Part shown: positions 1 to 64,000 of the stretch, in pieces
Position numbering within the stretch: position 1 is the stretch's first letter
How the letters are laid out: each line of letters opens with the position of its first letter
Source: Escherichia phage vB_Eco_F31
Direction: 5' to 3' (one strand)
DNA: 64,000 nt
Sequence record: OP870147.1
Made by a program: the position numbers and the translations under genes
Notes under the pieces: generated by a model
Told to the model about the DNA's origin: nothing
Database searches by the model: none
Seen by the model: the letters and a program-made list of their open reading frames with translations, nothing else

Positions 1-1
1 G

Positions 2-331
2 CTGAGTAATGACATTCAGAACATTCAAACTGATGTTGGGACTAATTCCACAGGAATTAAGGGTTCTGTAAACACATTAAATACTCTTATAAATGGCACC
101 AACCCAAATGGTTCGACTGTTGAAGAACGCGGTATATTGCCTACAGTTAAAAGTCATGATACGACAATTAATGGTTTAACTTCTAGAATTGCTACTCTTG
201 AAACTGATTTGGCCGCTGCAGAAGCTGAAATCCAAACTCTTAAGGACGCTGGATATATTGAAGATGCTCCTTCAGACGGTAAATTCTATGTTCGCAAAGA
301 TGGTGCATGGGTTGAACTTCCTACAGCTTAA
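2..331 (+). CDS. wac: fibritin (whisker/neck fibre), C-terminal part; 5' end outside window
   Basis: Frame open from window edge to stop at 329-331; coiled-coil-like sequence ending in foldon-like motif GYIEDAPSDGKFYVRKDGAWVEL (cf. T4 fibritin foldon); lies just upstream of gene 13 as in T4. Confidence 0.8.
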   Translation: MSNDIQNIQTDVGTNSTGIKGSVNTLNTLINGTNPNGSTVEERGILPTVKSHDTTINGLTSRIATLETDLAAAEAEIQTLKDAGYIEDAPSDGKFYVRKDGAWVELPTA

Positions 332-337
332 TGAAAA

Positions 338-351
338 GGGCCTTCGGGCCC
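338..351 (+). terminator. GC hairpin GGGCC-UUCG-GGCCC after wac (terminator or RNA-stability stem-loop; no U-tract)
   Basis: Perfect 5-bp stem with UUCG tetraloop 7 nt after wac stop. Confidence 0.35.
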
Positions 352-363
352 TAAAGGATTTAT

Positions 364-1290
364 ATGTCAGGTTATAATGCACAAAACCCTAAAGAATTAA
401 AGGATGTAATATTACGTCGTTTAGGCGCTCCTATTGTAAATGTTGAATTAACTACAGACCAAATTTATGATTGTATTTCACGAGCGTTAGAACTTTATGG
501 CGAATACCATTTCGACGGGTTGAATAAAGGTTTCCATGTATTTTTTGTTGATGACGAAGAAAAATATCGTCACGGCGTATTTGATATGCGTGGTTCTAAC
601 GTATTTGCTGTAACAAGAATTATAAGAACAAATGTTGGCTCTATTACTTCAATGGATGGTAATGCAACTTATCCATGGTTCACTGATTTCCTTTTAGGAA
701 TGGCAGGTGTTTCAGGTGGTATGGGTAGTAATTGTGGTAAATTCTACGGTCCGAACGCTTTTGGCGCTGACCTCGGGTATTATTCTCAATTAGTATCTTA
801 TATGGGTATGCTTCAAGATATGATTGCTCCTCTTCCGGATTTTTGGTTTAATTCTGCAAACGAGCAATTAAAAGTAATGGGTAACTTTAGACAGAAAGAT
901 GTCATTATCGTTGAATCGTACGTTCGCTCTTATATCGAGACCCATAAGATGGTAGGAAATACAGTAGGGTACGGTCAGGTTGGTCCTCGTGATTCATGGT
1001 CTATTTCTGAACGTTATGATAATCCAGACCATAATTTGGTCGGACGACGAGTTGGTGAAGATCCTGCAACTAAACAAGGCGCATATAACAACCGCTGGGT
1101 TAAAGATTACGCAACTGCATTAGCTAAAGAGCTTAATGGACAAATTCTTGCTAAACATCAAGGTATGATGTTACCGGGTGGCGTCACTGTTGATGGTGTT
1201 CGATTAATTGAAGAAGCTCGTTTAGAGAAAGAAGCTTTACGAGAAGAGTTATATTTACTAGACCCTCCTGCAGGTATTTTGGTAGGTTAA
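364..1290 (+). CDS. 13: neck protein gp13
   Basis: 308 aa ORF, ATG at 364 preceded by AGGA; position between wac and 14 and size match T4 gene 13. Confidence 0.8.
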
Positions 1291-1291
1291 T

Positions 1292-2056
1292 ATGGCAACT
1301 TATGATAAAAATCTTTTCGCCAAGCTAGAAAATCGTGGTGGGTATTCTCAGACAAATGAGACTGAAATCCTCAATCCATTTGTCAATTTTAATAATTATG
1401 AGAATAGTCAGACATTAGCCGATGTTCTAGTGGCAGAAAGCATACAGATGCGCGGTATTGAATGTTTTTATGTTCCACGTGAATATGTTGCCGTGGACCT
1501 TATCTTTGGTGAGGACCTTAAAAATAAATTTACTAAAGCATGGAAATTTGCTGCATATCTGAACTCTTTTGAAGGTTATGAAGGAGCGAAATCGTTCTTC
1601 AGCAACTTCGGAATGCAAGTTCAAGACGAAGTTACATTATCTATTAACCCAGGTCTTTTCAAACACCAGGTCAACAATCAGGAGCCTAAGGAAGGTGATT
1701 TAATATACTTCCCAATGGACAACAGTTTGTTTGAGATTAACTGGGTTGAACCATATGACCCATTCTATCAAGTAGGTAAAAATGCGATTCGTAAAATTAC
1801 TGCAGGCAAGTTTATTTACTCTGGCGAAGAAATCAATCCGGTGCTTCAGAAAAATGAAGGTATCAATATACCTGAATTTAGTGACTTGGAACTTAACCCT
1901 GTTAGAAATCTTGACGGTATCCATGACATTAATATCGATGAATATTCTGAAGTTGAGCAAATCAATTCAGAGGCAAGTGAATACGTTGAACCGTACGTAG
2001 TAGTTAACAACCGTGGTAGACAAAATTCACCATTTGACGATGGGTTTATGAATTAA
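1292..2056 (+). CDS. 14: neck protein gp14
   Basis: 254 aa ORF starting 2 nt after gene 13 stop; synteny and size match T4 gene 14. Confidence 0.8.
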
Positions 2057-2105
2057 TAAATAGATAAGATAAAGCAAACACCGGTCGAAAGGCCGGTTAG
2101 GAGAA

Positions 2106-2930
2106 ATGATGTTTGGCTATTTTTACAACTCGTCGTTCAGGCGATATATCACAATGATGGGCGATTTGTTTTCAAATATCCAAGTTAACCGTCAATTGTC
2201 TACAGGCAATAAATTAATTAGAGTTCCTATTACGTATGCATCTAAAGAGCACTTTATGATGAAACTTAATAAATGGACCTCTATAAACTCACAAGAAGAT
2301 GTGGCTAAAGTCGAAACTATTCTACCACGTATAAATCTCCAAATGGTAGATTTCGTTTATAACCCAACGTTTAAAACTAATATATTGAATAACTCTCTTT
2401 TGAGTAAATCGACTAAGGATATTGTAGACCAATACAACCCATCACCAATTAAAATGATTTTTGAACTGAGCATCTTTACTCGTTATGAAGATGATATGTT
2501 CCAAATCGTTGAGCAAATTATTCCATATTTTCAGCCGCATTTTAATACGACTATGATTGAGCAATATGGGCAGGATATTCCATTTGAAAGGGATATTAAA
2601 GTCGTATGGATGGCAGCAGCAATGGATGAACAAATAGACGGTGATAATTTATCTCGTCGACGTTTAGAGTGGTCATTAACATTTGAAGTAAATGGATGGA
2701 TGTATCCTCCGGTAGGCGCAGCTGAAGGCCTTATTAAAACGACTTATCTTGATTTTCATGCTAATGAACGAGACCTTCAAACAGCCGCCAGCGTTTTTGA
2801 ATCAGTTGATACAGAAATTAAACCGAGAGACGTTGAAGCACAAGATTGGAATGGTGAAGTTGAACAAACTTATACTCATGATATTCCAATCCCGACTCCA
2901 CCAACCCCTCCTGGTCCTAGAAAACAATAA
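2106..2930 (+). CDS. 15: tail sheath stabiliser / tail terminator gp15
   Basis: 274 aa ORF; synteny (14-15-16) and size match T4 gene 15. Confidence 0.8.
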   Translation: MMFGYFYNSSFRRYITMMGDLFSNIQVNRQLSTGNKLIRVPITYASKEHFMMKLNKWTSINSQEDVAKVETILPRINLQMVDFVYNPTFKTNILNNSLLSKSTKDIVDQYNPSPIKMIFELSIFTRYEDDMFQIVEQIIPYFQPHFNTTMIEQYGQDIPFERDIKVVWMAAAMDEQIDGDNLSRRRLEWSLTFEVNGWMYPPVGAAEGLIKTTYLDFHANERDLQTAASVFESVDTEIKPRDVEAQDWNGEVEQTYTHDIPIPTPPTPPGPRKQ

Positions 2931-2939
2931 GAGGTAAAT

Positions 2940-5256
<2,317 letters not shown>

Positions 5257-5283
5257 AAATAAAGCAAATTAAGAGGAATTAAA

Positions 5284-7263
5284 ATGGCACTTCTCTCTCC
5301 GGGCGTTGAGCTCAAAGAAACTACCGTACAGAGTACTGTAGTTAATAACTCCACTGGTACTGCTGCCCTGGCTGGAAAATTCCAATGGGGACCTGCATTC
5401 CAGATTAAACAAATCACTGATGAAGTTGCATTAGTTGATATGTTTGGTACTCCTAATACGGATACAGCAGATTATTTCATGTCTGCTATGAACTTCCTTC
5501 AATATGGTAATGACCTTCGTGTTGTACGCGCAGTTGATCGTGATACTGCTAAGAACTCATCTCCTGTAGCAGGCAATATTGAATTCACAATCTCTGCTGC
5601 TGGTAGTAACTATGCGGTTGGTGATAAAATTATCGTTAAGTATTTGACCGAAACTGTTGAAGCAGATGGTTATGTCACTTCAGTTGATGTCGATGGTAAA
5701 ATTCGTAACATTTATATCCCAACCGGTAAAATTATTGCTCGTGCAAAAGAAATTAATGAATATCCGGCATTGGGTTCTAACTGGACCGCCGAAGTTGCCA
5801 GTTCTTCTGGACTTTCTGGCGTTATTACAATTGGTTCTATCGTAACCGATTCGGGTATTCTGTTAACTGAAGTTGAAACTTCTGAAGAAGCTATTACTTC
5901 TCTAACTTTCCAAGAATCTATTAAAAAATATGGTGTCCCAGGCGTAGTTGCTCTTTATCCTGGTGAACTTGGCGACCAGCTCGAAATTGAAATCGTATCT
6001 AAAGCAGACTATGACAAAGGTGCTTCAGCCCAGTTAAAAATTTATCCTGATGGTGGTACTCGTGCATCTACTGCTAAAGCAATCTTTGGGTATGGTCCAC
6101 AAACTGATGACCAATATGCAATTATCGTTCGTCGTAACGATGCTGTAGTCCAGAGTGTAGTTCTTTCTACTAAACGTGGTGAACGCGATATTTATGGTAG
6201 TAATATCTTTATTGATGATTTCTTTGCTAAAGGCGCAAGCAATTATATTTTCGCTACTGCACAAGGTTGGCCAAAAGGTTTCTCTGGCGTAATCAAACTG
6301 GGTGGTGGCTTATCATCTAATGAAACGGTTGACGCTGGTGATTTAATGGAAGCTTGGGATTTGTTTGCTGACCGCGAATCTGTTAATGCGCAGTTGTTTA
6401 TTGCCGGTTCTTGTGCAGGTGAATCTTTAGAAGTTGCTTCTACAGTTCAGAAACATGTTGTAGCAATTGGTGATTCTCGTCAAGATTGCTTGGTTCTTTG
6501 CTCACCGCCACGTGCAACTATAGTCGGTATTCCTGTTAATCGTGCAGTTGATAATCTGGTTGATTGGCGTACTGCATCAGGAACTTACACTGATAATAAC
6601 TTTAATGTAAGTTCTACTTACGCGGCTATTGACGGTAACTATAAATATCAATATGACAAATATAATGATGTGAATCGTTGGGTTCCATTAGCTGCTGATA
6701 TTGCTGGACTTTGTGCTCGTACAGACAATATTTCTCAGCCTTGGATGTCTCCTGCCGGTTATAACCGTGGACAAATTCTTAACGTTATTAAGCTTGCAAT
6801 TGAAACTCGCCAAGCGCAGCGTGATCGTTTGTATCAGGAAGCTATTAACCCTGTCACTGGTACCGGTGGTGATGGGTATGTTCTGTACGGTGATAAAACT
6901 GCCACTTCTGTTCCTTCACCATTTGACCGTATTAACGTTCGTCGTTTGTTCAATATGGTTAAAACGAACATTGGTTCAGCATCTAAATATCGCCTGTTTG
7001 AATTGAACAACGCATTTACCCGTTCTTCTTTCCGTACAGAGACTTCTCAATATCTACAGGGTATTAAAGCTCTTGGTGGTGTATATAACTTTAAAGTTGT
7101 TTGTGATACTACCAATAACACCCCAGCAGTTATCGACCGTAATGAATTTGTAGCTACTTTCTACTTACAACCTGCCCGCTCGATAAATTATATTACATTG
7201 AACTTTGTAGCAACAGCAACTGGTGCCGATTTCGACGAACTAATTGGTGCTGTAGGTGGTTAA
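5284..7263 (+). CDS. 18: tail sheath protein gp18
   Basis: 659 aa, same length as T4 gp18; follows gene 17, precedes gene 19. Confidence 0.95.
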   Translation: MALLSPGVELKETTVQSTVVNNSTGTAALAGKFQWGPAFQIKQITDEVALVDMFGTPNTDTADYFMSAMNFLQYGNDLRVVRAVDRDTAKNSSPVAGNIEFTISAAGSNYAVGDKIIVKYLTETVEADGYVTSVDVDGKIRNIYIPTGKIIARAKEINEYPALGSNWTAEVASSSGLSGVITIGSIVTDSGILLTEVETSEEAITSLTFQESIKKYGVPGVVALYPGELGDQLEIEIVSKADYDKGASAQLKIYPDGGTRASTAKAIFGYGPQTDDQYAIIVRRNDAVVQSVVLSTKRGERDIYGSNIFIDDFFAKGASNYIFATAQGWPKGFSGVIKLGGGLSSNETVDAGDLMEAWDLFADRESVNAQLFIAGSCAGESLEVASTVQKHVVAIGDSRQDCLVLCSPPRATIVGIPVNRAVDNLVDWRTASGTYTDNNFNVSSTYAAIDGNYKYQYDKYNDVNRWVPLAADIAGLCARTDNISQPWMSPAGYNRGQILNVIKLAIETRQAQRDRLYQEAINPVTGTGGDGYVLYGDKTATSVPSPFDRINVRRLFNMVKTNIGSASKYRLFELNNAFTRSSFRTETSQYLQGIKALGGVYNFKVVCDTTNNTPAVIDRNEFVATFYLQPARSINYITLNFVATATGADFDELIGAVGG

Positions 7264-7275
7264 TAAGACGCCTGA

Positions 7276-7295
7276 TGGGCTATTTCGGTAGCCCA
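7276..7295 (+). terminator. hairpin TGGGCTA-uuucgg-TAGCCCA after gene 18
   Basis: 7-bp perfect stem 13 nt after gene 18 stop; abuts late promoter motif. Confidence 0.4.
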
Positions 7296-7303
7296 TATAA
7301 ATA
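7296..7303 (+). promoter_or_regulatory. T4-type late promoter (TATAAATA) upstream of gene 19
   Basis: Exact TATAAATA right after post-gene-18 hairpin, 73 nt upstream of gene 19 ATG. Confidence 0.4.
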
Positions 7304-7375
7304 TACTATATCGTTTAAAAATTAATTCTATGGGCATCCGGTTAATCCTAGGCCCATATTACTACAGAGGCTAAT

Positions 7376-7867
7376 ATGTTTGTAGATGACGTAACTCGTG
7401 CCTTCGAATCTGGTGATTTCGCTCGCCCTAACCTGTTCGAAGTAGAAATCTCTTATCTTGGGCAAAACTTTAGCTTCCAGTGTCGTGCTACGGCTCTTCC
7501 TGCTGCGATCGTTGAAAAGGTTCCTGTTTCTTATATGAACCGTAAAATTAACGTGGCTGGTGATCGTACATTCGATGATTGGACTATTACAGTAATGAAC
7601 GATGATGCTCATAGCATTCGTCAGAAATTTGTTGATTGGCAAGGTATTGCAGCAGGACAAGGTAATGAAATTACCGGTGGTAAACCTGCTGAATATAAAA
7701 AGTCTGCTATCGTTCGTCAATTTGCTCGTGATGCTAAAACGATCACTAAAGAAGTTGAAATTGTCGGCTTGTGGCCTACTAACGTTGGCGAAGTATCTCT
7801 TGACTGGGACAGCAATAACGAGATTGAAACGTTCGAAGTAACTCTTGCTCTTGATTGGTGGGAATAA
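7376..7867 (+). CDS. 19: tail tube protein gp19
   Basis: 163 aa, same length as T4 gp19; AGAGG RBS before ATG at 7376. Confidence 0.9.
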   Translation: MFVDDVTRAFESGDFARPNLFEVEISYLGQNFSFQCRATALPAAIVEKVPVSYMNRKINVAGDRTFDDWTITVMNDDAHSIRQKFVDWQGIAAGQGNEITGGKPAEYKKSAIVRQFARDAKTITKEVEIVGLWPTNVGEVSLDWDSNNEIETFEVTLALDWWE

Positions 7868-7870
7868 TCT

Positions 7871-7892
7871 GGTTGGGGAGAAATCCCCAACC
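7871..7892 (+). terminator. hairpin GGTTGGGGA-GAAA-TCCCCAACC after gene 19
   Basis: 9-bp perfect stem with GNRA tetraloop 4 nt after gene 19 stop. Confidence 0.45.
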
Positions 7893-7915
7893 TCCCGTGA
7901 TGACGGAGAAGTCCA

Positions 7916-7923
7916 TATAAATA
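7916..7923 (+). promoter_or_regulatory. T4-type late promoter (TATAAATA) for gene 20
   Basis: Exact TATAAATA 29 nt upstream of gene 20 ATG. Confidence 0.5.
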
Positions 7924-7951
7924 TAACTATAATTCCCATTCGGAGAATACA

Positions 7952-9523
7952 ATGAAATTTAATATCTTAAGTTTGTTTGCTCCATGGGCAAAAATGGACG
8001 AACGTGATTACAAAGACCAAGAAAAAGAAAATTTAGAATCTATCACCACACCAAAATTAGACGATGGTGCTAAAGAATACGAAGTATCTGAAAATGAAGC
8101 ACAGCAAACATATAATGCTATGTTTCAGAGAATGTTCGGTAGTCAAGAACCAGGGCTCAAATCAACCCGTGAATTAATCGATACGTATCGAAATTTGATG
8201 ACGAACTATGAAGTGGATAATGCAGTCTCTGAAATAGTTTCTGATGCTATCGTATATGAAGATGATACAGAAGTCGTTTCTATAAATTTAGACAACACAA
8301 AATTTAGTCCAAATATAAAATCAATGATGTTGGATGAATTTAACGAAGTGTTGAATCATTTATCTTTCCAACGTAAAGGTTCAGACCATTTTAGACGTTG
8401 GTATGTAGATTCTCGAATTTTCTTCCATAAAATTATTGACCCTAAACGCCCTAAAGAAGGTATTAAAGAGCTTCGTCGTTTAGACCCACGTCAAGTTCAA
8501 TATGTCCGTGAAGTTATTACAACCACTGAAGCCGGTGTTAAAATAGTCAAGGGTTATAAAGAATATTTCATTTATGACACATCACACGAATCTTATGCTT
8601 GTGATGGCCGCATATATGAAGCTGGCACAAAAATAAAAATCCCTAAAGCCGCGATTGTTTATGCCCATTCTGGTTTAGTTGATTGTTGTGGTAAAAATAT
8701 CATCGGTTATTTGCATCGGGCTATTAAGCCAGCGAACCAATTAAAACTTCTTGAAGATGCCGTCGTAATTTATCGCATTACTCGTGCTCCCGATCGTCGT
8801 GTATGGTACGTTGATACAGGTAATATGCCTTCAAGAAAAGCAGCAGAACATATGCAGCATGTTATGAATACGATGAAAAACCGTATTGCATATGATGCTA
8901 CTACAGGCAAGATTAAAAACCAGCAGCATATTATGTCGATGACCGAAGATTATTGGTTACAACGACGTGATGGTAAAGCAGTAACAGAAGTTGACACATT
9001 ACCAGGTGCAGATAATACTGGAAATATGGAAGATGTACGTTGGTTCCGTAATGCGCTTTATATGGCTTTACGTATTCCTATTACCCGTATTCCAAGTGAC
9101 CAAGGTGGTATACAGTTTGATGCTGGTACTTCTATTACACGAGATGAATTGTCGTTTGGTAAATTTATTCGTGAGCTGCAACATAAATTTGAAGAGATAT
9201 TCCTAGACCCGCTTAAAACTAATTTAATTCTTAAAGGAATTATTACAGAAGATGAGTGGAATGATGAAATAAATAATATTAAGATAAAATTTCATCGGGA
9301 TAGTTATTTCTCGGAATTAAAGGATGCTGAGATTCTGGAGCGTCGCATTAATATGCTTCAGATGGCCGAACCATTTATTGGTAAATATATTTCTCACAGA
9401 ACAGCTATGAAAGATATTCTTCAGATGTCTGATGAGGAAATTGAACAAGAGGCTAAGCAAATTGAAGAAGAGTCGAAAGAGGCTCGTTTCCAAGACCCCG
9501 ACCAAGAACAAGAGGATTTTTAA
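7952..9523 (+). CDS. 20: portal vertex protein gp20
   Basis: 523 aa; synteny 19-20-67-68-21 and size match T4 gp20. Confidence 0.9.
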
Positions 9524-9759
9524 TGGACGATTTAATTCAAGCTATTAAATCAAACGACCTCGTTGCTACTCGAAAGTTTTTTGAAAGTGCAATGGCAGAA
9601 AAAGCGGTTCGTTTGATTGAAGCACGCAAAGCAGAAATCGCTTCTCAATTTTTGATTGAAGGCGAAGAACCTGAAGAAGAAAAGAAAGCTAAAGCTTCGG
9701 AAGACGACGCTGATGAAGGCGATGACGACGAAGACGAAGATGATGAGGACGATGAATAA
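9523..9759 (+). CDS. 67: prohead core protein gp67
   Basis: 78 aa with strongly acidic D/E-rich C-terminus; position between 20 and 68 as in T4. Confidence 0.7.
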
Positions 9760-10184
9760 TGTATCTTATCCCTGAATCTTATGAATTGGTACTCGAAAAT
9801 GTCGAAGCACTTATTCCTGAAGCACAGGGCCGAATCGATGCATTGTCTTCTGCTCTCGATATTGACGATATAAATACTATTATCGAGAACATGCTTGAAA
9901 CTGAAACGGATTTAGCTGTTGCAATGGCTTCCATTATTAATGAAGAACAGTTAAATGAGTTTATCGTTAAACATGTTTCTTCTCGTGGTGAAGTCACCCG
10001 CACTAAAGACCGTAAAACTCGTGAACGTAACGCGTTCCAAACCACTGGTCTTTCTAAAGCAAAACGTAGACAAATCGCTCGTAAGGTCGTTAAAGCTAAA
10101 AAAGCTAACCCTTCAGGCCAAGTTAAAGGCTTGCGTAAGCGTAAAAAAGCTCTTAAACGTCGTAAAGCATTAGGATTAAGCTAA
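9759..10184 (+). CDS. 68: prohead core protein gp68
   Basis: 141 aa, basic C-terminus; position between 67 and 21 as in T4. Confidence 0.7.
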
Positions 10185-10825
10185 TGAATAAACCCGAGTT
10201 ACTTATTGAAACTTGGGGTCAACCCGGTGAGATTATTGATGGCGTTCCAATGTTGGAATCTCATGATGGAAAAGATTCTGGCTTAAAACCAGGGCTTTAT
10301 ATAGAAGGTATTTTTCTTCAGGCAGAGGTTGTTAACCGAAATAAACGTTTATATCCTAAACGCGTTTTGGAAAAAGCAGTAAGTGACTATATTAAAGAAC
10401 AAGTCGCAACCAAACAAGCCCTTGGAGAATTAAACCATCCACCTCGTGCAAATGTTGACCCTATGCAAGCCGCTATCATTATTGAAGATATGTGGTGGAA
10501 AGGAAACGATGTATATGGACGTGCTAGAATTATTGAAGGCGACCATGGTCCCGGCGATAAATTAGCTGCTAATATACGAGCTGGTTGGATTCCAGGTGTT
10601 TCCTCTCGTGGTCTTGGTTCTTTAACCGACACCAATAAAGGGTACCGTATCGTGAACGAAGGATTTAAATTAACCGTCGGCGTAGATGCCGTATGGGGAC
10701 CTTCTGCTCCAGATGCTTGGGTTACTCCTAAACAAATATCAGAATCAGAAAATTCGGTGGAAACCACCAAAAACAGTGCTGATGAAGCATTTAAAGCTCT
10801 CGCAGAGAGTTTAAAAGCATTATAA
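10184..10825 (+). CDS. 21: prohead core scaffold protease gp21
   Basis: 213 aa; synteny and size match T4 gp21. Confidence 0.85.
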   Translation: MNKPELLIETWGQPGEIIDGVPMLESHDGKDSGLKPGLYIEGIFLQAEVVNRNKRLYPKRVLEKAVSDYIKEQVATKQALGELNHPPRANVDPMQAAIIIEDMWWKGNDVYGRARIIEGDHGPGDKLAANIRAGWIPGVSSRGLGSLTDTNKGYRIVNEGFKLTVGVDAVWGPSAPDAWVTPKQISESENSVETTKNSADEAFKALAESLKAL

Positions 10826-10828
10826 ATA
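10821..10828 (+). promoter_or_regulatory. T4-type late promoter (TATAAATA) for gene 22
   Basis: Exact TATAAATA 31 nt upstream of gene 22 ATG, overlapping gene 21 stop. Confidence 0.5.
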
Positions 10829-10858
10829 ATAATGTAATCTAAACCACAGGACACTAAA

Positions 10859-11671
10859 ATGATCAAAGAACAACTTTTGAAAGAAGCTCAGAACATCGAG
10901 ACTTCAGTTGCTCTTAATAGTGTTTTCGAATCAGTAGAACTGTCTCCGGACGTTAAAGCTAATTTCAGCACTGTATTCGAAGCCACCGTTAAGCAGGAAG
11001 CAGTCAAACTGGCTGAATCTCATATCAAAGCCATCGCCGAAAAGGCCGAAGAAGAAGTTGAAAAGGCCAAAGAAGATGCTGAAGAGAAAGCTGATAAAAA
11101 ATTGGCTGAACAAGCTTCTAAATTCCTAGACCATCTTGCAAAAGAATGGCTCGCAGAAAACCAAATCGCAGTTGATAAAGGCATTAAAGCTGATTTGTTC
11201 GAATCCATGCTTGGTGGTCTGAAAGAACTGTTTGTTGAACATAACGTTGTTGTTCCAGAAGAATCTGTAGATGTTGTAGCAGAAATGGAAGAAGAGCTGG
11301 CCGAACATAAAGAAGAAACCGCTCGTTTGTTCGAAGAAGTTACCAAACGTGATGCATATATCAATTACGTTCAGCGTGAAACCGCTATTAATGAAAGCGT
11401 AAAAGACCTGACTGAATCTCAGAAAGAAAAAGTTATTGGCCTGGTTGAAGGTATGGATTATTCTGACGCATTTGGTACTAAGTTAACTGCTATTGTAGAA
11501 ATGGTTAAAGGTTCTACTAAAGAAGAAGCCGCTATTACCGAAAGTATAAATACAGTTGACAATGACGCTGCCGGTCTTAATTTTGTTGCCGAAGCAGTTG
11601 ACACTACCACAACTCAGGTAGAACAGAATTCTAATGTAAGTTTATATGCGAAAGTCGCATCTCGTTTCTAA
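10859..11671 (+). CDS. 22: prohead scaffolding core protein gp22
   Basis: 270 aa, E/K-rich helical protein; directly upstream of major capsid gene as in T4. Confidence 0.85.
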   Translation: MIKEQLLKEAQNIETSVALNSVFESVELSPDVKANFSTVFEATVKQEAVKLAESHIKAIAEKAEEEVEKAKEDAEEKADKKLAEQASKFLDHLAKEWLAENQIAVDKGIKADLFESMLGGLKELFVEHNVVVPEESVDVVAEMEEELAEHKEETARLFEEVTKRDAYINYVQRETAINESVKDLTESQKEKVIGLVEGMDYSDAFGTKLTAIVEMVKGSTKEEAAITESINTVDNDAAGLNFVAEAVDTTTTQVEQNSNVSLYAKVASRF

Positions 11672-11688
11672 TTTAAAGGTTAACACAA

Positions 11689-13257
11689 ATGACTACTATC
11701 AAAACTAAAGCTCAGCTCGTAGACAAATGGAAAGAACTGCTGGAAGGTGAAGGCCTGCCGGAAATCGCTAATAGCAAGCAGGCTATTATCGCTAAAATCT
11801 TCGAAAACCAGGAAAAAGATTTCGAAGTATCCCCTGAATATAAAGACGAGAAAATCGCTCAGGCATTTGGTTCTTTCTTGACCGAAGCTGAAATTGGTGG
11901 TGACCATGGTTATAATGCTCAGAACATCGCAGCAGGTCAAACCTCTGGTGCAGTAACCCAAATTGGGCCGGCAGTTATGGGTATGGTTCGTCGTGCTATT
12001 CCTAATCTGATCGCTTTTGATATTTGTGGTGTTCAGCCTATGAACAGCCCTACCGGTCAGGTATTTGCTCTCCGTGCAGTATATGGTAAAGACCCTATCG
12101 CTGCTGGCGCTAAAGAAGCTTTCCATCCGATGTATGCCCCAGACGCGATGTTCTCTGGTCAGGGTGCTGCTAAGAAATTCCCAGCTCTGGCTGCTGACAC
12201 TACTACTGTTGTAGGTGATATCTATACTCACTTCTTCCAAGAAACTGGTACTGTATATCTGCAAGCTTCTGCTGTCGTAACACTTGATTCTAGTGCAACT
12301 GATGCAGCTAAATTAGATGCAGAAGTTAAGAAACAAATGGAAGCTGGTGCACTGGTAGAAATCGCTGAAGGTATGGCTACTTCTATCGCTGAACTCCAGG
12401 AAGGTTTCAACGGTTCTACCGATAACCCATGGAATGAAATGGGCTTCCGTATCGATAAACAAGTTATCGAAGCTAAATCTCGCCAGCTGAAAGCTGCTTA
12501 CTCTATCGAATTAGCACAAGACCTCCGTGCAGTACACGGTATGGATGCTGATGCTGAACTGAGCGGTATTCTGGCTACAGAAATTATGCTAGAAATCAAC
12601 CGTGAAGTTGTTGATTGGATTAACTACTCAGCACAGGTTGGTAAATCCGGTATGACCCTGACTCCGGGTTCTAAAGCTGGTGTATTTGACTTCCAGGACC
12701 CGATTGATATCCGTGGTGCTCGTTGGGCCGGTGAAAGCTTTAAATCTCTGTTGTTCCAGATTGATAAAGAAGCAGTTGAAATTGCTCGTCAAACCGGTCG
12801 TGGTGAAGGTAACTTCATTATCGCTTCCCGTAACGTAGTTAACGTACTGGCTTCAGTTGATACTGGTATTTCTTACGCTGCACAGGGTCTGGCTTCTGGT
12901 TTTAATACCGACACTACTAAGTCTGTATTTGCCGGTGTACTTGGTGGTAAATACCGCGTATACATCGACCAGTATGCTAAACAGGATTACTTCACCGTTG
13001 GTTACAAAGGCGCTAACGAAATGGATGCAGGTATTTACTATGCTCCTTACGTTGCACTTACCCCGCTGCGTGGTTCCGATCCTAAGAACTTCCAGCCGGT
13101 AATGGGCTTTAAAACTCGTTACGGTATCGGTGTTAACCCGTTTGCTGAAAGTTCCCTGCAGGCTCCAGGTGCTCGCATCCAGTCCGGTATGCCATCTATC
13201 CTGAACAGCCTTGGTAAGAACGCTTACTTCCGCCGTGTATATGTAAAAGGCATCTAA
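11689..13257 (+). CDS. 23: major capsid protein gp23
   Basis: 522 aa; sequence very close to T4 gp23 as recalled (MTTIKTK...EGEGLPEIANSKQAIIAKIFENQEKDF ... GKNAYFRRVYVKGI). Confidence 0.97.
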   Translation: MTTIKTKAQLVDKWKELLEGEGLPEIANSKQAIIAKIFENQEKDFEVSPEYKDEKIAQAFGSFLTEAEIGGDHGYNAQNIAAGQTSGAVTQIGPAVMGMVRRAIPNLIAFDICGVQPMNSPTGQVFALRAVYGKDPIAAGAKEAFHPMYAPDAMFSGQGAAKKFPALAADTTTVVGDIYTHFFQETGTVYLQASAVVTLDSSATDAAKLDAEVKKQMEAGALVEIAEGMATSIAELQEGFNGSTDNPWNEMGFRIDKQVIEAKSRQLKAAYSIELAQDLRAVHGMDADAELSGILATEIMLEINREVVDWINYSAQVGKSGMTLTPGSKAGVFDFQDPIDIRGARWAGESFKSLLFQIDKEAVEIARQTGRGEGNFIIASRNVVNVLASVDTGISYAAQGLASGFNTDTTKSVFAGVLGGKYRVYIDQYAKQDYFTVGYKGANEMDAGIYYAPYVALTPLRGSDPKNFQPVMGFKTRYGIGVNPFAESSLQAPGARIQSGMPSILNSLGKNAYFRRVYVKGI

Positions 13258-13281
13258 TCTTAATTGATTAAATCTTATTTT

Positions 13282-13305
13282 GGGAGACTTCGGTCTCCCA
13301 TTTTT
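13282..13305 (+). terminator. rho-independent terminator GGGAGAC-UUCG-GUCUCCC + U-tract after gene 23
   Basis: 7-bp GC-rich stem, UUCG loop, followed by ATTTTT. Confidence 0.6.
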
Positions 13306-13309
13306 GGTT

Positions 13310-13579
13310 TTATTTCTGTGCAATTTCGATGTAAGTTTTCAAAATATTTTGCCAATTAGGCATACCTTCTTGGACATATGCTGGAGAACCGTCTTTGTTT
13401 TTGAATGATGCAAGTTTATCAGTGGCCCAATAACCTTTAGCTCGAGCTTCAGAATCAACTTTCATCCATACTTTGTTGAAGGCATTACCATTAACTTTTG
13501 CACCATATTTTTCTACTAACTTAACTGCTTCAGCTTCCAGAACTTTTAAAGTATCTCTTAAGAAACGTGCTTTAGTCAT
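13310..13579 (-). CDS. hypothetical protein (89 aa) at the locus where T4 carries segD
   Basis: ATG at 13579 preceded by AGGAG and an early-promoter-like motif; no GIY-YIG/HNH motifs seen. Confidence 0.6.
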   Translation of the reverse strand: MTKARFLRDTLKVLEAEAVKLVEKYGAKVNGNAFNKVWMKVDSEARAKGYWATDKLASFKNKDGSPAYVQEGMPNWQNILKTYIEIAQK

Positions 13580-13609
13580 TTTGTTTACTCCTCTGTAGTT
13601 GATAAGTCT

Positions 13610-13639
13610 ATAGTATCACATACCAAATACGTTGTAAAC
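13610..13639 (-). promoter_or_regulatory. early-promoter-like motif GTTTAC-N18-TACTAT
   Basis: Minus strand GTTTAC ... TGATACTATAGAC, then AGGAG and ATG of the 89-aa ORF. Confidence 0.45.
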
Positions 13640-13645
13640 AATCTT

Positions 13646-13653
13646 TATAAATA
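13646..13653 (+). promoter_or_regulatory. T4-type late promoter (TATAAATA) for gene 24
   Basis: Exact TATAAATA 28 nt upstream of gene 24 ATG. Confidence 0.5.
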
Positions 13654-13680
13654 ATCTATATCACATAAGGAAAAAATGCA

Positions 13681-14964
13681 ATGAGTAAAATCCAAAAATT
13701 ATTGCGTGAATCTACAACGTCTACTAGCAACTCAATTGGTCGCCCAAATCTCGTTGCTTTGACTCGCGCTACGACTAAATTAATATATTCTGACATTGTA
13801 GCAACACAAAGAACTAATCAACCTGTTGCTGCTTTTTATGGTATCAAATATCTTAACCCAGACAACGAATTCACATTTAAAACCGGTGCTACTTATGCTG
13901 GCGAAGTTGGATATGTAGACCGAGAAAAAATTACTGAACTCACAGAAGAATCAAAAGTCACACTAAATAAAGGTGATTTTTTCAAATATAATAATATCGT
14001 CTATAAAGTGTTAGAAGATACACCATTTGCAGATATTCAAGAAAGTGATCTAGAATTAGCTCTTCAGATTGCAGTCGTTCATTTAAAGGTACGGTTATTT
14101 TCAGATGCAGCGGTAACAAGCAAATTTGAAAGCTCTGATAGCGAAATTTCTGATGCAAGATTCCAGATTAATAAATGGCAAACTTCAGTCAAATCTCGCA
14201 AACTTAAAACTGGTCTCACGGTTGAATTAGCGCAAGATTTGGAAGCGAATGGATTTGATGCCCCTAACTTCTTAGAGGATTTGCTTGCTACTGAAATGGC
14301 TGATGAAATTAATAAAGATATTCTTCAGTCTTTAATTACTGTATCGAAACGTTATAAAGTTACTGGAATTACTGACACCGGATTTATTGACTTGAGCTAT
14401 GCATCCGCTCCAGAAGCAGGTCGTTCATTATATCGAATGGTGTGTGAAATGGTATCACACATTCAAAAAGAGACAACTTATACTGCAACGTTTTGTGTAG
14501 CCTCAGCTCGTGCAGCTGCTATTCTTGCTGCTTCTGGTTGGTTAAAACATAAGCCAGAAGATGACAAGTATCTTTCACAAAATGCTTATGGATTCTTGGC
14601 AAATGGATTACCTCTTTACTGCGATACCAACAGCCCGTTAGATTATGTTATTGTGGGTGTTGTAGAAAATCTCGGCGAAAAAGAAATTGTAGGGTCCATC
14701 TTTTATGCTCCATACACTGAAGGAGTAGATTTAGATGACCCAGAACATGTCGGTGCTTTTAAAGTTGTAGTTGATCCAGAAAGCTTGCAACCGTCTATCG
14801 GATTATTGGTTAGATATGCCTTATCAGCAAATCCTTACACAGTAGCAAAAGATGAAAAAGAAGCGAGAATAATTGATGGCGGGGACATGGATAAAATGGC
14901 AGGACGTTCAGACTTGTCTGTTTTACTCGGTGTTAAGCTACCAAAAATTATCATTGATGAATAA
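13681..14964 (+). CDS. 24: capsid vertex protein gp24
   Basis: 427 aa, same length as T4 gp24; TATAAATA 28 nt upstream. Confidence 0.9.
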   Translation: MSKIQKLLRESTTSTSNSIGRPNLVALTRATTKLIYSDIVATQRTNQPVAAFYGIKYLNPDNEFTFKTGATYAGEVGYVDREKITELTEESKVTLNKGDFFKYNNIVYKVLEDTPFADIQESDLELALQIAVVHLKVRLFSDAAVTSKFESSDSEISDARFQINKWQTSVKSRKLKTGLTVELAQDLEANGFDAPNFLEDLLATEMADEINKDILQSLITVSKRYKVTGITDTGFIDLSYASAPEAGRSLYRMVCEMVSHIQKETTYTATFCVASARAAAILAASGWLKHKPEDDKYLSQNAYGFLANGLPLYCDTNSPLDYVIVGVVENLGEKEIVGSIFYAPYTEGVDLDDPEHVGAFKVVVDPESLQPSIGLLVRYALSANPYTVAKDEKEARIIDGGDMDKMAGRSDLSVLLGVKLPKIIIDE

Positions 14965-14973
14965 AAAAAAAAA

Positions 14974-14989
14974 GGGACCGTAAGGTCCC
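14974..14989. terminator. bidirectional terminator GGGACC-GUAA-GGUCCC flanked by A11 and T5
   Basis: Hairpin between convergent genes 24 (+) and rnlB (-); poly-A upstream and poly-T downstream. Confidence 0.6.
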
Positions 14990-14996
14990 TTTTTCG

Positions 14997-15995
14997 TTAT
15001 GATACTAATTCAATCCATGCAGGACGCAGAACATCTTGCACCATTCGGACTAATTCTTTCTTAACAAGATTCGGATTATCAGATGATGTTAATACAATAC
15101 CTTCACGAGAAGTTTCTTCCAGAATATCTTGAACAGTCAATCCCATCACTTTGCCAAAATCTTTTGGCGTTACAGTCCCAATCTTAGAAATCACATTATT
15201 AACACGATTTAATGTAACATAACAAGCTAGAACATCAAGTAAGTTTTTGTCAATTTCGGTTAATGGAACCTGAGTTTTAATAGGCTTATCAGACTTTTTC
15301 TTTTCACTGAATTTAGAGTTCTTGCACTTAATAGCTACACGAGTACCGTTTGGCAGCCATTTAGGGAAACAGGGCTTCAGAACATAACCTTCCGCAGTAT
15401 TATTACCAATAACATTAGCATCAAATACGCAATTATTTGCTTCGACAAGGTCTTCTGACGCAGTAGCATTATAAGCGGCTAAGACAGAATCAAGGTCGTT
15501 TGGAATCATGATAAGAGCATCAAATGTGCCACGACCAAGCATTGGTGCCATTTTAAAACCGAATTCATTACAGAAATCTTGCATTTCATAATCGGTCAAA
15601 TACGTATTATCACCACTTTCTGTATTGATAAGGATATCGAACACATAAAAATCTTTTTCACCGTAGTCAACACCTTTCTGGATTCCACCACCGGCGAATT
15701 CACCGAATACTTGATATGATACGGCTCGAGCTGTGTACATGAATTCCTGAACGGCTTTAATAGCTTTATCATACTTCTTGAGTACGATTTCATAACCATA
15801 AAAATCTTCTGCTGGAAGAATAGGGCCTGTGCGCTTGGCGCATGTGACGTTGTCACGTTCAATTATTAACGAGAAGTTAGTCCCATGGATTTTCTCACGT
15901 GCTACCCAAACACCAGTAGTCAAACCATTAGTGTAGAGTTTTTCAATAAACTTAGAGTTGTAGTGGTTTTCAAGACTGCTGTATTTCTTAAACAT
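14997..15995 (-). CDS. rnlB: RNA ligase 2
   Basis: 332 aa; N-terminus [21 protein letters not shown] and nucleotidyltransferase motif KIHGTN match T4 Rnl2 as recalled. Confidence 0.9.
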
Positions 15996-16083
15996 AAATC
16001 ACCATTATAAATAATATCAAAATAATTAGCAGAGACTCTGTCTCCGACCAGATGTTTAATTTGAATGGATAGAACCTAGATTC

Positions 16084-16109
16084 ATTATACCATCAAAAAA
16101 TGTAAAGCA
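16084..16109 (-). promoter_or_regulatory. middle-promoter-like motif (MotA box TGCTTTA, 13 nt, TATAAT) upstream of rnlB
   Basis: Minus strand aatatGCTTTAcattttttgatggTATAATg. Confidence 0.4.
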
Positions 16110-16111
16110 TA

Positions 16112-16363
16112 TTAGAACTTGATTTCTATCCAATGACCATCACGCTGGTCGTGATTAATTTTATACTGAAAGCCATTATCACGTAACCACTGCCCGACTT
16201 GCTCAGTGATAGTTAAATCATTCTTTGACGGGTAGTACGTGAATTGTGTCTGGCCTTTATCAGCGGCTTTCTCTGCCATCACAGAGAAGTTAGTAATAAA
16301 ATCACTCAACAAATTAGCTTTAGTGGCCAGAGCCCTTTCTCTTAATTCCTGTGCAAAACTCAT
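16112..16363 (-). CDS. hypothetical protein (83 aa)
   Basis: ATG at 16363 overlaps stop of upstream ORF (ATGA); position between hoc and rnlB. Confidence 0.55.
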   Translation of the reverse strand: MSFAQELRERALATKANLLSDFITNFSVMAEKAADKGQTQFTYYPSKNDLTITEQVGQWLRDNGFQYKINHDQRDGHWIEIKF

Positions 16364-16554
16364 TTCTTCACCTTTTTGTTAATCAAACGTTTACGGTATA
16401 CAACTTTTTCTTTTGCTTTAAACTTTGACCGAGCTGTCTCGGCTTTAGTCCATAGTAATCCAACTTCTTTAGGTTGTAAACCGATTTTTTGAGCAATTTC
16501 TACGAATGAAAATCCCGCCTCATGTAATGTATAAACTTCAACTTCAGCTCTCAT
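16360..16554 (-). CDS. hypothetical small protein with helix-turn-helix-like segment and basic tail (64 aa from ATG at 16554)
   Basis: Track start at 16560 is TTG; ATG 6 nt in; segment GFSFVEIAQKIGLQPKEVG resembles an HTH; lysine-rich C-terminus. Confidence 0.5.
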   Translation of the reverse strand: MRAEVEVYTLHEAGFSFVEIAQKIGLQPKEVGLLWTKAETARSKFKAKEKVVYRKRLINKKVKK

Positions 16555-16635
16555 AATCAATCCCGTATTATTTGGTTTGTGCCATTATATACATCAATCT
16601 CAAGATGTGTTTTGTATGCTTTAAAAACGAAGAAA

Positions 16636-16649
16636 GGGGCCGAAGCCCC
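16636..16649 (-). terminator. terminator hairpin GGGGC-UUCG-GCCCC (minus strand) after hoc
   Basis: GC stem with UUCG loop 7 nt after hoc stop, followed on minus strand by U-rich tract. Confidence 0.5.
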
Positions 16650-16655
16650 TTACGA

Positions 16656-18074
16656 TTATGGATATGTATAGATGATACCAGTTTCCAAAGCAGTTTTATG
16701 GATGATGTATCCATTACGTGATTCTTGAACATCAACTTCTGGATAATCTTTCATCATCTTCTGAAGAGTGTAACGATGCAGGTAGTATTTACTATCTGGA
16801 TCTTCAGTTTTCCAATCTTTACCTTCTTCAGTCATTTTTTGGATTTCATCCATAACCCACCATCCGCACCAGATGTAAGCTGAAGTACGATGTGGAAGAG
16901 GATGAACATAAGGTAATTCACCTTCTGGTTCTGGAGCAACTTTATCGGTTACCTGAACTTGACCTTCTGCTGTAATAGTTTTGCTATCGTAATCAGTTGC
17001 AGTAATAGTTGCAGTAACTTCAATAGTTTGACTTCCAATAGATGAGGTATCAACGGTATATACATTAGTTGACCCTTCTACAGGAGAAGAATCTTTCTTC
17101 CATGAATACTCAATTTGCGCTTCTTCTGGAGCATCAGTGACATTAGCGGTAAATGTAGCCGAAGCATCTTGCTGAACGTTAATAGAAGGAGGAGTCAATG
17201 TAACCCGTGGATTCATTGTCTTCTTATTAACCGTTAATGATACTTCATTCGAAGTAACTTCCTTTGCATCATAATCTGTCGCGGTTACTTGGGCTACACA
17301 CTTAATTCTTTTTACTCCACTTGTAGTCGGAGTATAGCTAAATGTAGAGTTAGTTTCTCCACCAACCTGTGAATCATCTACATACCACTGATACGTAGCA
17401 GACGCTCCAACCGGTTGAGAAGCTAAGGCAGCAGTAAATTGAACTGGGGTTCCAATTACTCCGGCTGAAGGACTATTGGGAGTTACTGCCAACGTAGTTG
17501 TCTGTGTCTTTTTATTAACAGTCAGTGACACTTCATTAGAAGTAACGCTTAGTGCGTCATAATCTGTTGCGGTTACTTGGGCTACACATTTAATTTTTTT
17601 AACTCCGCTTGTGGTAGGAGTGTAATTGAATGTAGCAGAAGTTGCTTCGCCAACAGGAGAATCATCTACATACCATTGATAAGTAGCGTTTGCGCCTGAT
17701 GGCTGCGAAGCTAAAGCGGCGGTAAATTCAATAGCTGTTCCTATTACTCCAGCGTCAGGGCTATTAGGAGTTACAGCTAAGGTAGTCGTTTGTGTCTTGT
17801 TTTGAACTGTGATAGTTGTAGTAGCTTCTGCTGTTTCAGCTTCAGCGTCTGGAACTGTATTTGTTGCAACTACTTTAATAGTCTTTTGACCGGCAGGTCC
17901 TTTTAGTACATAACTAAAAGTTGCTTCAGCTCCATCTTGTGGAACATCATCCACAGACCAAGCATATGTAATAGGTCCATCTCCAGTTTGACCACTGGGT
18001 GTAGCAGTAAACTGCTTAGTCTCATCTATAACTCCAGTAGGTGTTTTAGGAGTTATATCAACTGTAAAAGCCAT
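16656..18074 (-). CDS. hoc: highly immunogenic outer capsid protein Hoc, with four Ig-like domains
   Basis: 472 aa; position upstream of inh as in T4; repeated about 97-aa Ig-like units with conserved YxW...C...Y(D) pattern; two units nearly identical. Confidence 0.85.
   Translation of the reverse strand: MAFTVDITPKTPTGVIDETKQFTATPSGQTGDGPITYAWSVDDVPQDGAEATFSYVLKGPAGQKTIKVVATNTVPDAEAETAEATTTITVQNKTQTTTLAVTPNSPDAGVIGTAIEFTAALASQPSGANATYQWYVDDSPVGEATSATFNYTPTTSGVKKIKCVAQVTATDYDALSVTSNEVSLTVNKKTQTTTLAVTPNSPSAGVIGTPVQFTAALASQPVGASATYQWYVDDSQVGGETNSTFSYTPTTSGVKRIKCVAQVTATDYDAKEVTSNEVSLTVNKKTMNPRVTLTPPSINVQQDASATFTANVTDAPEEAQIEYSWKKDSSPVEGSTNVYTVDTSSIGSQTIEVTATITATDYDSKTITAEGQVQVTDKVAPEPEGELPYVHPLPHRTSAYIWCGWWVMDEIQKMTEEGKDWKTEDPDSKYYLHRYTLQKMMKDYPEVDVQESRNGYIIHKTALETGIIYTYP
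17220..17801 (-). repeat. tandem duplication (2 x ~291 bp) inside hoc encoding two near-identical Ig-like domains
   Basis: Protein units KTQTTTLAVTPNSP.AGVIGT...ATYQWYVDDS.VG...SGVK.IKCVAQVTATDYDA..VTSNEVSLTVNKK repeated back to back; nucleotide copies clearly similar on reading. Confidence 0.8.
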
Positions 18075-18083
18075 AACTTATCC

Positions 18084-18752
18084 TTATTTTAATGTTATGA
18101 AAGAAGAATTACGAGTTTCACGAATTAGAACTGATCCATCGCGATTAATATAATAAATTAAGCTAAATAATGTTTGGTGAGCAGAAGCATGCACAAAACT
18201 AGTTGGGCGAGATTTCCAATCTGGGGTTTCGGCTATCCATTGATAAATCCACCAAGGAACAGTAACATATCCTGGGCCTTTGCCTAATTTAATGAGTGTA
18301 GGACTAAAATTTTCAGGCAGAACAAATTTTACTTCTTTATTTACCTCTGGTTCAGGCTCTTTTTCGGATTCAACAATCTGAGTAATTGCTTCTTCGAATT
18401 TATCATGGTCGAATTCTTTTTCTTGTTCGACAACTTCTAATACTTCAACTTGTTCTGTTGGAGAATCAAACAACAGAATAGCTTCTTCTTTAACTTCTTC
18501 GTTGGTGAAATTAACACCGTCCACATCATCTGCGGCAGTAATTAAATCGGTGATAGATAATCCATCAGTTTCAGGTAATGGTTCATCAGCCAGTGCGTTA
18601 AGAGCTTCTTCGATATCAATAACAATATTATCGAATGATTTTGTTTTCTTAACACTAATGCCAAATTGTTCCGCATATTCAAACAGTTTAGCTTTGGCTT
18701 CCTTTTTATCAGAAAGAGCACGTAACTCTTCAATATAGTCTTTATCGATCAT
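18084..18752 (-). CDS. inh: inhibitor of prohead protease Inh
   Basis: 222 aa; position between hoc and uvsW and size match T4 inh. Confidence 0.7.
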   Translation of the reverse strand: MIDKDYIEELRALSDKKEAKAKLFEYAEQFGISVKKTKSFDNIVIDIEEALNALADEPLPETDGLSITDLITAADDVDGVNFTNEEVKEEAILLFDSPTEQVEVLEVVEQEKEFDHDKFEEAITQIVESEKEPEPEVNKEVKFVLPENFSPTLIKLGKGPGYVTVPWWIYQWIAETPDWKSRPTSFVHASAHQTLFSLIYYINRDGSVLIRETRNSSFITLK

Positions 18753-18765
18753 GATATTTCCTCAT

Positions 18766-18773
18766 TATAAATA
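18766..18773 (+). promoter_or_regulatory. T4-type late promoter (TATAAATA) for uvsW
   Basis: Exact TATAAATA 30 nt upstream of uvsW ATG. Confidence 0.5.
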
Positions 18774-18802
18774 TAACTATATTTATTACATGGTAATTTG
18801 AC

Positions 18803-20317
18803 ATGACTGACATTAAAGTACATTTTTATGATTTTAGTCACGTGCGCATTGAATGCGACGAAAGTACGTTTTACGAACTTCGTGACTTTTTTAGCTTTGA
18901 AGCTGACGGGTATAAATTTAACCCAAAATATCGCTATGGGCAATGGGATGGTAGAATTCGACTTTTAGATTACAATCGTTTGTTACCATATGGACTTGTA
19001 GGACAAATAAAAAAGTTCTGTAACAATATGAGTTATTCTGTATGGATTGACCCTAAAATCTTTGAGACTGAAGACCTTACCAGGGAAGATTTTGACGCAT
19101 GGCTTTCTAAACAAGAAATTTATTCTGGCAACGCCAAAATTGAACCACATTGGTATCAAAAAGATGCAGTATATGAAGGACTAGTTAATCGTCGTCGAAT
19201 TTTAAACCTTCCGACATCAGCAGGTAAATCACTAATCCAAGCACTTTTAGCTCGGTATTATCTAGAGAACTATGAAGGTAAAATTCTCATTATCGTCCCT
19301 ACAACAGCATTGACAACCCAGATGGCTAATGATTTTGTTGATTATCGCTTGTTTAGTCATTCGATGATTAAGAAAATTGGCGGTGGTGCTGATAAAGCGG
19401 ACAAATCTAAAAACGACGCTCCAATTATTGTTGGCACATGGCAAACGGTAGTTAAGCAGCCTAAAGAATGGTTCTCTCAGTTCGGTATGATGATGAACGA
19501 TGAATGCCACTTAGCAACAGGCAAAAGTATTTCTTCAATCATCTCAGGATTAAATAATTGTATGTTTAAATTCGGTTTATCCGGCTCATTAAGAGACGGA
19601 AAAGCCAATGTAATGCAGTACGTAGGAATGTTCGGTGAAATCTTCCGTCCTGTTAGCACGTCTAAATTAATGGAAGATGGACAAGTAACTGAGCTTAAGA
19701 TTAATAGTATTTTCCTTCGTTATCCGGACGAATTCGCCACCAAATTAAAAGGTAAAACATACCAAGAAGAAGTTAAAATTATTACCGGACTAAAACGTCG
19801 TACAAAGTGGATTGCTCAACTTTCGGTCAAATTGGCTAAGAAAGACGAGAACGCCTTTGTAATGTTTAAACATGTTACACACGGTAAAGAAATATTTGAA
19901 GCTATTAAAGAGCTTGGATACGAAAAAGTTTATTACGTATCAGGTGAAGTTGATACTGAAACACGTAACGCGCTTAAAGTCATGGCAGAAAATGGTAAAG
20001 GCATTATTATTGTCGCATCATATGGAGTATTCTCTACTGGTATTTCAGTCAAGAATCTTCATCATGTTATTTTTGCCCATGGTGTTAAATCAAAAATTAT
20101 CGTACTTCAAACCGTAGGTCGCGTGCTTCGTAAGCATGGTTCTAAAGCTGTTGCTACAGTTTGGGATCTCATCGACGATGCAGGTGTAAAACCTAAATCA
20201 TTAAATACTAAAAAGAAGTATACTCATCTTAATTACTTGTTAAAACACGGTATTGATCGTATCCAACGTTACGCTGATGAGAAATTTAACTATGTAATGA
20301 AAACAATTAATTTATAA
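18803..20317 (+). CDS. uvsW: UvsW helicase (SF2, RNA-DNA/branch helicase)
   Basis: 504 aa; helicase motifs (Walker A-like PTSAGKS, DEAD-box-like MMMNDECH); size and position as T4 UvsW. Confidence 0.9.
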   Translation: MTDIKVHFYDFSHVRIECDESTFYELRDFFSFEADGYKFNPKYRYGQWDGRIRLLDYNRLLPYGLVGQIKKFCNNMSYSVWIDPKIFETEDLTREDFDAWLSKQEIYSGNAKIEPHWYQKDAVYEGLVNRRRILNLPTSAGKSLIQALLARYYLENYEGKILIIVPTTALTTQMANDFVDYRLFSHSMIKKIGGGADKADKSKNDAPIIVGTWQTVVKQPKEWFSQFGMMMNDECHLATGKSISSIISGLNNCMFKFGLSGSLRDGKANVMQYVGMFGEIFRPVSTSKLMEDGQVTELKINSIFLRYPDEFATKLKGKTYQEEVKIITGLKRRTKWIAQLSVKLAKKDENAFVMFKHVTHGKEIFEAIKELGYEKVYYVSGEVDTETRNALKVMAENGKGIIIVASYGVFSTGISVKNLHHVIFAHGVKSKIIVLQTVGRVLRKHGSKAVATVWDLIDDAGVKPKSLNTKKKYTHLNYLLKHGIDRIQRYADEKFNYVMKTINL

Positions 20318-20342
20318 GGGCTTCGGCCCTTAGGAGATAAAA

Positions 20343-20573
20343 ATGGTACTTGAATTTAAACAATTTTTATACGAAGCATCTATTGACGAATTCATGGGTA
20401 AAATTGCTAGTTGTCATACCCTAGAAGGGCTTGAAGAATTGGAAGCTTATTATAAGAAACGTATAAAAGAAACGGAATTAAAAGATACAGATGATATTTC
20501 TGTCAGGGATGCCTTAGCAGGTAAGCGTGCCGAACTTGAAGGCGATGATGAGGATGTGGAAGAAGACTTCTAA
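20343..20573 (+). CDS. uvsW.1: UvsW.1-like small acidic protein
   Basis: 76 aa immediately downstream of uvsW with AGGAG RBS. Confidence 0.6.
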   Translation: MVLEFKQFLYEASIDEFMGKIASCHTLEGLEELEAYYKKRIKETELKDTDDISVRDALAGKRAELEGDDEDVEEDF

Positions 20574-20574
20574 T

Positions 20575-20610
20575 TAAAAAAAGGCCCGACCTTTTTGGAA
20601 GGGCCAAAAA
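20575..20610. terminator. hairpin-forming A/T-flanked GC element between convergent uvsW.1 and the 55-aa ORF
   Basis: aaaaaaaGGCCCgacctttttggaaGGGCCaaaaa; can pair GGCCC/GGGCC or AAAAAGG/CCTTTTT. Confidence 0.4.
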
Positions 20611-20631
20611 CCATAGGCAAAAAAGGTAACA

Positions 20632-20799
20632 CTATAGTAAAAGTTGGGTTTCGTTCAATTGCTCTTCTGAACTTTCTGAAACCGGCAATTGTTGGACATA
20701 GTTATAACAAGGACCAGGATGTGCTGGGCCTTTGTCTGTTTCAACAACCAATGTAGAATCGATTGGAGTTTTACAGACAACACAAATCTTATCTGACAT
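20632..20799 (-). CDS. small Cys-containing hypothetical protein (55 aa), below the track's 60-aa cutoff
   Basis: Hand-translated: MSDKICVVCKTPIDSTLVVETDKGPAHPGPCYNYVQQLPVSESSEEQLNETQLLL; AGGAGG 7 nt upstream of ATG at 20799; CxxC...H...C pattern. Confidence 0.5.
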   Translation of the reverse strand: MSDKICVVCKTPIDSTLVVETDKGPAHPGPCYNYVQQLPVSESSEEQLNETQLLL

Positions 20800-20831
20800 G
20801 ATTGCCTCCTAAGTTGAAATTACATATCTAT

Positions 20832-21056
20832 TTATACAACTCTCATATGCATATCAATGCCCATATCTTTAGAATAAAAATATTCATCAAGATATCCGGC
20901 AAATTTTCCTTTAATATAAAGGACGTCTTCACCACACGGGTGGTCTGCCAGGATACGAATATCCTGACGACGTAGACGATACTTTTCCATTAAGAATTTA
21001 ATTTCAGTTTCAAATTCTTCGTCATTATTAAAGGCATCTTCAATTGAATAACGCAT
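20832..21056 (-). CDS. hypothetical protein (74 aa), downstream of uvsY
   Basis: ATG at 21056 overlaps uvsY stop; same strand operon position as T4 uvsY.-1. Confidence 0.5.
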   Translation of the reverse strand: MRYSIEDAFNNDEEFETEIKFLMEKYRLRRQDIRILADHPCGEDVLYIKGKFAGYLDEYFYSKDMGIDMHMRVV

Positions 21057-21469
21057 TATTGCCCCGCTTCAAATTCTCGCATATCCTGGATATGTTTAAG
21101 TGCAAAACTACGAGACTTAACTGCGTCAAGTGCACCACTACAGAACTCAAGTAAAATTCCCCAGTATTGTAAAGTAGTCTCTATTTTAAGCACATCTTTA
21201 TCTGCAGCCAGGACAGTTTTCATTTCAGATTTCTCGTATCGGTCCATACTGAATTCATCACCGTCACCTCGTCCCGAGTAGTAGTCTAATCTTGCTTTTA
21301 GAGCAGTTTTCTTCTGAGTCTCTATACGCAACATTTCTTTACGAATAAATGAGTGCTTACGTAGCCATTTGCTGTATAACTTAACATTATTCGCCGTCTC
21401 ATATTGCAACTTTGTCATATCAATAGCTAAGTCTGCGTCTAACTCTTCCTGTAAATCTTCCAGCTTCAT
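21056..21469 (-). CDS. uvsY: recombination mediator UvsY
   Basis: 137 aa, same length as T4 UvsY; MotA-box middle promoter motif upstream. Confidence 0.85.
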   Translation of the reverse strand: MKLEDLQEELDADLAIDMTKLQYETANNVKLYSKWLRKHSFIRKEMLRIETQKKTALKARLDYYSGRGDGDEFSMDRYEKSEMKTVLAADKDVLKIETTLQYWGILLEFCSGALDAVKSRSFALKHIQDMREFEAGQ

Positions 21470-21523
21470 AATATTCTCTCTTTAACTAATAATCTCCCGG
21501 CTGTATCGGAAGGACCTAAAACC

Positions 21524-21548
21524 ATTATACATAGGTTGCCTTGAAGCA
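21524..21548 (-). promoter_or_regulatory. middle-promoter-like motif (MotA box TGCTTCA, 12 nt, TATAAT) upstream of uvsY
   Basis: Minus strand gtaaTGCTTCAaggcaacctatgTATAATgg directly after gene 25 stop. Confidence 0.45.
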
Positions 21549-21947
21549 TTACACTCTATTGCTTGACGCTAACTGAAGTTTAATTTGTTCAATATCGTCA
21601 GGGTTGTCTACGACCGAAAATCTAATCTCTACTATAACCGTATAGTCATCATATACTGGCGTTACACTTACAGAAAGTTTGTCGATGCGTGGCTCATAGT
21701 TACGAACAGCTGCCTGGATATTACGCTCAATCGTATCGGCTGTAAGTGGTGTCATGTTCTCGAAAAGTTCATCGACCAAATCACATCCAAATTCAGGGTC
21801 GAAGGGGCGTGAGCCTTTTCTAGTTGTCACTATGCCAAGAAGACTATTTTTAATAGAACGAAGTCCTACAGAACGAGCAACGTCCTTGTTCCAATCCATA
21901 CGCATTTCTGGGTCGATATCTGAATAAAGTTTATTGATATTAGACAT
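21549..21947 (-). CDS. 25: baseplate wedge protein gp25
   Basis: 132 aa, same length as T4 gp25; directly downstream of gene 26 (ATG overlaps its stop). Confidence 0.85.
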   Translation of the reverse strand: MSNINKLYSDIDPEMRMDWNKDVARSVGLRSIKNSLLGIVTTRKGSRPFDPEFGCDLVDELFENMTPLTADTIERNIQAAVRNYEPRIDKLSVSVTPVYDDYTVIVEIRFSVVDNPDDIEQIKLQLASSNRV

Positions 21948-22573
21948 TATAGTAACTCAAAGAATTCTTTGAGGCCTCGTATTGTGTGAACGTGTGACGC
22001 CCCACATTTGGGACATTTAATAGGGGTTGCTAGATAAATTGATGGTGATACTAAAAGATTTTTAATATTGATCATGTCATCTTCCGTTATAAGGCCATAA
22101 AGGTCGTTTATTTCTGCTTCAGTTAAATCTTCAACAGGGATGGACTCTCCATTGACAAAAACGGCCTCAATACATGAAGCAATCATTAATGCGATATTTT
22201 TATCGTCAAATAATTTAGGTTGACGGAACTTAATTTTAATACCGCTGAACGAATACCAGGGATCGGCCTGTTCATCTAATTGAGTGTGCAATAAATTCAT
22301 ATAGACTTGAAATGAATGCCCACAGGAACAATTCCAGGTGTGTTCTTGATTCACTTCACCTAATGAATGGGCCCACAGATTTACCAACAATAGCTCGGCT
22401 TCTTGTTTAGTCAAGTTTTTAGCGTTAGAGCAATTAGTGATAATATTGTTCACTGCTGATTCAATAGTACCGGTAGCCCGTGCACCTATGAGTCCTAAAT
22501 ATTCTTTTAAAGTAAAGGCTCTACAATTCACTTCTTTATCGCCTAAACGTACGGTAAACGTATATTTGTACAT
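21947..22573 (-). CDS. 26: baseplate hub protein gp26
   Basis: 208 aa, same as T4 gp26; divergent from gene 51. Confidence 0.8.
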   Translation of the reverse strand: MYKYTFTVRLGDKEVNCRAFTLKEYLGLIGARATGTIESAVNNIITNCSNAKNLTKQEAELLLVNLWAHSLGEVNQEHTWNCSCGHSFQVYMNLLHTQLDEQADPWYSFSGIKIKFRQPKLFDDKNIALMIASCIEAVFVNGESIPVEDLTEAEINDLYGLITEDDMINIKNLLVSPSIYLATPIKCPKCGASHVHTIRGLKEFFELL

Positions 22574-22591
22574 GTTAACTCCTTTATTGTG

Positions 22592-22599
22592 TATTTATA
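22592..22599 (-). promoter_or_regulatory. T4-type late promoter (TATAAATA on minus strand) for gene 26
   Basis: Reverse-complement TATAAATA 19 nt upstream of gene 26 ATG, overlapping the plus-strand late promoter. Confidence 0.45.
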
Positions 22600-22603
22600 A
22601 ATA
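22596..22603 (+). promoter_or_regulatory. T4-type late promoter (TATAAATA) for gene 51
   Basis: Exact TATAAATA 18 nt upstream of gene 51 ATG; part of palindrome TATTTATAAATA. Confidence 0.5.
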
Positions 22604-22620
22604 ATAGAAAAGGAGTAATT

Positions 22621-23373
22621 ATGGCTAATATAATTCGTTGTAAATTACCGGATGGTGTTCATCGTTTTAAGCCGTTCACTGTGGCGGATTATAGAGACTT
22701 TTTACTAGTTAGAAATGATATCGAACATCGTTCGCCGCAAGAACAAAAAGAAATAATTGCCGATCTGATTGATGATTATTTTGGCGAGTACCCTAAAACA
22801 TGGCAACCATTTATATTCCTGCAAGTTTTTGCAGGCTCTATAGGCAAAACAAAAGTTCCCGTTATTTTCACTTGCCCTAAATGCTCTAAAGAAAAAACTG
22901 CACCATTTGAGATATATCAAAAAGAACTAGTCGAACCTGAACTTGATGTTGCTGGTATAAAAATACGTTTTTCTTTCCCTGAAAAGTTTTATGACAACAA
23001 GGCATTAATGATAAGTGAAAACATAAAAGAAATATATTATAATGACAAATGGTACCCATGGAATGATTTGACTGAAGAGAACCAAATCCAAGTAATAGAA
23101 GCAATAGACATTGACTCGCTCGAGAAGGTTATTGCTTCTATGAACCCTATTAATTTGACCCTTAGATTAGGTTGTTGTGAACGTCATGTTAAAACATATA
23201 CTGATATCTTAGAGGTTTTTAAATTGTTAGTTAACCCTGATGAGATTTTTACATTCTATCAGATAAACCATTCACTGGTAAAGAGTCAATACACATTGGA
23301 TTCTATTATGCAAATGATTCCTGTTGAACGTGGTATTGCTTTAACATTAGTAGAAAAGGACCATAAAAAATGA
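22621..23373 (+). CDS. 51: baseplate hub assembly catalyst gp51
   Basis: 250 aa; synteny 26<->51-27-28-29 as in T4. Confidence 0.8.
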
Positions 23374-24542
23374 AAGTATTCCAACGTCCAGGATATCCTA
23401 ACTTAAGCGTTAAATTATACCAAGATTATTCGGCTTGGCAAGAAAATAGATACGTTGAACTCGCTGCAACAATAACAACTTTAACCATGCGAGATTCGCT
23501 ATATGGAAGAAATGAAGGGATTCTTCAATTTTATGACACTAAAAACATCCACACTAAAATGGACGGTAGACAGATAGTTCAAATCTCTGTTTCAAATTCA
23601 AACACACCTCTCCAAGTTAGAACTCGAATTTATGGATGTAGACATTATTCTGTGTCTGTGGACTCAAAAGGTGACAATATTATTGCAATTGAGCTTGGAA
23701 CAATACATTCTATAGAGAACCTTAAATTTGGGCGACCATTCTTCCCGGACGCAGGCGAATCTATACGTGAAATGTTAGGTGTCATATACAAAGACCGTGC
23801 GTTAATTACTCCGCCAATAAACACTATTAATGCTTATGTTCCTGATATCCCTTGGACAAGCACATTTGATGATTATTTGGCATATGTCAGAGAATTAGGA
23901 CTTGCTACAGCGAGTGATAAGTTCGTATTCGTATGGCAAGATATTTTAGGCGTAAACATGATTGACTACGATACTCTTATTGGTCAGGAAGGCATTAAGA
24001 TGATTGTAGGTGAGCCAAATACTGTAGGTCAGTATATTCAAGAGCTTGAGTATCCATTAGTATGGGATTTCACCTGGATGACTAAAGCCAACCAATTTAC
24101 AAGAGACCCTATTAAAAACGCCACGATATTCGCTCATTCATTTTTAGATACATCTATTCCGGTTATTGTTACAGGCGATGGTGATAATGCTATTGTTGTG
24201 TCAAGATCAGGTGGATATTCCGAAATGACCTATCGTAATGGATTTGAAGAAGCAAGTCGTCTTCAGACAATGGCTCAATATGACGGATATGCTAAATGCA
24301 CTACTACAGGTAATTTTAACATAACGCCTGCTACTAAAATTATATTTGTTGACCAAAAGAACCAATTCAAATCCGAATTTTACGTGGATGAAGTTATTCA
24401 TGAGTTATCAAATAACAACTCACAAACTCATCTGTACATGTTTACCAACTCAATGGTGTTAGAACCTGTTAACCCAGTTAAGGTTAAAAATGAACTTAAA
24501 TCTGATTCTACCTCTAAAGAAAATAATTCTACCACAGTCTAA
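23370..24542 (+). CDS. 27: baseplate hub protein gp27
   Basis: 390 aa; size and position match T4 gp27. Confidence 0.85.
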
Positions 24543-25023
24543 TAAAAAGGTAATGATTCCTAAATTAGGGCTTAAACATTATAATCTTTTAAAGGACGTT
24601 AAAGGTCCTGATGAAAACATGAAAATCTTAGCTGATTCTATTTGTAAAAATATGAGTCCCGCAGATTTTGATTTTGCATGTCTACATATATTGGAATTTA
24701 ATAACAAACTTAAGTCTGAAGTTGAAAAAGACGGATTCACATATAAACTAGATGACGTCTATGTATGCCAACGAACAGAATTCCAATTCCAAGGCAATAC
24801 TTTTTATTTTAGACCTCCAGGCAAATTTGAACAATTCGCTACAATCAGTGAAATGCTATCAAATTGCTTAATAAAAGTTAATGACGAAGAGAAAGAAATT
24901 TCTTTCCTTGAGATGCCTGCTTTTGTAATCAAATGGGCAGAAGACCTTTCGACAACTATTGCTATTCCAGGCCCTAATGGTCCTATTAAGGGTATAGCAG
25001 AAATTATTGGATTGCTTGAATGA
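24490..25023 (+). CDS. 28: baseplate hub distal subunit gp28
   Basis: 177 aa, N-terminus [12 protein letters not shown] as T4 gp28; overlaps the end of gene 27 by 53 nt. Confidence 0.8.
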
Positions 25024-26792
25024 AACCTGAAGAAATGAAATCCATGCGTAGAAATAAGGTCATTGCCGATAATAAACCACAAAAAGTAGCTGCAACAGCA
25101 GCTACCGATTCATTAGAAGCATTGAATGACATTTCATCAAAACTAGACGATGTCCAAGCCGCGTCTGAACTCACATCACAAAGTGTAGAAGATAAAGGCA
25201 ATGGAATTATTGAATCAATTGGAGACTTAAAGAATTCGACAGATAATACTGCTGAAGGCACAGAGCTTATCGCAGAAGTTATTGAAAAACAAACTGAAGT
25301 CACTAAAAGTATAAACGAAGTTTCTAGTGCAATAAGCTCTAAGTTAGACCGATTAGCTACATTATTAGAGCAAAAATTACAAACATCTACCGCTATTCAA
25401 AATACAGGAGGCACCTCTCTTGAAGTAATTGAGAACGCGATACCTGTTAAAGTGGTTGAGAACGAAACTTCTGATGAGTTGTTTAAAGCATTACCTACAC
25501 CTGAAAAGATTGATAATAAGCCAGACGAAGATTTCTTCCCAGTCCCGGTTCAAGAAAGTGCTAATTCTACTTCCGATTCTAAAGGCGGAATTAGCTTTAA
25601 ATTGAGCGATAAAATTGCAATGCTCACCAAAACAGTTCAAACCGGGTTTAATAAATCAATATCCATTTCAGACAGAATTGCTGGAATGCTTTTCAAATAC
25701 ACTATAACGGCTGCTATTGAAGCAGCAAAAATGGCCGCACTTATTCTTGGTATTGTTATCGGTATTGATTTATTGATAGTCCATTTCAAATATTGGACAG
25801 ACAAGTTCACTTCTGCCTGGGATTTATTTGATGAAAACTTTACTAAATTCTCCGATGAAGCTAAAGAGTGGGGTAAATTCTTAAGTGATATATTCACTTC
25901 TATTGACTCGATAAAACAAATGTGGGAAGCTGGAGACTGGGGTGGTTTAACCGTTGCTATTGTCAAAGGTGTAGGAACAGCATTAATGAACTTAGGTGAA
26001 CTAATTCAATTAGGAATGGCTAAACTCTCCGCGTCTATATTGCGTGCTATAGGTTTTGGTGATACCGCGGACGAAATAGAAGGACGTGCTTTGGAAGGAT
26101 TCCAAGAAACTACTGGGAACAAATTAAAGAAAGAAGACCAAGAGAAAGTCGCTAAATATCAAATGAAGCGTGACGATGGGGAATTAGGAACCGTTTCTAA
26201 AGGTCTTGATATGTTACAACGCGGCAAAACATTCGTTACTAACTGGGTTCGTGGTAATGACAATAAAGAAGAGTTTAGTACAAGTGATGAGCGCGCTGCG
26301 GAATCAGCAAAATTAAAAGAGTTACCTGAAGAGGAGCGTAAAGAGGCGTACATAAAAGCTAATGAAACTCGTGCGGCAATAGTTAGATTTGAGGATTATA
26401 TCGATAAAATCGATATGACTAATCCAGAAAATGCTAAAAACGTCGAGAAGTCTTATGCTGATTTAAGTAAACTTATTAAAGACCCTGAACTTAATAAAAC
26501 TCCTGTTGTTAAAAAGGAAATAGATGCTAGATTTGAAAAGCTAAATAATAAAATGGCTGAAGCCAAAAAGGCTCAGACAACAGTTAAGCCTGAATCTTCG
26601 ACTAAATCTCCGGAAGCAAAACAAGTTCAGTCAATAGAGAAAGGACGTGCTTCTGAATCTAAACAACAGCAACCGGTAGCGGCGATTAGTAACACAAATA
26701 ATGTCGTCAAAAAGAATACCGTAGTCCAGAATATGACCCCTGTAACAAGTACAACGGCTCCTGGAATTTTCCATGCCACCGGTGTTAATTAA
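25020..26792 (+). CDS. 29: baseplate hub / tail length determinant gp29
   Basis: 590 aa, same length as T4 gp29. Confidence 0.85.
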   Translation: MKPEEMKSMRRNKVIADNKPQKVAATAATDSLEALNDISSKLDDVQAASELTSQSVEDKGNGIIESIGDLKNSTDNTAEGTELIAEVIEKQTEVTKSINEVSSAISSKLDRLATLLEQKLQTSTAIQNTGGTSLEVIENAIPVKVVENETSDELFKALPTPEKIDNKPDEDFFPVPVQESANSTSDSKGGISFKLSDKIAMLTKTVQTGFNKSISISDRIAGMLFKYTITAAIEAAKMAALILGIVIGIDLLIVHFKYWTDKFTSAWDLFDENFTKFSDEAKEWGKFLSDIFTSIDSIKQMWEAGDWGGLTVAIVKGVGTALMNLGELIQLGMAKLSASILRAIGFGDTADEIEGRALEGFQETTGNKLKKEDQEKVAKYQMKRDDGELGTVSKGLDMLQRGKTFVTNWVRGNDNKEEFSTSDERAAESAKLKELPEEERKEAYIKANETRAAIVRFEDYIDKIDMTNPENAKNVEKSYADLSKLIKDPELNKTPVVKKEIDARFEKLNNKMAEAKKAQTTVKPESSTKSPEAKQVQSIEKGRASESKQQQPVAAISNTNNVVKKNTVVQNMTPVTSTTAPGIFHATGVN

Positions 26793-26800
26793 GGATTATT

Positions 26801-27910
26801 ATGATTAGTGTAAAAGAAATAGTAGTAGATGCAAAGGATTTAAATAAAGCAATCCCAGTATCAGAAAGTGCTGGGCAAAGCACTAAAACCGAAACAACTA
26901 CTAAAACTTATGTTGCTCAATTTCCTACAGGAAGAGCAGCCGGAAATGACTCCACAGGAGACTTCCAGGTAACAGACCTTTATAAGAATGGATTATTATT
27001 TACCGCGTACAATATGTCTGCACGCGATTCAGGATCCCTCAGGAATTTACGTCCGGCATACGCTGGTACTTCATCTAATGGTATCATATCAGATTTAACT
27101 GATAACGTGAAAGATGCAGTGACTAAATTCTCAAACGGATTGCTTCCTGCCGGAGCTAATAAGTCTACTATAAATAAAACTCCTGTTGCTAATATACTTT
27201 TGCCACGTTCCAAATCTGACGTTGATACAACTTCACATCGTTTTAATGATATCGGTGATAGCCTTATTACTAAAGGTGGAGGTACTGCTACAGGTGTTTT
27301 AAGTAACATTGCTTCTACTGCAGTTTTTGGTGCATTAGATTCTATTACTCAAGGGCTTATGGCTGATAATAACGAACAGATTTATACGACTTCTCGTAGT
27401 ATGTATGGCGGTGCTGAGAACCGTACTAAAGTCTTTACATGGGATTTAACTCCGCGTTCAACTGAAGACCTTATGGCTATTATAAACATTTACCAGTATT
27501 TTAACTATTTCTCATATGGTGAGACTGGTAAATCACAGTACGCCCAAGAGATTAAAAGTTATTTAGACGAATGGTACCGTTCAACGTTTATTGAGCCTAT
27601 GACACCAGACGATGCAGTAAAAAATAAGACATTGTTTGAAAAGATTACTGCGTCATTAACAAATGTATTAGTTGTAAGCAACCCTACAATTTGGATGGTT
27701 AAAAACTTTGGTTATACGTCTAAATTTGATGGATTAACTGACGTATTTGGTCCATGCCAAATACAAAGCGTACGTTTTGATAAAACTCCAAATGGACAAT
27801 TTAATGGTCTTGCTGTTGCTCCTAACTTACCATCAACATTTACGTTAGAGATAACAATGCGAGAAATTATTACATTAAACCGTTCTTCACTTTATGCGGG
27901 GACTTTCTAA
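26801..27910 (+). CDS. 48: baseplate tail tube cap gp48
   Basis: 369 aa; position between 29 and 54 as in T4. Confidence 0.85.
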   Translation: MISVKEIVVDAKDLNKAIPVSESAGQSTKTETTTKTYVAQFPTGRAAGNDSTGDFQVTDLYKNGLLFTAYNMSARDSGSLRNLRPAYAGTSSNGIISDLTDNVKDAVTKFSNGLLPAGANKSTINKTPVANILLPRSKSDVDTTSHRFNDIGDSLITKGGGTATGVLSNIASTAVFGALDSITQGLMADNNEQIYTTSRSMYGGAENRTKVFTWDLTPRSTEDLMAIINIYQYFNYFSYGETGKSQYAQEIKSYLDEWYRSTFIEPMTPDDAVKNKTLFEKITASLTNVLVVSNPTIWMVKNFGYTSKFDGLTDVFGPCQIQSVRFDKTPNGQFNGLAVAPNLPSTFTLEITMREIITLNRSSLYAGTF

Positions 27911-28872
27911 TGTACTCTTTAGAAGAATTTAATAACCAAGCTATAAATGCGGATTTCCAACGAAACAATATGTTTAGTTGTGTATTTGCTACTACCCCAT
28001 CGACCAAATCATCTTCACTAATTTCGTCAATTGGTAGTTTTGCTTATAATAACTTAGGGTTGGATTCAGATTGGCTAGGATTGTCTCAAGGTGATATCAA
28101 TCAGGGCGTAACAACCCTGATTACAGCAGGAACACAGAAATTAATTCGAAAATCGGGTGCAAGTAAATATCTGATTGGAGCAATGAGTCAACGTACGGTA
28201 CAAAGCTTGTTAGGTGAGTTCACAGTAGGAACTTATCTGATAGACTTCTTCAATATGGCATATAATAATACAGGTTTAATGATTTATTCTGTAAAAATGC
28301 CTGAGAACCGATTATCTTATGAAACGGATTTCAACTATAACTCCCCGAACATCCGAATTACCGGTCGTGAAATGGACCCGTTAGTAATAAGCTTTAGAAT
28401 GGATTCCGAAGCATCTAACTTTAGAGCAATGCAAGACTGGGTAAACTCAGTCCAAGACCCTGTAACAGGTCTTCGTGCTTTACCACAAGACGTCGAAGCA
28501 GATATTCAGGTTAATTTACACGCACGAAATGGTTTACCACATACCGCTGTCATGTTCACAGGATGTATTCCTGTTAGTGTCTCTTCTCCTGAGTTAACGT
28601 ATGATGGTGATAATCAGATAACAGTTTTTGATGTAACATTTGCTTATCGCGTTATGCAATCAGGTGCTGTAAATAGACAGGCCGCTTTAGAATGGCTGGA
28701 ATCAGGACTTATTAGTAGTGTTTCAGGAATGTTTGGAAATAATCAGAATGATTCTGGACTAGGAAGTGCAGTATCAAGACTTTCTAGATTAGGTGGGACT
28801 GCTGGTGGTGTGTCTAATATAAACACATTGACAGGTGTGGTGAATTCTGCGTCAAGAGTTTTAGGACTATAA
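27910..28872 (+). CDS. 54: baseplate tail tube initiator gp54
   Basis: 320 aa, same length as T4 gp54. Confidence 0.85.
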   Translation: MYSLEEFNNQAINADFQRNNMFSCVFATTPSTKSSSLISSIGSFAYNNLGLDSDWLGLSQGDINQGVTTLITAGTQKLIRKSGASKYLIGAMSQRTVQSLLGEFTVGTYLIDFFNMAYNNTGLMIYSVKMPENRLSYETDFNYNSPNIRITGREMDPLVISFRMDSEASNFRAMQDWVNSVQDPVTGLRALPQDVEADIQVNLHARNGLPHTAVMFTGCIPVSVSSPELTYDGDNQITVFDVTFAYRVMQSGAVNRQAALEWLESGLISSVSGMFGNNQNDSGLGSAVSRLSRLGGTAGGVSNINTLTGVVNSASRVLGL

Positions 28873-28878
28873 GAAAAA

Positions 28879-28895
28879 GGGAGACGTTGTCTCCC
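28879..28895. terminator. bidirectional terminator GGGAGAC-guu-GUCUCCC between gene 54 and the 97-aa ORF
   Basis: 7-bp stem flanked by AAAAA upstream and TTT downstream. Confidence 0.55.
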
Positions 28896-28904
28896 TTTAG
28901 GGGT

Positions 28905-29198
28905 TTATTTACGGAATGAAAGGAATGCTGGTGCTCGGAATGGAGTATCATCTTTAGAGTATTTAACTAATACGACCATTGGTACCTCTGTTTCTAAATG
29001 ACCTGTCACCACACCGATAAAAATTTGATCAGTGTGCTCAGGGTCACGAAAGTTTTTAAGAGGTTCCATAGCAATATGGAATGCACCTGGGAATACTCGA
29101 TTCAATTCGTCAATCACAGCTTCGTTAAAAACATCATCCGCTGGGATAGCATCTTCAACTACTAGTTCTTGACCATTAAAGCGAAGCATAGATTTCAT
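28905..29198 (-). CDS. hypothetical protein (97 aa from ATG at 29198), downstream of alt
   Basis: Track start at 29270 is TTG and lies upstream of an early-promoter motif (29228-29257); internal ATG at 29198 has AGGA RBS. Confidence 0.5.
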   Translation of the reverse strand: MKSMLRFNGQELVVEDAIPADDVFNEAVIDELNRVFPGAFHIAMEPLKNFRDPEHTDQIFIGVVTGHLETEVPMVVLVKYSKDDTPFRAPAFLSFRK

Positions 29199-29227
29199 AA
29201 CGTTTTCCTCATGTTGTTGATGGGATG

Positions 29228-29257
29228 ATAGTATCACACATCCATGTGTTTGTAAAC
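29228..29257 (-). promoter_or_regulatory. early-promoter-like motif GTTTAC-N18-TACTAT
   Basis: Minus strand GTTTAC ... TGATACTAT followed by ATCAACAACATGAGGAAA leader; directly after alt stop. Confidence 0.45.
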
Positions 29258-31344
29258 TATCCTTGGACAAACTTAAACGGAACTGATTCTAAATCCATTA
29301 AAGATGCTAACAATTTCAAACCTTTAGGTGCACTAGTTTTTTCTACAAATGAGGAGAACGATACCGGCTCATCCGATTCGATTTCACCCGTCATAGCAAC
29401 CACCTCGCCTGTTTCCATGAGAACATCACCATCGTAAATGACAGCTTCGTCCAACTGGTCCGAGGACATGACTTCAGCTTGAATAAATTTAAGGTTGGAT
29501 TCTAAACCTGCACCAGTGTCAGATGACGCATCTGTAATTTTATTTATCTGCAAGAGAATGCCTCTAGGCAAAATAATTTCTTGCTCATTAGGGTGATTAC
29601 TCAATTGGCCTGGATAAATCACGTTAACTTTATGAGCGCCATCAATAGCCCATCCAACATTAACACGAATTTGTTCTGGCGCATGCATAGCGGTACGTGC
29701 CAGGCTAGGAGAAATAGTAACACCTTCATCATTATTGTCAATGTTAAGCTCTTTTCGAACTTCTTCAGGAGCAAGTCCAAGGGCAACGTTCTCTTTAAAC
29801 CCACCGAAAATAATAGGAGCTAGTGAAGTGGAAACATAGTTTCTGAAGTAGAATACCTTATTTTTAACCATTGCTTCGTAAATAGGCATTCTGATAGACT
29901 GAGCTCTATATAACGTTAGTCCTTCAGGTAAACGGTCTCCATTTAAAAACGCCGAATCAAGACCATCAATAGCGCGTTTAACTTCATCTTCATCTGCAAC
30001 ATCGTAAAAATCTGGTTTATAACGACCTAACAACATATTATTGATATCGGTATACGCAGAAGAGGCATATTCGCGAATAGCTCGTTTTTCAGCAACAGAG
30101 TATTGTTTAGGGTCCCGATTCATTGTTATATTAAAGGTGCCTCTAGCCGATTCTCGTGCATAAGTATACATCACATTAGACAAGAACGCTGATTTACGTT
30201 GTTTCCAAGTTTTTTCAGATACTTCAGCTAAAACATCGTCGGCCAGTTGGAAATTATCACGTCTAAAATCTTCAAACCATTCGTCTTTAATAGAGTCCGC
30301 AATTTCGTTTGCAGCTTCAACAAAAGCAGCTAATGCTTTAACAGATGTTGTTTTTTCAGTTTTAATTTTCTTAGCAAACTTTTCTAAAGTTGGCTTAATA
30401 ACACTACCATAAGAAACTTCATCAGCAAATTTAAAGGATTCATCAATACGATTATAAATCTTATTTTCGATATCAGCAACTAAAGTGCCTTTTGCTGTGG
30501 ACGATGCTTGGGCTAGTACGATTTCATATGCTTCAGGAAGTAATTCGGCCGTAGCTGGGCCACTAACTTCTTTAGCAGAATTTTCGTATTTCTGGAATAA
30601 CTCACCTTCTTGTCGGTCAGCTTCTAAAGATTGACTTGCTGCAATAGCACGACGAGAAATTTTAGTGCGAGCAATAACAGGTTTATCTTTACGTTTTTCT
30701 TCTACCGCGGCAATAGAACCAGCGATAGCCGTTTCTTTGGTGACCTTTTCACCGGTCTTTTTACTCACATAAACTTCGCCAACATCAGAATCTACTTTCG
30801 TATACAACTCTGTGTTAATGTTAGGGATGCCTTTAATATCTTCAATGTTGGCATTTTTACGAACCATCATCACATAGGTGTGTTTACCTGTGAATTGATA
30901 CATTGCCGACAATACTTTAAAACGACCACCGGTTTTAGTAGAAACTAAACGAGCAAGAAGAGTTTGAAGCTGTTGTCCACGTCCTTTCAATTTCTTGGTA
31001 GGGAACCGGAACAGAACTGCATCCATACGAAGAGCTTTAACCTGTTCATATACTGTATTGAAAATGGTGTTGATTGCATCAATAGGAGCAGGACCAAGGC
31101 CATTTTTCAATTCAGCGAGATTACCCTTTTCAGATAGACTCATAATAACAACATGAGCGTATTTGTCGCCAAGTTTAACTTGTTTTACGGCATCGCCTTC
31201 AGAAAGATAAGAGAATAAGCGAACTACGATGTTTGTATCGATATCACCAATTTTCCAGACTTGTGGAACTTTAGCTTTAGGGTTCAAATTGACGACAGGA
31301 AGACTGCCTTCAGATTCAAACACTTCATTTAATTGTTCAGACAT
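29257..31344 (-). CDS. alt: ADP-ribosyltransferase Alt
   Basis: 695 aa; ART motifs Arg (YRAQ), STS (VSTSL) and EQE (NEQEII) in the C-terminal half; position next to gene 30 as in T4. Confidence 0.85.
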   Translation of the reverse strand: MSEQLNEVFESEGSLPVVNLNPKAKVPQVWKIGDIDTNIVVRLFSYLSEGDAVKQVKLGDKYAHVVIMSLSEKGNLAELKNGLGPAPIDAINTIFNTVYEQVKALRMDAVLFRFPTKKLKGRGQQLQTLLARLVSTKTGGRFKVLSAMYQFTGKHTYVMMVRKNANIEDIKGIPNINTELYTKVDSDVGEVYVSKKTGEKVTKETAIAGSIAAVEEKRKDKPVIARTKISRRAIAASQSLEADRQEGELFQKYENSAKEVSGPATAELLPEAYEIVLAQASSTAKGTLVADIENKIYNRIDESFKFADEVSYGSVIKPTLEKFAKKIKTEKTTSVKALAAFVEAANEIADSIKDEWFEDFRRDNFQLADDVLAEVSEKTWKQRKSAFLSNVMYTYARESARGTFNITMNRDPKQYSVAEKRAIREYASSAYTDINNMLLGRYKPDFYDVADEDEVKRAIDGLDSAFLNGDRLPEGLTLYRAQSIRMPIYEAMVKNKVFYFRNYVSTSLAPIIFGGFKENVALGLAPEEVRKELNIDNNDEGVTISPSLARTAMHAPEQIRVNVGWAIDGAHKVNVIYPGQLSNHPNEQEIILPRGILLQINKITDASSDTGAGLESNLKFIQAEVMSSDQLDEAVIYDGDVLMETGEVVAMTGEIESDEPVSFSSFVEKTSAPKGLKLLASLMDLESVPFKFVQG

Positions 31345-31384
31345 AGTGTTTTCCTTTTAGTAATAATTTATATTTATGCCAAAA

Positions 31385-31400
31385 AGAGCCCGAAGGCTCT
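31385..31400 (-). terminator. terminator hairpin AGAGCC-UUCG-GGCUCU (minus strand) between ligase operon and alt
   Basis: 6-bp stem, UUCG loop, U-tract on minus strand. Confidence 0.5.
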
Positions 31401-31588
31401 TAATCCACAATCGGAAGCAAAGTACGATAAACTTCAAAATTAGAGCCTTTTTCGTACTTATCGAAATTGTCCATAAAAATATGATAGGAATCGTTATTAG
31501 GAAAATCTAATATAATCTGAGAGCAAGAGGTGGAAACATCTCCACCATCCTTCTTAGCTACAATAACTGTTTCTAAATAAGCTTTCAT
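31400..31588 (-). CDS. hypothetical protein (62 aa from ATG at 31588)
   Basis: Track start at 31609 is GTG; ATG at 31588 overlaps ligase stop (TAATG). Confidence 0.45.
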   Translation of the reverse strand: MKAYLETVIVAKKDGGDVSTSCSQIILDFPNNDSYHIFMDNFDKYEKGSNFEVYRTLLPIVD

Positions 31589-33081
31589 TATAAACCTGTC
31601 TGGGACCACGGTCCAAATACGTCTTCAAACGAATCCGCTTCTGTTTTATCAAAACGGAACCCTTTAATAATTGGAAGGAAAATACCTACAGTTCCTTCAC
31701 GTCCTTTAGAATGAACCCAACCATTGCATTCACAATCAGCGATACGTCCAATTAATTTACCTTCACGAGCTTCGGCCATTAATCGTTCACGGTCCAAATC
31801 ATGACGCTCATCTAAAGGAATAAGAACCTTTACACCATCAACTGTTTTATGAGTTGTATCTTTAAAACCTGAACCACAATCGGTTGTAATACGACGACAA
31901 CGTGATACGAGTTCGACACCACCTAATTTGTTAGGGTCTTTAGAGTGTTCATAGTATCCTACAACTTCTAAAGCGATATCAATAACTTCTTTAAATTTAA
32001 TTAGGTTCTTAGAGCGTTTGTTTTCCCAATATGAATCACGGTTTTTAAGGATAATACCTTCAAGACCTTGGTCAACATATTTTTTATAAACCACTTTAGC
32101 TTCGTCAAGATTACGAACTAACTGATTTTCAATTGGCTCAATTCGTTTAAAGCCTTCAGCCATATTTTCAAGAGCAGCAAAACGAACATCGTATTTCTGA
32201 CCTTTAATTTTGCCATCAGAATAGACTTCATCTAAAGGAACATAGTCCCAGGCTTGAAGAACCATACCTTCAGCTTCTTTAGGAGAAATAGTCCCTTGAA
32301 GAGATTTATTTGCTAAACCGTTTGAAGTGCTACGGTCCGCAACTTGTACTTCTTCGGATTCTTCATTATCACCAAATAAGAACGACAGGTCATTTCCTGA
32401 GCTCACAGCCTTTTTAATATCAAATGAATGGTAAACTAATTCACCGTCGATTAAAACCCCATTAGGGTGTCTTTCACGAGCTTCTTTAGTCATTTCCATT
32501 AGTTCATCTGCTAATAGAGTAAGACCATGATATTCGTTGCCGGCACGAGAAAAGAATTGAACACCATCATAGCGAACTTCAGCGAAACAACGAGCACCAT
32601 CGGCTTTTAATTGAGCAAATGCAGGCCATTTAATATTTTTAGTAATCAATTTCTCATCATATGCAGATGCTAACATCTGTGGTTGCAATTGAATAAGTCC
32701 AGGCCACACCTTATTCGCGATAGACACTGAAGCACCTACTTCAAGGTCGCGCATCATTACACGACGAAGGACTTCTACATCATCAGGTTTACCGTCAGCG
32801 ATATAACCCATGAGCTCTTTAATTGCAGCATTACCAGTGAGTTTACGAGTGGCTAATGTGAACTCAATAAAATCCAACATGTCATCTAATTCAAGAAGAC
32901 CATACGCTTGAGACCTTTCACCTGGTCCTGGCCATTTCTTAATATAATACTGGATACCACGTGCATATGTTAAACGATACACACGTTCAAGTAATTTGTT
33001 GTCCTTATTTTTCTTAAGGATTTCCTGTTTTGTTTTAGTAGAACCGATCGCAGCTATTTGGTTTAAAATATCTAAAATCAT
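31588..33081 (-). CDS. 30: ATP-dependent DNA ligase gp30
   Basis: 497 aa; adenylation motif region (KADGARCF); size and position as T4 DNA ligase. Confidence 0.9.
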   Translation of the reverse strand: MILDILNQIAAIGSTKTKQEILKKNKDNKLLERVYRLTYARGIQYYIKKWPGPGERSQAYGLLELDDMLDFIEFTLATRKLTGNAAIKELMGYIADGKPDDVEVLRRVMMRDLEVGASVSIANKVWPGLIQLQPQMLASAYDEKLITKNIKWPAFAQLKADGARCFAEVRYDGVQFFSRAGNEYHGLTLLADELMEMTKEARERHPNGVLIDGELVYHSFDIKKAVSSGNDLSFLFGDNEESEEVQVADRSTSNGLANKSLQGTISPKEAEGMVLQAWDYVPLDEVYSDGKIKGQKYDVRFAALENMAEGFKRIEPIENQLVRNLDEAKVVYKKYVDQGLEGIILKNRDSYWENKRSKNLIKFKEVIDIALEVVGYYEHSKDPNKLGGVELVSRCRRITTDCGSGFKDTTHKTVDGVKVLIPLDERHDLDRERLMAEAREGKLIGRIADCECNGWVHSKGREGTVGIFLPIIKGFRFDKTEADSFEDVFGPWSQTGL

Positions 33082-33347
33082 TTGATGTCCTCGATTTTGG
33101 TTACGGTTCTATTATAAGCCACTTCATCTAGAAGCGATTTCAGCGTTTTCTGATAAGTTGTAATCCATTTACCGAGTCCTTCAACATAGTATTCTGAAAT
33201 GTAGATGAACCCTTGTTCAACACACTCTTTAAATATTTCTGTGTCTTTTACTGAACGAAACAATGGCCAGTCTCGAAAGAACATGTTAACGTGACCGTAG
33301 TCACGTGTGGTATTTTTGCCATCTGTAATATCATGAACTACAAACAT
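33078..33347 (-). CDS. hypothetical protein (89 aa), position of T4 30.1
   Basis: ORF overlapping ligase start by 4 nt; positional assignment only. Confidence 0.5.
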   Translation of the reverse strand: MFVVHDITDGKNTTRDYGHVNMFFRDWPLFRSVKDTEIFKECVEQGFIYISEYYVEGLGKWITTYQKTLKSLLDEVAYNRTVTKIEDIK

Positions 33348-33356
33348 AATTAACCC

Positions 33357-34181
33357 TTAACAATTTATAGACCAAGTCCATTTAGACGAATCTAAAGGAA
33401 AGTTTTGAATCGTCCACCACGGCTGCATATCAGTTGGTCCTGGGGTTCGCCAGGTATATGGAGTACGTGTTGTCGAGGGGCCACCAATTTGATTAGGCCA
33501 TGCACCTGGACTTGTTGCACCAGATTCTTTAAGCAAATCCGCCAATCGTTTTAAAAGGTCTTCACGATCTGAATCTGAATTATTCTTAGGCAGAACCAAA
33601 CGAGATTCAATATCATCCCACGTGTGTACACGTTGTGCAGTACGAGGAATGGCATCACGTTCACCACGAGCCAACCAATAAATCGGTACATTAAGAATTT
33701 CTGCCGCATGGTCACAATGATGAGCTAAATCGTCAACGTAACAAATTACGTTATATTTTGTTTTAGCTAGTTCGAATAATTGTTCCTTTGAAGAATCATG
33801 ACCACACATCATTACTTCAGAGAAAGCGCCTGGGAACAAAGCATTCAAATTAAATTGTCTATTCAATCGAGCATCAATTGAATCACCTAGCGCCGTCACG
33901 GCTACAAAATTATAGTCTTCTTTTAGTTTATTGATAACTCGAAGAGCATCAGAATAAGGCGCTAAGTAACGAATAAAATCAGAGCTATTATATTTTTCTA
34001 TTAATTGTTTACCAAGGTTATCGTCGGTATTGAACAGTTTACCAGGAGAAATAAATTTTTCGTCCTGAATCATTTTTAAAATATGTTCTAATGGAAGGTT
34101 ATATTTTTGGGCAAAATAAGGAAGTCCAGATTGCCAGCTTAAACATACACCATCAATATCAGTCAAAATAGTAGGCTTCAT
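33357..34181 (-). CDS. HAD-superfamily hydrolase-like protein (274 aa), position of T4 30.2
   Basis: N-terminal DIDGV (HAD motif I) and later YVDD (motif IV-like); unusual W/P-rich low-complexity C-terminal ~55 aa. Confidence 0.6.
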   Translation of the reverse strand: MKPTILTDIDGVCLSWQSGLPYFAQKYNLPLEHILKMIQDEKFISPGKLFNTDDNLGKQLIEKYNSSDFIRYLAPYSDALRVINKLKEDYNFVAVTALGDSIDARLNRQFNLNALFPGAFSEVMMCGHDSSKEQLFELAKTKYNVICYVDDLAHHCDHAAEILNVPIYWLARGERDAIPRTAQRVHTWDDIESRLVLPKNNSDSDREDLLKRLADLLKESGATSPGAWPNQIGGPSTTRTPYTWRTPGPTDMQPWWTIQNFPLDSSKWTWSINC

Positions 34182-34645
34182 AAAGAGTCTCTTAATAGGT
34201 TTAACACGTCAATAAATTCATCTTCAGTTAGTATTGTATCATCTTTTGTTAGGTGGCTGGCCATGCTGTGCTTCAAAATTTTTCCTTTAGAGGCTTGTAA
34301 GGCATCACGAAACCCCTTGTTTTGGATCGCGGCTTCAAAATATGCATTTGTGTATAATTCTTTCCACGCTTCGGAGTATCTTGAAAATGGAACTCCTAAC
34401 CAGAAGAGAGTCCCACGGTCCTGAGCTCTTGCGTAAGACCTTCCAGCTTGCTGTGCAGCCAATCCAGACAACCCAAATATACGTCTTTGTTGTTCAACAT
34501 TTTTCACCTTACATCCTTGGAGAAATCCTTCAAGACCTCCGAATTGAATACCATCCATAACAAAAGGCCATTGAGCAAAGTTACTTAATGCACATGACGG
34601 CCACTTGAAATTACTTCTTATTTCTAATTCAGACATCTTTAACAC
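34178..34645 (-). CDS. NADAR / YbiA-like domain protein (155 aa), position of T4 30.3
   Basis: Segments SNFAQWPF..DG and LEGFLQGCK resemble YbiA/NADAR (DUF1768) core motifs as recalled; track start is GTG, alternative ATG at 34636. Confidence 0.55.
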   Translation of the reverse strand: MLKMSELEIRSNFKWPSCALSNFAQWPFVMDGIQFGGLEGFLQGCKVKNVEQQRRIFGLSGLAAQQAGRSYARAQDRGTLFWLGVPFSRYSEAWKELYTNAYFEAAIQNKGFRDALQASKGKILKHSMASHLTKDDTILTEDEFIDVLNLLRDSL

Positions 34646-34847
34646 TTATAATTTCAACATCAGCCCAATGTCCGTATCCAGGTATACGGTCTTCGATAGA
34701 TAAATTTCTGTCATTTTTAGGCATTTTAATTGACGTAACGTATGGTTCTAAACGGTTTTCCGCGTAATATGGAAAAACGTCGGTTACACGATAAGTAACT
34801 TCAATCATTTCCATACCAAACAATTTCTGGATTAATTTATTCAACAT
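34629..34847 (-). CDS. hypothetical protein (72 aa)
   Basis: ATG ORF in operon orientation, overlaps neighbours by a few nt. Confidence 0.45.
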   Translation of the reverse strand: MLNKLIQKLFGMEMIEVTYRVTDVFPYYAENRLEPYVTSIKMPKNDRNLSIEDRIPGYGHWADVEIISVKDV

Positions 34848-35034
34848 GTTTCAACCCTTTAATAGGAGATAACTCTTTACCCATACGTATGTCAGAAGTC
34901 CCATCAACCCATTGAACAGCATACGCTTCATTGATAATTCCAGCGGCAGTTTTAAATTCGTTGAGAACTTTAAAAATCATCCCAGGGATTCCAACACCTT
35001 TTAATTGGACTGTTTGTGCTATTAAAAATTTCAT
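34837..35034 (-). CDS. hypothetical protein (65 aa)
   Basis: ATG ORF in operon orientation. Confidence 0.45.
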   Translation of the reverse strand: MKFLIAQTVQLKGVGIPGMIFKVLNEFKTAAGIINEAYAVQWVDGTSDIRMGKELSPIKGLKHVE

Positions 35035-35088
35035 ATTTTTCCACTTACTAAAGAAATCATTATACTCTAATCCGTCCTTGGATGTACA

Positions 35089-35703
35089 CTACTTAATGAA
35101 ATTAATTTCTACCGGATGAACAACAGGTTGAGCAGTGATATATTGAGTAATTGCTTTCATGACTAGAGCTTCAGAACCAGGATTTTTCTCAACGAATTCA
35201 CGTGCTAGGTTATGAGCTTCGAGTTCACTCAATAAACCGGAACGCTGGCATCCACGGTCTTGAGTACCCTGTTCAGATAAAAGGACTACTACATATTTTT
35301 CATCGTCGTAGGGCTTAGCCAGTTGAGCAAATGTTCCTTTACTTCCAAAAGGAGAGTTATGTCGCCACATCACACCGTGAGGAGTTTCAACCTTCGTATA
35401 TTCGTGCGGTCCATTTTTCTTAGTTTCTTGATGTGGAACTTCATAGACCTTAGGGTTAGGACATTCAATAAAATGCTCATCTAAATCGGTCGAGAATATT
35501 AAAGTAAAACAATTACTGAATTTACCAACACCGGCCTGATAAATTTTACCTTCAGAAGTTCTAATTTCACAAACTGAGCCGGCATCAGTAACTTCTAAAA
35601 CTTCAAAAGGCTCAATAAGGTCATATGAGAACATGTTTTTAAGGCGTGGAGTAATATCCCCATTTTTAAAATTCATTTTATAAAAAGTATTAACTTTAAA
35701 CAT
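35089..35703 (-). CDS. hypothetical protein (204 aa from ATG at 35703)
   Basis: Track start at 35733 lies inside a GC hairpin; second ATG at 35703 has GAGG RBS 7 nt upstream. Confidence 0.55.
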   Translation of the reverse strand: MFKVNTFYKMNFKNGDITPRLKNMFSYDLIEPFEVLEVTDAGSVCEIRTSEGKIYQAGVGKFSNCFTLIFSTDLDEHFIECPNPKVYEVPHQETKKNGPHEYTKVETPHGVMWRHNSPFGSKGTFAQLAKPYDDEKYVVVLLSEQGTQDRGCQRSGLLSELEAHNLAREFVEKNPGSEALVMKAITQYITAQPVVHPVEINFIK

Positions 35704-35715
35704 AATTTCCTCAGT

Positions 35716-35731
35716 GGGAGCCGAAGCTCCC
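35716..35731 (-). terminator. intercistronic hairpin GGGAGC-UUCG-GCUCCC (minus strand), no U-tract
   Basis: 6-bp stem with UUCG loop between stop of 121-aa gene and RBS of 204-aa gene. Confidence 0.35.
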
Positions 35732-35738
35732 AATTAAT

Positions 35739-36104
35739 TTAGATATCAAATTCGTTAAGAACTACATCAAAGATTGCTTCGAGATGTTCAGGTTTAGCTC
35801 GGTTACTCAGGATATGACGAATCCAAGTTTTAACCAGAAGTTTACGATTAACACCATTCCAGCAAGGATGAGTACCTAAATCACGCTGACGGAAATCATC
35901 ATCTAATGCAATTTTAAAATTTGAACCTTCCATCGTGATTGAAACCGTGATACCATTTTCAAATCGCATATAAACGTAATTAGGAGTCATGCACTGTTCG
36001 ATTTCACAAACTGTACCGTTTTCGTGTTTCCATAAGCAAATAACTTCAGAAGAACCAGCAATACCGTTAGAAACATATTTACGTTCGAAGTTGGTGTAGT
36101 TCAT
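35739..36104 (-). CDS. hypothetical protein (121 aa)
   Basis: ATG at 36104 with GGAG RBS and early-promoter motif upstream. Confidence 0.55.
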   Translation of the reverse strand: MNYTNFERKYVSNGIAGSSEVICLWKHENGTVCEIEQCMTPNYVYMRFENGITVSITMEGSNFKIALDDDFRQRDLGTHPCWNGVNRKLLVKTWIRHILSNRAKPEHLEAIFDVVLNEFDI

Positions 36105-36145
36105 TTTATTCTCCAGATGTTTAAGTTGTTTGTTGGTACAGGTCT

Positions 36146-36174
36146 ATAATAACATAACCTGTACCAAAGTAAAC
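36146..36174 (-). promoter_or_regulatory. early-promoter-like motif GTTTAC-N17-TATTAT
   Basis: Minus strand GTTTAC ... TATTATAGACCTGTACCA; -10 bracketed by inverted repeat GGTACAGG/CCTGTACC. Confidence 0.45.
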
Positions 36175-36178
36175 TGGT

Positions 36179-36547
36179 TTATGCAACTTTAATCCAATTG
36201 TCTAAATTTAAAACACCTTTGGCTTTCATTTTTTCTATCAGGTTATCTGCTGTAATGCGTCCATTTTGATACCATGTAACATCTTCAGAGTAACCAGTTT
36301 CTTCGTCAACATATGTTTCTGAACGAATTTTACCGGTAATAATAGTTTTTAATTCGTATGTGTCACCTGTGAAAAAGTTTGCTAACACAATTTTCCAAGA
36401 GAAATCATCAGAAGGACCTTCAGGGGTCATACAACCTACGAACTCAAATTGCTCTTTGTATAACATCCACTGGAATTCTTTAATTTCGATAGCTTTATAA
36501 CCATCGTGGTCTTTACATTTGATGTATGAGTTCAGATTGATTTTCAT
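36179..36547 (-). CDS. hypothetical protein (122 aa)
   Basis: ATG at 36547 with GGAG RBS and early-promoter motif upstream. Confidence 0.55.
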   Translation of the reverse strand: MKINLNSYIKCKDHDGYKAIEIKEFQWMLYKEQFEFVGCMTPEGPSDDFSWKIVLANFFTGDTYELKTIITGKIRSETYVDEETGYSEDVTWYQNGRITADNLIEKMKAKGVLNLDNWIKVA

Positions 36548-36589
36548 TTTGTTCTCCAGGTTGTTTTATTGATTAGATGGTACAAGTCT

Positions 36590-36618
36590 ATAGTAACACA
36601 TCCTACAGGAGAGTAAAC
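36590..36618 (-). promoter_or_regulatory. early-promoter-like motif GTTTAC-N17-TACTAT
   Basis: Minus strand GTTTAC ... TACTATAGACTTGTACCA upstream of the 122-aa gene. Confidence 0.45.
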
Positions 36619-36654
36619 ATCTTTTTAAACTTTTTCTGCCCTAAACGCACAAAA

Positions 36655-36672
36655 GGGAGACCGAAGTCTCCC
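36655..36672 (-). terminator. rho-independent terminator GGGAGAC-UUCG-GUCUCCC + UUUU (minus strand)
   Basis: Same 18-nt hairpin as at 13282, 51876 and 60200; follows stop of the 59-aa ORF. Confidence 0.55.
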
Positions 36673-36677
36673 TAAAA

Positions 36678-36857
36678 TTATGCAACAACCTTTCCAAAAC
36701 GAGAAGCATCATCTCGAAGAACTGCACGTGCTCTGCGCATGATCTTCTCAACTGTTTGATTAATACGAGAGTTCGACCCACGCTTGTATCCAGCGCGTTT
36801 AGAGGTACCATCAACTTTCTTTTCAACTGCTTTCTTTGCTTTAGCTTGTTTTGCCAT
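36678..36857 (-). CDS. small highly basic hypothetical protein (59 aa), below the track's cutoff
   Basis: Hand-translated MAKQAKAKKAVEKKVDGTSKRAGYKRGSNSRINQTVEKIMRRARAVLRDDASRFGKVVA; followed by terminator hairpin 36655-36672. Confidence 0.5.
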   Translation of the reverse strand: MAKQAKAKKAVEKKVDGTSKRAGYKRGSNSRINQTVEKIMRRARAVLRDDASRFGKVVA

Positions 36858-37152
36858 TATAAATTCTCTTTAAATGAAAATGCAGGACTTATTGACATTG
36901 CCTGCGCAAGCCCTCAAGGGGAACATAGGTTTTGGATATTTAACGACAGGATAACCATAAACCCGTCATTATACCAACCACGACTTAGACAGATAACCTT
37001 TTTCTGACGCGTGATAGTACAAAATACATTCAAGAGGTACACCGTAAAACTGCCGGGGCCTTAAAACTATAATGATTCGCAAATCATTAATCAGACAGTT
37101 CGACGGCTCCTCGATTTTCTAGCCGCACTTAAGGTAGCGAATCACCTAAAAC

Positions 37153-37401
37153 TTATTTAAGGGTAATAACAAAATGACGTACTGCTTTACGAGCTGCAGA
37201 AGCCAAAGGCTTAGCATATTTCAGTTCATCTTTTGCTTCCAGTTCAGAGGCCAAAGCTGCCTGTACCGGGTTCAGATGTTTGAAATAATGCAGGATTTCC
37301 AGTGCTTCGGCTTCAACATCAATCGACGCGCCGTAGTTTTCGTGACCGTTATTCCATGCGTTTCGTTGCAGTTCAAGAGCGTGTTGTAATTGTTTAATCA
37401 T
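37153..37401 (-). CDS. rIII: lysis inhibition accessory protein rIII
   Basis: 82 aa, same length as T4 rIII; position adjacent to gene 31. Confidence 0.75.
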   Translation of the reverse strand: MIKQLQHALELQRNAWNNGHENYGASIDVEAEALEILHYFKHLNPVQAALASELEAKDELKYAKPLASAARKAVRHFVITLK

Positions 37402-37525
37402 TTTAAATTCTCAATTCGAGATAATATTTAGTAGCCACGTTCGTCTGAATTTCACCTTCTTTCGACAAGTCTCTCAGTTGTAGGCTACCGCTTAGAAGAG
37501 TGTTCTCTTCATATAGTTATTTATA

Positions 37526-37858
37526 TCACTTATAAAGACACGGAATAGCTTTATAGTGGCATGTTACGAATTTCTGTTTAATTTCTTTAGGTTGTTTAAG
37601 TCCCAAAGCCACAAATGGATGTGGAACATTTCGAATTTGTCCAACTGGTAGTGGAGTCAAATCACCGACTTCAACAAAACCTTCAGGAACATCAGGACCT
37701 ACAGAATGAACTACACATAGTTCAGGAACTTCACCTTGAACACGTTTACCAATCACAAGTCCTGATTCGGTAACTTCTTCATCACCTGCTTGAGCGGGTT
37801 CAGAAACCAGAATGACATATTCACCAACAGCACGAATTGGGAGTTGTACTTCGGACAT
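37526..37858 (-). CDS. 31: co-chaperonin gp31 (GroES analogue)
   Basis: 110 aa; position between rIII and cd as in T4; MotA-box middle promoter motif upstream. Confidence 0.8.
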
Positions 37859-37888
37859 CTTATTTCCTTGTTGTTTGACGATAGATTA

Positions 37889-37913
37889 ATAATACCATAC
37901 TATTCGTAAAGCA
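37889..37913 (-). promoter_or_regulatory. middle-promoter-like motif (MotA box TGCTTTA, 12 nt, TATTAT) upstream of gene 31
   Basis: Minus strand atatGCTTTAcgaatagtatggTATTATtaa, then AAGGA and ATG of gene 31. Confidence 0.4.
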
Positions 37914-37915
37914 TA

Positions 37916-38212
37916 TTACATAAGAAGCAAACGTTCTACCGGAGTACCATCAACCGAAATTACTTTATCAAGGCGGAAAGAACGCCACTGACCTAACTTG
38001 GTATCGAATGCTCGAACTGATTCACGAGGTTCAGAACGAACTTCTGATGCCGGATTGTTATTTTCATATTTGACTTCAAGTTCATCGCGAGAAGCAAACA
38101 TAGTGCGTACCTCACCGTTAGCCTTTTCAAATACAACACAATGAACGCCTACAGACAGAATAGTTTTAATACGTTCACGAAGAACCATAGTTTCTTGTTC
38201 AGTTAAAATCAT
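37916..38212 (-). CDS. hypothetical protein (98 aa from ATG at 38212), position of T4 31.1
   Basis: Track start at 38224 is GTG; internal ATG at 38212. Confidence 0.5.
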   Translation of the reverse strand: MILTEQETMVLRERIKTILSVGVHCVVFEKANGEVRTMFASRDELEVKYENNNPASEVRSEPRESVRAFDTKLGQWRSFRLDKVISVDGTPVERLLLM

Positions 38213-38213
38213 A

Positions 38214-38795
38214 TTATTCACCACAAAAGTTTCGGATTTGTTCCCAATTCAGAGAACGAAGATTATTACGAGAGTACTGAATTACTTCAATACCGGCTTG
38301 TTTTAGAATGTCTGCCCAATTTTCAGGAGATCGGTCGTATAATTCTGCATATACAACCTTTTTAATACCTGACTGTGTAATAGCTTTAGTGCAATCAGGA
38401 CACGGAGAAAGCGTCGTATATAACGTAGCACCTTCAATAGAATTACCTTTACGAGCTGCAAATAAAATTGCATTCAGTTCAGCATGGATTTCATTATTAG
38501 CAGACCATGCACTATGAGCGGCCCGATGTTCTTTAGCCAAAACAAAATTATCCACCCGTCCAAATGCTGTAGTGCCTTCTTTATGCCCAGCAACGATGAC
38601 CGGGCTTGGTTTATTCTTCAACCAACCGTTTTCGGATGCATGTTCGCAACAGTTTGTACCACCTGAAGGAGAGCCATTATAACCTGTAGAAATAATGCGT
38701 CCATCTTTTTCAATGACGGCGCCAACTTTCCATGAACAACATTTTGATTCTTGAGAAATCAGATATGCAATCTGAAGGTATGTGCTAGCTTTCAT
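38214..38795 (-). CDS. cd: dCMP deaminase
   Basis: 193 aa, same length as T4 Cd; zinc-binding deaminase motifs (HAE..., SPCPDC). Confidence 0.9.
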   Translation of the reverse strand: MKASTYLQIAYLISQESKCCSWKVGAVIEKDGRIISTGYNGSPSGGTNCCEHASENGWLKNKPSPVIVAGHKEGTTAFGRVDNFVLAKEHRAAHSAWSANNEIHAELNAILFAARKGNSIEGATLYTTLSPCPDCTKAITQSGIKKVVYAELYDRSPENWADILKQAGIEVIQYSRNNLRSLNWEQIRNFCGE

Positions 38796-39787
38796 TATTG
38801 AACCTTATTAATATAAGTTAACAGCTCTTTAGTTTGTTCCCAACTGATGCACGCATCGGTAACGGAAACGCCATAGGACATATTATCAGAAATTTTTTGA
38901 TTTCCTTCATGTAGGAACGATTCTATCATAATTCCTTTGACCAAATCATTAGCTGCTAAATTTTTACCAATACCAATTTGATTGCTATAATGCCCATCAG
39001 CGTTTGCATGGCTACAGTCAACCATTACATAATGATTCAGACCTACTGCCCTTGCTTTGTTAGAAGCTTCTTGAATATCAGAAGAATGATAGTTCGGGCC
39101 GTTGGTCCCGCCACGCAATACGATATGCGTATTCTGATTACCTTCAGCTTCAACAATGCCTACAGTACCATCGACGTCCATACCCATATACCGATGAGGC
39201 CAGGCGGCACTATACATCGCGTCTGTAGCTACTTTAATAGAACCATTGGTTGCGTTCTTGAAGCCTACGCACATCGGTAGACCTGAAGCAATTTCACGAT
39301 GTGTCTGACTTTCAGTCGTACGGGCACCAATAGCAACCCATGAGAAAATACCAGAAAGATACTTAATCGTGAATGGGTCTAATACTTCAGTTGCTAATGG
39401 AAGTCCCATACGTAGAAGTTTACGACACAATGTTCGTGCAACTATAAGACCGTGGTTCATATCAAAACTTCCGTCAAGATATGGATCATTTACAAGACCT
39501 TTCCAACCTACGGTAGTTCGAGGCTTTTCAAAATAAACGCGCATCACTAACAGAACATTAGGAAGACGAGTTTGAAGTTCAGCCAGACGTTTGCCGTATT
39601 CAACAGCAGCAATAGGGTCATGAATTGAACAAGGACCTACAACAATAAGTTTGCGTGGGTCTTCACCGTTCATAATCGAATTAACTTGTTCGCGATGAGA
39701 AGCCACTTGTGATGCGTAAGCTTCCGACAAAGGAATAATCTCGGCCAGTTCTTTTGGAGAAATAAGTTTTCCGACGACAGGTAACAT
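38795..39787 (-). CDS. 3-deoxy-D-arabino-heptulosonate-7-phosphate (DAHP) synthase, class I (AroG/AroF/AroH family)
   Basis: 330 aa; VGPCSIHD, VYFEKPRTTVGWKGL, GARTTESQ, DCSHAN, ESFLHEGNQ, SVTDACISWE align with E. coli AroG catalytic/metal-binding motifs; AAGGA RBS before ATG at 39787. Confidence 0.9.
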   Translation of the reverse strand: MLPVVGKLISPKELAEIIPLSEAYASQVASHREQVNSIMNGEDPRKLIVVGPCSIHDPIAAVEYGKRLAELQTRLPNVLLVMRVYFEKPRTTVGWKGLVNDPYLDGSFDMNHGLIVARTLCRKLLRMGLPLATEVLDPFTIKYLSGIFSWVAIGARTTESQTHREIASGLPMCVGFKNATNGSIKVATDAMYSAAWPHRYMGMDVDGTVGIVEAEGNQNTHIVLRGGTNGPNYHSSDIQEASNKARAVGLNHYVMVDCSHANADGHYSNQIGIGKNLAANDLVKGIMIESFLHEGNQKISDNMSYGVSVTDACISWEQTKELLTYINKVQ

Positions 39788-39907
39788 AACAATCCTTAGG
39801 AGATATAAACAGATTCTGATTCAACAATACCTTTAACCGGATTAGACAGGCTAAGTTGGTAGTGCTCAGATTTATGACCATTCTCGATAGTAATGAGATA
39901 GCTCTCA

Positions 39908-40144
39908 TTATAGTGTTCCATATACTCGAGTTGCTTCAACTAAACCGTCACTGCCTAATTTAAGGCTAGTAATCTGGTCACCATCTTTAGGATTAACGAT
40001 TATGAGAAAAGAACGTGGAGATTCTTGAATAACTCGTAATGTTGCATCCTGGAAACGTTCAGACACTTTATTGATGAGTGCTTGAGCAAATTCTTTTACT
40101 TTAATCTGAAATTCGTGTACTGTAATTGGATTTTCACTTAGCAT
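39908..40144 (-). CDS. hypothetical protein (78 aa)
   Basis: ATG at 40144 with AGGA RBS and early-promoter motif upstream. Confidence 0.5.
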   Translation of the reverse strand: MLSENPITVHEFQIKVKEFAQALINKVSERFQDATLRVIQESPRSFLIIVNPKDGDQITSLKLGSDGLVEATRVYGTL

Positions 40145-40173
40145 TTCGATTTCCTCATTGTATTGGTAGAGTT

Positions 40174-40203
40174 ATAGTATCACAACTCCACCATGTTGTA
40201 AAC
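40174..40203 (-). promoter_or_regulatory. early-promoter-like motif GTTTAC-N18-TACTAT
   Basis: Minus strand GTTTAC ... TGATACTAT, leader ...CAATGAGGAAATC then ATG of 78-aa gene. Confidence 0.45.
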
Positions 40204-40205
40204 CA

Positions 40206-40481
40206 TTAAATTGCTTTGCATTCAATTTTTTGTGTACCGAAATTGATATCGCATTGGATAACTAAATCACCGTCAAGATCAAATACCACTATGACGTGTG
40301 CAGACCCAGGGAGAAGAGTAATAGCAATAGAATCTACTTGGTCTGGGAGCAAAGCATTGAGTACATGAGTTAGTTGAGCATGAACTCTGAGTTCGGCTGC
40401 ATTATCAAGCACTTCAAACATATTATTAGCAATAATCTGACTGAAGACTACCTTTACAATTTCAGAATATTTAGGGAACAT
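40206..40481 (-). CDS. hypothetical protein (91 aa)
   Basis: ATG ORF in operon orientation in the cd-pseT block. Confidence 0.5.
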   Translation of the reverse strand: MFPKYSEIVKVVFSQIIANNMFEVLDNAAELRVHAQLTHVLNALLPDQVDSIAITLLPGSAHVIVVFDLDGDLVIQCDINFGTQKIECKAI

Positions 40482-40488
40482 AATTACC

Positions 40489-40713
40489 TCAGTGTACAGT
40501 ATTTACTTTAACTCGAACAACAAATCGCTCGGTCGGTTCACCTACAGGAACAAACTCTACATGATATTCACCTTTGTAACGAGTATTCAGGTCATTACGA
40601 ATTCCTGCGAGTTTGTTGATTAATGTAGGACTCATATTAAGTCCCACTAGTTTACGAAGCATTTTGTATGCTTCATCTTCGATTTCATGATGTTTATCGT
40701 ACATAGTTTTCAT
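40489..40713 (-). CDS. hypothetical protein (74 aa)
   Basis: ATG ORF in operon orientation. Confidence 0.5.
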   Translation of the reverse strand: MKTMYDKHHEIEDEAYKMLRKLVGLNMSPTLINKLAGIRNDLNTRYKGEYHVEFVPVGEPTERFVVRVKVNTVH

Positions 40714-40884
40714 TTAACCATTCAATTGCCTGGTCGACGTTATCAAATATACCGCCGTCCAAACGTTCTTCACGCTCATAGTCCAGCACATCAATACCGA
40801 ACTGTCCATTTACTAAAGGCCAGGCTACAAACAAATATTCTTTATGATGTTCGATGGCCTCAATCACTTCATATAATCGTTTCA

Positions 40885-40885
<1 letters not shown>
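40694..40885 (-). CDS. hypothetical protein (63 aa)
   Basis: ATG at 40885 overlaps pseT stop; overlaps next ORF by 20 nt. Confidence 0.45.
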
Positions 40886-41971
<1,086 letters not shown>

Positions 41972-41972
<1 letters not shown>

Positions 41973-42271
41973 TATTTGATTCCTAAGAAAGCTTCAAGAA
42001 TACGAATGTTGAGTTCGCGCCGGTCTTTATTAATTTCAGCAACGTTTTTATTAATTGACGTACTTCTAACGTTTGAAGAAATAAATTTAATCATATGACT
42101 TTTGAGTTGTTGCAAATCCAACCCTTTTTCTTTAGCAGCTTTACGAAGAGCTTTACCTGCTTCATCTAGTGCTTTTGCCGCATCTTTATCATAATTGCCA
42201 AGTGACATTCCGCGGCAGATATCAATATACTCATCAGACCGTTTGATGTAATTCTCTAGTAATGTTTTCAT
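41972..42271 (-). CDS. hypothetical protein (99 aa)
   Basis: ATG at 42271 with AGGA RBS and early-promoter motif (perfect TATAAT) upstream. Confidence 0.5.
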
Positions 42272-42299
42272 TTAGATTTCCTCAATTATCCATAGGAGC

Positions 42300-42329
42300 A
42301 TTATACTCTGCTCCCGAGAGTTTGTAAAC
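42300..42329 (-). promoter_or_regulatory. early-promoter-like motif GTTTAC-N18-TATAAT
   Basis: Minus strand GTTTAC ... TATAAT (perfect -10), then GAGGA and ATG of 99-aa gene. Confidence 0.5.
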
Positions 42330-42553
42330 TATTTTACTAAAGATTCAATATACTCATGAAGAGCTTTAGTCGCTACTGCCCACTTATTCTGATATTCATT
42401 TTTCAGATTAGCACGAGACTGAACTAACAAGCGGTCATTAGTCGGAGGCAAAGATTCTAATCGTTGAATCTGGCGTCCATAAATCATAGCCGCCATTTCA
42501 GATTCATAGATAAGCCCTTTAATGTATTCATGCTGTTCTTTAGTCATTGGCAT
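42329..42553 (-). CDS. hypothetical protein (74 aa)
   Basis: ATG ORF overlapping o-spanin end. Confidence 0.5.
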   Translation of the reverse strand: MPMTKEQHEYIKGLIYESEMAAMIYGRQIQRLESLPPTNDRLLVQSRANLKNEYQNKWAVATKALHEYIESLVK

Positions 42554-42834
42554 TTTTCCTCTTTTAAACCACTACGATAATAACATAACATAGTCTTCTG
42601 GTCATGTATATATCTTTTTACGTCGTTTAACCAGATACGAAATTCTTGAGAGTCTTCAAATGGCATTCCAACCCACGGATTACCATCAATAACCTTTACT
42701 TGCCATTTCTGGTTGTATTCGGAAATAGGCGTAGGCCATGAAGGATGTAAAGTTTCTTTAGGGCTTACTGGCACATCCTGAGTACATCCAACTAGGAGAC
42801 CAATAGATAATACAGCCACAGTTAATTTAATCAT
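42544..42834 (-). CDS. pseT.2: outer-membrane spanin (Rz1-like lipoprotein)
   Basis: 96 aa; signal peptide with lipobox LLVGC; adjacent to an i-spanin-like gene as T4 pseT.2/pseT.3. Confidence 0.65.
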   Translation of the reverse strand: MIKLTVAVLSIGLLVGCTQDVPVSPKETLHPSWPTPISEYNQKWQVKVIDGNPWVGMPFEDSQEFRIWLNDVKRYIHDQKTMLCYYRSGLKEEKCQ

Positions 42835-43187
42835 TCTGAGAGCTTCCTGAGGTCTTCTGCAAAGGAATCGAAGGACCTGTTGATTTGTTTTTCGACCAAT
42901 CCTGGTTTACTTGCCACCACGTTCTTCTTCTTCGAATCCTTACGGAGCTTTTCATTTTCGGCCTTAAGTTGGTCAGCTAAAACACGATTCTTATAAGTCA
43001 TTTCTTCGATTGACTGATATTGAGCTTTGAAGTCGTCTAATACTTTAGCATTGTTTTTAGCAGTCTCTTTAACAGAAGCTAATTCAGTATTCAACGAATC
43101 AACTTTGTTGTTTAAGATAACTATTGTTATAGTAGAAACTAGAGCAAAAGCTGCTACTATAGCATAAATCGGATTTACTTTAAGCAT
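42831..43187 (-). CDS. pseT.3: inner-membrane spanin (Rz-like)
   Basis: 118 aa; N-terminal transmembrane helix (IYAIVAAFALVSTITIVIL) then coiled-coil; between alc and o-spanin. Confidence 0.65.
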   Translation of the reverse strand: MLKVNPIYAIVAAFALVSTITIVILNNKVDSLNTELASVKETAKNNAKVLDDFKAQYQSIEEMTYKNRVLADQLKAENEKLRKDSKKKNVVASKPGLVEKQINRSFDSFAEDLRKLSE

Positions 43188-43675
43188 GTTTTAATAATCT
43201 CAATGATTTCATCTCGGGATAATCCATTGATAAGAACGGTTTTCAAACCATCACACTGGATTTTGTACGATTCAAACAATACACACAACTCTTCTGCTGT
43301 ATGATATGGACTTGAAATTCCGAGGCGGTTGAATTTGTCGGTAAGAGGGTCGCAAATAATGTAGAATTTTATACCTGCGATATGTACGTTTGGTTGACTA
43401 ATATTAACGAAAACATTAGCGTCATATTTAGTCAAATTGTTTTGAAGAAATTCTACCATGGCATTAACTGCTTCTGGCATCGCTTCGCGTTTCTCTTCAG
43501 CGTATCGGGTGGAATACTCTTTTTGTTTTACTTTCTTTTTAAGATTTTTGGCCAGTGTAACACGTAGGTCAGTAAGATAACCAACTGGACGTCCTTTCTT
43601 AAAGACTCGGATTCCGTCAGTTGTGTCTCCAAAAGCGGTTACGACCATATCATTAGTAATCAATTGCATATTCAT
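43175..43675 (-). CDS. alc: Alc (inhibitor of host transcription on dC-DNA)
   Basis: 166 aa (T4 Alc 167 aa); position between rnlA and spanins as in T4. Confidence 0.7.
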   Translation of the reverse strand: MNMQLITNDMVVTAFGDTTDGIRVFKKGRPVGYLTDLRVTLAKNLKKKVKQKEYSTRYAEEKREAMPEAVNAMVEFLQNNLTKYDANVFVNISQPNVHIAGIKFYIICDPLTDKFNRLGISSPYHTAEELCVLFESYKIQCDGLKTVLINGLSRDEIIEIIKTCLK

Positions 43676-43705
43676 AATTTTCTCCTCGTGTTATTGATAA
43701 AAGCC

Positions 43706-43735
43706 ATAGTAACACCTTCCTTGGTGTTTGTAAAC
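43706..43735 (-). promoter_or_regulatory. early-promoter-like motif GTTTAC-N18-TACTAT upstream of alc
   Basis: Minus strand GTTTAC ... TACTAT, then GAGGAG and ATG of alc; directly after rnlA stop. Confidence 0.45.
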
Positions 43736-43737
43736 CA

Positions 43738-44871
<1,134 letters not shown>

Positions 44872-44888
44872 TCAGTTAGTTTTTTTAA

Positions 44889-44918
44889 ATTGTACCACAA
44901 TCCTTGTGGTATGTAAAC
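44889..44918 (-). promoter_or_regulatory. early-promoter-like motif GTTTAC-N18-TACAAT upstream of rnlA
   Basis: Minus strand GTTTAC ... TACAAT; spacer contains inverted repeat CCACAAggaTTGTGG; then GAGGA and ATG. Confidence 0.45.
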
Positions 44919-45328
44919 TACTTTTTCTTATGTTGGATATTCCAAGGCGGGTTGAACTTTTTGATAAAAAGTGGTTCTTCAAGGTCCATTGTTGCGATGG
45001 TCATTGAACCAAGTTCGTTGGTGACTGAAAGGTCAAAACATTGGCGGGCCCAGAATTCAACCTTTTTGCCTTGCATTAAGGCATCCAAAATCATAAGTGA
45101 TTTTCTTGAATCTGAAGTCTGGTCTTTTCGATTTATGGCTGTTCGATAATAGTTAATGCGTTTCTTTAAATTCTTGGTTTTACCAATATACACGAGTTCG
45201 TCATCTATAGCAATAGCATATATGACATTTTTCTTATTAGGGACATCAACTGTTTTAATTGTTGCATCTTCTAATAGCTCCAATTCTGTATATTTAATAA
45301 AGGAATATTCGGCGGCGATATCTTTCAT
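44918..45328 (-). CDS. denA: endonuclease II (GIY-YIG-like)
   Basis: 136 aa, same as T4 DenA; VIYAIAIDDELVYIGKT motif. Confidence 0.85.
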   Translation of the reverse strand: MKDIAAEYSFIKYTELELLEDATIKTVDVPNKKNVIYAIAIDDELVYIGKTKNLKKRINYYRTAINRKDQTSDSRKSLMILDALMQGKKVEFWARQCFDLSVTNELGSMTIATMDLEEPLFIKKFNPPWNIQHKKK

Positions 45329-45336
45329 AATAAAGT

Positions 45337-45350
45337 GGGACCGAAGTCCC
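45337..45350 (-). terminator. hairpin GGGAC-UUCG-GUCCC (minus strand) between nrdB stop and denA start
   Basis: 5-bp stem with UUCG loop 9 nt upstream of denA ATG; no U-tract. Confidence 0.35.
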
Positions 45351-45354
45351 GTCC

Positions 45355-46533
45355 TTAGAAATATTTTTTGTATGAATTGATTACATTTTGGTCTACATCA
45401 TTATCAATTTGTGCGACAAGATAAGAACTGATTTCAACTTCTTGTGGGGCTGCTTGAACCAAATCAGAGTTCAAATACTCACGAATCCATGGAATAGGAT
45501 GACGAGTTGATACGTCTTTAAGAGGACATGGCAGACCACAACTACGCATACGAGACACGGTAAGATAATCCACAAATTCACTTAGGATTTTAACATTTAG
45601 ACCTGGAAGAGCACCATCTTTAAACAAGTGTTCAGCCCATTCTTTTTCTTGAGCGTTAACTTCCATGAAAATATCAACTGCTTCTTGTTCACACTCTTGA
45701 GCAATTTTGACCCATTCATCACCGTCTTCGCCATCTTGTAAAGCACGAATAATATATTGAGTGCCCTTGAGGTGGAGCTGTTCATCACGAGCAATGAACT
45801 TCATAATCTTGGCATTACCTTCCATGATTTCCATATTCTTGTGGAAGTTAAAGGTGCATGCGAAAGATACATAAAAACGAATAGCTTCTAAGGCATTAAT
45901 AACGTGCAAACAGAGGTAAAGAGATTTCATTAGCTCACGCTTCCAATATGTCTCATGCTCAATAGCATCTTCAATAACGTCTTCGTCTGCATTAATTTCT
46001 TTTTGGTATTCGATATCAGCTTTAGCGTTTTCCCAATAACGAGCTTTAACCAGAACATCATCATAATATCGTCCGATAGATTCGGCACGCTTCATAATAG
46101 CTTCATCTAATACAATCTCATCAAACACCTTCGATGGATCTGTATAAAGATTTCGCATAATATGAGTATATGAACGAGAGTGAATAGTTTCACTGAAAGT
46201 CCATGTAGCAACCCATGTATCTAATGAAGGGTCTGAAAGCAATGACATAAGTACCGCAGATGGTGCTCTACCTTGGATAGAATCTAATAATGATTGATAC
46301 TTAAGGTTGTTGGTAAAGATGTCCTGTTGGAACTGTGGAAGCTTATTAAACTGGGCCGAATCCAACATCAAGTTTACTTCCTCGGGACGCCAAAAGAACG
46401 AGAGCTGCTTTTCGATAAGCTCTTCAAAAACTTTATGACGCTGAATATCATACCGTGCGAGGCCAAGACCAGAACCAAAGAACATCGGTTCGTTCAAAAC
46501 ATCGACTTGTTGTGTGTTAAAAACTGTACTCAT
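45355..46533 (-). CDS. nrdB: ribonucleotide reductase small subunit (uninterrupted)
   Basis: Track start 46545 is GTG; ATG at 46533 gives MSTVFNT as T4 NrdB; di-iron/tyrosyl radical protein; no intron-like interruption. Confidence 0.9.
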   Translation of the reverse strand: MSTVFNTQQVDVLNEPMFFGSGLGLARYDIQRHKVFEELIEKQLSFFWRPEEVNLMLDSAQFNKLPQFQQDIFTNNLKYQSLLDSIQGRAPSAVLMSLLSDPSLDTWVATWTFSETIHSRSYTHIMRNLYTDPSKVFDEIVLDEAIMKRAESIGRYYDDVLVKARYWENAKADIEYQKEINADEDVIEDAIEHETYWKRELMKSLYLCLHVINALEAIRFYVSFACTFNFHKNMEIMEGNAKIMKFIARDEQLHLKGTQYIIRALQDGEDGDEWVKIAQECEQEAVDIFMEVNAQEKEWAEHLFKDGALPGLNVKILSEFVDYLTVSRMRSCGLPCPLKDVSTRHPIPWIREYLNSDLVQAAPQEVEISSYLVAQIDNDVDQNVINSYKKYF

Positions 46534-46587
46534 TATATTTCTCACTTAGTTATTAACTCATCCATGAGTAAATTATAATAAAAAGTC

Positions 46588-48843
46588 TTAAAGCTTACAA
46601 GCAGAACAATCTTCTGCTTTAGGTGTTTCTAATTCATAGTCGTCTGTACCAGACCCATCACGAGTGTTATGATAGTAGAGGTTTTTTCCGCCAAAGTACC
46701 AGAAGTAAAGCAGATCGTCAAGCATTACTGACATTGGCACTTTACCTTTCTCAAATACTGCAGGGTCATAGTAAGTATTAGCAGAAGCAGATTGGCACAC
46801 CCATTTCAACATGATAGCAACTTGGGTCAAATAAGGTTTATTACCTTTCTTAGCAAGTTTCCACGCGTAATCGTAAAGACTCATGTTATGTTCGATATTA
46901 GGAACAACCTGTCGGAAGTTGCCTTCTTTAGATTCTTTAATACTTACTGGACCACGTGGTGGCTCAATCCCGTTTGTAGAGTTTGATACTTGACTGCTTG
47001 ACTCACAAGGCATGAGTGCAGACAACGTTGAGTTACGAATTCCATGTTCTTTGAGTTCAGCTCGAAGTTCTTCCCAGTCACAGACGTAGTTCGGGGCTGC
47101 GATTTGGTCAATCTTTTTATTGTACCAGTCGATAGGTAATTCGCCTCTAGACCATTTAGTGTCTGAATAATACTCGCAACATCCTTTTTCTTTGGCGAGT
47201 TTGATTGATGCTTTGATAAGGCCATATTGTAATCTCTCAAACAATTCATGAGTCAAATCGTTAGCGTCTTCATATGAAGCAAAGTTAGAAGCTAACCATG
47301 CAGCATAGTTCGTAACACCAACACCAAGATTACGACGCTTTTTAGCTTTTAAAGCTTCTGGAACCGGATAATCTTGATAGTCTAACAGGTTATCAAGTGC
47401 ACGTACTTGTACTTCAGCAAGTTCATTAATTTTATCTTGGTCTTGCCAATCAAATTTATCTAATACAAAAGCAGATAATGTGCATAAACCAATTTCAGCA
47501 TCAGGACCATTCACATCATTAGTTGGAATAGCGATTTCACAACATAAGTTACTCTGACGAATTGGAGCTTTTTCACGAATAAACGGAGTGTAGTTATTCG
47601 TGTTATCAACAAACTGTGGATAAATTCGAGCAGTACCAGAGCGTTCAGTCATGAACAATTCAAAGAGTTCTAGTGCTTTGATTCTTTTCTTTCTGATTGT
47701 TGGGTCTTTTTCAGCTTTCTCATAAAGCTCACGGAATTTATCTTGATCTTCAAAGAACGAGTAGTATAGTTCGCCTGACATTTCGTGAGGGCTAAATAAA
47801 GTAATATAATCATTTTTACCAAGGCGTTCCATCATAAGGTCATTAATCTGAATTCCGTAGTCCATATGCCGAATACGGTTTTCATCCACGCCTTTGTTAT
47901 TTTTCAGAACTAATAGGTTCTCTACTTCTAAGTGCCACATCGGATAATACGCTGTAGCAGCACCACCACGAATACCACCTTGAGAACAAGATTTTACTGC
48001 AGTTTGGAAATGTTTCCAGAATGGAATAACGCCCGTATGTCGAACTTCACCCATACCGATCTTAGAACCTTCTGCACGAAGCATACCAACGTTGATACCA
48101 ATACCAGCTCGTTTAGAAATATATTCAATAATTGATGCTGAAGTTTTGTTAATAGATTTTAACGAATCACCGGCTTCAATAACTACACAACTAGAGAACT
48201 GGCGAGTTGGAGTACGAGCACCTGCCATAATTGGGGTTGGCAATGAAACTTGATGAGTAGAAACGGCATCATAAAAACGAATAATATGTTTCAAACGGTC
48301 ATGAGTTTCGTCTTGATGCAATGCCATGCCAATAGCCATGATAGCAAACTGTGGAGTTTCATAAATCTTCCCAGTTGTTTTATCTTTAACTAGATATTTT
48401 TCTTTAAGCTGCATAGCACCAGCATAAGTCAGGTCAAAGTCTCGTTCATGTTTAATCTGTGAATCGAGATAAATGATTTCTTCTGCTGAATATTGAGACA
48501 ACATCTCAGGGTCATATTTGCCTTCATTAACACAATAAGAAATATGGTCGATAAAAGCAGGCGGTTCAAACTGCCCATATACATCTTTACGAAGTGCAAA
48601 CATTAGCCCTTTGGCGGCGACATACTGATAATCAGGTTCTTCGACAGAAATCGAGTTAGCTGCAACTTTAATACAAATCTTCTGGATATCTTTGGTGCTC
48701 ATCCCGTCGACAAGATGGGTCTTAATTTCTTCGTACAATTCATATGGGTCGATTTGTGTTCCTTCACATTGCCAGGTCAGAACTTGGATAATTTTCTGTG
48801 CATCAAAATTTTGGGATACGCCACTGCTCTTAGTTACTTGCAT
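46588..48843 (-). CDS. nrdA: ribonucleotide reductase large subunit
   Basis: 751 aa; ATP-cone N-terminus and class I RNR catalytic regions; size as T4 NrdA. Confidence 0.95.
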   Translation of the reverse strand: MQVTKSSGVSQNFDAQKIIQVLTWQCEGTQIDPYELYEEIKTHLVDGMSTKDIQKICIKVAANSISVEEPDYQYVAAKGLMFALRKDVYGQFEPPAFIDHISYCVNEGKYDPEMLSQYSAEEIIYLDSQIKHERDFDLTYAGAMQLKEKYLVKDKTTGKIYETPQFAIMAIGMALHQDETHDRLKHIIRFYDAVSTHQVSLPTPIMAGARTPTRQFSSCVVIEAGDSLKSINKTSASIIEYISKRAGIGINVGMLRAEGSKIGMGEVRHTGVIPFWKHFQTAVKSCSQGGIRGGAATAYYPMWHLEVENLLVLKNNKGVDENRIRHMDYGIQINDLMMERLGKNDYITLFSPHEMSGELYYSFFEDQDKFRELYEKAEKDPTIRKKRIKALELFELFMTERSGTARIYPQFVDNTNNYTPFIREKAPIRQSNLCCEIAIPTNDVNGPDAEIGLCTLSAFVLDKFDWQDQDKINELAEVQVRALDNLLDYQDYPVPEALKAKKRRNLGVGVTNYAAWLASNFASYEDANDLTHELFERLQYGLIKASIKLAKEKGCCEYYSDTKWSRGELPIDWYNKKIDQIAAPNYVCDWEELRAELKEHGIRNSTLSALMPCESSSQVSNSTNGIEPPRGPVSIKESKEGNFRQVVPNIEHNMSLYDYAWKLAKKGNKPYLTQVAIMLKWVCQSASANTYYDPAVFEKGKVPMSVMLDDLLYFWYFGGKNLYYHNTRDGSGTDDYELETPKAEDCSACKL

Positions 48844-49139
48844 ATGTCCTCTATATTAAATTCGTCTTTAAAAAGTTTATTAACCACTAGAGCTATTATA
48901 TCACCATGACAGGCTTTTGGTTTACATGTGCATCCCAGACGCATACCACGTAAAGGTTCTAGATGAGCTTTTGTGATTTCTCCACACTTAATTCTCTTAA
49001 TAAAATCCTTTTTGAAAAGCTCAATAGCTTCTTCTCGGGAAGAGGCATCCTTGCCTACATAATTTCCCCAGAATGTGCCACGATGAATATTAACATCAAA
49101 ATCGGATTTATATTTATTCACAACGCGGCACATTTTCAT
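48834..49139 (-). CDS. small Cys/His-motif protein (101 aa), position of T4 nrdA.1
   Basis: Motif LGCTCKPKACHGD; overlaps nrdA start by 10 nt; ATG overlaps upstream stop. Confidence 0.55.
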   Translation of the reverse strand: MKMCRVVNKYKSDFDVNIHRGTFWGNYVGKDASSREEAIELFKKDFIKRIKCGEITKAHLEPLRGMRLGCTCKPKACHGDIIALVVNKLFKDEFNIEDICK

Positions 49140-49393
49140 TACATGTCCTCTGCAATAATTTCTTCGTATTCTTTAGGAGTCAAGACCGTGATATTAAAAT
49201 AAACCAACGGTTCTTTTTCTATACCGAATCCACCACAGAATTCACGATATTCATAAATTCGTTCATGTGAATAACAAATGAATCGTTCACCTTTAACTGT
49301 GATTTCACTATTTGGTGAAGGGATATCCAGTTCACTTGGATTTTTCATTTCAAAAATTGTGGTGCCATATGAATTAATAAAACGTAAAATCAT
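49139..49393 (-). CDS. hypothetical protein (84 aa), between td and nrdA
   Basis: ATG ORF in operon orientation. Confidence 0.5.
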   Translation of the reverse strand: MILRFINSYGTTIFEMKNPSELDIPSPNSEITVKGERFICYSHERIYEYREFCGGFGIEKEPLVYFNITVLTPKEYEEIIAEDM

Positions 49394-49394
49394 T

Positions 49395-50255
49395 TTATAC
49401 CGCCATTTTAGCTTTGATAGCTGGATGAGATTCGTAATTTTTAAGAACGAAATCAGAATGTGTCATCGTTCCAGTAACCCAGTCCATTTGGATTTTTGTA
49501 GGCCAATTCTCAAAATTACTAGGCCAATTAATTTCAAGAGAACATAACTCTTTAGGTTCACGACGAAGAACTTCTTTGCATTGTTCTACATGATTGCTGT
49601 AGATATGCGTGTTGCCGCCTGAGAACACTAAATCACCTGGGATAAGGTTACACATCTTCGCTACAATATGCGTCAAGGCAGCGTACGAGGCAATGTTGAA
49701 CGGCAGGCCCAAGAAAACATCTACACTGCGTTGATACCATTGTAAATCAAGATGCCCATTACGCACATTAAATTGATAGAACATATGACAAGGAGGAAGA
49801 GCCATTTGGTCAATTTCGGCAGGGTTCCATGCAGAAACTATTTGACGACGATCATTAGGAAGAGCTTTAATACGGTCGATAGTTTTGACCAATTGGTCTA
49901 CACCACCAAAATCACGCCATTGCTTACCATAAATAGGACCAAGTTCGCCGCTATGATATCCAAGGTCTTTTGCCTGATTTTCATAGTTGTCGTCCCAAAT
50001 AGTTTTACCTTGAATAAGACTACCATGAGTACGAATACGCAAATCATTAACATTGGTAGAACCAGACATGAACCACAGTAACTCGGCAATACAAGCTTTC
50101 CATGCTAATTTCTTAGTTGTTACTGCAGGGAATCCTTTAGTCAGATCCCAACGTAATTTAGTTCCGAACAGGGCAATAGTGCCGGTACCTGTACGGTCGT
50201 CTGTTTCGTAGCCATTTTCTAGGATATCATTAATCAGGTATTGGTATTGTTTCAT
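49395..50255 (-). CDS. td: thymidylate synthase (uninterrupted, no intron)
   Basis: 286 aa, same as T4 Td; catalytic PPCH motif; continuous reading frame. Confidence 0.95.
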   Translation of the reverse strand: MKQYQYLINDILENGYETDDRTGTGTIALFGTKLRWDLTKGFPAVTTKKLAWKACIAELLWFMSGSTNVNDLRIRTHGSLIQGKTIWDDNYENQAKDLGYHSGELGPIYGKQWRDFGGVDQLVKTIDRIKALPNDRRQIVSAWNPAEIDQMALPPCHMFYQFNVRNGHLDLQWYQRSVDVFLGLPFNIASYAALTHIVAKMCNLIPGDLVFSGGNTHIYSNHVEQCKEVLRREPKELCSLEINWPSNFENWPTKIQMDWVTGTMTHSDFVLKNYESHPAIKAKMAV

Positions 50256-50839
50256 TTATAAACGCTCTCAGTAATTTCGGTGAGTTCATCGATTCTGTAG
50301 TAATGAGATTCTACCATAGAACGTTGAAGCATAATATCTTGGATGAAATCTTTATCAAGTTGAACGTCTGAATTAACACGACATTTCTTAATGATTTTAG
50401 TCATCACGATTTCATCGGCATAAGGCAGTGCTTGTTTTAATAAAGCGGGGCCACCAATAACAGATACATCAACATGTTCAGTAGAAAGTTTAAACGGTAC
50501 ATCAGTTGCAGGGCTAAACAGGTTAATTTCATCACCTGTTACCAAGGTAATAAATTCAGATTGGGTGATATAGAACCGTGCAAGTTCATCAGTTTTAGTC
50601 CTAGGCAGTTTTCTGGCCATATCAGTGACAACCACATGAGTACGATCTGGGAGTAGACGAGGTAATGATGCAAATGTATTAGCACCCATAACCATTACAG
50701 TGTTTTTAGTGCGAGCAACAAAGTTACTCATATCTTGTTTGATATGCTTCCATGGAAGTCCATCACCTAATCCAAAAGCATATTCCAGTTTATCATCAAC
50801 TGTTTTAGATGGTGCGCATGCGAATACTAATTTAAGCAT
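50252..50839 (-). CDS. frd: dihydrofolate reductase
   Basis: 195 aa from ATG at 50839 (MLKLVFACAPSKTVD, cf. T4 Frd MIKLVF...); the 223-aa track ORF adds a 28-aa N-terminal extension overlapping the upstream gene. Confidence 0.85.
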   Translation of the reverse strand: MLKLVFACAPSKTVDDKLEYAFGLGDGLPWKHIKQDMSNFVARTKNTVMVMGANTFASLPRLLPDRTHVVVTDMARKLPRTKTDELARFYITQSEFITLVTGDEINLFSPATDVPFKLSTEHVDVSVIGGPALLKQALPYADEIVMTKIIKKCRVNSDVQLDKDFIQDIMLQRSMVESHYYRIDELTEITESVYK

Positions 50840-51080
50840 TTTTAAGTCCTTTAATAACTTTTTGGATTTGTGATTTAGAAGAAACCAAATCAGTCTGGAT
50901 TTGACAACCATCGGTTGGGTCAAATATTATAACACAAACGCGAGGTTTTGTTGTGTATCGCCCGGACAAATCAAATGCGTCACCAATGAATTCGGCCAAA
51001 TCCGGATGGTCTAAATTAACTGAAGTATAAACTTCATATCCGACATCAGCGCCTTGAGAGTATTCAACAACAACATTCAT
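50832..51080 (-). CDS. hypothetical protein (82 aa), frd.1 position
   Basis: ATG ORF ending 7 nt from frd start. Confidence 0.5.
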   Translation of the reverse strand: MNVVVEYSQGADVGYEVYTSVNLDHPDLAEFIGDAFDLSGRYTTKPRVCVIIFDPTDGCQIQTDLVSSKSQIQKVIKGLKNA

Positions 51081-51082
51081 AA

Positions 51083-51331
51083 TTATTTCCTCAGATTTTT
51101 CTTAACAACTTTCCAATCAGCTTTAAACGATTCAACATCAGAGTGGTGAATCCAGAATCCTGCACTTTCACCATCTTCGTAGAGTGGACATCCATCACAT
51201 TCTTCGTTCCAACCCATTTCACGTAAAGCTTCTTCAGCTTGTTCAAGGAGTTCAGCGTCTTTACCAACGATGTTGAAGTACCATTTACCTCTAACTTCAG
51301 AATCTTTGATGCTCTGGCGTTGCAATCTCAT
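51083..51331 (-). CDS. hypothetical protein (82 aa from ATG at 51331)
   Basis: Track start 51346 is GTG; ATG at 51331 has AGGAG RBS and early-promoter motif upstream. Confidence 0.5.
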   Translation of the reverse strand: MRLQRQSIKDSEVRGKWYFNIVGKDAELLEQAEEALREMGWNEECDGCPLYEDGESAGFWIHHSDVESFKADWKVVKKNLRK

Positions 51332-51364
51332 TTTATTCTCCTTCACTTTTGATTTGATAGGGCT

Positions 51365-51394
51365 ACTATAACATAACCCTATCTTGTTATAAAC
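51365..51394 (-). promoter_or_regulatory. early-promoter-like motif GTTTAT-N18-TATAGT
   Basis: Minus strand GTTTAT ... TATAGT; -10 bracketed by inverted repeat GATAGGG/CCCTATC (51356-51383). Confidence 0.4.
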
Positions 51395-51786
51395 TACTTT
51401 TTAAAAGTTTTTTGCAAAAGTTCGATGATTTCGTCGACGTTGGTTTCATCTACGACACAATGTATTTTTGTTACACCTAAAGTTATACCTTCGTTAGTAG
51501 GTTGAGGCTTTACTATATCTACCTCAGTAAAGTATTTGAACTCGTCAGGATAAATCTCAAAATAAGTTTCAATTTCACCACCGGCAGAACATACAGTACC
51601 ATCTTCCATAGTTACACTTACTACGTTTGACGTATCGCTATCATAATCAGGTTCCATTCCGTTTACAACAAAACTAGGCCCATGGAGTTCAATCAATTTT
51701 AACATCTTAGCGTTATTGTGTGGTGCTTCTTGAACAAAGTCATCTTTAAATAAAGGGTTAATGATATAAGATTTTCCGATTTCCAT
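51394..51786 (-). CDS. hypothetical protein (130 aa)
   Basis: ATG at 51786 with AGGA RBS and early-promoter motif upstream. Confidence 0.55.
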   Translation of the reverse strand: MEIGKSYIINPLFKDDFVQEAPHNNAKMLKLIELHGPSFVVNGMEPDYDSDTSNVVSVTMEDGTVCSAGGEIETYFEIYPDEFKYFTEVDIVKPQPTNEGITLGVTKIHCVVDETNVDEIIELLQKTFKK

Positions 51787-51815
51787 TTTGATTTCCTCAT
51801 GTTGTTGATAGGTCT

Positions 51816-51844
51816 ATAGTATCATGTTTAAAGGAAAAGTAAAC
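51816..51844 (-). promoter_or_regulatory. early-promoter-like motif GTTTAC-N17-TACTAT
   Basis: Minus strand GTTTAC ... TACTATAGACCTATCAACAACATGAGGAAATC then ATG of the 130-aa gene. Confidence 0.45.
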
Positions 51845-51875
51845 AACTTTTTCGGCAATTTACAGATACTCAAAA

Positions 51876-51893
51876 GGGAGACCGAAGTCTCCC
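51876..51893 (-). terminator. rho-independent terminator GGGAGAC-UUCG-GUCUCCC + U-tract (minus strand) after gene 32
   Basis: Identical 18-nt hairpin 7 nt after gene 32 stop, followed by UUUUG. Confidence 0.55.
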
Positions 51894-51899
51894 AATTTA

Positions 51900-52802
51900 T
51901 TATAGACCAGCTAACAGGTCATCGAGGTCGCCATCATCAGAGGATGAGGTAGAGCTCATGAAGTCATCTTCAGTTTTTGCAGAACTAAAGGCTTCCATGT
52001 CTTTATCAAAATCGTCAAGGTCAGAAGCAACTTTATCTGCAACAGAAGCTGCTGCGGCTGCTGCACCACCAAGAGCGGCAGTACCAAGAACCTTAGCGAA
52101 AGATTCATTTAATTTTTCAAAGGATTTGAACTGGTCTTTAGCCGTCAAAGTAGTAAGGTCTACCATCTGGTCATATAGTTCTTTCTGGAACGCTTCGTCA
52201 TTAATACGAGGAATTTCAGATTGACCCAAGAATTTAGATTCGTCATAGTTGCTAAAACCAGAAACCTGCTTAGCTTTCAGAACGAAGTTGGCACCTTCAA
52301 ACGGACAAGTAACATCAACTGGAGTTTCACCCATTTCGGTATCAACAGCAATCATTGCATTGATTTTGTCCCAAATCTTTTTACCGAAACGATATTTAAA
52401 TACTTTACCTTCGTTATCTGGAGCTTGAGGGTCTTTAACAACCAGAATATTAGCCCAATAAGAAGTTTTACGTTTCAGTTGAGAATATTCATTTTTGTTG
52501 GTATTGTACAGGTCATTTTTACTAATGTACTGACATACAGGACAAGAGTCGTAATCGCCGTGTGTAGAAGAGCAATTTTCAATATACCATTTACCATTTT
52601 TCTTGAAACCGTGGTTAACAAGAATTGCAAATGGTAGTGCATCATCAGTTTTTGCTGGCAAGAAACGAATTACCGCTTGACCATTACCTGATGCATCTAG
52701 CTTCAGCTTCCATTCGCCTTTATCTTCTGAAGAGAAACCTTTGTTACCGTTCAGTTTAGCCATTTGAGCAGCGAGGTCAGCAGTAGATTTACGTTTAAAC
52801 AT
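51900..52802 (-). CDS. 32: single-stranded DNA-binding protein gp32
   Basis: 300 aa; zinc-binding H..C..C..C region ([11 protein letters not shown]), acidic C-terminus; AT-rich leader. Confidence 0.95.
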
Positions 52803-52918
52803 TATATTTACCTTTATTTAGATTATTTAATTTATTTACAGTTGGTTGCTACGACACTTATACCTCGTAGCTGGTATGATTTATTTATAAAGTAATTTTA
52901 ACACACAAGAAATAAAGC

Positions 52919-53572
52919 TTAATACTTACATGATTTGATTGTTTCTATGAACAATTTCTTAGCAGCATTTCCATCGATTTGAAGTATTTTTCGATATGCC
53001 TTTAATTTGGTAGAATAATTTTGCCAGACTAAATTGTCGGTAAGTTCGTCATGCTTATCTATAATATTCAAGAATGAATCTAACAACAAGAAGGTTTCAA
53101 ATGAAATTATATTGCTTTGTAGCAATTTAAATATGTAGCTCGACTGAACTTTATTATTATAATCAAATATCTCTTGAAGCGCACTAACTTCCACTTTCTT
53201 ACTGAAATAGTAGATGTTACGTACGTCTTCAGCAAACGTCTCCTTGGCTTGTTTGAGACGTCCAATATATTCCCTATAGAAAACTAATGCATCAGCGTCT
53301 GATATCTCACCGATCCATGCGTCTTGGTTAGCAACTAAGTTGCTTATGAATATCAAGGTGAGTTCCTTCAATTTATATTTCTCTGCTAGTTTTTCAAAGA
53401 AATATTTATCTCGGCGTTTTTGATACGCATTATCCGAAACACGCATGCACCAGTTATATTTGATTACGTCATACCGACCATTAAAATGTTGTTTGCACAT
53501 CAAGTATAGTTTGTATACCGATTTTCCGTTAATATAACGTTCTCCATCAGGAGGCATGCGTATTTTAATCAT
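52919..53572 (-). CDS. 59: helicase loader gp59
   Basis: 217 aa, same as T4 gp59; position upstream of gene 32. Confidence 0.85.
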   Translation of the reverse strand: MIKIRMPPDGERYINGKSVYKLYLMCKQHFNGRYDVIKYNWCMRVSDNAYQKRRDKYFFEKLAEKYKLKELTLIFISNLVANQDAWIGEISDADALVFYREYIGRLKQAKETFAEDVRNIYYFSKKVEVSALQEIFDYNNKVQSSYIFKLLQSNIISFETFLLLDSFLNIIDKHDELTDNLVWQNYSTKLKAYRKILQIDGNAAKKLFIETIKSCKY

Positions 53573-53907
53573 AATAAGAAATCTAACGTATTAGTTTTTT
53601 CACCACGAGCAACTGATGGGCGAAGCATGTTTTCGTCAATTGCTTCGCTTGTAATTTTTTCAATAATTCCTGTAGGAATAAATTTAGCAAATTGTGTTTC
53701 TGGAATAGAATTTTCTTCCAAGAAAGCAGTTGTTGCTTCTAAATAAGACATACCAAATTGTTCAACCATGGATTCGATAATGAATCCGTTTTCTTGTCGG
53801 TCAAGCAATTTAGCGATATCATCTTTATCGTGTTTTACTGCTAATTCTTGTTCAGATAAACCGGCCTCATCAACCGGTTTAATATCACTTAGTGAAAACT
53901 GTGTCAT
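53569..53907 (-). CDS. 33: late transcription co-activator gp33
   Basis: 112 aa, same as T4 gp33; position between dsbA and 59. Confidence 0.8.
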   Translation of the reverse strand: MTQFSLSDIKPVDEAGLSEQELAVKHDKDDIAKLLDRQENGFIIESMVEQFGMSYLEATTAFLEENSIPETQFAKFIPTGIIEKITSEAIDENMLRPSVARGEKTNTLDFLL

Positions 53908-54154
53908 AAAGCTCGACTACCTCTTCGTTTTCAGCTTCAAATTGGTCACGAGCGTCTTTATGATAAAGAGCTAACAAACGATTAAACATTTTTCCATCGA
54001 CACCAAGCTCTTCTTTAGCACGAGTACGAATGTCTTTAATCAGTTCATTATAACCAGAAATTTTAAGTTTGTTATCGGAAGCTTCCTTGACTAGTTTAGC
54101 CAGTTCTTCACCATGCACATCTTGATTAAATTCAACTGCTTCTTTCTTAGCCAT
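53885..54154 (-). CDS. dsbA: dsDNA-binding protein DsbA
   Basis: 89 aa from ATG at 54154 (MAKKEAVEF...), AGG upstream; track's longer start at 54172 lacks an RBS. Confidence 0.7.
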   Translation of the reverse strand: MAKKEAVEFNQDVHGEELAKLVKEASDNKLKISGYNELIKDIRTRAKEELGVDGKMFNRLLALYHKDARDQFEAENEEVVELYDTVFTK

Positions 54155-54161
54155 GTTTACC

Positions 54162-55079
54162 TCAGAATTCATTAATTACACTTGTTAATTTAGAAAGACC
54201 AGATTTTACAAAGTATGAATAAATCTTGCCTTTAGGTTGTGGTTTATATGAGTTATAATACTCTATAATGGTTGAAGCAATATTATCAGGGATATAATCA
54301 AAATCAATGAGAACCAAATTTTCTTGATACCGTTTATATTCTTCTGCACTTAATAATACTTCAGCTTGAGAACGATCGTTGGCAATTGCTTCAATAATCG
54401 TTGTTTTCATGCTCGGAGTTCGTTCACCATCAACTCTGGTAAACCAGAAGTCACCACGAACTCGAACCGATGCAACGCCGTCTTTACGGTCACCTTTAAG
54501 AATTTTAGTCATGCAATCAATTTCAGCAGAACCGTTCTTAATTTTAACCCATTTTTTCTGTGGTGGCGACCACTGTTTAACGTTAGGATATTTGTGTAAT
54601 TGTGTAAAGTCACCATCTGATGCAACAATACATACTTTATGTCCGGCTAATGACAAATATTTAGTTAATACACCGATATGGTCATCCGCTTCATACTTGT
54701 CAATATCCATTACAACGTATGGCATGTATTTCTTAATCTCATCAACAACTTGATGGAGTGCAGTAAAATATCCTTCCCAATCCCACTTTGAAGCTTCACG
54801 ATCGGTTTTACGATTTTTCTTGTAATAGTAAGCAAAGTCACGACGCCAATAACCCGAAGTAGCATTATCCATACACAATACAAATTTTGTATAGCCTTGC
54901 TTACGGAACATCACTACGTTTTTACGAATTGAATTCAAGATTACATGGCGAACCATCGGAACGGTAATTTTATCGCCGTCTTCAAAGTTGTTTAATGCGG
55001 CTGCCAATGCAATGTTACTAAAGTCAGCAAGTGCAATACCTTCTTTGTAATCTTCATCCAACATCATTTCTAAATCCAT
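54162..55079 (-). CDS. rnh: RNase H (5'-3' exonuclease / flap endonuclease)
   Basis: 305 aa, same as T4 RNase H; early-promoter motif upstream. Confidence 0.85.
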   Translation of the reverse strand: MDLEMMLDEDYKEGIALADFSNIALAAALNNFEDGDKITVPMVRHVILNSIRKNVVMFRKQGYTKFVLCMDNATSGYWRRDFAYYYKKNRKTDREASKWDWEGYFTALHQVVDEIKKYMPYVVMDIDKYEADDHIGVLTKYLSLAGHKVCIVASDGDFTQLHKYPNVKQWSPPQKKWVKIKNGSAEIDCMTKILKGDRKDGVASVRVRGDFWFTRVDGERTPSMKTTIIEAIANDRSQAEVLLSAEEYKRYQENLVLIDFDYIPDNIASTIIEYYNSYKPQPKGKIYSYFVKSGLSKLTSVINEF

Positions 55080-55111
55080 ATGAACCTCTTGTTCAGTTAG
55101 TCAACTTGTCT

Positions 55112-55141
55112 ATAGTAACACACTCATTTGAAAGCGTAAAC
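55112..55141 (-). promoter_or_regulatory. early-promoter-like motif GTTTAC-N18-TACTAT upstream of rnh
   Basis: Minus strand GTTTAC ... TGTTACTATAGAC; back to back with plus-strand late promoter of gene 34. Confidence 0.45.
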
Positions 55142-55144
55142 TGG

Positions 55145-55152
55145 TATAAATA
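55145..55152 (+). promoter_or_regulatory. T4-type late promoter (TATAAATA) for gene 34
   Basis: Exact TATAAATA 31 nt upstream of gene 34 ATG. Confidence 0.5.
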
Positions 55153-55182
55153 AGTATTATTGAAACAATAAAGGAAAAACGA

Positions 55183-58100
55183 ATGGCCGACATCAAACGT
55201 AAGTTCAGAGCCGAAGACGGTCTGGACGCCGGTGGCGACAAGATTGTTAACGTAGCATTAGCCGACCGTACAGTAGGTACTGATGGCGTAAACGTTGACT
55301 TCCTGGTACAAGAAAACACCGTTCAAGTATATGATTCTACGCGTGGATATAACAAAGGATTTGTTGTTCTTTATGACAACCGTTTATATCAAGCAATAAA
55401 TGATATCGTGTCTCCTTCCGGGGCATTTAACCTTTTACAATGGCGTGCAGTTCGTACTGATGCACAATGGATAACTGTCGCTTCTGGGACTTATCAACTT
55501 TCTTCAGGTGAATCTATTTCGGTTAACACTGGTGCCGGCAATGATATGGTTTTCACGTTGCCAAATACGCCGGTTGATGGTGATACTGTTGTTTTGGCTG
55601 ATATTGGTGGAAGAACCGGGACAGTTAAAGTACAGATTAACGCGTCTGTGCAGAGTATTTTAAACTTTAGAGGTGAACAAGTTCGTACAGTTTTAATGAC
55701 GCGCCCACGTTCACAACTATTGTTTGTGTTTAGTAATCGTTTGTGGCAGATGTATATTACCGATTATGGTAAAGAATCAATCACTGTTACACCTGCGTCA
55801 CCATATCAAGCACAAGCAAATGATTTTATCGTTCGTCGTTTTACTAGTGCAGCACCAATCAACATTACACTTCCACGTAATGCTAACAACGGTGATATAA
55901 TCCACCTAGTTGATTTAGATAAATTAAACCCACTGTATCATACAATTGTTAAAACATTTGATGATACAACGTCTATTGGTGAAGTCGGGACTCATATTGC
56001 CGAAGGCAGAAATGACTCTGACGCGTTTTTTGTTTTTGATGCTGCAAGTAGTTTATGGCGTATATGGGAAGGCGACCAGAAATCGCGTCTTCGTATTATC
56101 CGTGCGGATTCAAATATTCGTCCAAATGAAGAAGTTCTTATTTTTGGCACAAATAACGCTACAGCCGGAACTATTAATCTTACGCTGCCCACCGGAATTT
56201 TGAGTGGTGACACTGTTAAAATTTCAATGAACTACATGCGTAAAGGCCAAACAGTAAAAATTAAAGCTGCCGAAGGTGATACAATTGCTTCTTCTGTTGC
56301 ATTGCTTCAGTTCCCTAAACGTTCTGAATATCCACCTGATGCTCAATGGGTCTCTGTTACTGAACTAGAATTCAATGGCACTACTTCATATGTTCCTGTA
56401 TTAGAATTAGCGTATATCGAAGACACTGATTCTGACACTCACTATTGGGTTGTGCAACAGAATGTCCCTACAGTAGAACGTGTTGATGCCGGAACTGATG
56501 CTACACGAGCTCGTTTAGGTGTTATTGCTCTTGCTACTCAAGCGCAAGCAAATGCTGATTTAGAGAATACTCCAGCTAAAGAAGTGGCTATTACTCCTGA
56601 AACGTTGGCAAATCGTACAGCAACTGAAGCTCGACGTGGTATCGCTAAAATTGCTACAACAGCACAAGTTAACCAGAATTCCACTGCAGCATTTGTGGAT
56701 GATACTATTGTTACGCCTAAAAAATTAAATGAGCGTACAGCAACTGAAACTCGTCGTGGTCTTGCTGAAATTGCTACTCAGGCTGAAACTGATGCCGGTC
56801 TTGATGACACAACGATTATTACACCTAAGAAATTGCAGGCACGTCAGGGTTCTGAAACACTATCTGGTATAGTTAAATATGTATCAACTACTTCTGCTAC
56901 ACCTGCCGCGACTCGTGGAGCTGCAGGTACTAACGTTTATAATAAAACCGTAAATAATTTAACTATTTCTCCTAAAGCCCTTGACCAATATAAAGCAACT
57001 TATTCTCAACAAGGTGCAGTAATTTTAGCTGTTGATAGTGAAGTAATTGCCGGCCAATCTCAAGCAGGTTATTCTCACGCTGTAGTAACTCCTGAAACAC
57101 TACATAAGAAAACTTCCACAGATGGACGTATCGGTTTAATTGAAATTGCTACACAAGCAGAAACTAATGCTGGGACTGATTATACACGTGCAGTAACGCC
57201 TAAGACGTTAAATGATAGGAAAGCTACGGAAGGATTATCCGGCATAGCCGAACTTGCTACGCAAGTTGAATTTGATACTGGAACTGATGATACTCGTATC
57301 TCAACTCCACTGAAAATTAAAACTCATTTTGATTCTTCTGACCGTACCAGTGTTAATTCTGATTCCGGACTTATTGAAGAAGGAACCTTGTGGAACCATT
57401 ATACTCTTGATATTTCTAAAGCAAATGAAACACAACGTGGTACACTTCGAGTAGCGACTCAGACAGAATCTAATGCAGGAACTTTAGATGATGTTCTTAT
57501 TACTCCTAAAAAGCTTTTAGGGACTAAGTCAACTGAAACGTCTGAAGGCGTAATTAAGGTTGCTACTCGGGCCGAAACTGTAACAGGAACTTCTGCTAAT
57601 ACTGCTGTATCGCCTAAGAATTTAAAATGGATTGTCCAGAATGAACCAACATGGGCTGCTACTACGGCAATTCGTGGATTCGTTAAAACTTCATCTGGTT
57701 CAATTACATTCGTTGGTGACGATACTCAAGGTAGTACCCAGGATCTGAATCTTTACGAGAAAAATAGTTATGCTATTTCTCCATATGAATTAAACCGTGT
57801 ACTTGCTAACTATTTGCCATTAAAAGCAAAAGCTGCTGACGCAAATTTATTAGATGGCATAGATTCATCTCAGTTCATTCGTAGGGATATTGCACAGACG
57901 GTTAATGGTTCACTAACCTTAACGAAACAAACTAATCTGAGTGCCCCTCTTGTATCATCTAGTACTGCTACATTTGGTGGTTCAGTTTCGGCAAATAGTA
58001 CATTAACTATTTCTAATACTGGAACGGCAACTCGTCTGATTTTTGAGAAAGGACCTCAAACTGGAACTAACCCAGCGCAGACGATGTCTATCAGAGTTTG

Positions 58101-59058
58101 GGGAAATGAATTTGGTGGTGGTTCAGATACAACACGTTCTACTGTATTTGAAGTTGGTGATGAAACGTCTAATCATTTTTATTCTCAACGTAATAAAGAT
58201 GGGAATATAGCGTTTAGCATTAATGGTACTGTGATGCCAATAAACATTAATGCTTCCGGTTTGATGAATGTTAATGGCGTTGCAACATTTGGTCGTTCAG
58301 TTACTGCTAATGGCGAATTCATTAGTAAGTCTGCAAATGCTTTCAGAGCAATTAGTGGTGATTACGGATTCTTTATTCGTAATGACGCTGCTAATACCTA
58401 TTTTATGCTCACTGCATCAGGCGATCAGACCGGCGGATTTAACGGATTACGTCCTTTAGCTATTAATAATGCATCCGGCCAAGTAACGATTGGTGAAGGC
58501 TTAATCATTGCCAAAGGTGCTACTATAAATTCAGGTGGTTTGACTGTTAACTCGAGAATTCGTTCTCAGGGTAATAAAACATCTGATTTATATACCCTTG
58601 CGCCAACATCTGATACTGTAGGATTCTGGTCAATTGATATTAACGATTCAGCCACTTATAACCAGTTCCCAGGTTATTTTAAAATGGTTGAAAAAACTAA
58701 TGAAGTGACTGGGCTTCCATACTTAGAACGTGGCGAAGAAGTTAAATCTCCTGGTACATTGACTCAGTTTGGTAATACACTTGATTCACTTTACCAAGAT
58801 TGGATTACTTATCCAACAACTCCAGAAGCACGTACAACCCGTTGGACACGTACATGGCAGAAAACTAAAAATTCTTGGTCAAGTTTTGTTCAGGTATTTG
58901 ATGGTGGAAACCCTCCTCAACCTTCTGATATTGGTGCTTTACCTTCTGATAATGCAACAATCGGAAACTTGACAATAAGGGATTTCTTAAGGATTGGTAA
59001 TGTCCGCATTATTCCAGACCCTGTGAATAAATCTGTTAAATTCGAGTGGATTGAATAA
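55183..59058 (+). CDS. 34: long tail fibre proximal subunit gp34
   Basis: 1291 aa (T4 gp34 about 1289 aa); repeated T(E/D)xxxG(I/L)AxIATxA motifs; late promoter upstream. Confidence 0.9.
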   Translation: MADIKRKFRAEDGLDAGGDKIVNVALADRTVGTDGVNVDFLVQENTVQVYDSTRGYNKGFVVLYDNRLYQAINDIVSPSGAFNLLQWRAVRTDAQWITVASGTYQLSSGESISVNTGAGNDMVFTLPNTPVDGDTVVLADIGGRTGTVKVQINASVQSILNFRGEQVRTVLMTRPRSQLLFVFSNRLWQMYITDYGKESITVTPASPYQAQANDFIVRRFTSAAPINITLPRNANNGDIIHLVDLDKLNPLYHTIVKTFDDTTSIGEVGTHIAEGRNDSDAFFVFDAASSLWRIWEGDQKSRLRIIRADSNIRPNEEVLIFGTNNATAGTINLTLPTGILSGDTVKISMNYMRKGQTVKIKAAEGDTIASSVALLQFPKRSEYPPDAQWVSVTELEFNGTTSYVPVLELAYIEDTDSDTHYWVVQQNVPTVERVDAGTDATRARLGVIALATQAQANADLENTPAKEVAITPETLANRTATEARRGIAKIATTAQVNQNSTAAFVDDTIVTPKKLNERTATETRRGLAEIATQAETDAGLDDTTIITPKKLQARQGSETLSGIVKYVSTTSATPAATRGAAGTNVYNKTVNNLTISPKALDQYKATYSQQGAVILAVDSEVIAGQSQAGYSHAVVTPETLHKKTSTDGRIGLIEIATQAETNAGTDYTRAVTPKTLNDRKATEGLSGIAELATQVEFDTGTDDTRISTPLKIKTHFDSSDRTSVNSDSGLIEEGTLWNHYTLDISKANETQRGTLRVATQTESNAGTLDDVLITPKKLLGTKSTETSEGVIKVATRAETVTGTSANTAVSPKNLKWIVQNEPTWAATTAIRGFVKTSSGSITFVGDDTQGSTQDLNLYEKNSYAISPYELNRVLANYLPLKAKAADANLLDGIDSSQFIRRDIAQTVNGSLTLTKQTNLSAPLVSSSTATFGGSVSANSTLTISNTGTATRLIFEKGPQTGTNPAQTMSIRVWGNEFGGGSDTTRSTVFEVGDETSNHFYSQRNKDGNIAFSINGTVMPININASGLMNVNGVATFGRSVTANGEFISKSANAFRAISGDYGFFIRNDAANTYFMLTASGDQTGGFNGLRPLAINNASGQVTIGEGLIIAKGATINSGGLTVNSRIRSQGNKTSDLYTLAPTSDTVGFWSIDINDSATYNQFPGYFKMVEKTNEVTGLPYLERGEEVKSPGTLTQFGNTLDSLYQDWITYPTTPEARTTRWTRTWQKTKNSWSSFVQVFDGGNPPQPSDIGALPSDNATIGNLTIRDFLRIGNVRIIPDPVNKSVKFEWIE

Positions 59059-59066
59059 GAGGTATT

Positions 59067-60194
59067 ATGGAAAAATTTATGGCTAAGTTTAGACAAGGAT
59101 ACGTCCAAACGCCATTTTTATCGGAAAGCAATTCAGTACGATTTAAATTAAGCATAGCGGGCTCTTGTCCGCTATCAACATCTCCTACTTATATTAAGTT
59201 CCAAGATAATCCACTTGGTTCCCAGGTTTTTTCTGTTGGATTAAACGTTCGTGTAATAAATCCTACAACAGGTGCAGTAGTTGAATCTAAGTCATATAAT
59301 TTCTCTACTGAAAACGACGCCACGTCAAGTGCATTTGTTACTTTCATGGACACATATGCTTCAAATTTTATATTTGCTCTTGTTACTAACGCTAAAACAA
59401 ACTTTCCACCTGAAGTTCTTGCATGGTTTACTAAAGCTGGGAGTTCTGCTATTCCATTAGCTCAACAAGTTTTAAATATAGTGGACATTTCTTATTCGGC
59501 ATTTTATATTTCTGGTAAGAATGCTATAGCACTAGAACATATTAAGTATAGTAATAAGAAAACTTCAACCGACTATAGTACACCACTTGATGTTGTGTAC
59601 GACACGATCGATGATATTGGCGCTACTGGCTTCCCTAGACGTACGTATGAATCGTCAGACACATTTTTATCTGCTGTTGGAGGTACTAATAATGAAATTA
59701 AAAGGATGCCTACAACATCCATTATTACACCTCTCGCTGGGTATAAATTGAAGCCTGGAGATTTCCTTTATATGAAATTCCAACTAATGGCTGATGTCGA
59801 TTTGTTAGCACAAGGGACGACACGACTTTCTATTCGTTTCTTTAAATCTCCTTCTACTTCACCTATTTCATTTAAGGATATAAACTTTGATGGGGGCGCA
59901 GGTGAATGGAAGATATATGAAGACTACATAGAAATTCCTGCTGGTGCTGACGGGTTCACGATTTATTGTTATCGTACAGCTCCAGTCGGGCAAGGTGGAT
60001 TAAGAAACGTTATATTCACTGAAGTATCATGTAATGGAAGCGTTTCAAAACCTGCCGAGTTTGGTATAAATGGTATTCGTGTAAATTATGTTTCAGAATC
60101 TTTAAGTGCCCCAGACATAATGACATTACCTACTCAATCTTCAACCGATACTGGTAAGGTATTTGGTCAAGAATTTAAAGAAGCGTCAGAATAA
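59067..60194 (+). CDS. 35: long tail fibre hinge protein gp35
   Basis: 375 aa; synteny 34-35-36-37. Confidence 0.85.
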   Translation: MEKFMAKFRQGYVQTPFLSESNSVRFKLSIAGSCPLSTSPTYIKFQDNPLGSQVFSVGLNVRVINPTTGAVVESKSYNFSTENDATSSAFVTFMDTYASNFIFALVTNAKTNFPPEVLAWFTKAGSSAIPLAQQVLNIVDISYSAFYISGKNAIALEHIKYSNKKTSTDYSTPLDVVYDTIDDIGATGFPRRTYESSDTFLSAVGGTNNEIKRMPTTSIITPLAGYKLKPGDFLYMKFQLMADVDLLAQGTTRLSIRFFKSPSTSPISFKDINFDGGAGEWKIYEDYIEIPAGADGFTIYCYRTAPVGQGGLRNVIFTEVSCNGSVSKPAEFGINGIRVNYVSESLSAPDIMTLPTQSSTDTGKVFGQEFKEASE

Positions 60195-60199
60195 ATTTA

Positions 60200-60222
60200 G
60201 GGAGACTTCGGTCTCCCATTTT
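60200..60222 (+). terminator. rho-independent terminator GGGAGAC-UUCG-GUCUCCC + U-tract after gene 35
   Basis: Identical 18-nt hairpin followed by ATTTTT, then late promoter of gene 36. Confidence 0.6.
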
Positions 60223-60224
60223 TG

Positions 60225-60232
60225 TATAAATA
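60225..60232 (+). promoter_or_regulatory. T4-type late promoter (TATAAATA) for gene 36
   Basis: Exact TATAAATA 25 nt upstream of gene 36 ATG, right after terminator hairpin. Confidence 0.5.
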
Positions 60233-60256
60233 TGGTATACATATAAGGAGACAACT

Positions 60257-60922
60257 ATGGCCGATTTAAAAGCTGGTAGTACAACTGGCGGCGCTGTTAT
60301 ATGGCATCAAGGTAATTTCCCTTTAATGCCAGCAGGTGATGACGTCCTGTATAAAACGTTTAAACTCTATTCAGAATATAATAAACCACAAGCTGCTGAT
60401 AATGATTTCGTTTCTAAAGCTAATGGTGGTACTTACGCTTCAAAGGTAACATTTAACAGTGGCGTGCAAATACCATATGCTATAAACAATACAAACCAAA
60501 GCGGTATTTTTCCTGGTAACGGTGATGCAGCTACTTTTGTTACAGCAAATATTGATATTGTTTCATGGTACGGTATTGGTTTTAAATCATCACAAGGAAC
60601 AGCTGGTAGAACTGTAGTAATCAATACACGTAATGGTGATATTAATACAAAAGGCGTTGTATCTGCTTCAGGACAAGTAAGAAGCGATATGACTGCTCCG
60701 GTTGCAGCAAATGATCTCACAAGAAAAGATTATGTTGATGGAAGAATAAATATTGTTACGGATAACGCAAATTCCCGTGTATTGCGTAAAGGCGATACCA
60801 TGACTGGTACTTTAACAGCACCAAACTTTTTCTCACAGAATCCGGCGTCTGAGGCTAATCATGTTCCTCGTTTCGACCAGATTGTAATTAAAGATTCTGT
60901 TCAAGATTTCGGCTATTATTAA
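60257..60922 (+). CDS. 36: long tail fibre distal connector gp36
   Basis: 221 aa, same as T4 gp36; late promoter upstream. Confidence 0.85.
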
Positions 60923-60930
60923 GAGGACTT

Positions 60931-63900
60931 ATGGCTACATTAAAACAGATACAATTTAAAAGAAGCAAAGTAGCAGGAGTTAATCCTACTGCAGCACAAT
61001 TAGCCGAAGGCGAATTAGCGATAAACTTAAAAGATCGAACTCTTTTTACTAAAGATGACCTCGGTAATATTATTAGCCTAGGCTTTGCTAAGGGTGGGGA
61101 TATTAACGGTAATGTAACTCAAACTGGTGATTATTTACAAAACGGCACATATAATCTCAATGGAAATCAGTTTGTTTATGCAGGAAAATACATTGAATTT
61201 TTACCTAAAACCACTGGAAATGGCGCTTGGGCTAACCAACATTCGAATAAAGCCCCTATCTTTACAGATTTAAGTTCAACTACTTCTGTTTCAGAATACC
61301 ATCCACTGATTAAACAACGCTATAAAGATGGAACTTTTTCTGCTGGTACATTAGTAAACGAAGGTAGTTTTAAATTCCATTATATTGATGAAACCGGGAC
61401 TTCAAAATACTGGACTTTTAATCGAAACGGTAATTTTCAAGTTGATTCCGGAAGTTTATTAGTATCTAATGGATATTTAGTTACTCAAAGTAATATTGAA
61501 ACTAAAGCTGGTTCTTTAATTGGTCCTAAAGTTATTACCAAAAATATCAATGTGAGCACTAAATCTTGGGACACTAATATTGATACTGCATATGATTTAG
61601 TTTCATTACCGACTTGGCACTATACTCCAACCGAAACAGATTTGGATACTAATGGTATAAACTACCTTCGTAAATTCCGCGGACACGTTTCTTCTGCTAT
61701 TTTCCATGAAGTTGCTGATGCTCGTTCAGGTAAACCACAGAATATTTCGTATTGGACGGGACGTAATGCTGAAGTTTATCAATGGTCTTATACCACAGAT
61801 GGGCGTATGTCTGTTGCTAATTCGATAGGTATAGGTCTTGCTGATGTTGGTGACCAAGGACGTTATCCATTGGTTTCGTTTGGTAAAGGTATTGCAATTG
61901 GTGACAATGATACTGGTATTAAATGGGTTCGTGACGGGGTTATCGATTTAGTTGCGAATGGTATTTCTGCCGGCACTATTCTTAATAACGGTATTAACAG
62001 TACTAAAAAATTGATGGTTGGTTATAGTCGAGATTCTGGTTCTACTTGGGATTACCCAAATAACAACCAAGCAATGTTTACTGCGCGTACCGATGTTGAT
62101 GGTAATAATAACGGTGACGGTCAGACTCATATTGGTTATAGCAGCAATGCCAAGATGTATCACTATTTCCGTGGTACAGGTCGGATGTCCGTTAGTATGG
62201 GCGATGGACTTCTTGTTGAGCCTGGCATTTTAGATATTAAGACTGGTTCAAATTCGTTAAATTTGCGTGCTGATGGTACCATCGCTTCTGTTCAAACGTT
62301 AAAACTTAATAATGGATTATATTTTAATGGCGATGGAACTAATGCTTCTCTAGTTTTTAAAGCAGCTTCAGGTATTGATGGCACTAAGCAAATCATGTGG
62401 GAAGGCGGTACTCGAGCAGGTCAGAATAAGAGTTATGTAACGGCTAAAGCATGGGGTAATTCATTTAATGCCACTGGTGATAAATCTCGTGAAACTGTAT
62501 TTGAAGTTAGTGACGGGCATGGATACCATTTTTATTCTCAACGTGTAGCTCCTGCGCCTGGTTCTACCGTTGGACCTATTCAATTTCGAGTTAATGGTGG
62601 TTTATTAACTTCAGGTAGTATTGTTACTTCTGGTTCTATTACAACTGAATCTTCTTTAAGTGTTAATAATGGCATGTCAGTAAATGGACAAGCTAAATTC
62701 GGTGGAACAGCCGACGCATTAAGAATTTGGAACGCTGAATACGGCGCTATTTTCCGACGTTCAGAAACAAGTCTGTACATTATTCCGACTCCTAAAGATG
62801 CCGGTGAAAGTGGTGGAATAAGTAATCTTCGCCCGTTTTATATCAATTTAGGCGATGGCCAAGTTTCTATGGACCATGTAGTAGATATCGGCGGTGGTAG
62901 ATTTAAAGTAGATACAACCGGTACTACGGCTGGTCAACGCATAACAGTAAATATGGCATCAGATGCTATTAGAATAAATGCTCCAACACAAAAGTCTTCT
63001 AACTTCATTCAAGGACGTAAAGCAGATGTTCCGAAATGGTATTTAGGTATTGGCGATGGTGGCAACGTCGTTCGTATGCACAGCTACACATATTCACATG
63101 GTATTGCATTAAACTCTGATTCTGTCGATATTACTAAACCATTAAAAGTTGGAAATGCTCAATTCGGTACTGATGGTAACATCACTGGAGGCACTGGTAA
63201 CTTTGCTAACTTGAATACCACAATAAATAACCTTAAGACGGATATTGTCTCGAGTTACCCAATTGGTGCTCCGATTCCTTGGCCTACTGATACACCTCCT
63301 GAAGGTTATGCCATAATGGAAGGTCAAACATTTGATGCTGGCTTGTATCCTAAGTTAGCTGCGGTGTATCCTTCCGGCTCTCTGCCTGATATGCGTGGTC
63401 AAACTATCAAGGGTAAACCATCTGGGCGTGCTGTATTGAGTACAGAAGCAGACGGTGTTAAGTCACATAGCCATAGTGCAAGTGCATCAAGCACAGATTT
63501 GGGTACTAAGACCACGTCAAGTTTTGATTATGGTACTAAGACGACAAGTAGCTTCGACTATGGTACTAAGACCAGCAATACCACTGGTAATCATAACCAT
63601 ACAGTGAGTGGTAATACTGGTTCCGCTGGTGCGCACCAACACGCGCGTTCAGGCCCTCAGATACAAGGCGGCGTACCACAAGGCGGCGTACCCACTAGCA
63701 TATTCTATGATGGATACAATAGTGCGGGACCAAACGGCAACGCTAAAATCACTGGATCCGTGAGCGGTGCTCCTGCATCGTCGAATATGGCCAAAACTTC
63801 TTCAGACGGTGCCCACACCCATAGTTGGTCAGGAACTACTAGCGCTACGGGTAACCATGCTCATACTGTGGGTATCGGTGCCCATACACATACTGTAGGT

Positions 63901-63999
63901 ATTGGTGCCCACTCTCATTCGGTAGCGATTGGTTCCCATGGACATACAATAACTGTAAATGCCACAGGAAATACAGAAAATACTGTTAAAAACGTTGCT
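60931..63999 (+). CDS. 37: long tail fibre distal subunit gp37 (receptor-recognising), 3' end outside window
   Basis: ATG at 60931; N-terminus [13 protein letters not shown] as T4 gp37; frame open to window end (>1023 codons); His-x-His repeats near the end. Confidence 0.9.
63496..63960 (+). repeat. short tandem peptide repeats in gp37 distal region ([10 protein letters not shown] x3; H-x-H-(T/S)-V-(G/A)-I-G-(A/S) x3-4)
   Basis: Seen in translation: [28 protein letters not shown] and [30 protein letters not shown]. Confidence 0.6.
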
Positions 64000-64000
64000 T

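Follow-up and report, generated by a model that had tools for sequence, protein, structure and literature searches.

In T4, td and nrdB each carry a group I intron, together with the homing endonucleases I-TevI and I-TevIII, respectively. The question raised by the corresponding locus of Escherichia phage vB_Eco_F31 is whether both genes are truly free of introns and, if so, whether they have lost them, resist them or have never received them. We consider it highly probable that both genes are ordinary intron-less alleles of the Mosigvirus lineage, most likely never invaded, and that both intron positions are empty homing sites.

The analysis covers a stretch of 64,000 nucleotides (OP870147.1), here referred to as the window. 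Judged from its sequence, the window comes from a Mosigvirus, i.e., an RB69-like T-even phage. Shigella phage JK42 (MK962756) is collinear with it over the td-nrdA-nrdB region with 98.9% nucleotide identity, and the JK42 record annotates td and nrdB as intact. Over positions 44900-51000, JK42 and Escherichia phage moha (MN850590) are 98.6-98.9% identical to the window and share its gene order, unbroken td and nrdB, and the lack of mobE. Elsewhere, JK42 has, between genes 59 and 33, a gene for a Seg-like GIY-YIG endonuclease that is missing from the window, and it lacks the DAHP synthase gene that the window contains.

The features of the region are collected in Table 1. The initial annotation described td (286 aa) and nrdB (392 aa) as continuous, and this is borne out by the single reading frames, the Pfam matches and the collinearity with the spliced T4 genes. 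The td product covers the full Thymidylat_synt model (1-266/266, E 2.5e-97, 325.7 bits, cut-off 24.3), while the nrdB product matches the class Ia ribonucleotide reductase small subunit model, likewise over its full length, with an E-value of 1.1e-35 (123.8 bits, cut-off 33.6). The nrdB reading frame reaches a GTG at 46545 (45355-46545), and the ATG at 46533 is the start annotated in JK42.

Table 1. Features of the td-nrdA-nrdB region, in window coordinates. A slash in a site sequence marks the intron insertion point.
Feature	Position	Strand	Basis or remark
td, thymidylate synthase, 286 aa, unbroken	49395-50255	-	single ORF; Pfam PF00303; collinear with spliced T4 td
Empty I-TevI homing site, 38 bp (-27..+11), CAACGCAGTGTAGATGTTTTCTTGGGC / CTGCCGTTCAA	49696-49733	-	alignment; motif rules from PMC5009752, PMC2988022
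nrdA.2-like gene, DUF5496, 84 aa, not a nuclease	49139-49393	-	
nrdA.1-like gene, DUF4326, 101 aa, not a nuclease	48834-49139	-	
nrdA, ribonucleotide reductase large subunit, 751 aa, unbroken	46588-48843	-	
nrdA-nrdB spacer, 42 bp	46546-46587	.	T4 has nrdB.1 and mobE at the equivalent place
nrdB, ribonucleotide reductase small subunit, 392 aa from ATG 46533, unbroken	45355-46533	-	single ORF; Pfam PF00268; collinear with spliced T4 nrdB
Empty nrdB intron site, ...TTTTTATGTATCTTTCGCAT / GCACCTTTAAC	45835-45887	-	alignment; I-TevIII cuts (-14/-16) at 45871-45873
denA, endonuclease II, 136 aa, GIY-YIG-family nuclease	44918-45328	-	Pfam PF01541; T4 DenA orthologue

Alignment with T4, which the initial annotation had proposed as a way to locate the insertion sites, shows a sole break in each gene. 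In td the break is at 49706/49708, where T4 has 1017 extra bases, and in nrdB it is near 45850 and corresponds to 598 additional bases in T4. The one other place at which the alignment of the region is interrupted is mobE/nrdB.1. The insertion points are between 49707 and 49706, after nt 549 of td, and between 45858 and 45857, after nt 676 of nrdB. Both are empty, with zero inserted bases in the window.

The same two positions are occupied in close relatives. The intron-plus Mosigviruses vB_EcoM_G2469 (MK327934), AV111 (OR352941), vB_EcoM_KAW3E185 (MK373782) and JK45 (MK962757) have flanking genes 97-99% identical to the window, and they carry a td intron of 1016 nt, 90% identical to that of T4, and/or an nrdB intron of 1091 nt, 99.9% identical to that of RB3. 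In G2469, both the 1016 nt and the 1091 nt are found at exactly the empty positions of the window. As near-identical Mosigviruses carry both introns at the exact sites, the lineage has been invaded in nature.

Introns were searched for with the Rfam model Intron_gpI (RF00028). At the gathering threshold this model misses the real introns of T4 and G2469 too, so such a scan alone is uninformative and its null result in the window was dropped as evidence. It was replaced by the E-value mode with T4 as positive control, in which the T4 td and nrdB introns score 40.3 and 35.7 bits, respectively. In this mode, positions 43500-52000 have no match even at E<=10, and the whole 64-kb window has none at E<=0.01. 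Together with the empty insertion points, this sustains the claim that td and nrdB contain no group I intron. The statement covers these two genes; nrdD, the third intron host gene of T4, is located outside the window.

No intron homing endonuclease was detected either, as had been claimed. Eight homing endonucleases (two versions each of I-TevI and I-TevIII, MobE, and the enzymes of AV111, KAW3E185 and JK42) were searched against the window with tblastn, giving nothing better than E 0.047. GIY-YIG and HNH HMMs run against all 557 ORFs of the window gave, apart from denA, nothing better than E 0.068, and the homing-endonuclease architecture (a GIY-YIG or HNH domain with a NUMOD or I-TevI-type DNA-binding domain) was not found in the window. 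However, the initial annotation went too far in stating that no GIY-YIG or HNH reading frame lies inside or beside the two genes. The denA reading frame is only 26 bp downstream of nrdB, between rnlA (43738-44862) and nrdB, and its product matches the GIY-YIG model with an E-value of 2.5e-6 (28.1 bits, cut-off 22.6). We rejected denA as a homing endonuclease: it is syntenic with T4 denA, 107 of the 136 residues of its product are identical to T4 DenA, and this endonuclease II has no DNA-binding extension.

On the other side of nrdB, the short distance to nrdA leaves no space for mobE or nrdB.1. In KAW3E185, the same spacer contains a gene for a 232-aa MobE-like HNH/NUMOD3 protein that the window lacks. 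In AV111, nrdA is split by an HNH endonuclease gene at the equivalent of window positions 47497-47509, while nrdA of the window is unbroken. The nrdA.1-like gene is missing from both G2469 and AV111.

The td site shares host gene and target position with the I-TevI intron of T4 (after codon 183, FLG/LPF). The intron and I-TevI are both missing from the window, and the td exons are only 75% identical overall to those of T4. I-TevI cleaves at a 5'-CNNNG-3' motif, natively CAACG, in which only C1 and G5 are critical, and the enzyme is described as sequence-tolerant (PMC5009752). We looked for this motif 23-27 nt upstream of the insertion site; CAACG is found at -27 to -23 (window 49729-49733), at the same spacing as in T4 and with both C1 and G5 intact. 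Over the 38 bp, the site is identical to the spliced T4 site at 32 positions and to the exon flanks of intron-plus G2469 at 35. The DNA-binding domain of I-TevI covers a stretch of 20 bp with the insertion site at its centre (PMC2988022). This region is 17/20 identical both to T4 (differences at -1, +3 and +9) and to G2469 (differences at -4, -1 and +3). The bases beside the insertion point, C at -1 and G at +3, are of the intron-minus type, unlike those of the intron-plus alleles.

The nrdB site also shares its target position with the RB3/T4 intron, while the intron, I-TevIII and the free-standing mobE are all missing from the window. Positions -60 to -6 are identical to T4, including the I-TevIII cut region at -14/-16 (footprint and cut positions according to PMC1865063). 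The only differences from all intron-plus alleles are at -5, -2 and +2, all three synonymous; some intron-plus alleles differ further at +17 and +23. The window bases at these three positions (C, A and C) are of the intron-minus type. At -2, A is present in nine of nine sampled intron-minus alleles, whereas intron-plus alleles have G. In the homing targets, which the initial annotation had proposed to check, the CAACG spacing and the I-TevIII cut region are preserved, and next to the insertion site td differs from the intron-plus alleles at -1 and +3 and nrdB at -5, -2 and +2.

Among roughly 900-1300 T4-like records, the td intron is present in about 260 phage records and the nrdB intron in 129. 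Intron-free td and nrdB are the majority state among T4 relatives. Mosigvirus-type exons, defined as at least 90% identical to the G2469 junction query, are joined to the intron in about 12 records for nrdB and about 22 for td, of which a few may be mosaics from other genera. In G2469, AV111 and KAW3E185, donor-type bases adjoin the insertion sites, in conversion tracts of varying length. In IMG/VR, scans for the exact junction patterns found 7 contigs with an empty and 1 with an occupied nrdB junction, and for td 0 and 2, respectively; these numbers are too small for statistics, and the IMG/VR nrdB loci were used solely for tabulating the bases that flank the site.

Could the genes contain a small ORF-less intron, or have a degenerate endonuclease remnant in or beside them, that has been missed? 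Besides the insensitivity of the Rfam gathering threshold, it speaks for this that ORF-less td intron variants occur in other phages, for example in phage N2, with about 250 extra bases. However, the coding sequences line up codon by codon with the spliced T4 genes and with JK42, the intergenic gaps are at most 42 bp, and the permissive Rfam mode is negative here although it recovers the T4 introns. The alignments effectively refute a hidden element, and we regard its chance as negligible. Alternatively, the introns could once have been present and then been lost by precise deletion, which would make the empty sites secondary. The nrdB insertion site is located in a block of 180 bp with 92-98% identity to T4, compared with 78% for the whole gene, and this block can be read as an old conversion tract. 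However, away from the site, nrdB has two further blocks (nt 331-450 and 799-888) that are equally T4-like, so the block at the insertion site is not special. Moreover, precise loss of an intron would leave donor-type flanks, while both sites in the window are flanked by the intron-minus bases and every intron-plus allele by the donor type. The block was therefore rejected as the footprint of an earlier invasion, and intron loss is very unlikely.

It could also be speculated that the alleles are free of introns through resistance, the synonymous changes reducing endonuclease binding or spoiling the P1 pairing and making the sites poor recipients; for instance, the U.G wobble of the 5' splice site loses its U through the C at -1 of td. 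In agreement with this, the differences from the intron-plus alleles are synonymous throughout and concentrated no more than 5 nt from the insertion sites, the A at -2 of nrdB is invariant in the sampled intron-minus alleles, and the stretch bound by the DNA-binding domain of I-TevI has the insertion site at its centre (PMC2988022). However, the same pattern is predicted from co-conversion and from the need of the intron to pair with the exon in intron-plus alleles. The td -1 C would itself be replaced, because the break is upstream and the stretch from the break to the insertion point is copied from the donor. The tolerance of I-TevI, with both critical bases intact in the window, also argues against resistance (PMC5009752). 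Around the insertion site, natural intron-minus td alleles of Tequatrovirus are at least as different from T4 as the window is, and the records that join Mosigvirus-type exons to the intron imply that such alleles do get invaded. Resistance is thus unlikely. That the changes (td -1 C and +3 G; nrdB -5 C, -2 A and +2 C) are a selected immunity lowering cleavage by I-TevI and I-TevIII is quite unlikely, although, if true, it would explain why the genus is mostly free of introns despite co-circulating intron-plus relatives.

We therefore return to alleles that were most likely never invaded; the window keeps the flanking bases common to the other sampled intron-minus alleles. The initial annotation had called the phage an intron-minus recipient for homing. 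The intron-minus part of this is established, and a role of the td and nrdB positions as recipient sites is plausible and has indirect support. If a co-infecting related phage were to supply I-TevI or I-TevIII, a double-strand break would be expected upstream of the insertion point, at a distance of 23/25 nt in td and of 14/16 nt in nrdB. Donor-templated repair would be expected to bring in the intron, together with conversion of a short part of the flanking exon. That these enzymes would cut the DNA of the window is predicted from the empty sites, the conserved motifs and the intron-bearing relatives. A point against it is that the td site differs from the characterised substrates at 6 of 38 positions, and the nrdB site at three positions, none of them more than 5 nt from the insertion site.

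The significance implied by the initial annotation was, however, overstated, because intron-free td and nrdB are in the majority and RB69 has already been described as lacking homing endonuclease genes (PMC2993671), T4 being described as the outlier (PMC2993671, PMC2988022). The absence of the introns is real but ordinary, already known and expected for an RB69-like phage, as it is for most T4 relatives, and hence of little importance.

Conceptually, the alleles of the window have the same role as those of T2, the classical intron-minus and mobE-minus recipient in crosses with T4, in which co-infection leads to cutting and conversion of the allele that lacks the element (PMC2790892, PMC2988022). 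However, T2 is closely related to T4 and able to recombine with it, while RB69 is reported to exclude T4 completely, and no recombination has been seen between the two (PMC2993671). T4 is for this reason a poor donor for the phage of the window, and a cross between them is unlikely to work. The right donors would instead be the intron-plus Mosigviruses. A minor practical value is that the empty sites are now defined by exact coordinates and sequences, and that G2469, JK45 and AV111, at 97-99% identity, can be named as suitable natural donors for a homing cross within the genus.

Alignment with T4 clearly shows that td and nrdB of vB_Eco_F31 are intron-free. T4 and the window region are merely 75-80% identical, and their alignment is broken only at the td intron, the nrdB intron and nrdB.1/mobE. 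In the T4 record, both genes consist of two joined pieces, with I-TevI within td and a defective I-TevIII within nrdB, while nrdB.1 and mobE lie between nrdA and nrdB. Using the exon ends as anchors, zero bases are inserted at the two sites in the window, compared with 1017 nt (td) and 598 nt (nrdB) in T4. The empty td site is located at 49707/49706, after nt 549 of the gene (FLG/LPF), and the empty nrdB site at 45858/45857, after nt 676; the gap from nrdA to nrdB is 42 bp.

Genes of the td-nrdB region and its surroundings (window coordinates)
Feature	Coordinates	Strand	Remarks
rnlA	43738-44862	-	
denA	44918-45328	-	endonuclease II orthologue
nrdB	45355-46533	-	392 aa from ATG 46533; ORF extends to GTG at 46545
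nrdA	46588-48843	-	751 aa, intact
DUF4326 gene	48834-49139	-	nrdA.1-like
DUF5496 gene	49139-49393	-	nrdA.2-like
td	49395-50255	-	286 aa, thymidylate synthase model covered end to end
frd	from 50252	-	
gene 32	51900-52802	-	
gene 59	52919-53572	-	

The Rfam scan at gathering threshold returned no match in the window. However, it also misses the genuine introns in the T4 and G2469 loci and is therefore uninformative here. In E-value mode, the group I model RF00028 finds both introns in the T4 locus L001, at 4509-4749 (nrdB, 35.7 bits) and 9596-9826 (td, 40.3 bits), both under its gathering score of 50. With this positive control, there is no match at E<=10 in 43500-52000, td and nrdB included, and none at E<=0.01 across the whole window. 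The intron-minus state proposed in the initial annotation is thus borne out by both alignment and model search. As default Rfam is blind to the T4 introns, claims of intron absence in T4-like phages need E-value mode or alignment.

The closest relative is Shigella phage JK42, fully collinear with 44900-51000 at 98.9% identity; Escherichia phage moha is at 98.6%. The JK42 record gives the genus as Mosigvirus, which includes RB69. The DUF4326 gene is shared by the window, JK42 and KAW3E185, while G2469 and AV111 have about 90 bp instead. Elsewhere, about 300 bp of the hoc region (JK42 113268-113565) are missing from the window at about 17505, and the distal long-tail-fibre genes (62253-64000) diverge from JK42, with identity down to 90% and gaps. 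Unlike JK42, the window also contains a class I DAHP synthase gene (330 aa, 38795-39787, minus strand; PF00793, E 5e-75), located between the dCMP deaminase gene cd (38214-38795) and an ORF resembling cd.2. It occurs in 212 phage records, usually annotated as phospho-2-dehydro-3-deoxyheptonate aldolase, so it is already known as an auxiliary metabolic gene in Mosigvirus and other T4-like phages.

How common is the intron-free state? The record counts are rough, as entries are redundant and the genus is not assigned for all of them: 260 phage records contain td intron sequence (199 near full length) and 129 contain nrdB intron sequence, while megablast with the td-nrdB region gives 908 matching records, blastn with the td junction gives 1293, and in 785 the td insertion site is covered without a break. 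The window's region is matched at >=90% identity by about 155 records. Junctions of a Mosigvirus-type exon with the intron, also counted at >=90% identity, are found in about 12 (nrdB) and about 22 (td). The direction is still clear: intron-free is the norm, in agreement with the literature. Intron-free td and nrdB are real but ordinary, already known for these phages, and the feature is of low interest. In some Tequatrovirus-like records, ON645936 (N2), ON720975 (GRNsp7), OQ992558 (L14) and PP418986 (UPWr_E2), td seems to contain a short insertion of about 250 bp, or no more than about 32% of the intron; these may be intron variants without the endonuclease.

On the coding strand, the td site reads CAACGCAGTGTAGATGTTTTCTTGGGC/CTGCCGTTCAA in the window, CAACGCTCAGTAGATGTTTTCTTGGGT/CTACCGTTTAA in spliced T4 and CAACGCAGTGTAGATGTTTTCTTAGGT/CTACCGTTCAA in the G2469 exons. 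The cleavage motif of I-TevI, which cuts 23/25 nt upstream of the insertion point, is CAACG, with C1 and G5 as its critical bases (PMC2988022, PMC5009752). This motif is intact at 49729-49733, with correct spacing. The nrdB site is ...TTTTTATGTATCTTTCGCAT/GCACCTTTAAC in the window and ...TTTTTATGTATCTTTTGCGT/GTACCTTTAAC in T4, G2469, AV111 and KAW3E185; the window differs at three positions (-5, -2 and +2), in each case synonymously. The I-TevIII cuts, 14 and 16 bp upstream (PMC1865063), fall in a stretch identical to T4. Of the 20 bp around the td insertion site, contacted by the I-TevI DNA-binding domain, 17 match T4. Natural intron-minus Tequatrovirus td alleles (TadeuszReichstein, pSs-1) are at least as far from the T4 site near the insertion point. 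Within nrdB, nt 331-450, 589-768 and 799-888 of the CDS are 90-98% identical to T4 (78% for the gene overall), with flanking segments as low as 48-60%, which suggests mosaic exchange or unusually strong synonymous-site constraint.

Sister phages have been invaded. The exons of G2469, AV111, KAW3E185 and JK45 are 97-99% identical to the window. G2469 carries a td intron of 1016 nt with a 245-aa I-TevI (216/245 residues as in T4) and an nrdB intron of 1091 nt with a 269-aa HNH enzyme; AV111, KAW3E185 and JK45 have the nrdB intron. Between the G2469 nrdB intron (1460-2549 of its locus, L002) and its counterpart in Tequatrovirus RB3, identity reaches 99.9%, against about 78% for the nrdB exons of the two genera, which points to recent cross-genus transfer of the intron. 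The td introns of G2469 and T4, in contrast, share only 90% identity. The bases adjoining the insertion sites in these relatives are of donor type, with T4-like nrdB tracts of varying length (-5 to +2 in G2469, to +17 in KAW3E185, to +23 in AV111), a classical co-conversion signature (PMC2988022).

The window retains intron-minus bases at its flanks, and at nrdB -2 it has the A of all nine sampled intron-minus alleles, while all intron-plus alleles have G. This argues for an allele that was probably never invaded, rather than precise loss. The same pattern could be read as flank substitutions conferring resistance to homing, but this is unlikely, as it is also expected from co-conversion and the intron's own exon-pairing needs. 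In td, the U.G wobble of P1, a general feature of group I introns, involves the U at -1, and the G2469 exon change at -4 is paired with changes in the intron guide sequence. Furthermore, as the td break occurs upstream of the insertion point, donor sequence would in any case replace the bases in between. Given the intact cleavage motifs and the invaded sister phages, it is reasonable to regard both sites as putative homing recipients. The use in mixed infections suggested in the initial annotation would call for intron-plus Mosigviruses as donors rather than T4, since RB69 is reported to exclude T4 completely and recombination between them has not been observed (PMC2993671).

The whole window was searched with I-TevI and I-TevIII (both from T4 and G2469), T4 MobE and the AV111, KAW3E185 and JK42 enzymes, and its 557 stop-to-stop ORFs with small GIY-YIG and HNH profiles. 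No homing endonuclease was found; the sole match is denA, a GIY-YIG protein (PF01541, E 2.5e-6) located 26 bp downstream of nrdB. The earlier wording that no GIY-YIG or HNH ORF lies inside or beside the two genes therefore fails. The protein, which shares 107/136 residues with T4 DenA, is the orthologue of endonuclease II and not a homing enzyme.

Between genes 59 and 33, JK42 encodes a Seg-like GIY-YIG endonuclease of 227 aa with SegE_GIY-YIG, NUMOD3 and I-TevI DNA-binding domains (2217-2900 of its locus, L007; JK42 148216-148899). In the window this junction is clean (53569-53573), so a free-standing homing endonuclease likewise has an empty site here. In AV111, a 236-aa HNH/I-HmuI-NUMOD-like gene (4260-4970 of locus L003, equivalent to window 47497-47509) lies between two annotated nrdA pieces, resembling the published genes-in-pieces RNR arrangement, while the window nrdA is intact. 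In KAW3E185, nrdA and nrdB are separated by a gene for a MobE-like protein of 232 aa (3222-3920 of locus L004, equivalent to window 46546-46587). Over its first ~117 residues this protein nearly matches T4 MobE (119 identities over the full 141 aa of the latter), but T4 MobE lacks the NUMOD3 repeats and Cys-rich tail that follow, so the T4 gene may be a truncated form. The KAW3E185 nrdB exon 1 shares only 88.5% identity with the window, as would fit co-conversion in a MobE-type event.

Follow-up and report, generated by a model that had tools for sequence, protein, structure and literature searches.

Putative sigma-70-dependent early promoters and their stem-loops in an RB69-like stretch of a T4-type phage genome

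Early promoters of T4-type phages are well represented in the literature. In RB69 they carry GTTTAC at -36 to -31 and an UP-like A-tract, prefer C at -3 to -1, and in 13 of 57 cases stand before novel ORFs (Nolan 2006, Virol J 3:30; PMC1524935). Promoter-early stem-loops (PeSLs) were described in RB49/phi1 by Arbiol 2010 and in T4/PST and KVP40/nt-1 by Comeau 2014 (PMC4122927), and both studies reported PeSL mini-circles and shuffling. The T4/PST consensus is TTTACW-N17-TAYWAT plus an SD and a start codon (Comeau 2014, PMC4122927); in phi1/RB49 the stem-loop lies most commonly in the gap that separates -35 from -10 or over the -10 box, with G-T pairs, and one phi1 stem-loop (PeSL211/210) terminates transcription in a lacZ reporter (Arbiol 2010). 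For e, soc, 49 and I-TevI of T4, experiments have shown that a late promoter lies within a hairpin by which read-through transcripts conceal their ribosome-binding site (PMC3014915).

The window analysed here, meaning the whole 64,000-nt stretch of DNA, shares 95.6% identity with RB69 across 43 kb. It contains twelve sites that correspond one-to-one with early promoters predicted in RB69 (Nolan 2006, Additional file 3) and are near-identical to them in sequence:

13610..13639, minus strand: putative early promoter before an 89-aa ORF, between genes 23 and 24 (37.0 bits; RB69 Pe:109605)
16452..16481, minus strand: putative early promoter inside gene 24.3 (21.3 bits; RB69 Pe:112451)
29228..29257, minus strand: putative early promoter upstream of alt.-3 (DUF5498) (RB69 Pe:125323)
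36146..36174, minus strand: putative early promoter upstream of 30.7 (RB69 Pe:131670)
36590..36618, minus strand: putative early promoter upstream of 30.8 (RB69 Pe:132117)
40174..40203, minus strand: putative early promoter between cd.3 and cd.2 (RB69 Pe:134561)
42300..42329, minus strand: putative early promoter before a 99-aa and a 63-aa ORF (RB69 Pe:136687)
43706..43735, minus strand: putative early promoter upstream of alc (RB69 Pe:138093)
44889..44918, minus strand: putative early promoter upstream of rnlA (RB69 Pe:139277)
51365..51394, minus strand: putative early promoter upstream of frd.1 (DUF5417), GTTTAT/TATAGT (28.6 bits; RB69 Pe:145300)
51816..51844, minus strand: putative early promoter upstream of frd.2 (39.8 bits; RB69 Pe:146013)
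55112..55141, minus strand: putative early promoter upstream of rnh, at the divergent junction with gene 34 (RB69 Pe:149309)

Very probably, these sites act as the sigma-70-dependent early promoters (Pe) of a T4-type, RB69-like phage, and each runs on into a short 5'UTR; the genes downstream of them are orthologues of T4 early genes or small accessory ORFs. A T4-type early promoter had been proposed in the preliminary description, and the identity to RB69, the match to RB69 Pe sites, the T4 counterparts and the absence of late boxes all argue for that reading. Promoter activity is our inference from sequence and homology; so are recognition by the polymerase, the position of the start, the early timing, cleavage by RegB and recombination at the sites. 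Because the RB69 sites are HMM predictions, the match to them shows prior knowledge and not activity.

RB69 and the window have in common their -35 box, GTTTAC, an A-tract of UP-like character and a bias towards C at positions -3 to -1. In T4 the motif recurs at orthologous junctions, for instance Pe133.3 between cd.3 and cd.2 (the T4 sequence record names an 'early promoter Pe133295 between cd.2 and cd.3'), and its early promoters resemble those of the window in box sequences, spacing and extended -10, with 34 of 35 predicted T4 sites on the early-gene strand. The two differ in the preferred -10 box and in what comes after it (TACTAT and then AGAC(C/T)T in the window; in T4 more often TATAAT or TACTAT, with ACAAC or TACCC next) and in the repeated leader (ACAACTATCAACTACTGATACGGATTTGGAGAATAAAATG in T4, ATCAACAACATGAGGAAA in the window). 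Published work covers the early promoters of T4, their counterparts in RB69 and the PeSL cassettes, and the observation is already known; as the same sites were predicted in RB69 in 2006, the motif set is real but ordinary, and current understanding is unchanged by it. For annotation, the twelve sites would mark out the units of early transcription along this part of the genome and show which small accessory ORFs own a putative promoter. No usable maps of TSSs or 3' ends across the whole T4 genome turned up in a literature search.

Exact matches to GTTTAC-N16-19-TANNAT number 11 in the window, all on the minus strand, against a chance level of 1.03 +/- 0.93 (maximum 4) in 100 dinucleotide shuffles. 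When both strands were scanned with an independent weight matrix, built from 116 promoters that all belong to other phages, exactly 12 matches were obtained on the minus strand (18.6-39.8 bits, the top score being that of 51816-51844) and none on the plus strand, while ten 64-kb Markov null sequences gave no match and a maximum of 11.3. Eleven sets of coordinates had been put forward in the preliminary description: ten have the exact motif, and the eleventh, 51365-51394, has one mismatch per box but is still recovered by the matrix. The list had omitted one site, 16452-16481. A generic TTGACA/TATAAT scan of the region is not enriched (77 matches, 64 +/- 9 expected), so the promoter signal depends on the T4-specific consensus. 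A relaxed two-box search allowing one mismatch in GTTTAC returned 53 minus-strand and 36 plus-strand matches, compared with 38 +/- 7 in simulation; this is mostly noise, and the weight matrix was therefore used instead.

The -35 region is exactly GTTTAC at 11 of the 12 sites and GTTTAT at the other, and the distance from it to the -10 box is 17 nt at three sites and 18 nt at nine. TGn precedes TA(C/T)(T/A)(A/G)T in 10 of 11 aligned sites, the exception being 42300 (GAG); 16452 has GAT in this place. Aligned on the -10 box, the sites read TGn and TAYTAT, then AGAC(C/T)T, then ATCAAC. Upstream of the -35 box, A+T content averages 74% over 25 nt (62% +/- 9% in 25-nt windows), a run of at least four A occurs upstream at six sites, and the matrix carries information at about -40. 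On the early-promoter reading, unmodified host RNA polymerase holoenzyme would recognise the sites right after DNA injection through the A/T-rich UP-like region, TTTAC(A/T) with its conserved preceding G, the TG of the extended -10 and TA(C/T)(T/A)AT. Transcription would start about 7 nt downstream of the -10 box, at the A of ATCAAC, and every copy would open a new early transcription unit, several of them before small accessory ORFs.

At 11 of the 12 sites an SD-ATG follows 20-36 nt past the predicted +1, and leaders at 11 of the 12 are A/C-rich and unstructured, with an end that is either GAGG (ATGAGGAAA...) or the RegB-type GGAGAAYAAAATG. Folded from their own predicted starts, nine of 11 leaders give 0 to -0.9 kcal/mol and the other two -2.9 and -3.6. 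The RegB/S1 cleavage consensus is GGAGRAYARAA (PMC3014915); leaders match it at 36102, 36545 and 51329, where RegB may cleave. The 36590 leader ends in GGAGAACAAAATG, that of 36146 in GGAGAATAAAATG and that of 51365 in the same GGAGAATAAAATG, which is RegB-type.

The GTTTAC box had also been described as often overlapping the stop codon of the preceding gene, and this holds at four sites (29228, 42300, 44889 and 51365), where a TAG donates its G to the box; the stop is that of alt at 29228 and that of denA at 44889. At three further sites (36146, 40174 and 43706) a TAA stop lies 2-4 nt upstream of GTTTAC. Two sites fit the early-promoter explanation less well: 16452 falls within a coding region, some 100 nt ahead of where 24.2 starts, and its leader, at about 82 nt, is long, while 51365 is mismatched in both boxes.

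The top-scoring site lies between gene 32 and frd.2, with the following features around it:

51871..51893, minus strand: predicted intrinsic terminator after gene 32, GGGAGACTTCGGTCTCCC + TTTTG (the best terminator-like match)
51787..51815, minus strand: discriminator AGACCT and predicted 23-nt 5'UTR, from the sequence
51394..51786, minus strand: frd.2, 130 aa (Pfam FRD2 PF03197, E = 2.5e-35; tblastn match to T4 frd.2)

The promoter itself consists of GTTTAC (51844-51839), a 17-nt spacer, TGA (51824-51822) and TACTAT (51821-51816), and sigma-70 geometry places the probable +1 at the A at 51809. The 18-nt leader ATCAACAACATGAGGAAA occupies 51809-51792, with the SD GAGG at 51798-51795 and the ATG at 51786-51784, and a transcript from the promoter's own start folds at only -0.3 kcal/mol. 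An identical leader in two copies had been reported, and the second is indeed found at 29228. The gene 32 terminator sits 27 nt upstream of the -35 box and has an identical copy at 36650-36672, after 30.9 and upstream of the 36590 promoter. Judged by its sequence, the gene 32 terminator with the 51816 promoter is a complete putative terminator-promoter cassette, and frd.2 is the gene that the putative promoter would drive. RB69 differs here in carrying RB69ORF245c; the window is without it, so the gene-32-proximal promoter would drive frd.2 directly. A read-through transcript at 51816 can pair UUUUCCU with GAGGAAA, but weakly (-7.7 kcal/mol, z about -2.3).

Taken together, promoter and stem-loop correspond to the PeSL cassette of the literature. 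The published composite, an upstream stop in an A/T-rich region followed by -35, -10, stem-loop, SD and start codon, is like that of the window, whereas RB49/phi1 PeSLs, with TTGACA and G-run/C-run stems, are unlike it. The stem-loops are of two types. One is a predicted true terminator upstream of the promoter (36650-36672 after 30.9 and 51871-51893 after gene 32); the other, a predicted hairpin found where promoter and preceding ORF abut, is interwoven with the spacer and the start region. Repetition of promoter and leader could also supply the short homology through which ORFs are gained or lost, and replacement or indels of small ORFs are found among the few events examined. RB69ORF245c is flanked on both sides by ATCAACAAATGAG(A)GGAAA, a near-copy of the 18-nt leader, and both the window and JK45 lack the ORF and keep one leader copy. 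JK45 has identical flanks at the 51816 site around a different spacer and -10 (TTCTTCCCTGGATGTGTTAGTAT vs TTTTCCTTTAAACATGATACTAT).

These two events, the unrelated spacer and leader variants at orthologous genes of different phages, and the published mini-circles and shuffling (Arbiol 2010; Comeau 2014) would fit cassettes that are mainly recombination modules, whose repetition is kept for insertion, deletion or swapping of ORFs and whose promoter activity is secondary. We regard this as falling only slightly short of evenly balanced, and it complements the early-promoter explanation and does not exclude it. It is at odds with the distribution of information in the matrix, which is maximal at the polymerase contact positions (-35, TG, -10) while the spacers are the most variable part, and with the fact that every copy faces a gene start with an SD; moreover, two events were examined. 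That the sites are instead MotA-dependent middle promoters, gp55-dependent late promoters or products of chance is extremely improbable. A Mot box, taken as (a/t)(a/t)(a/t)TGCTTtA centred near -30 and replacing the -35 box, is absent at 11 of the 12 sites; GCTT at -30 of 55112 could make that promoter dual early/middle. The late promoter motif, taken as TATAAATA at -13 to -6, occurs at none of the 12. Elsewhere the window does contain six middle-like sites on the minus strand, and it contains late-box matches (14 plus, 4 minus), none of either kind falling in the -10 region of the 12 sites. Chance is excluded by the motif counts and the weight-matrix nulls.

A stem-loop spanning the -10 box is present in about a third of 125 non-redundant T4-like phage promoters. 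In the window embedded stems reach z <= -5 at 36146, 40174 and 51365 and z near -2.4 at 42300, 44889 and 51816; no significant stem was found at the other six of the 12 sites, 55112 among them. The 36146 stem is a perfect 11-bp helix across the -10 box, TTGGTACAGGT (36167-36157) with ACCTGTACCAA (36143-36133; -17.9 kcal/mol, z = -5.0). At 40174, GGTGGAGTT (40192-40184) pairs across the -10 box with AACTCTACC (40173-40165; -16.9 kcal/mol, z = -5.0), and the T4 orthologue Pe133.3 has the stem GGTAGAGTT/AGCTCTACC. At 51365, GATAGGGTT (51383-51375) pairs with AGCCCTATC (51364-51356; -16.3 kcal/mol, z = -6.2), and orthologues retain the pairing in different sequences. The remaining stems are GGGAGCA/UGCUCCU across the -10 box at 42300 (z = -2.4) and UACCACAA/UUGUGGUA inside the spacer and extended -10 at 44889 (z = -2.4). 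T4/PST stems lie just upstream of the promoter (PMC4122927), whereas many of the T4-/RB69-type stems here cross the -10 box. We first read these hairpins as undescribed because the 2014 paper places stems upstream of the promoter, a reading we abandoned since such positions are already given as the commonest by Arbiol 2010. A role as canonical intrinsic (Rho-independent) terminators was also rejected, as no U-run follows the embedded stems: their 3' arms continue into A/C-rich sequence such as ATCAAC or CAAACAAC, and the only run of four T, at 43706, is not next to a stem.

Spacers pair with their own downstream sequence far better than with swapped partners, at -10.1 vs -6.5 +/- 0.7 kcal/mol in the window (n=11) and -12.1 vs -7.5 +/- 0.4 in T4 (n=35), each with 0/3000 permutations as low, and across the 125 non-redundant promoters own-spacer complementarity reaches z = -13.5 with controls far weaker or null. 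A search for related loci with Cd.2 yielded 2, and a DNA-pattern scan of IMG/VR, used in its place, 71. One account of this complementarity is that the stem-loop acts as RNA in read-through transcripts, where the 3' end of the upstream cistron would be terminated, insulated or protected by it; folding is confined to read-through RNA, since transcripts begun at the promoter do not contain the 5' arm. We hold this tentatively, with the balance leaning somewhat against it. It agrees with the concentration of hairpins of -10 kcal/mol or below at promoters abutted by the upstream ORF (44% vs 6% otherwise, p = 4e-5), with orthologues that keep the pairing despite different sequences and registers, and with the lacZ reporter termination by one such stem-loop (Arbiol 2010). 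Helices overlap the SD in 16 of 53 cases, and spacer-to-own-SD pairing has z = -5.4; a 3' arm over the SD would block downstream translation from read-through RNA. Sense-strand mismatches in real helices are 12 G.T and 2 A.C, against 11 and 20 in swapped controls, although a strand-asymmetric mutation spectrum could account for part of this G.T bias. The count of mismatch types was used to separate RNA from DNA because the difference between sense and antisense duplex energies, significant in T4 (1/5000 permutations), is weak in the pooled set (z = -2.2), which itself tells against an RNA role, as do the missing U-runs and the half of the window promoters that have no significant stem. Nor does a column-wise complementarity map of the 125 promoters aligned on the -10 box reveal a fixed register (best z = 2.9), so column-wise covariation cannot be shown. 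The inverted repeats could alternatively act in DNA, by forming a cruciform or by serving as a site for a recombination or regulatory protein, an idea raised for GGGG...CCCC stems as a speculation by Arbiol et al. 2010 and compatible with own-specific complementarity on both strands (antisense z = -10.9). This is quite improbable: arm sequences are unconserved between promoters, which leaves no common protein site, hairpin loops with a median of 12 nt disfavour the extrusion of a cruciform, and the preference for G.T mismatches is limited to the sense strand.

The geometry is like that of T4 e, soc, 49 and I-TevI in that the promoter lies within the putative hairpin, and in a minority of helices it extends to a 3' arm over the SD; unlike those cases, the promoters here are early and most stems end before the SD. 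An extension of this idea, which we consider rather unlikely, is that the spacer of T4-/RB69-type promoters doubles as the 5' arm of a hairpin that forms only in read-through RNA, and so switches between two mRNA isoforms. Read-through RNA would then adopt the fold, which would protect or insulate the 3' end of the upstream cistron and, in roughly one in three of the helices found, conceal the downstream SD, whereas RNA started at the promoter would be unstructured and freely translated. Such a switch would extend the principle of e, soc, 49 and I-TevI to many early genes and could play a part in shutting off early proteins after early promoters fall silent. Since -10-overlapping PeSL stems are published for RB49/phi1, the new parts would be the isoform-specific RNA function and the generality in T4/RB69. 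The quantitative observations, namely the -10 stem-loops, their placement at ORF-abutting promoters, the G.U bias and the leader-flanked indel, add to those already published and may help the study of insulation between dense early units in T4-like phages.

The preliminary description had also pointed to ORFs unlike those of T4 at these loci, and tblastn against 126 kb of T4 early regions indeed gave no match for the 89-aa ORF after 13610 or the 99-aa ORF after 42300, in a search that covered T4 loci other than the 23-24 region. The 63-aa ORF next to the 99-aa ORF is likewise without a match in the T4 loci searched, whereas the genes flanking the pair do match. The 89-aa and 99-aa ORFs represent phage families of unknown function, and the former is intact in the window, where the RB69 annotation has two tiny ORFs.

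The sequence GTTTAC-N16-19-TANNAT occurs 11 times in the window, on the minus strand in 11/11 cases, against an expectation of 1.03 +/- 0.93. Ten of these matches coincide exactly with sites among the eleven to which the preliminary description had assigned a common promoter-like architecture; the eleventh (16452-16481) was missing from its list. The other listed site, 51365-51394, has the variant boxes GTTTAT...TATAGT and is not an exact match, but it is recovered by a weight matrix. This matrix was trained on 116 non-redundant promoters from other T4-like phages, and is therefore independent of the window. Scanning both strands with it gave exactly 12 minus-strand matches (18.6-39.8 bits) and no plus-strand match, and ten 64-kb null sequences likewise gave none (null maximum 11.3). 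The promoter in front of frd.2 has the highest score of the 12.

51816-51844, minus strand: frd.2 promoter, GTTTAC TTTTCCTTTAAACA TGA TACTAT, then AGACCT, then ATCAACAACATGAGGAAATCAAA, then ATG
16452-16481, minus strand: twelfth promoter-like site, inside gene 24.3, equal to RB69 Pe:112451

Many Escherichia and Shigella T4-like phages match this region at 97-98% identity; RB69 matches it at 95.6% over 43 kb, and T4 at about 78% in the alignable parts. The region's minus-strand gene order is rnh-dsbA-33-59-32-frd.2-frd.1-frd-td-nrdA-nrdB-denA-rnlA-alc-...-pseT-...-cd-...-30.x-30-alt, with frd.2 (Pfam FRD2) behind the top-scoring promoter. For RB69, Nolan et al. 2006 (PMC1524935) gave 57 predicted early promoters in their text and 58 in the supplement. 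In these, GTTTAC occupies -36 to -31, an UP-like A-tract is present, C is preferred at -3 to -1, and 13 of them precede novel ORFs. Placed on the RB69 sequence, the supplementary coordinates correspond one-to-one with all 12 window sites, including 16452 and the degenerate 51365 (Pe:145300), which supports the earlier reading of the motif as a T4-type early promoter. The T4 record itself annotates an 'early promoter Pe133295 between cd.2 and cd.3', and across 126 kb of T4 early regions a simple predictor picks out 35 sites of this kind: 34 face SD-ATG, and the remaining one (T4 151262) lies inside gene 34. The composite unit is the promoter-early stem-loop cassette (PeSL) described by Arbiol et al. 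2010 and by Comeau et al. 2014. In order, it comprises a stop codon surrounded by A/T-rich sequence, -35, -10, stem-loop, SD and ATG; the T4/PST consensus is TTTACW-N17-TAYWAT (Comeau et al. 2014). Given the RB69 predictions, the T4 counterparts and the published PeSL unit, the motif is a real feature that was interpreted correctly, and one already published for the nearest relative, RB69.

Promoter anatomy was read from 11 sites aligned on the -10 box, with 16452 treated apart. Upstream of the -35 element the sequence is 74% A+T (62% in the background). The element itself reads GTTTAC(A/T) and is followed by a variable spacer; TG stands at -15/-14 in all but one of the 11 aligned sites and is lacking at 16452. 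The -10 box takes the form TA(C/T)(T/A)(A/G)T, often followed by AGAC(C/T)T, and the A of ATCAAC is the predicted first transcribed base. The overlap of GTTTAC with the preceding stop codon was also confirmed: TAG contributes the shared G at four sites, and TAA lies 2-4 nt upstream at three others. So was the identical 18-nt leader, ATCAACAACATGAGGAAA, common to the 29228 and 51816 copies, and neither of the ORFs described as non-T4-like (89 aa, behind 13610; 99 aa, behind 42300) has a match in the T4 early regions searched; both belong to phage families of unknown function. The 89-aa ORF (phrog_6003) is intact at about 13310-13580 (minus strand). RB69 has two tiny annotated ORFs (188c, 189c) at 109291-109531 in its place, and this counterpart may be disrupted or mis-annotated.

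Host sigma-70 holoenzyme very probably initiates early transcription at each of the 12 sites, judging from sequence and homology. That they are instead middle promoters, late promoters or chance matches is most improbable: the motif count and the matrix scan speak against chance, Mot-box middle-like and late-box matches do exist in the window, but none falls within the 12 promoters, the late TATAAATA box is absent from all of them, and GCTT at -30 is found only at 55112.

16084-16112, 21524-21551, 37889-37916, 50308-50334, 54255-54282 and 57398-57426, minus strand: six middle-like Mot-box sites

The site at 37889-37916 lies upstream of gene 31. In the rnh promoter (55112-55141, minus strand) GCTTTCA directly follows GTTTAC; as this resembles a Mot box, the promoter might be both early and middle.

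The 5'UTR measures 20-36 nt at 11 sites and about 82 nt at 16452, where the leader (site and leader together span 16380-16481, minus strand) holds a small hairpin, CCGAGACAGCTCGG, ahead of the 24.2 start. Folded from +1, 9 of 11 leaders give 0 to -0.9 kcal/mol, and those of 29228 and 55112 give -2.9 and -3.6 kcal/mol respectively; short, largely unstructured leaders would favour efficient translation at every site but 16452. The ribosome-binding sites include two recurrent types. One is (AT)GAGGAAA, with exact ATGAGGAAA in 3/12 leaders (29228, 40174, 51816) and two further window copies outside these promoters. The other, GGAGAAYAAAATG, has three copies (zero expected), which fit the strong RegB/S1 cleavage consensus GG*AGRAYARAA (PMC3014915).

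36102-36114, minus strand: leader ending in GGAGAAYAAAATG
36545-36557, minus strand: leader ending in GGAGAAYAAAATG
51329-51341, minus strand: leader ending in GGAGAAYAAAATG

These GGAG-type leaders are probable RegB targets. The other leaders have GAGG, of the ATGAGGAAA type, in which the GGAG core is absent, so that the early genes may split into RegB-sensitive and RegB-resistant groups. T4 has a stereotyped long leader of its own, ACAACTATCAACTACTGATACGGATTTGGAGAATAAAATG, a near-identical repeat behind at least five early promoters (T4 ~27051, 55355, 70667, 163644 and 167057; loci L016, L017, L018).

Several promoters contain an inverted repeat with its 5' arm in the spacer; the 3' arm spans roughly -8 to +8 or covers the SD. 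On folding, 6 of the 12 have no significant stem.

36133-36167, minus strand: stem in the 36146 promoter, 11 bp, perfect, fold z = -5.0
40165-40192, minus strand: stem in the 40174 promoter, 9 bp, fold z = -5.0
51356-51383, minus strand: stem in the 51365 promoter, 9 bp, fold z = -6.2
42294-42315, minus strand: stem in the 42300 promoter, 7 bp, fold z = -2.4

Each spacer was paired with the region downstream of its own promoter or of another promoter (swapped), using the window, T4 loci L016, L017, L002 and L018, and IMG/VR loci L019-L089; the pooled set was drawn from T4, the window, the related phage JK45 and 71 IMG/VR loci.

Spacer pairing energies (kcal/mol)
Window, n = 11: own -10.1, swapped -6.5 +/- 0.7, 0/3000 permutations
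T4, n = 35: own -12.1, swapped -7.5 +/- 0.4, 0/3000 permutations
Pooled, 125 non-redundant: own -6.71, swapped -4.25 +/- 0.18, z = -13.5

Controls with a reversed 3' region (z = -3.7) or the upstream region were far weaker or null. About 1/4 to 1/3 of promoters carry a -10-spanning helix, and orthologues keep the pairing while sequences and registers change, as in the frd.1 promoter (window GATAGGGTT/AGCCCTATC; RB69 GATAGGGCT/AGCCCTATC; T4 AGGGTA/TACCCT; locus L010 AAGGCTAT/ATAGCCTT; locus L005 ACAGGGTAAT/ATTACCCTGT). Pairing at <= -10 kcal/mol goes with promoters abutting an upstream same-strand ORF (44% vs 6%, p = 4e-5). The 3' arm covers the SD in 16/53 cases, including the T4 regB promoter, in which CAGTTAAGAGGAG is the partner of the spacer, and the alc promoter on each of two T4-like contigs from IMG/VR (L020 ATCCTCATCAG/CTGATGAGGAT; L076 TCTCCTCAT/ATGAGGAGA); the T4 alc promoter also has strong spacer-downstream pairing (-13.7 kcal/mol). 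Spacer-to-own-SD pairing has z = -5.4, and 26% of spacers contain an anti-SD 4-mer, compared with 11% of random windows. At 51816, pairing is possible between UUUUCCU in the spacer and GAGGAAA (-7.7 kcal/mol, z = -2.3).

That these inverted repeats work at the DNA level is unlikely: internal mismatches on the sense strand are G.T in 12 cases and A.C in 2 (11 and 20 in swapped controls), a bias that points to function as RNA. Action in read-through transcripts, which is compatible with the promoter reading, is a tentative proposal to which we give somewhat less than even weight. The stems would be candidate attenuators, 3'-end protectors or SD masks, and since no U-run was found after them, no single mode of action is favoured. 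We dropped the idea that -10-spanning stems were undescribed, their positions being already published for phi1/RB49, where stems are commonest between -35 and -10 or over the -10 box, with G-T pairs, and where one -10-region stem terminates transcription in a reporter (Arbiol 2010). For the T4/RB69 group, stems have been drawn upstream of the promoter (Comeau 2014), and the literature examined held no counterpart of the present statistics for such phages. What is added here is limited to extending -10-spanning stems to this group, tying them to promoters lying directly against an upstream ORF, and documenting the mismatch bias.

A role of the cassettes as recombination modules is also compatible with the promoter reading and, on sequence comparison, has slightly less than an even chance. 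Gene 32 is followed by the terminator GGGAGACTTCGGTCTCCC-TTTTG, which has an exact copy ahead of the 36590 promoter; this hairpin, with a UUCG tetraloop and T-rich tail, occurs four times (zero expected).

36650-36672, minus strand: GGGAGACTTCGGTCTCCC terminator, just upstream of an early promoter
51871-51893, minus strand: identical copy, just upstream of an early promoter
13282-13304, plus strand: near-copy, tail ATTTT, late-gene region
60200-60222, plus strand: near-copy, tail ATTTT, late-gene region

In RB69 (record region compared, 145660-146075), ORF245c (228 nt) lies between gene 32 and frd.2 with direct leader repeats ATCAACAAATGAG(A)GGAAA on both sides; the window (51787-51815) and JK45 lack it and retain one leader copy, which fits gain or loss of the ORF by recombination between the repeats. 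The JK45 counterpart of the frd.2 promoter (21817-21845 of its locus) is identical in terminator, -35, leader and frd.2, and differs in spacer and -10 box (TTCTTCCCTGGATGTGTTAGTAT in JK45, TTTTCCTTTAAACATGATACTAT in the window), so that the promoter itself contains a small patch of mosaicism.

Follow-up and report, generated by a model that had tools for sequence, protein, structure and literature searches.

The closest described counterpart of the locus analysed here is the receptor-binding tip of the T4 long tail fibre protein gp37, for which a crystal structure is available (PDB 2XGF; Bartual et al. 2010). The tip is a needle of six antiparallel strands, built by three chains and ending in a broader head (PMC9659904, PMC6957217), and therefore each chain runs out and back. 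The HxH motifs of the T4 needle coordinate iron, with seven axial iron atoms reported (PMC6957217), and the T4 sequence contains the same number of HxH motifs. The residues G938, T939, V941, G943, and K945 of T4 gp37 affect LPS or OmpC binding (PMC5221442, PMC6957217). Furthermore, T4 acquires a wider host range when part of the gp37 C-terminus is duplicated in tandem, according to the accounts of Tetart et al. 1996 given in PMC3157838 and PMC5221442. Many T-even phages rely on the T2/T6/S16 arrangement, in which gp38 is a separate adhesin; gp37 length varies widely, and the fibre genes of T-even phages are usually mosaic (PMC3157838). In phages MM02, KAW3E185, and WFbE185, seven to nine His-X-His repeats were described and a T4-like needle was predicted (Korf et al., PMC6563267).

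The window, meaning the whole analysed stretch of 64,000 nt from Escherichia phage vB_Eco_F31 (OP870147.1), ends inside a long open reading frame that starts at ATG 60931 and runs uninterrupted to the edge. An earlier note, made from the sequence alone, had named this frame gp37 and counted 1023 open codons; translation and homology confirmed both points. The ORF matched the annotated distal subunit of the long tail fibre in 283 phage records, and MM02, KAW3E185, and WFbE185 were among the best matches. The fibre genes and the domains identified upstream of the needle were as follows.

55183-59058, + strand: gene 34, 1291 aa, upstream of gene 37
59067-60194, + strand: gene 35, 375 aa, upstream of gene 37
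60257-60922, + strand: gene 36, 221 aa, directly upstream of gene 37
60931..63999, + strand: gene 37, encoding the distal subunit of the long tail fibre; 1023 codons up to the window edge, which truncates the 3' end
62965..63189, + strand: gp37 trimerization region, aa 679-753 (Pfam PF20744, E = 2.5e-11)
63265..63408, + strand: phage tail collar domain, aa 779-826 (Pfam PF07484, E = 8e-11; alignment to 2XGF)

The gene order 34-35-36-37 is that of T4, and the three upstream proteins have the same lengths as those of DCP548 and nearly those of T4. The 21 kb upstream of gene 37 showed 96-98% identity to Mosigvirus-like coliphages, e.g. JK42, APCEc01, and KAW3E185 (about 97% over the 21 kb for phages such as APCEc01). 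Both Pfam scores exceeded the curated cut-offs, and the collar domain is the counterpart of T4 domain D10. The last 275 residues of the protein were aligned by phmmer to the T4 tip crystal 2XGF (T4 gp37 785-1026) with E = 8e-80, and this alignment spans residues 2-234 of the 242 in chain 2xgf_A. From its sequence, this ORF can be assigned to gene 37 of a T-even phage resembling Mosigvirus. We are highly confident in the overall reading that it encodes a T4-type gp37 receptor-binding tip with one extra needle layer and a T4-type end.

The window shares with the T4 tip the collar, the HxH needle, the head, the C-terminal sequence NTENTVKN(I/V)A, and the order of these motifs. Eight HxH motifs lie within aa 846-1005, three before the head domain and five after it, compared to seven motifs in T4. 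Their spacing is 39, 11, 57, 11, 6, 6, 6, compared to 29, 11, 34, 11, 6, 6 in T4. The features of the tip are listed below.

63466..63474, + strand: HxH motif 1 (HSH, aa 846-848), where the ascending needle strand begins
63502..63561, + strand: two full 10-aa GTK units, aa 858-877; T4 has one
63562..63591, + strand: degenerate third GTK unit, aa 878-887; the T4 equivalent is GTKGTNSTGG
63592..63642, + strand: HxH motifs 2 and 3 (HNH, aa 888-890; HQH, aa 902-904), 14-aa ascending unit
63643..63813, + strand: head domain at the distal tip, 57 aa separating HxH motifs 3 and 4 (aa 905-961)
63663..63692, + strand: perfect 15-nt tandem duplication (ACAAGGCGGCGTACC twice), detected by TRF, in frame, giving QGGVP twice (aa 912-921)
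63814..63864, + strand: HxH motifs 4 and 5 (HTH, aa 962-964; HAH, aa 976-978), 14-aa descending unit
63856..63936, + strand: three tandem 9-aa HxH(T/S)V(G/A)IG(A/S) units, aa 976-1002; T4 has two
63937..63945, + strand: HxH motif 8 (HGH, aa 1003-1005)
63970..63999, + strand: conserved 10-aa C-terminal motif ending in KNVA, followed in all relatives examined by (F/Y)NY(I/L)VR(L/A)A and a stop

Compared to T4 gp37, the window contains one more GTK unit and one more HxHTVGIGA unit. Both extra units appeared as clean gaps in T4, in the phmmer alignment to 2XGF and in a MAFFT alignment with T4 and three relatives, which bears out the earlier proposal of additional repeat units relative to T4. The proposed HxH(T/S)V(G/A)IG(A/S) repeats were likewise recovered as three tandem units; TRF reported a 27-nt period with 3.1 copies, and HGHTITV follows directly after the third unit. 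The GTK unit had been counted three times; two full copies stand, whereas the third keeps only GTKT. Outside the needle, the longer head domain (57 aa vs 34 aa) was essentially unalignable to T4 except for the glycine-rich apical loop, and the shaft was strongly divergent, with about 30-60% nucleotide identity over 61081-62726.

If the window protein folds as the T4 tip does, the three chains would pass through the collar into a long six-stranded needle, each extending as far as a small head domain and then returning. At each HxH motif, the three chains together would hold a single metal ion in the axis of the fibre. The earlier note had stated that HxH arrays coordinate iron in the T4 gp37 needle, as the literature confirms (PMC6957217), and by analogy eight metal ions are predicted here compared to seven in T4. 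The two extra units would form a matched pair, with the 10-aa GTK unit on the outgoing strand and the 9-aa HxHTVGIGA unit on the returning strand. This pair would add one layer to the needle and leave the fold unchanged. A structure prediction of the C-terminal region, as the earlier note had suggested, was made with AlphaFold2 as a monomer (aa 741-1023, alignment of 47 sequences), and its mean pLDDT of 52 and pTM of 0.19 were uninformative, as expected for an intertwined trimer.

The pairing of units was compared across 135 distinct C-terminal tips by tabulating HxH spacing in the window and in sequences from 84 loci and 115 database proteins. Where the outgoing gap measured 29, 39, or 49 aa, there were 2, 3, or 4 returning 9-aa steps, respectively, in all tips except one; because the tips are related by descent, this covariation represents few independent gains or losses. 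The 14-aa units with an HxH motif likewise occurred in matched numbers, as 1+1, 2+2, or 3+3 (outgoing + returning). The joint gain or loss of the two repeat units in 134/135 tips fits the up-and-back hairpin of the 2XGF needle. The exception was a single natural tip, L006 (IMGVR_UViG_3300030021_000020), whose units are unmatched, and therefore strict pairing is not obligatory. From these sequence patterns, the needle seems to consist of stacked layers, each pairing an outgoing with a returning module, with one 10/9-aa layer more in the window than in T4.

The eight-HxH class was found in 47 of the 135 tips, as often as the seven-HxH, T4-like class (47), followed by the six-HxH class (38) and one ten-HxH tip. 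The repeat copy number varies between isolates, as had been supposed. A 701-nt tip query was covered to at least 80% by at least 82 phage records, of which the 40 listed were 89-95% identical to it. The same eight-HxH architecture with the same repeat counts was present in 308Ecol101PP, DCP548, SHSML-52-1, JS09, HX01, APCEc01, phiD1, MM02, KAW3E185, and WFbE185. Over the tip, Mosigvirus and T4-like coliphage relatives showed 89-95% nucleotide identity, and 308Ecol101PP showed 98% protein identity over the last 283 aa of the window. The eight-HxH architecture is thus a common variant that is already published for close relatives, and it is not unusual. The different tip architecture suggested in the earlier note is not supported; the predicted fold is the same with one needle layer added.

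Over the C-terminal ~200 aa, the window is also homologous, with 55-65% identity, to the Stf-like side tail fibres of many prophages of E. coli and Shigella, lambdoid ones among them. In these tips the modular HxH needle recurs with 6, 7, 8, or 10 motifs, and FNYIVRLA again forms the end. They differ in that they belong to non-T4 phages and have unrelated N-terminal shafts and different head domains.

Gene 37 is, on nucleotide comparison, a recombinant mosaic. The segment 60931-62460 showed 90-100% identity to DCP548 and SHSML-52-1 (97-100% up to 62162), and the segment 62727-63609 showed 94-100% identity to 308Ecol101PP. For the junction of ~260 nt between them (62463-62726), no match in the collection exceeded 89% over the whole segment. 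No record in the phage collection was at least 99% identical over the entire gene 37.

To place the end of the gene, the C-terminal motif was compared with that of related loci. In 77/77 of these, a stop was located 8 residues past KN(V/I)A after the tail (F/Y)NY(I/L)VR(L/A)A; the 77 are loci whose tip ORF was identified independently of the C-terminus, and the other 7 loci, picked through that tail, are not independent. The MAFFT alignment placed FNYIVRLA and a stop after the KN(V/I)A motif in T4, DCP548, SHSML-52-1, and 308Ecol101PP. A search of the rest of the window for the C-terminal tail sequence gave no match with up to 3 mismatches allowed. Gene 37 is therefore predicted to lack only 8 codons and the stop at the window edge, with a full length of ~1031 aa, and its end would resemble TTTAACTATATCGTTCGTTTAGCATAA, which corresponds to FNYIVRLA and a stop. 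The T4 length of about 1026 aa given in the earlier note is exact (3081-nt CDS, 1026 aa), so the predicted protein is 5 aa longer, and it falls within the range of close relatives (1005 aa and 1038 aa). Because the relatives examined all stop 8 residues past KN(V/I)A, the fibre is predicted not to be meaningfully longer than that of T4, and the greater length that had been claimed is not upheld. A stop within a few codons, which the earlier note had named as evidence against its reading, is thus expected by inference from relatives, whereas an alignment lacking extra repeat units relative to T4, named alongside it, was not what we obtained.

Downstream of gene 37, the three nearest relatives examined encode first a tail fibre assembly protein of 183 aa and then the holin. 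The 183-aa protein of 308Ecol101PP showed 68% identity to the T4 gp38 chaperone. By this comparison, a T4-type gp38 chaperone gene, and not a gp38 adhesin gene, would be expected just downstream in the phage of the window. Its gp37 would be folded with that chaperone and would carry no gp38 adhesin cap.

The head domain is hypervariable among relatives, with 57 aa in the window, 52 aa in the nearest relatives, and 34 aa in T4. Within it lies the 15-nt tandem duplication, which the earlier note had missed. In 308Ecol101PP the flanks are identical for ~180 nt upstream (from the alignment start at 63480) and ~70 nt downstream, and the sole difference is the 15-nt insertion. Consistently, the 701 bases of the window aligned to 686 bases in each of the 40 best tip matches. 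The exact junction of the duplication gave 0 matches in IMG/VR, JGI metagenomes, and GTDB genomes, a search that variants with mismatches would escape. A 101-nt junction query was compared by blastn to 50,697 phage records, where the best match covered 86/101 and was identical except for the 15-nt gap, and the QGGVP duplication was present in none of the 120 best-matching proteins. Among the gp37 of Mosigvirus and T4-like coliphages compared, only that of the window carries the duplication, and it does so in a mosaic gene. The QGGVP duplication is the only new allele-level feature of the tip and, in the sequences searched, it is private to the window.

The duplicated residues fall in the stretch that is most divergent between close relatives (QGGVPTS / QAGIPNN / TAAWAND / SNGISTN), and phmmer aligned them opposite T4 W936-K945. 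By inference, the receptor would be bound by the hypervariable head domain (aa 905-961), and receptor specificity is more likely set by this domain, between HxH motifs 3 and 4, than by the repeat count. The loop with the duplication probably touches the host cell. Only five apical-loop residues are duplicated in the window, unlike in the T4 duplication mutants, where the repeated portion reportedly spans a larger segment bounded by His boxes. These mutants likewise carry an in-frame tandem duplication in the adhesin part of gp37, and, as cited in PMC3157838 and PMC5221442, they provide a precedent for host-range change (Tetart et al. 1996, J Mol Biol 258:726).

Two broader explanations of the tip were weighed against the T4-type reading, and we consider both very improbable. 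A fibre substantially longer than that of T4, with a different distal arrangement such as an extra domain or a T2/S16-type gp38 adhesin cap, would agree with the ORF being open at the window edge and with the wide length variation and frequent gp38 adhesins of T-even phages (PMC3157838). However, the sequence is T4-type to the last codon of the window, the independently identified loci all stop 8 codons on, and a T4-type gp38 chaperone lies downstream in relatives. Any extra length derived from the repeats is, moreover, offset elsewhere in the protein, and close relatives are both shorter and longer. The specific case of a T2/T6/S16-type gp37 capped by a ~260-aa gp38 adhesin was rejected on the C-terminus being T4-type up to the window edge and on the relatives' downstream protein being a chaperone, and the different adhesin arrangement suggested in the earlier note falls with it. 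The same low probability applies to the view that the extra repeat units are recent, isolate-specific products of slippage or recombination, that is, a fresh host-range duplication like those of Tetart et al. 1996. The expansion of T4 host range by gp37 C-terminal duplications, as reported in the two citing papers, and the variation of copy number among natural tips would favour this view. However, the two GTK units and three 9-aa units are present together in the at least 82 phage records that cover the tip query, and the same counts recur in 47/135 distinct tips. The peptides of the two full GTK units are 100% identical, but 8/30 bases differ (direct count from the two sequences), all synonymously, including a TCA/AGT serine switch; the 27-nt units differ at about 23% of bases with the peptide conserved. 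Since the copies have diverged in bases while the peptide was kept, the duplications are old and, for the GTK units, under purifying selection rather than a fresh slippage tract. Fresh slippage was therefore refuted for both repeat families by the synonymous divergence and the wide sharing.

The 15-nt duplication is a separate matter from the T4-type reading of the tip, and its interpretation is more evenly balanced. The chance that it is a sequencing or assembly artefact, or neutral slippage with no effect on adsorption, comes close to even but stays short of it: the duplication was seen in the window only, and its copies are 100% identical, so it is either very recent or not real. Against this stand its being in frame, the exact match of its flanks to 308Ecol101PP on both sides, and the rarity with which short-read assemblers make perfect 15-nt tandem copies. 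Its position also argues against it, as the duplication sits in the segment most variable between close relatives and is aligned to the T4 stretch where point mutations change LPS/OmpC use. We tentatively propose that the duplication is a very recent host-range adaptation that enlarges the glycine-rich apical loop, a possibility that we rate as somewhat doubtful on present evidence. Separately and with the same reserve, the pairing of units might serve as a usable design rule for fibre-tip length.

The locus thus belongs to the common eight-HxH class of T4-type gp37 tips, and in this respect it has little importance beyond annotation. The needle is apparently assembled from units that match on its outgoing and returning strands, and its length would therefore change by whole layers, which could be of use in fibre engineering and in the typing of T-even phages. 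The private five-residue duplication, located in the loop that most likely contacts LPS or porin, is a candidate host-range determinant. If this is true, the QGGVP duplication would be a small equivalent, arisen in nature, of the gp37 duplications selected in the laboratory by Tetart et al. 1996.

The needle units in the tips of gp37 and of side tail fibre proteins from prophages were compared across 84 related loci (L001-L084) and 120 homologous database proteins (P0001-P0120). These units were gained and lost as matched pairs, one on the outgoing and one on the returning strand. Two pair types were found. In one, a 10-aa GTKxxSSFDY unit is matched by a 9-aa HxHTVxIGA unit; in the other, both partners are 14-aa HxH units. 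The tips fell into classes with 6, 7, 8, or 10 HxH motifs, and the window tip belongs to the eight-motif class. The matched-unit rule was kept in 134 of the 135 distinct tips. The sole exception was locus L006 (IMGVR_UViG_3300030021_000020, match 1501-2286), in which the [10 protein letters not shown]-type unit occurs twice on the outgoing strand and the returning strand has 9-aa units at the T4 number only.

The longest needle in the sample was that of P0078, with ten HxH motifs made up of three 14-aa units per strand and four 9-aa-spaced motifs. Several other tip homologues (P0046, P0053, P0055-P0059, and P0072) are listed at source under names like 'tail tape measure protein', 'short-chain fatty acid transporter', and 'terminase large subunit family protein', and some of them also match the Pfam families of those names. 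The probable explanation is misnaming, or gene calls in E. coli prophages that are fused or incomplete.

The head domain of the window gp37, located between the third and fourth HxH motifs, contains the following feature:

63663-63692, perfect in-frame 15-nt tandem duplication, which places two copies of QGGVP in the hypervariable apical loop

Because of this duplication, the head domain (57 aa) is the longest of the 135 distinct tips. The duplication had no match in the phage records, IMG/VR, JGI metagenomes, GTDB genomes, or 120 best proteins searched.

Gene 37 (60931-63999) is a recombinant mosaic. Its 5' half, up to approximately 62460, is nearly identical to the T4-like coliphages DCP548 and SHSML-52-1, and the segment at 62727-63609 is almost the same as in 308Ecol101PP. 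Between them lies a junction (62463-62726) that, across the segment, shares at most 89% identity with any phage record.
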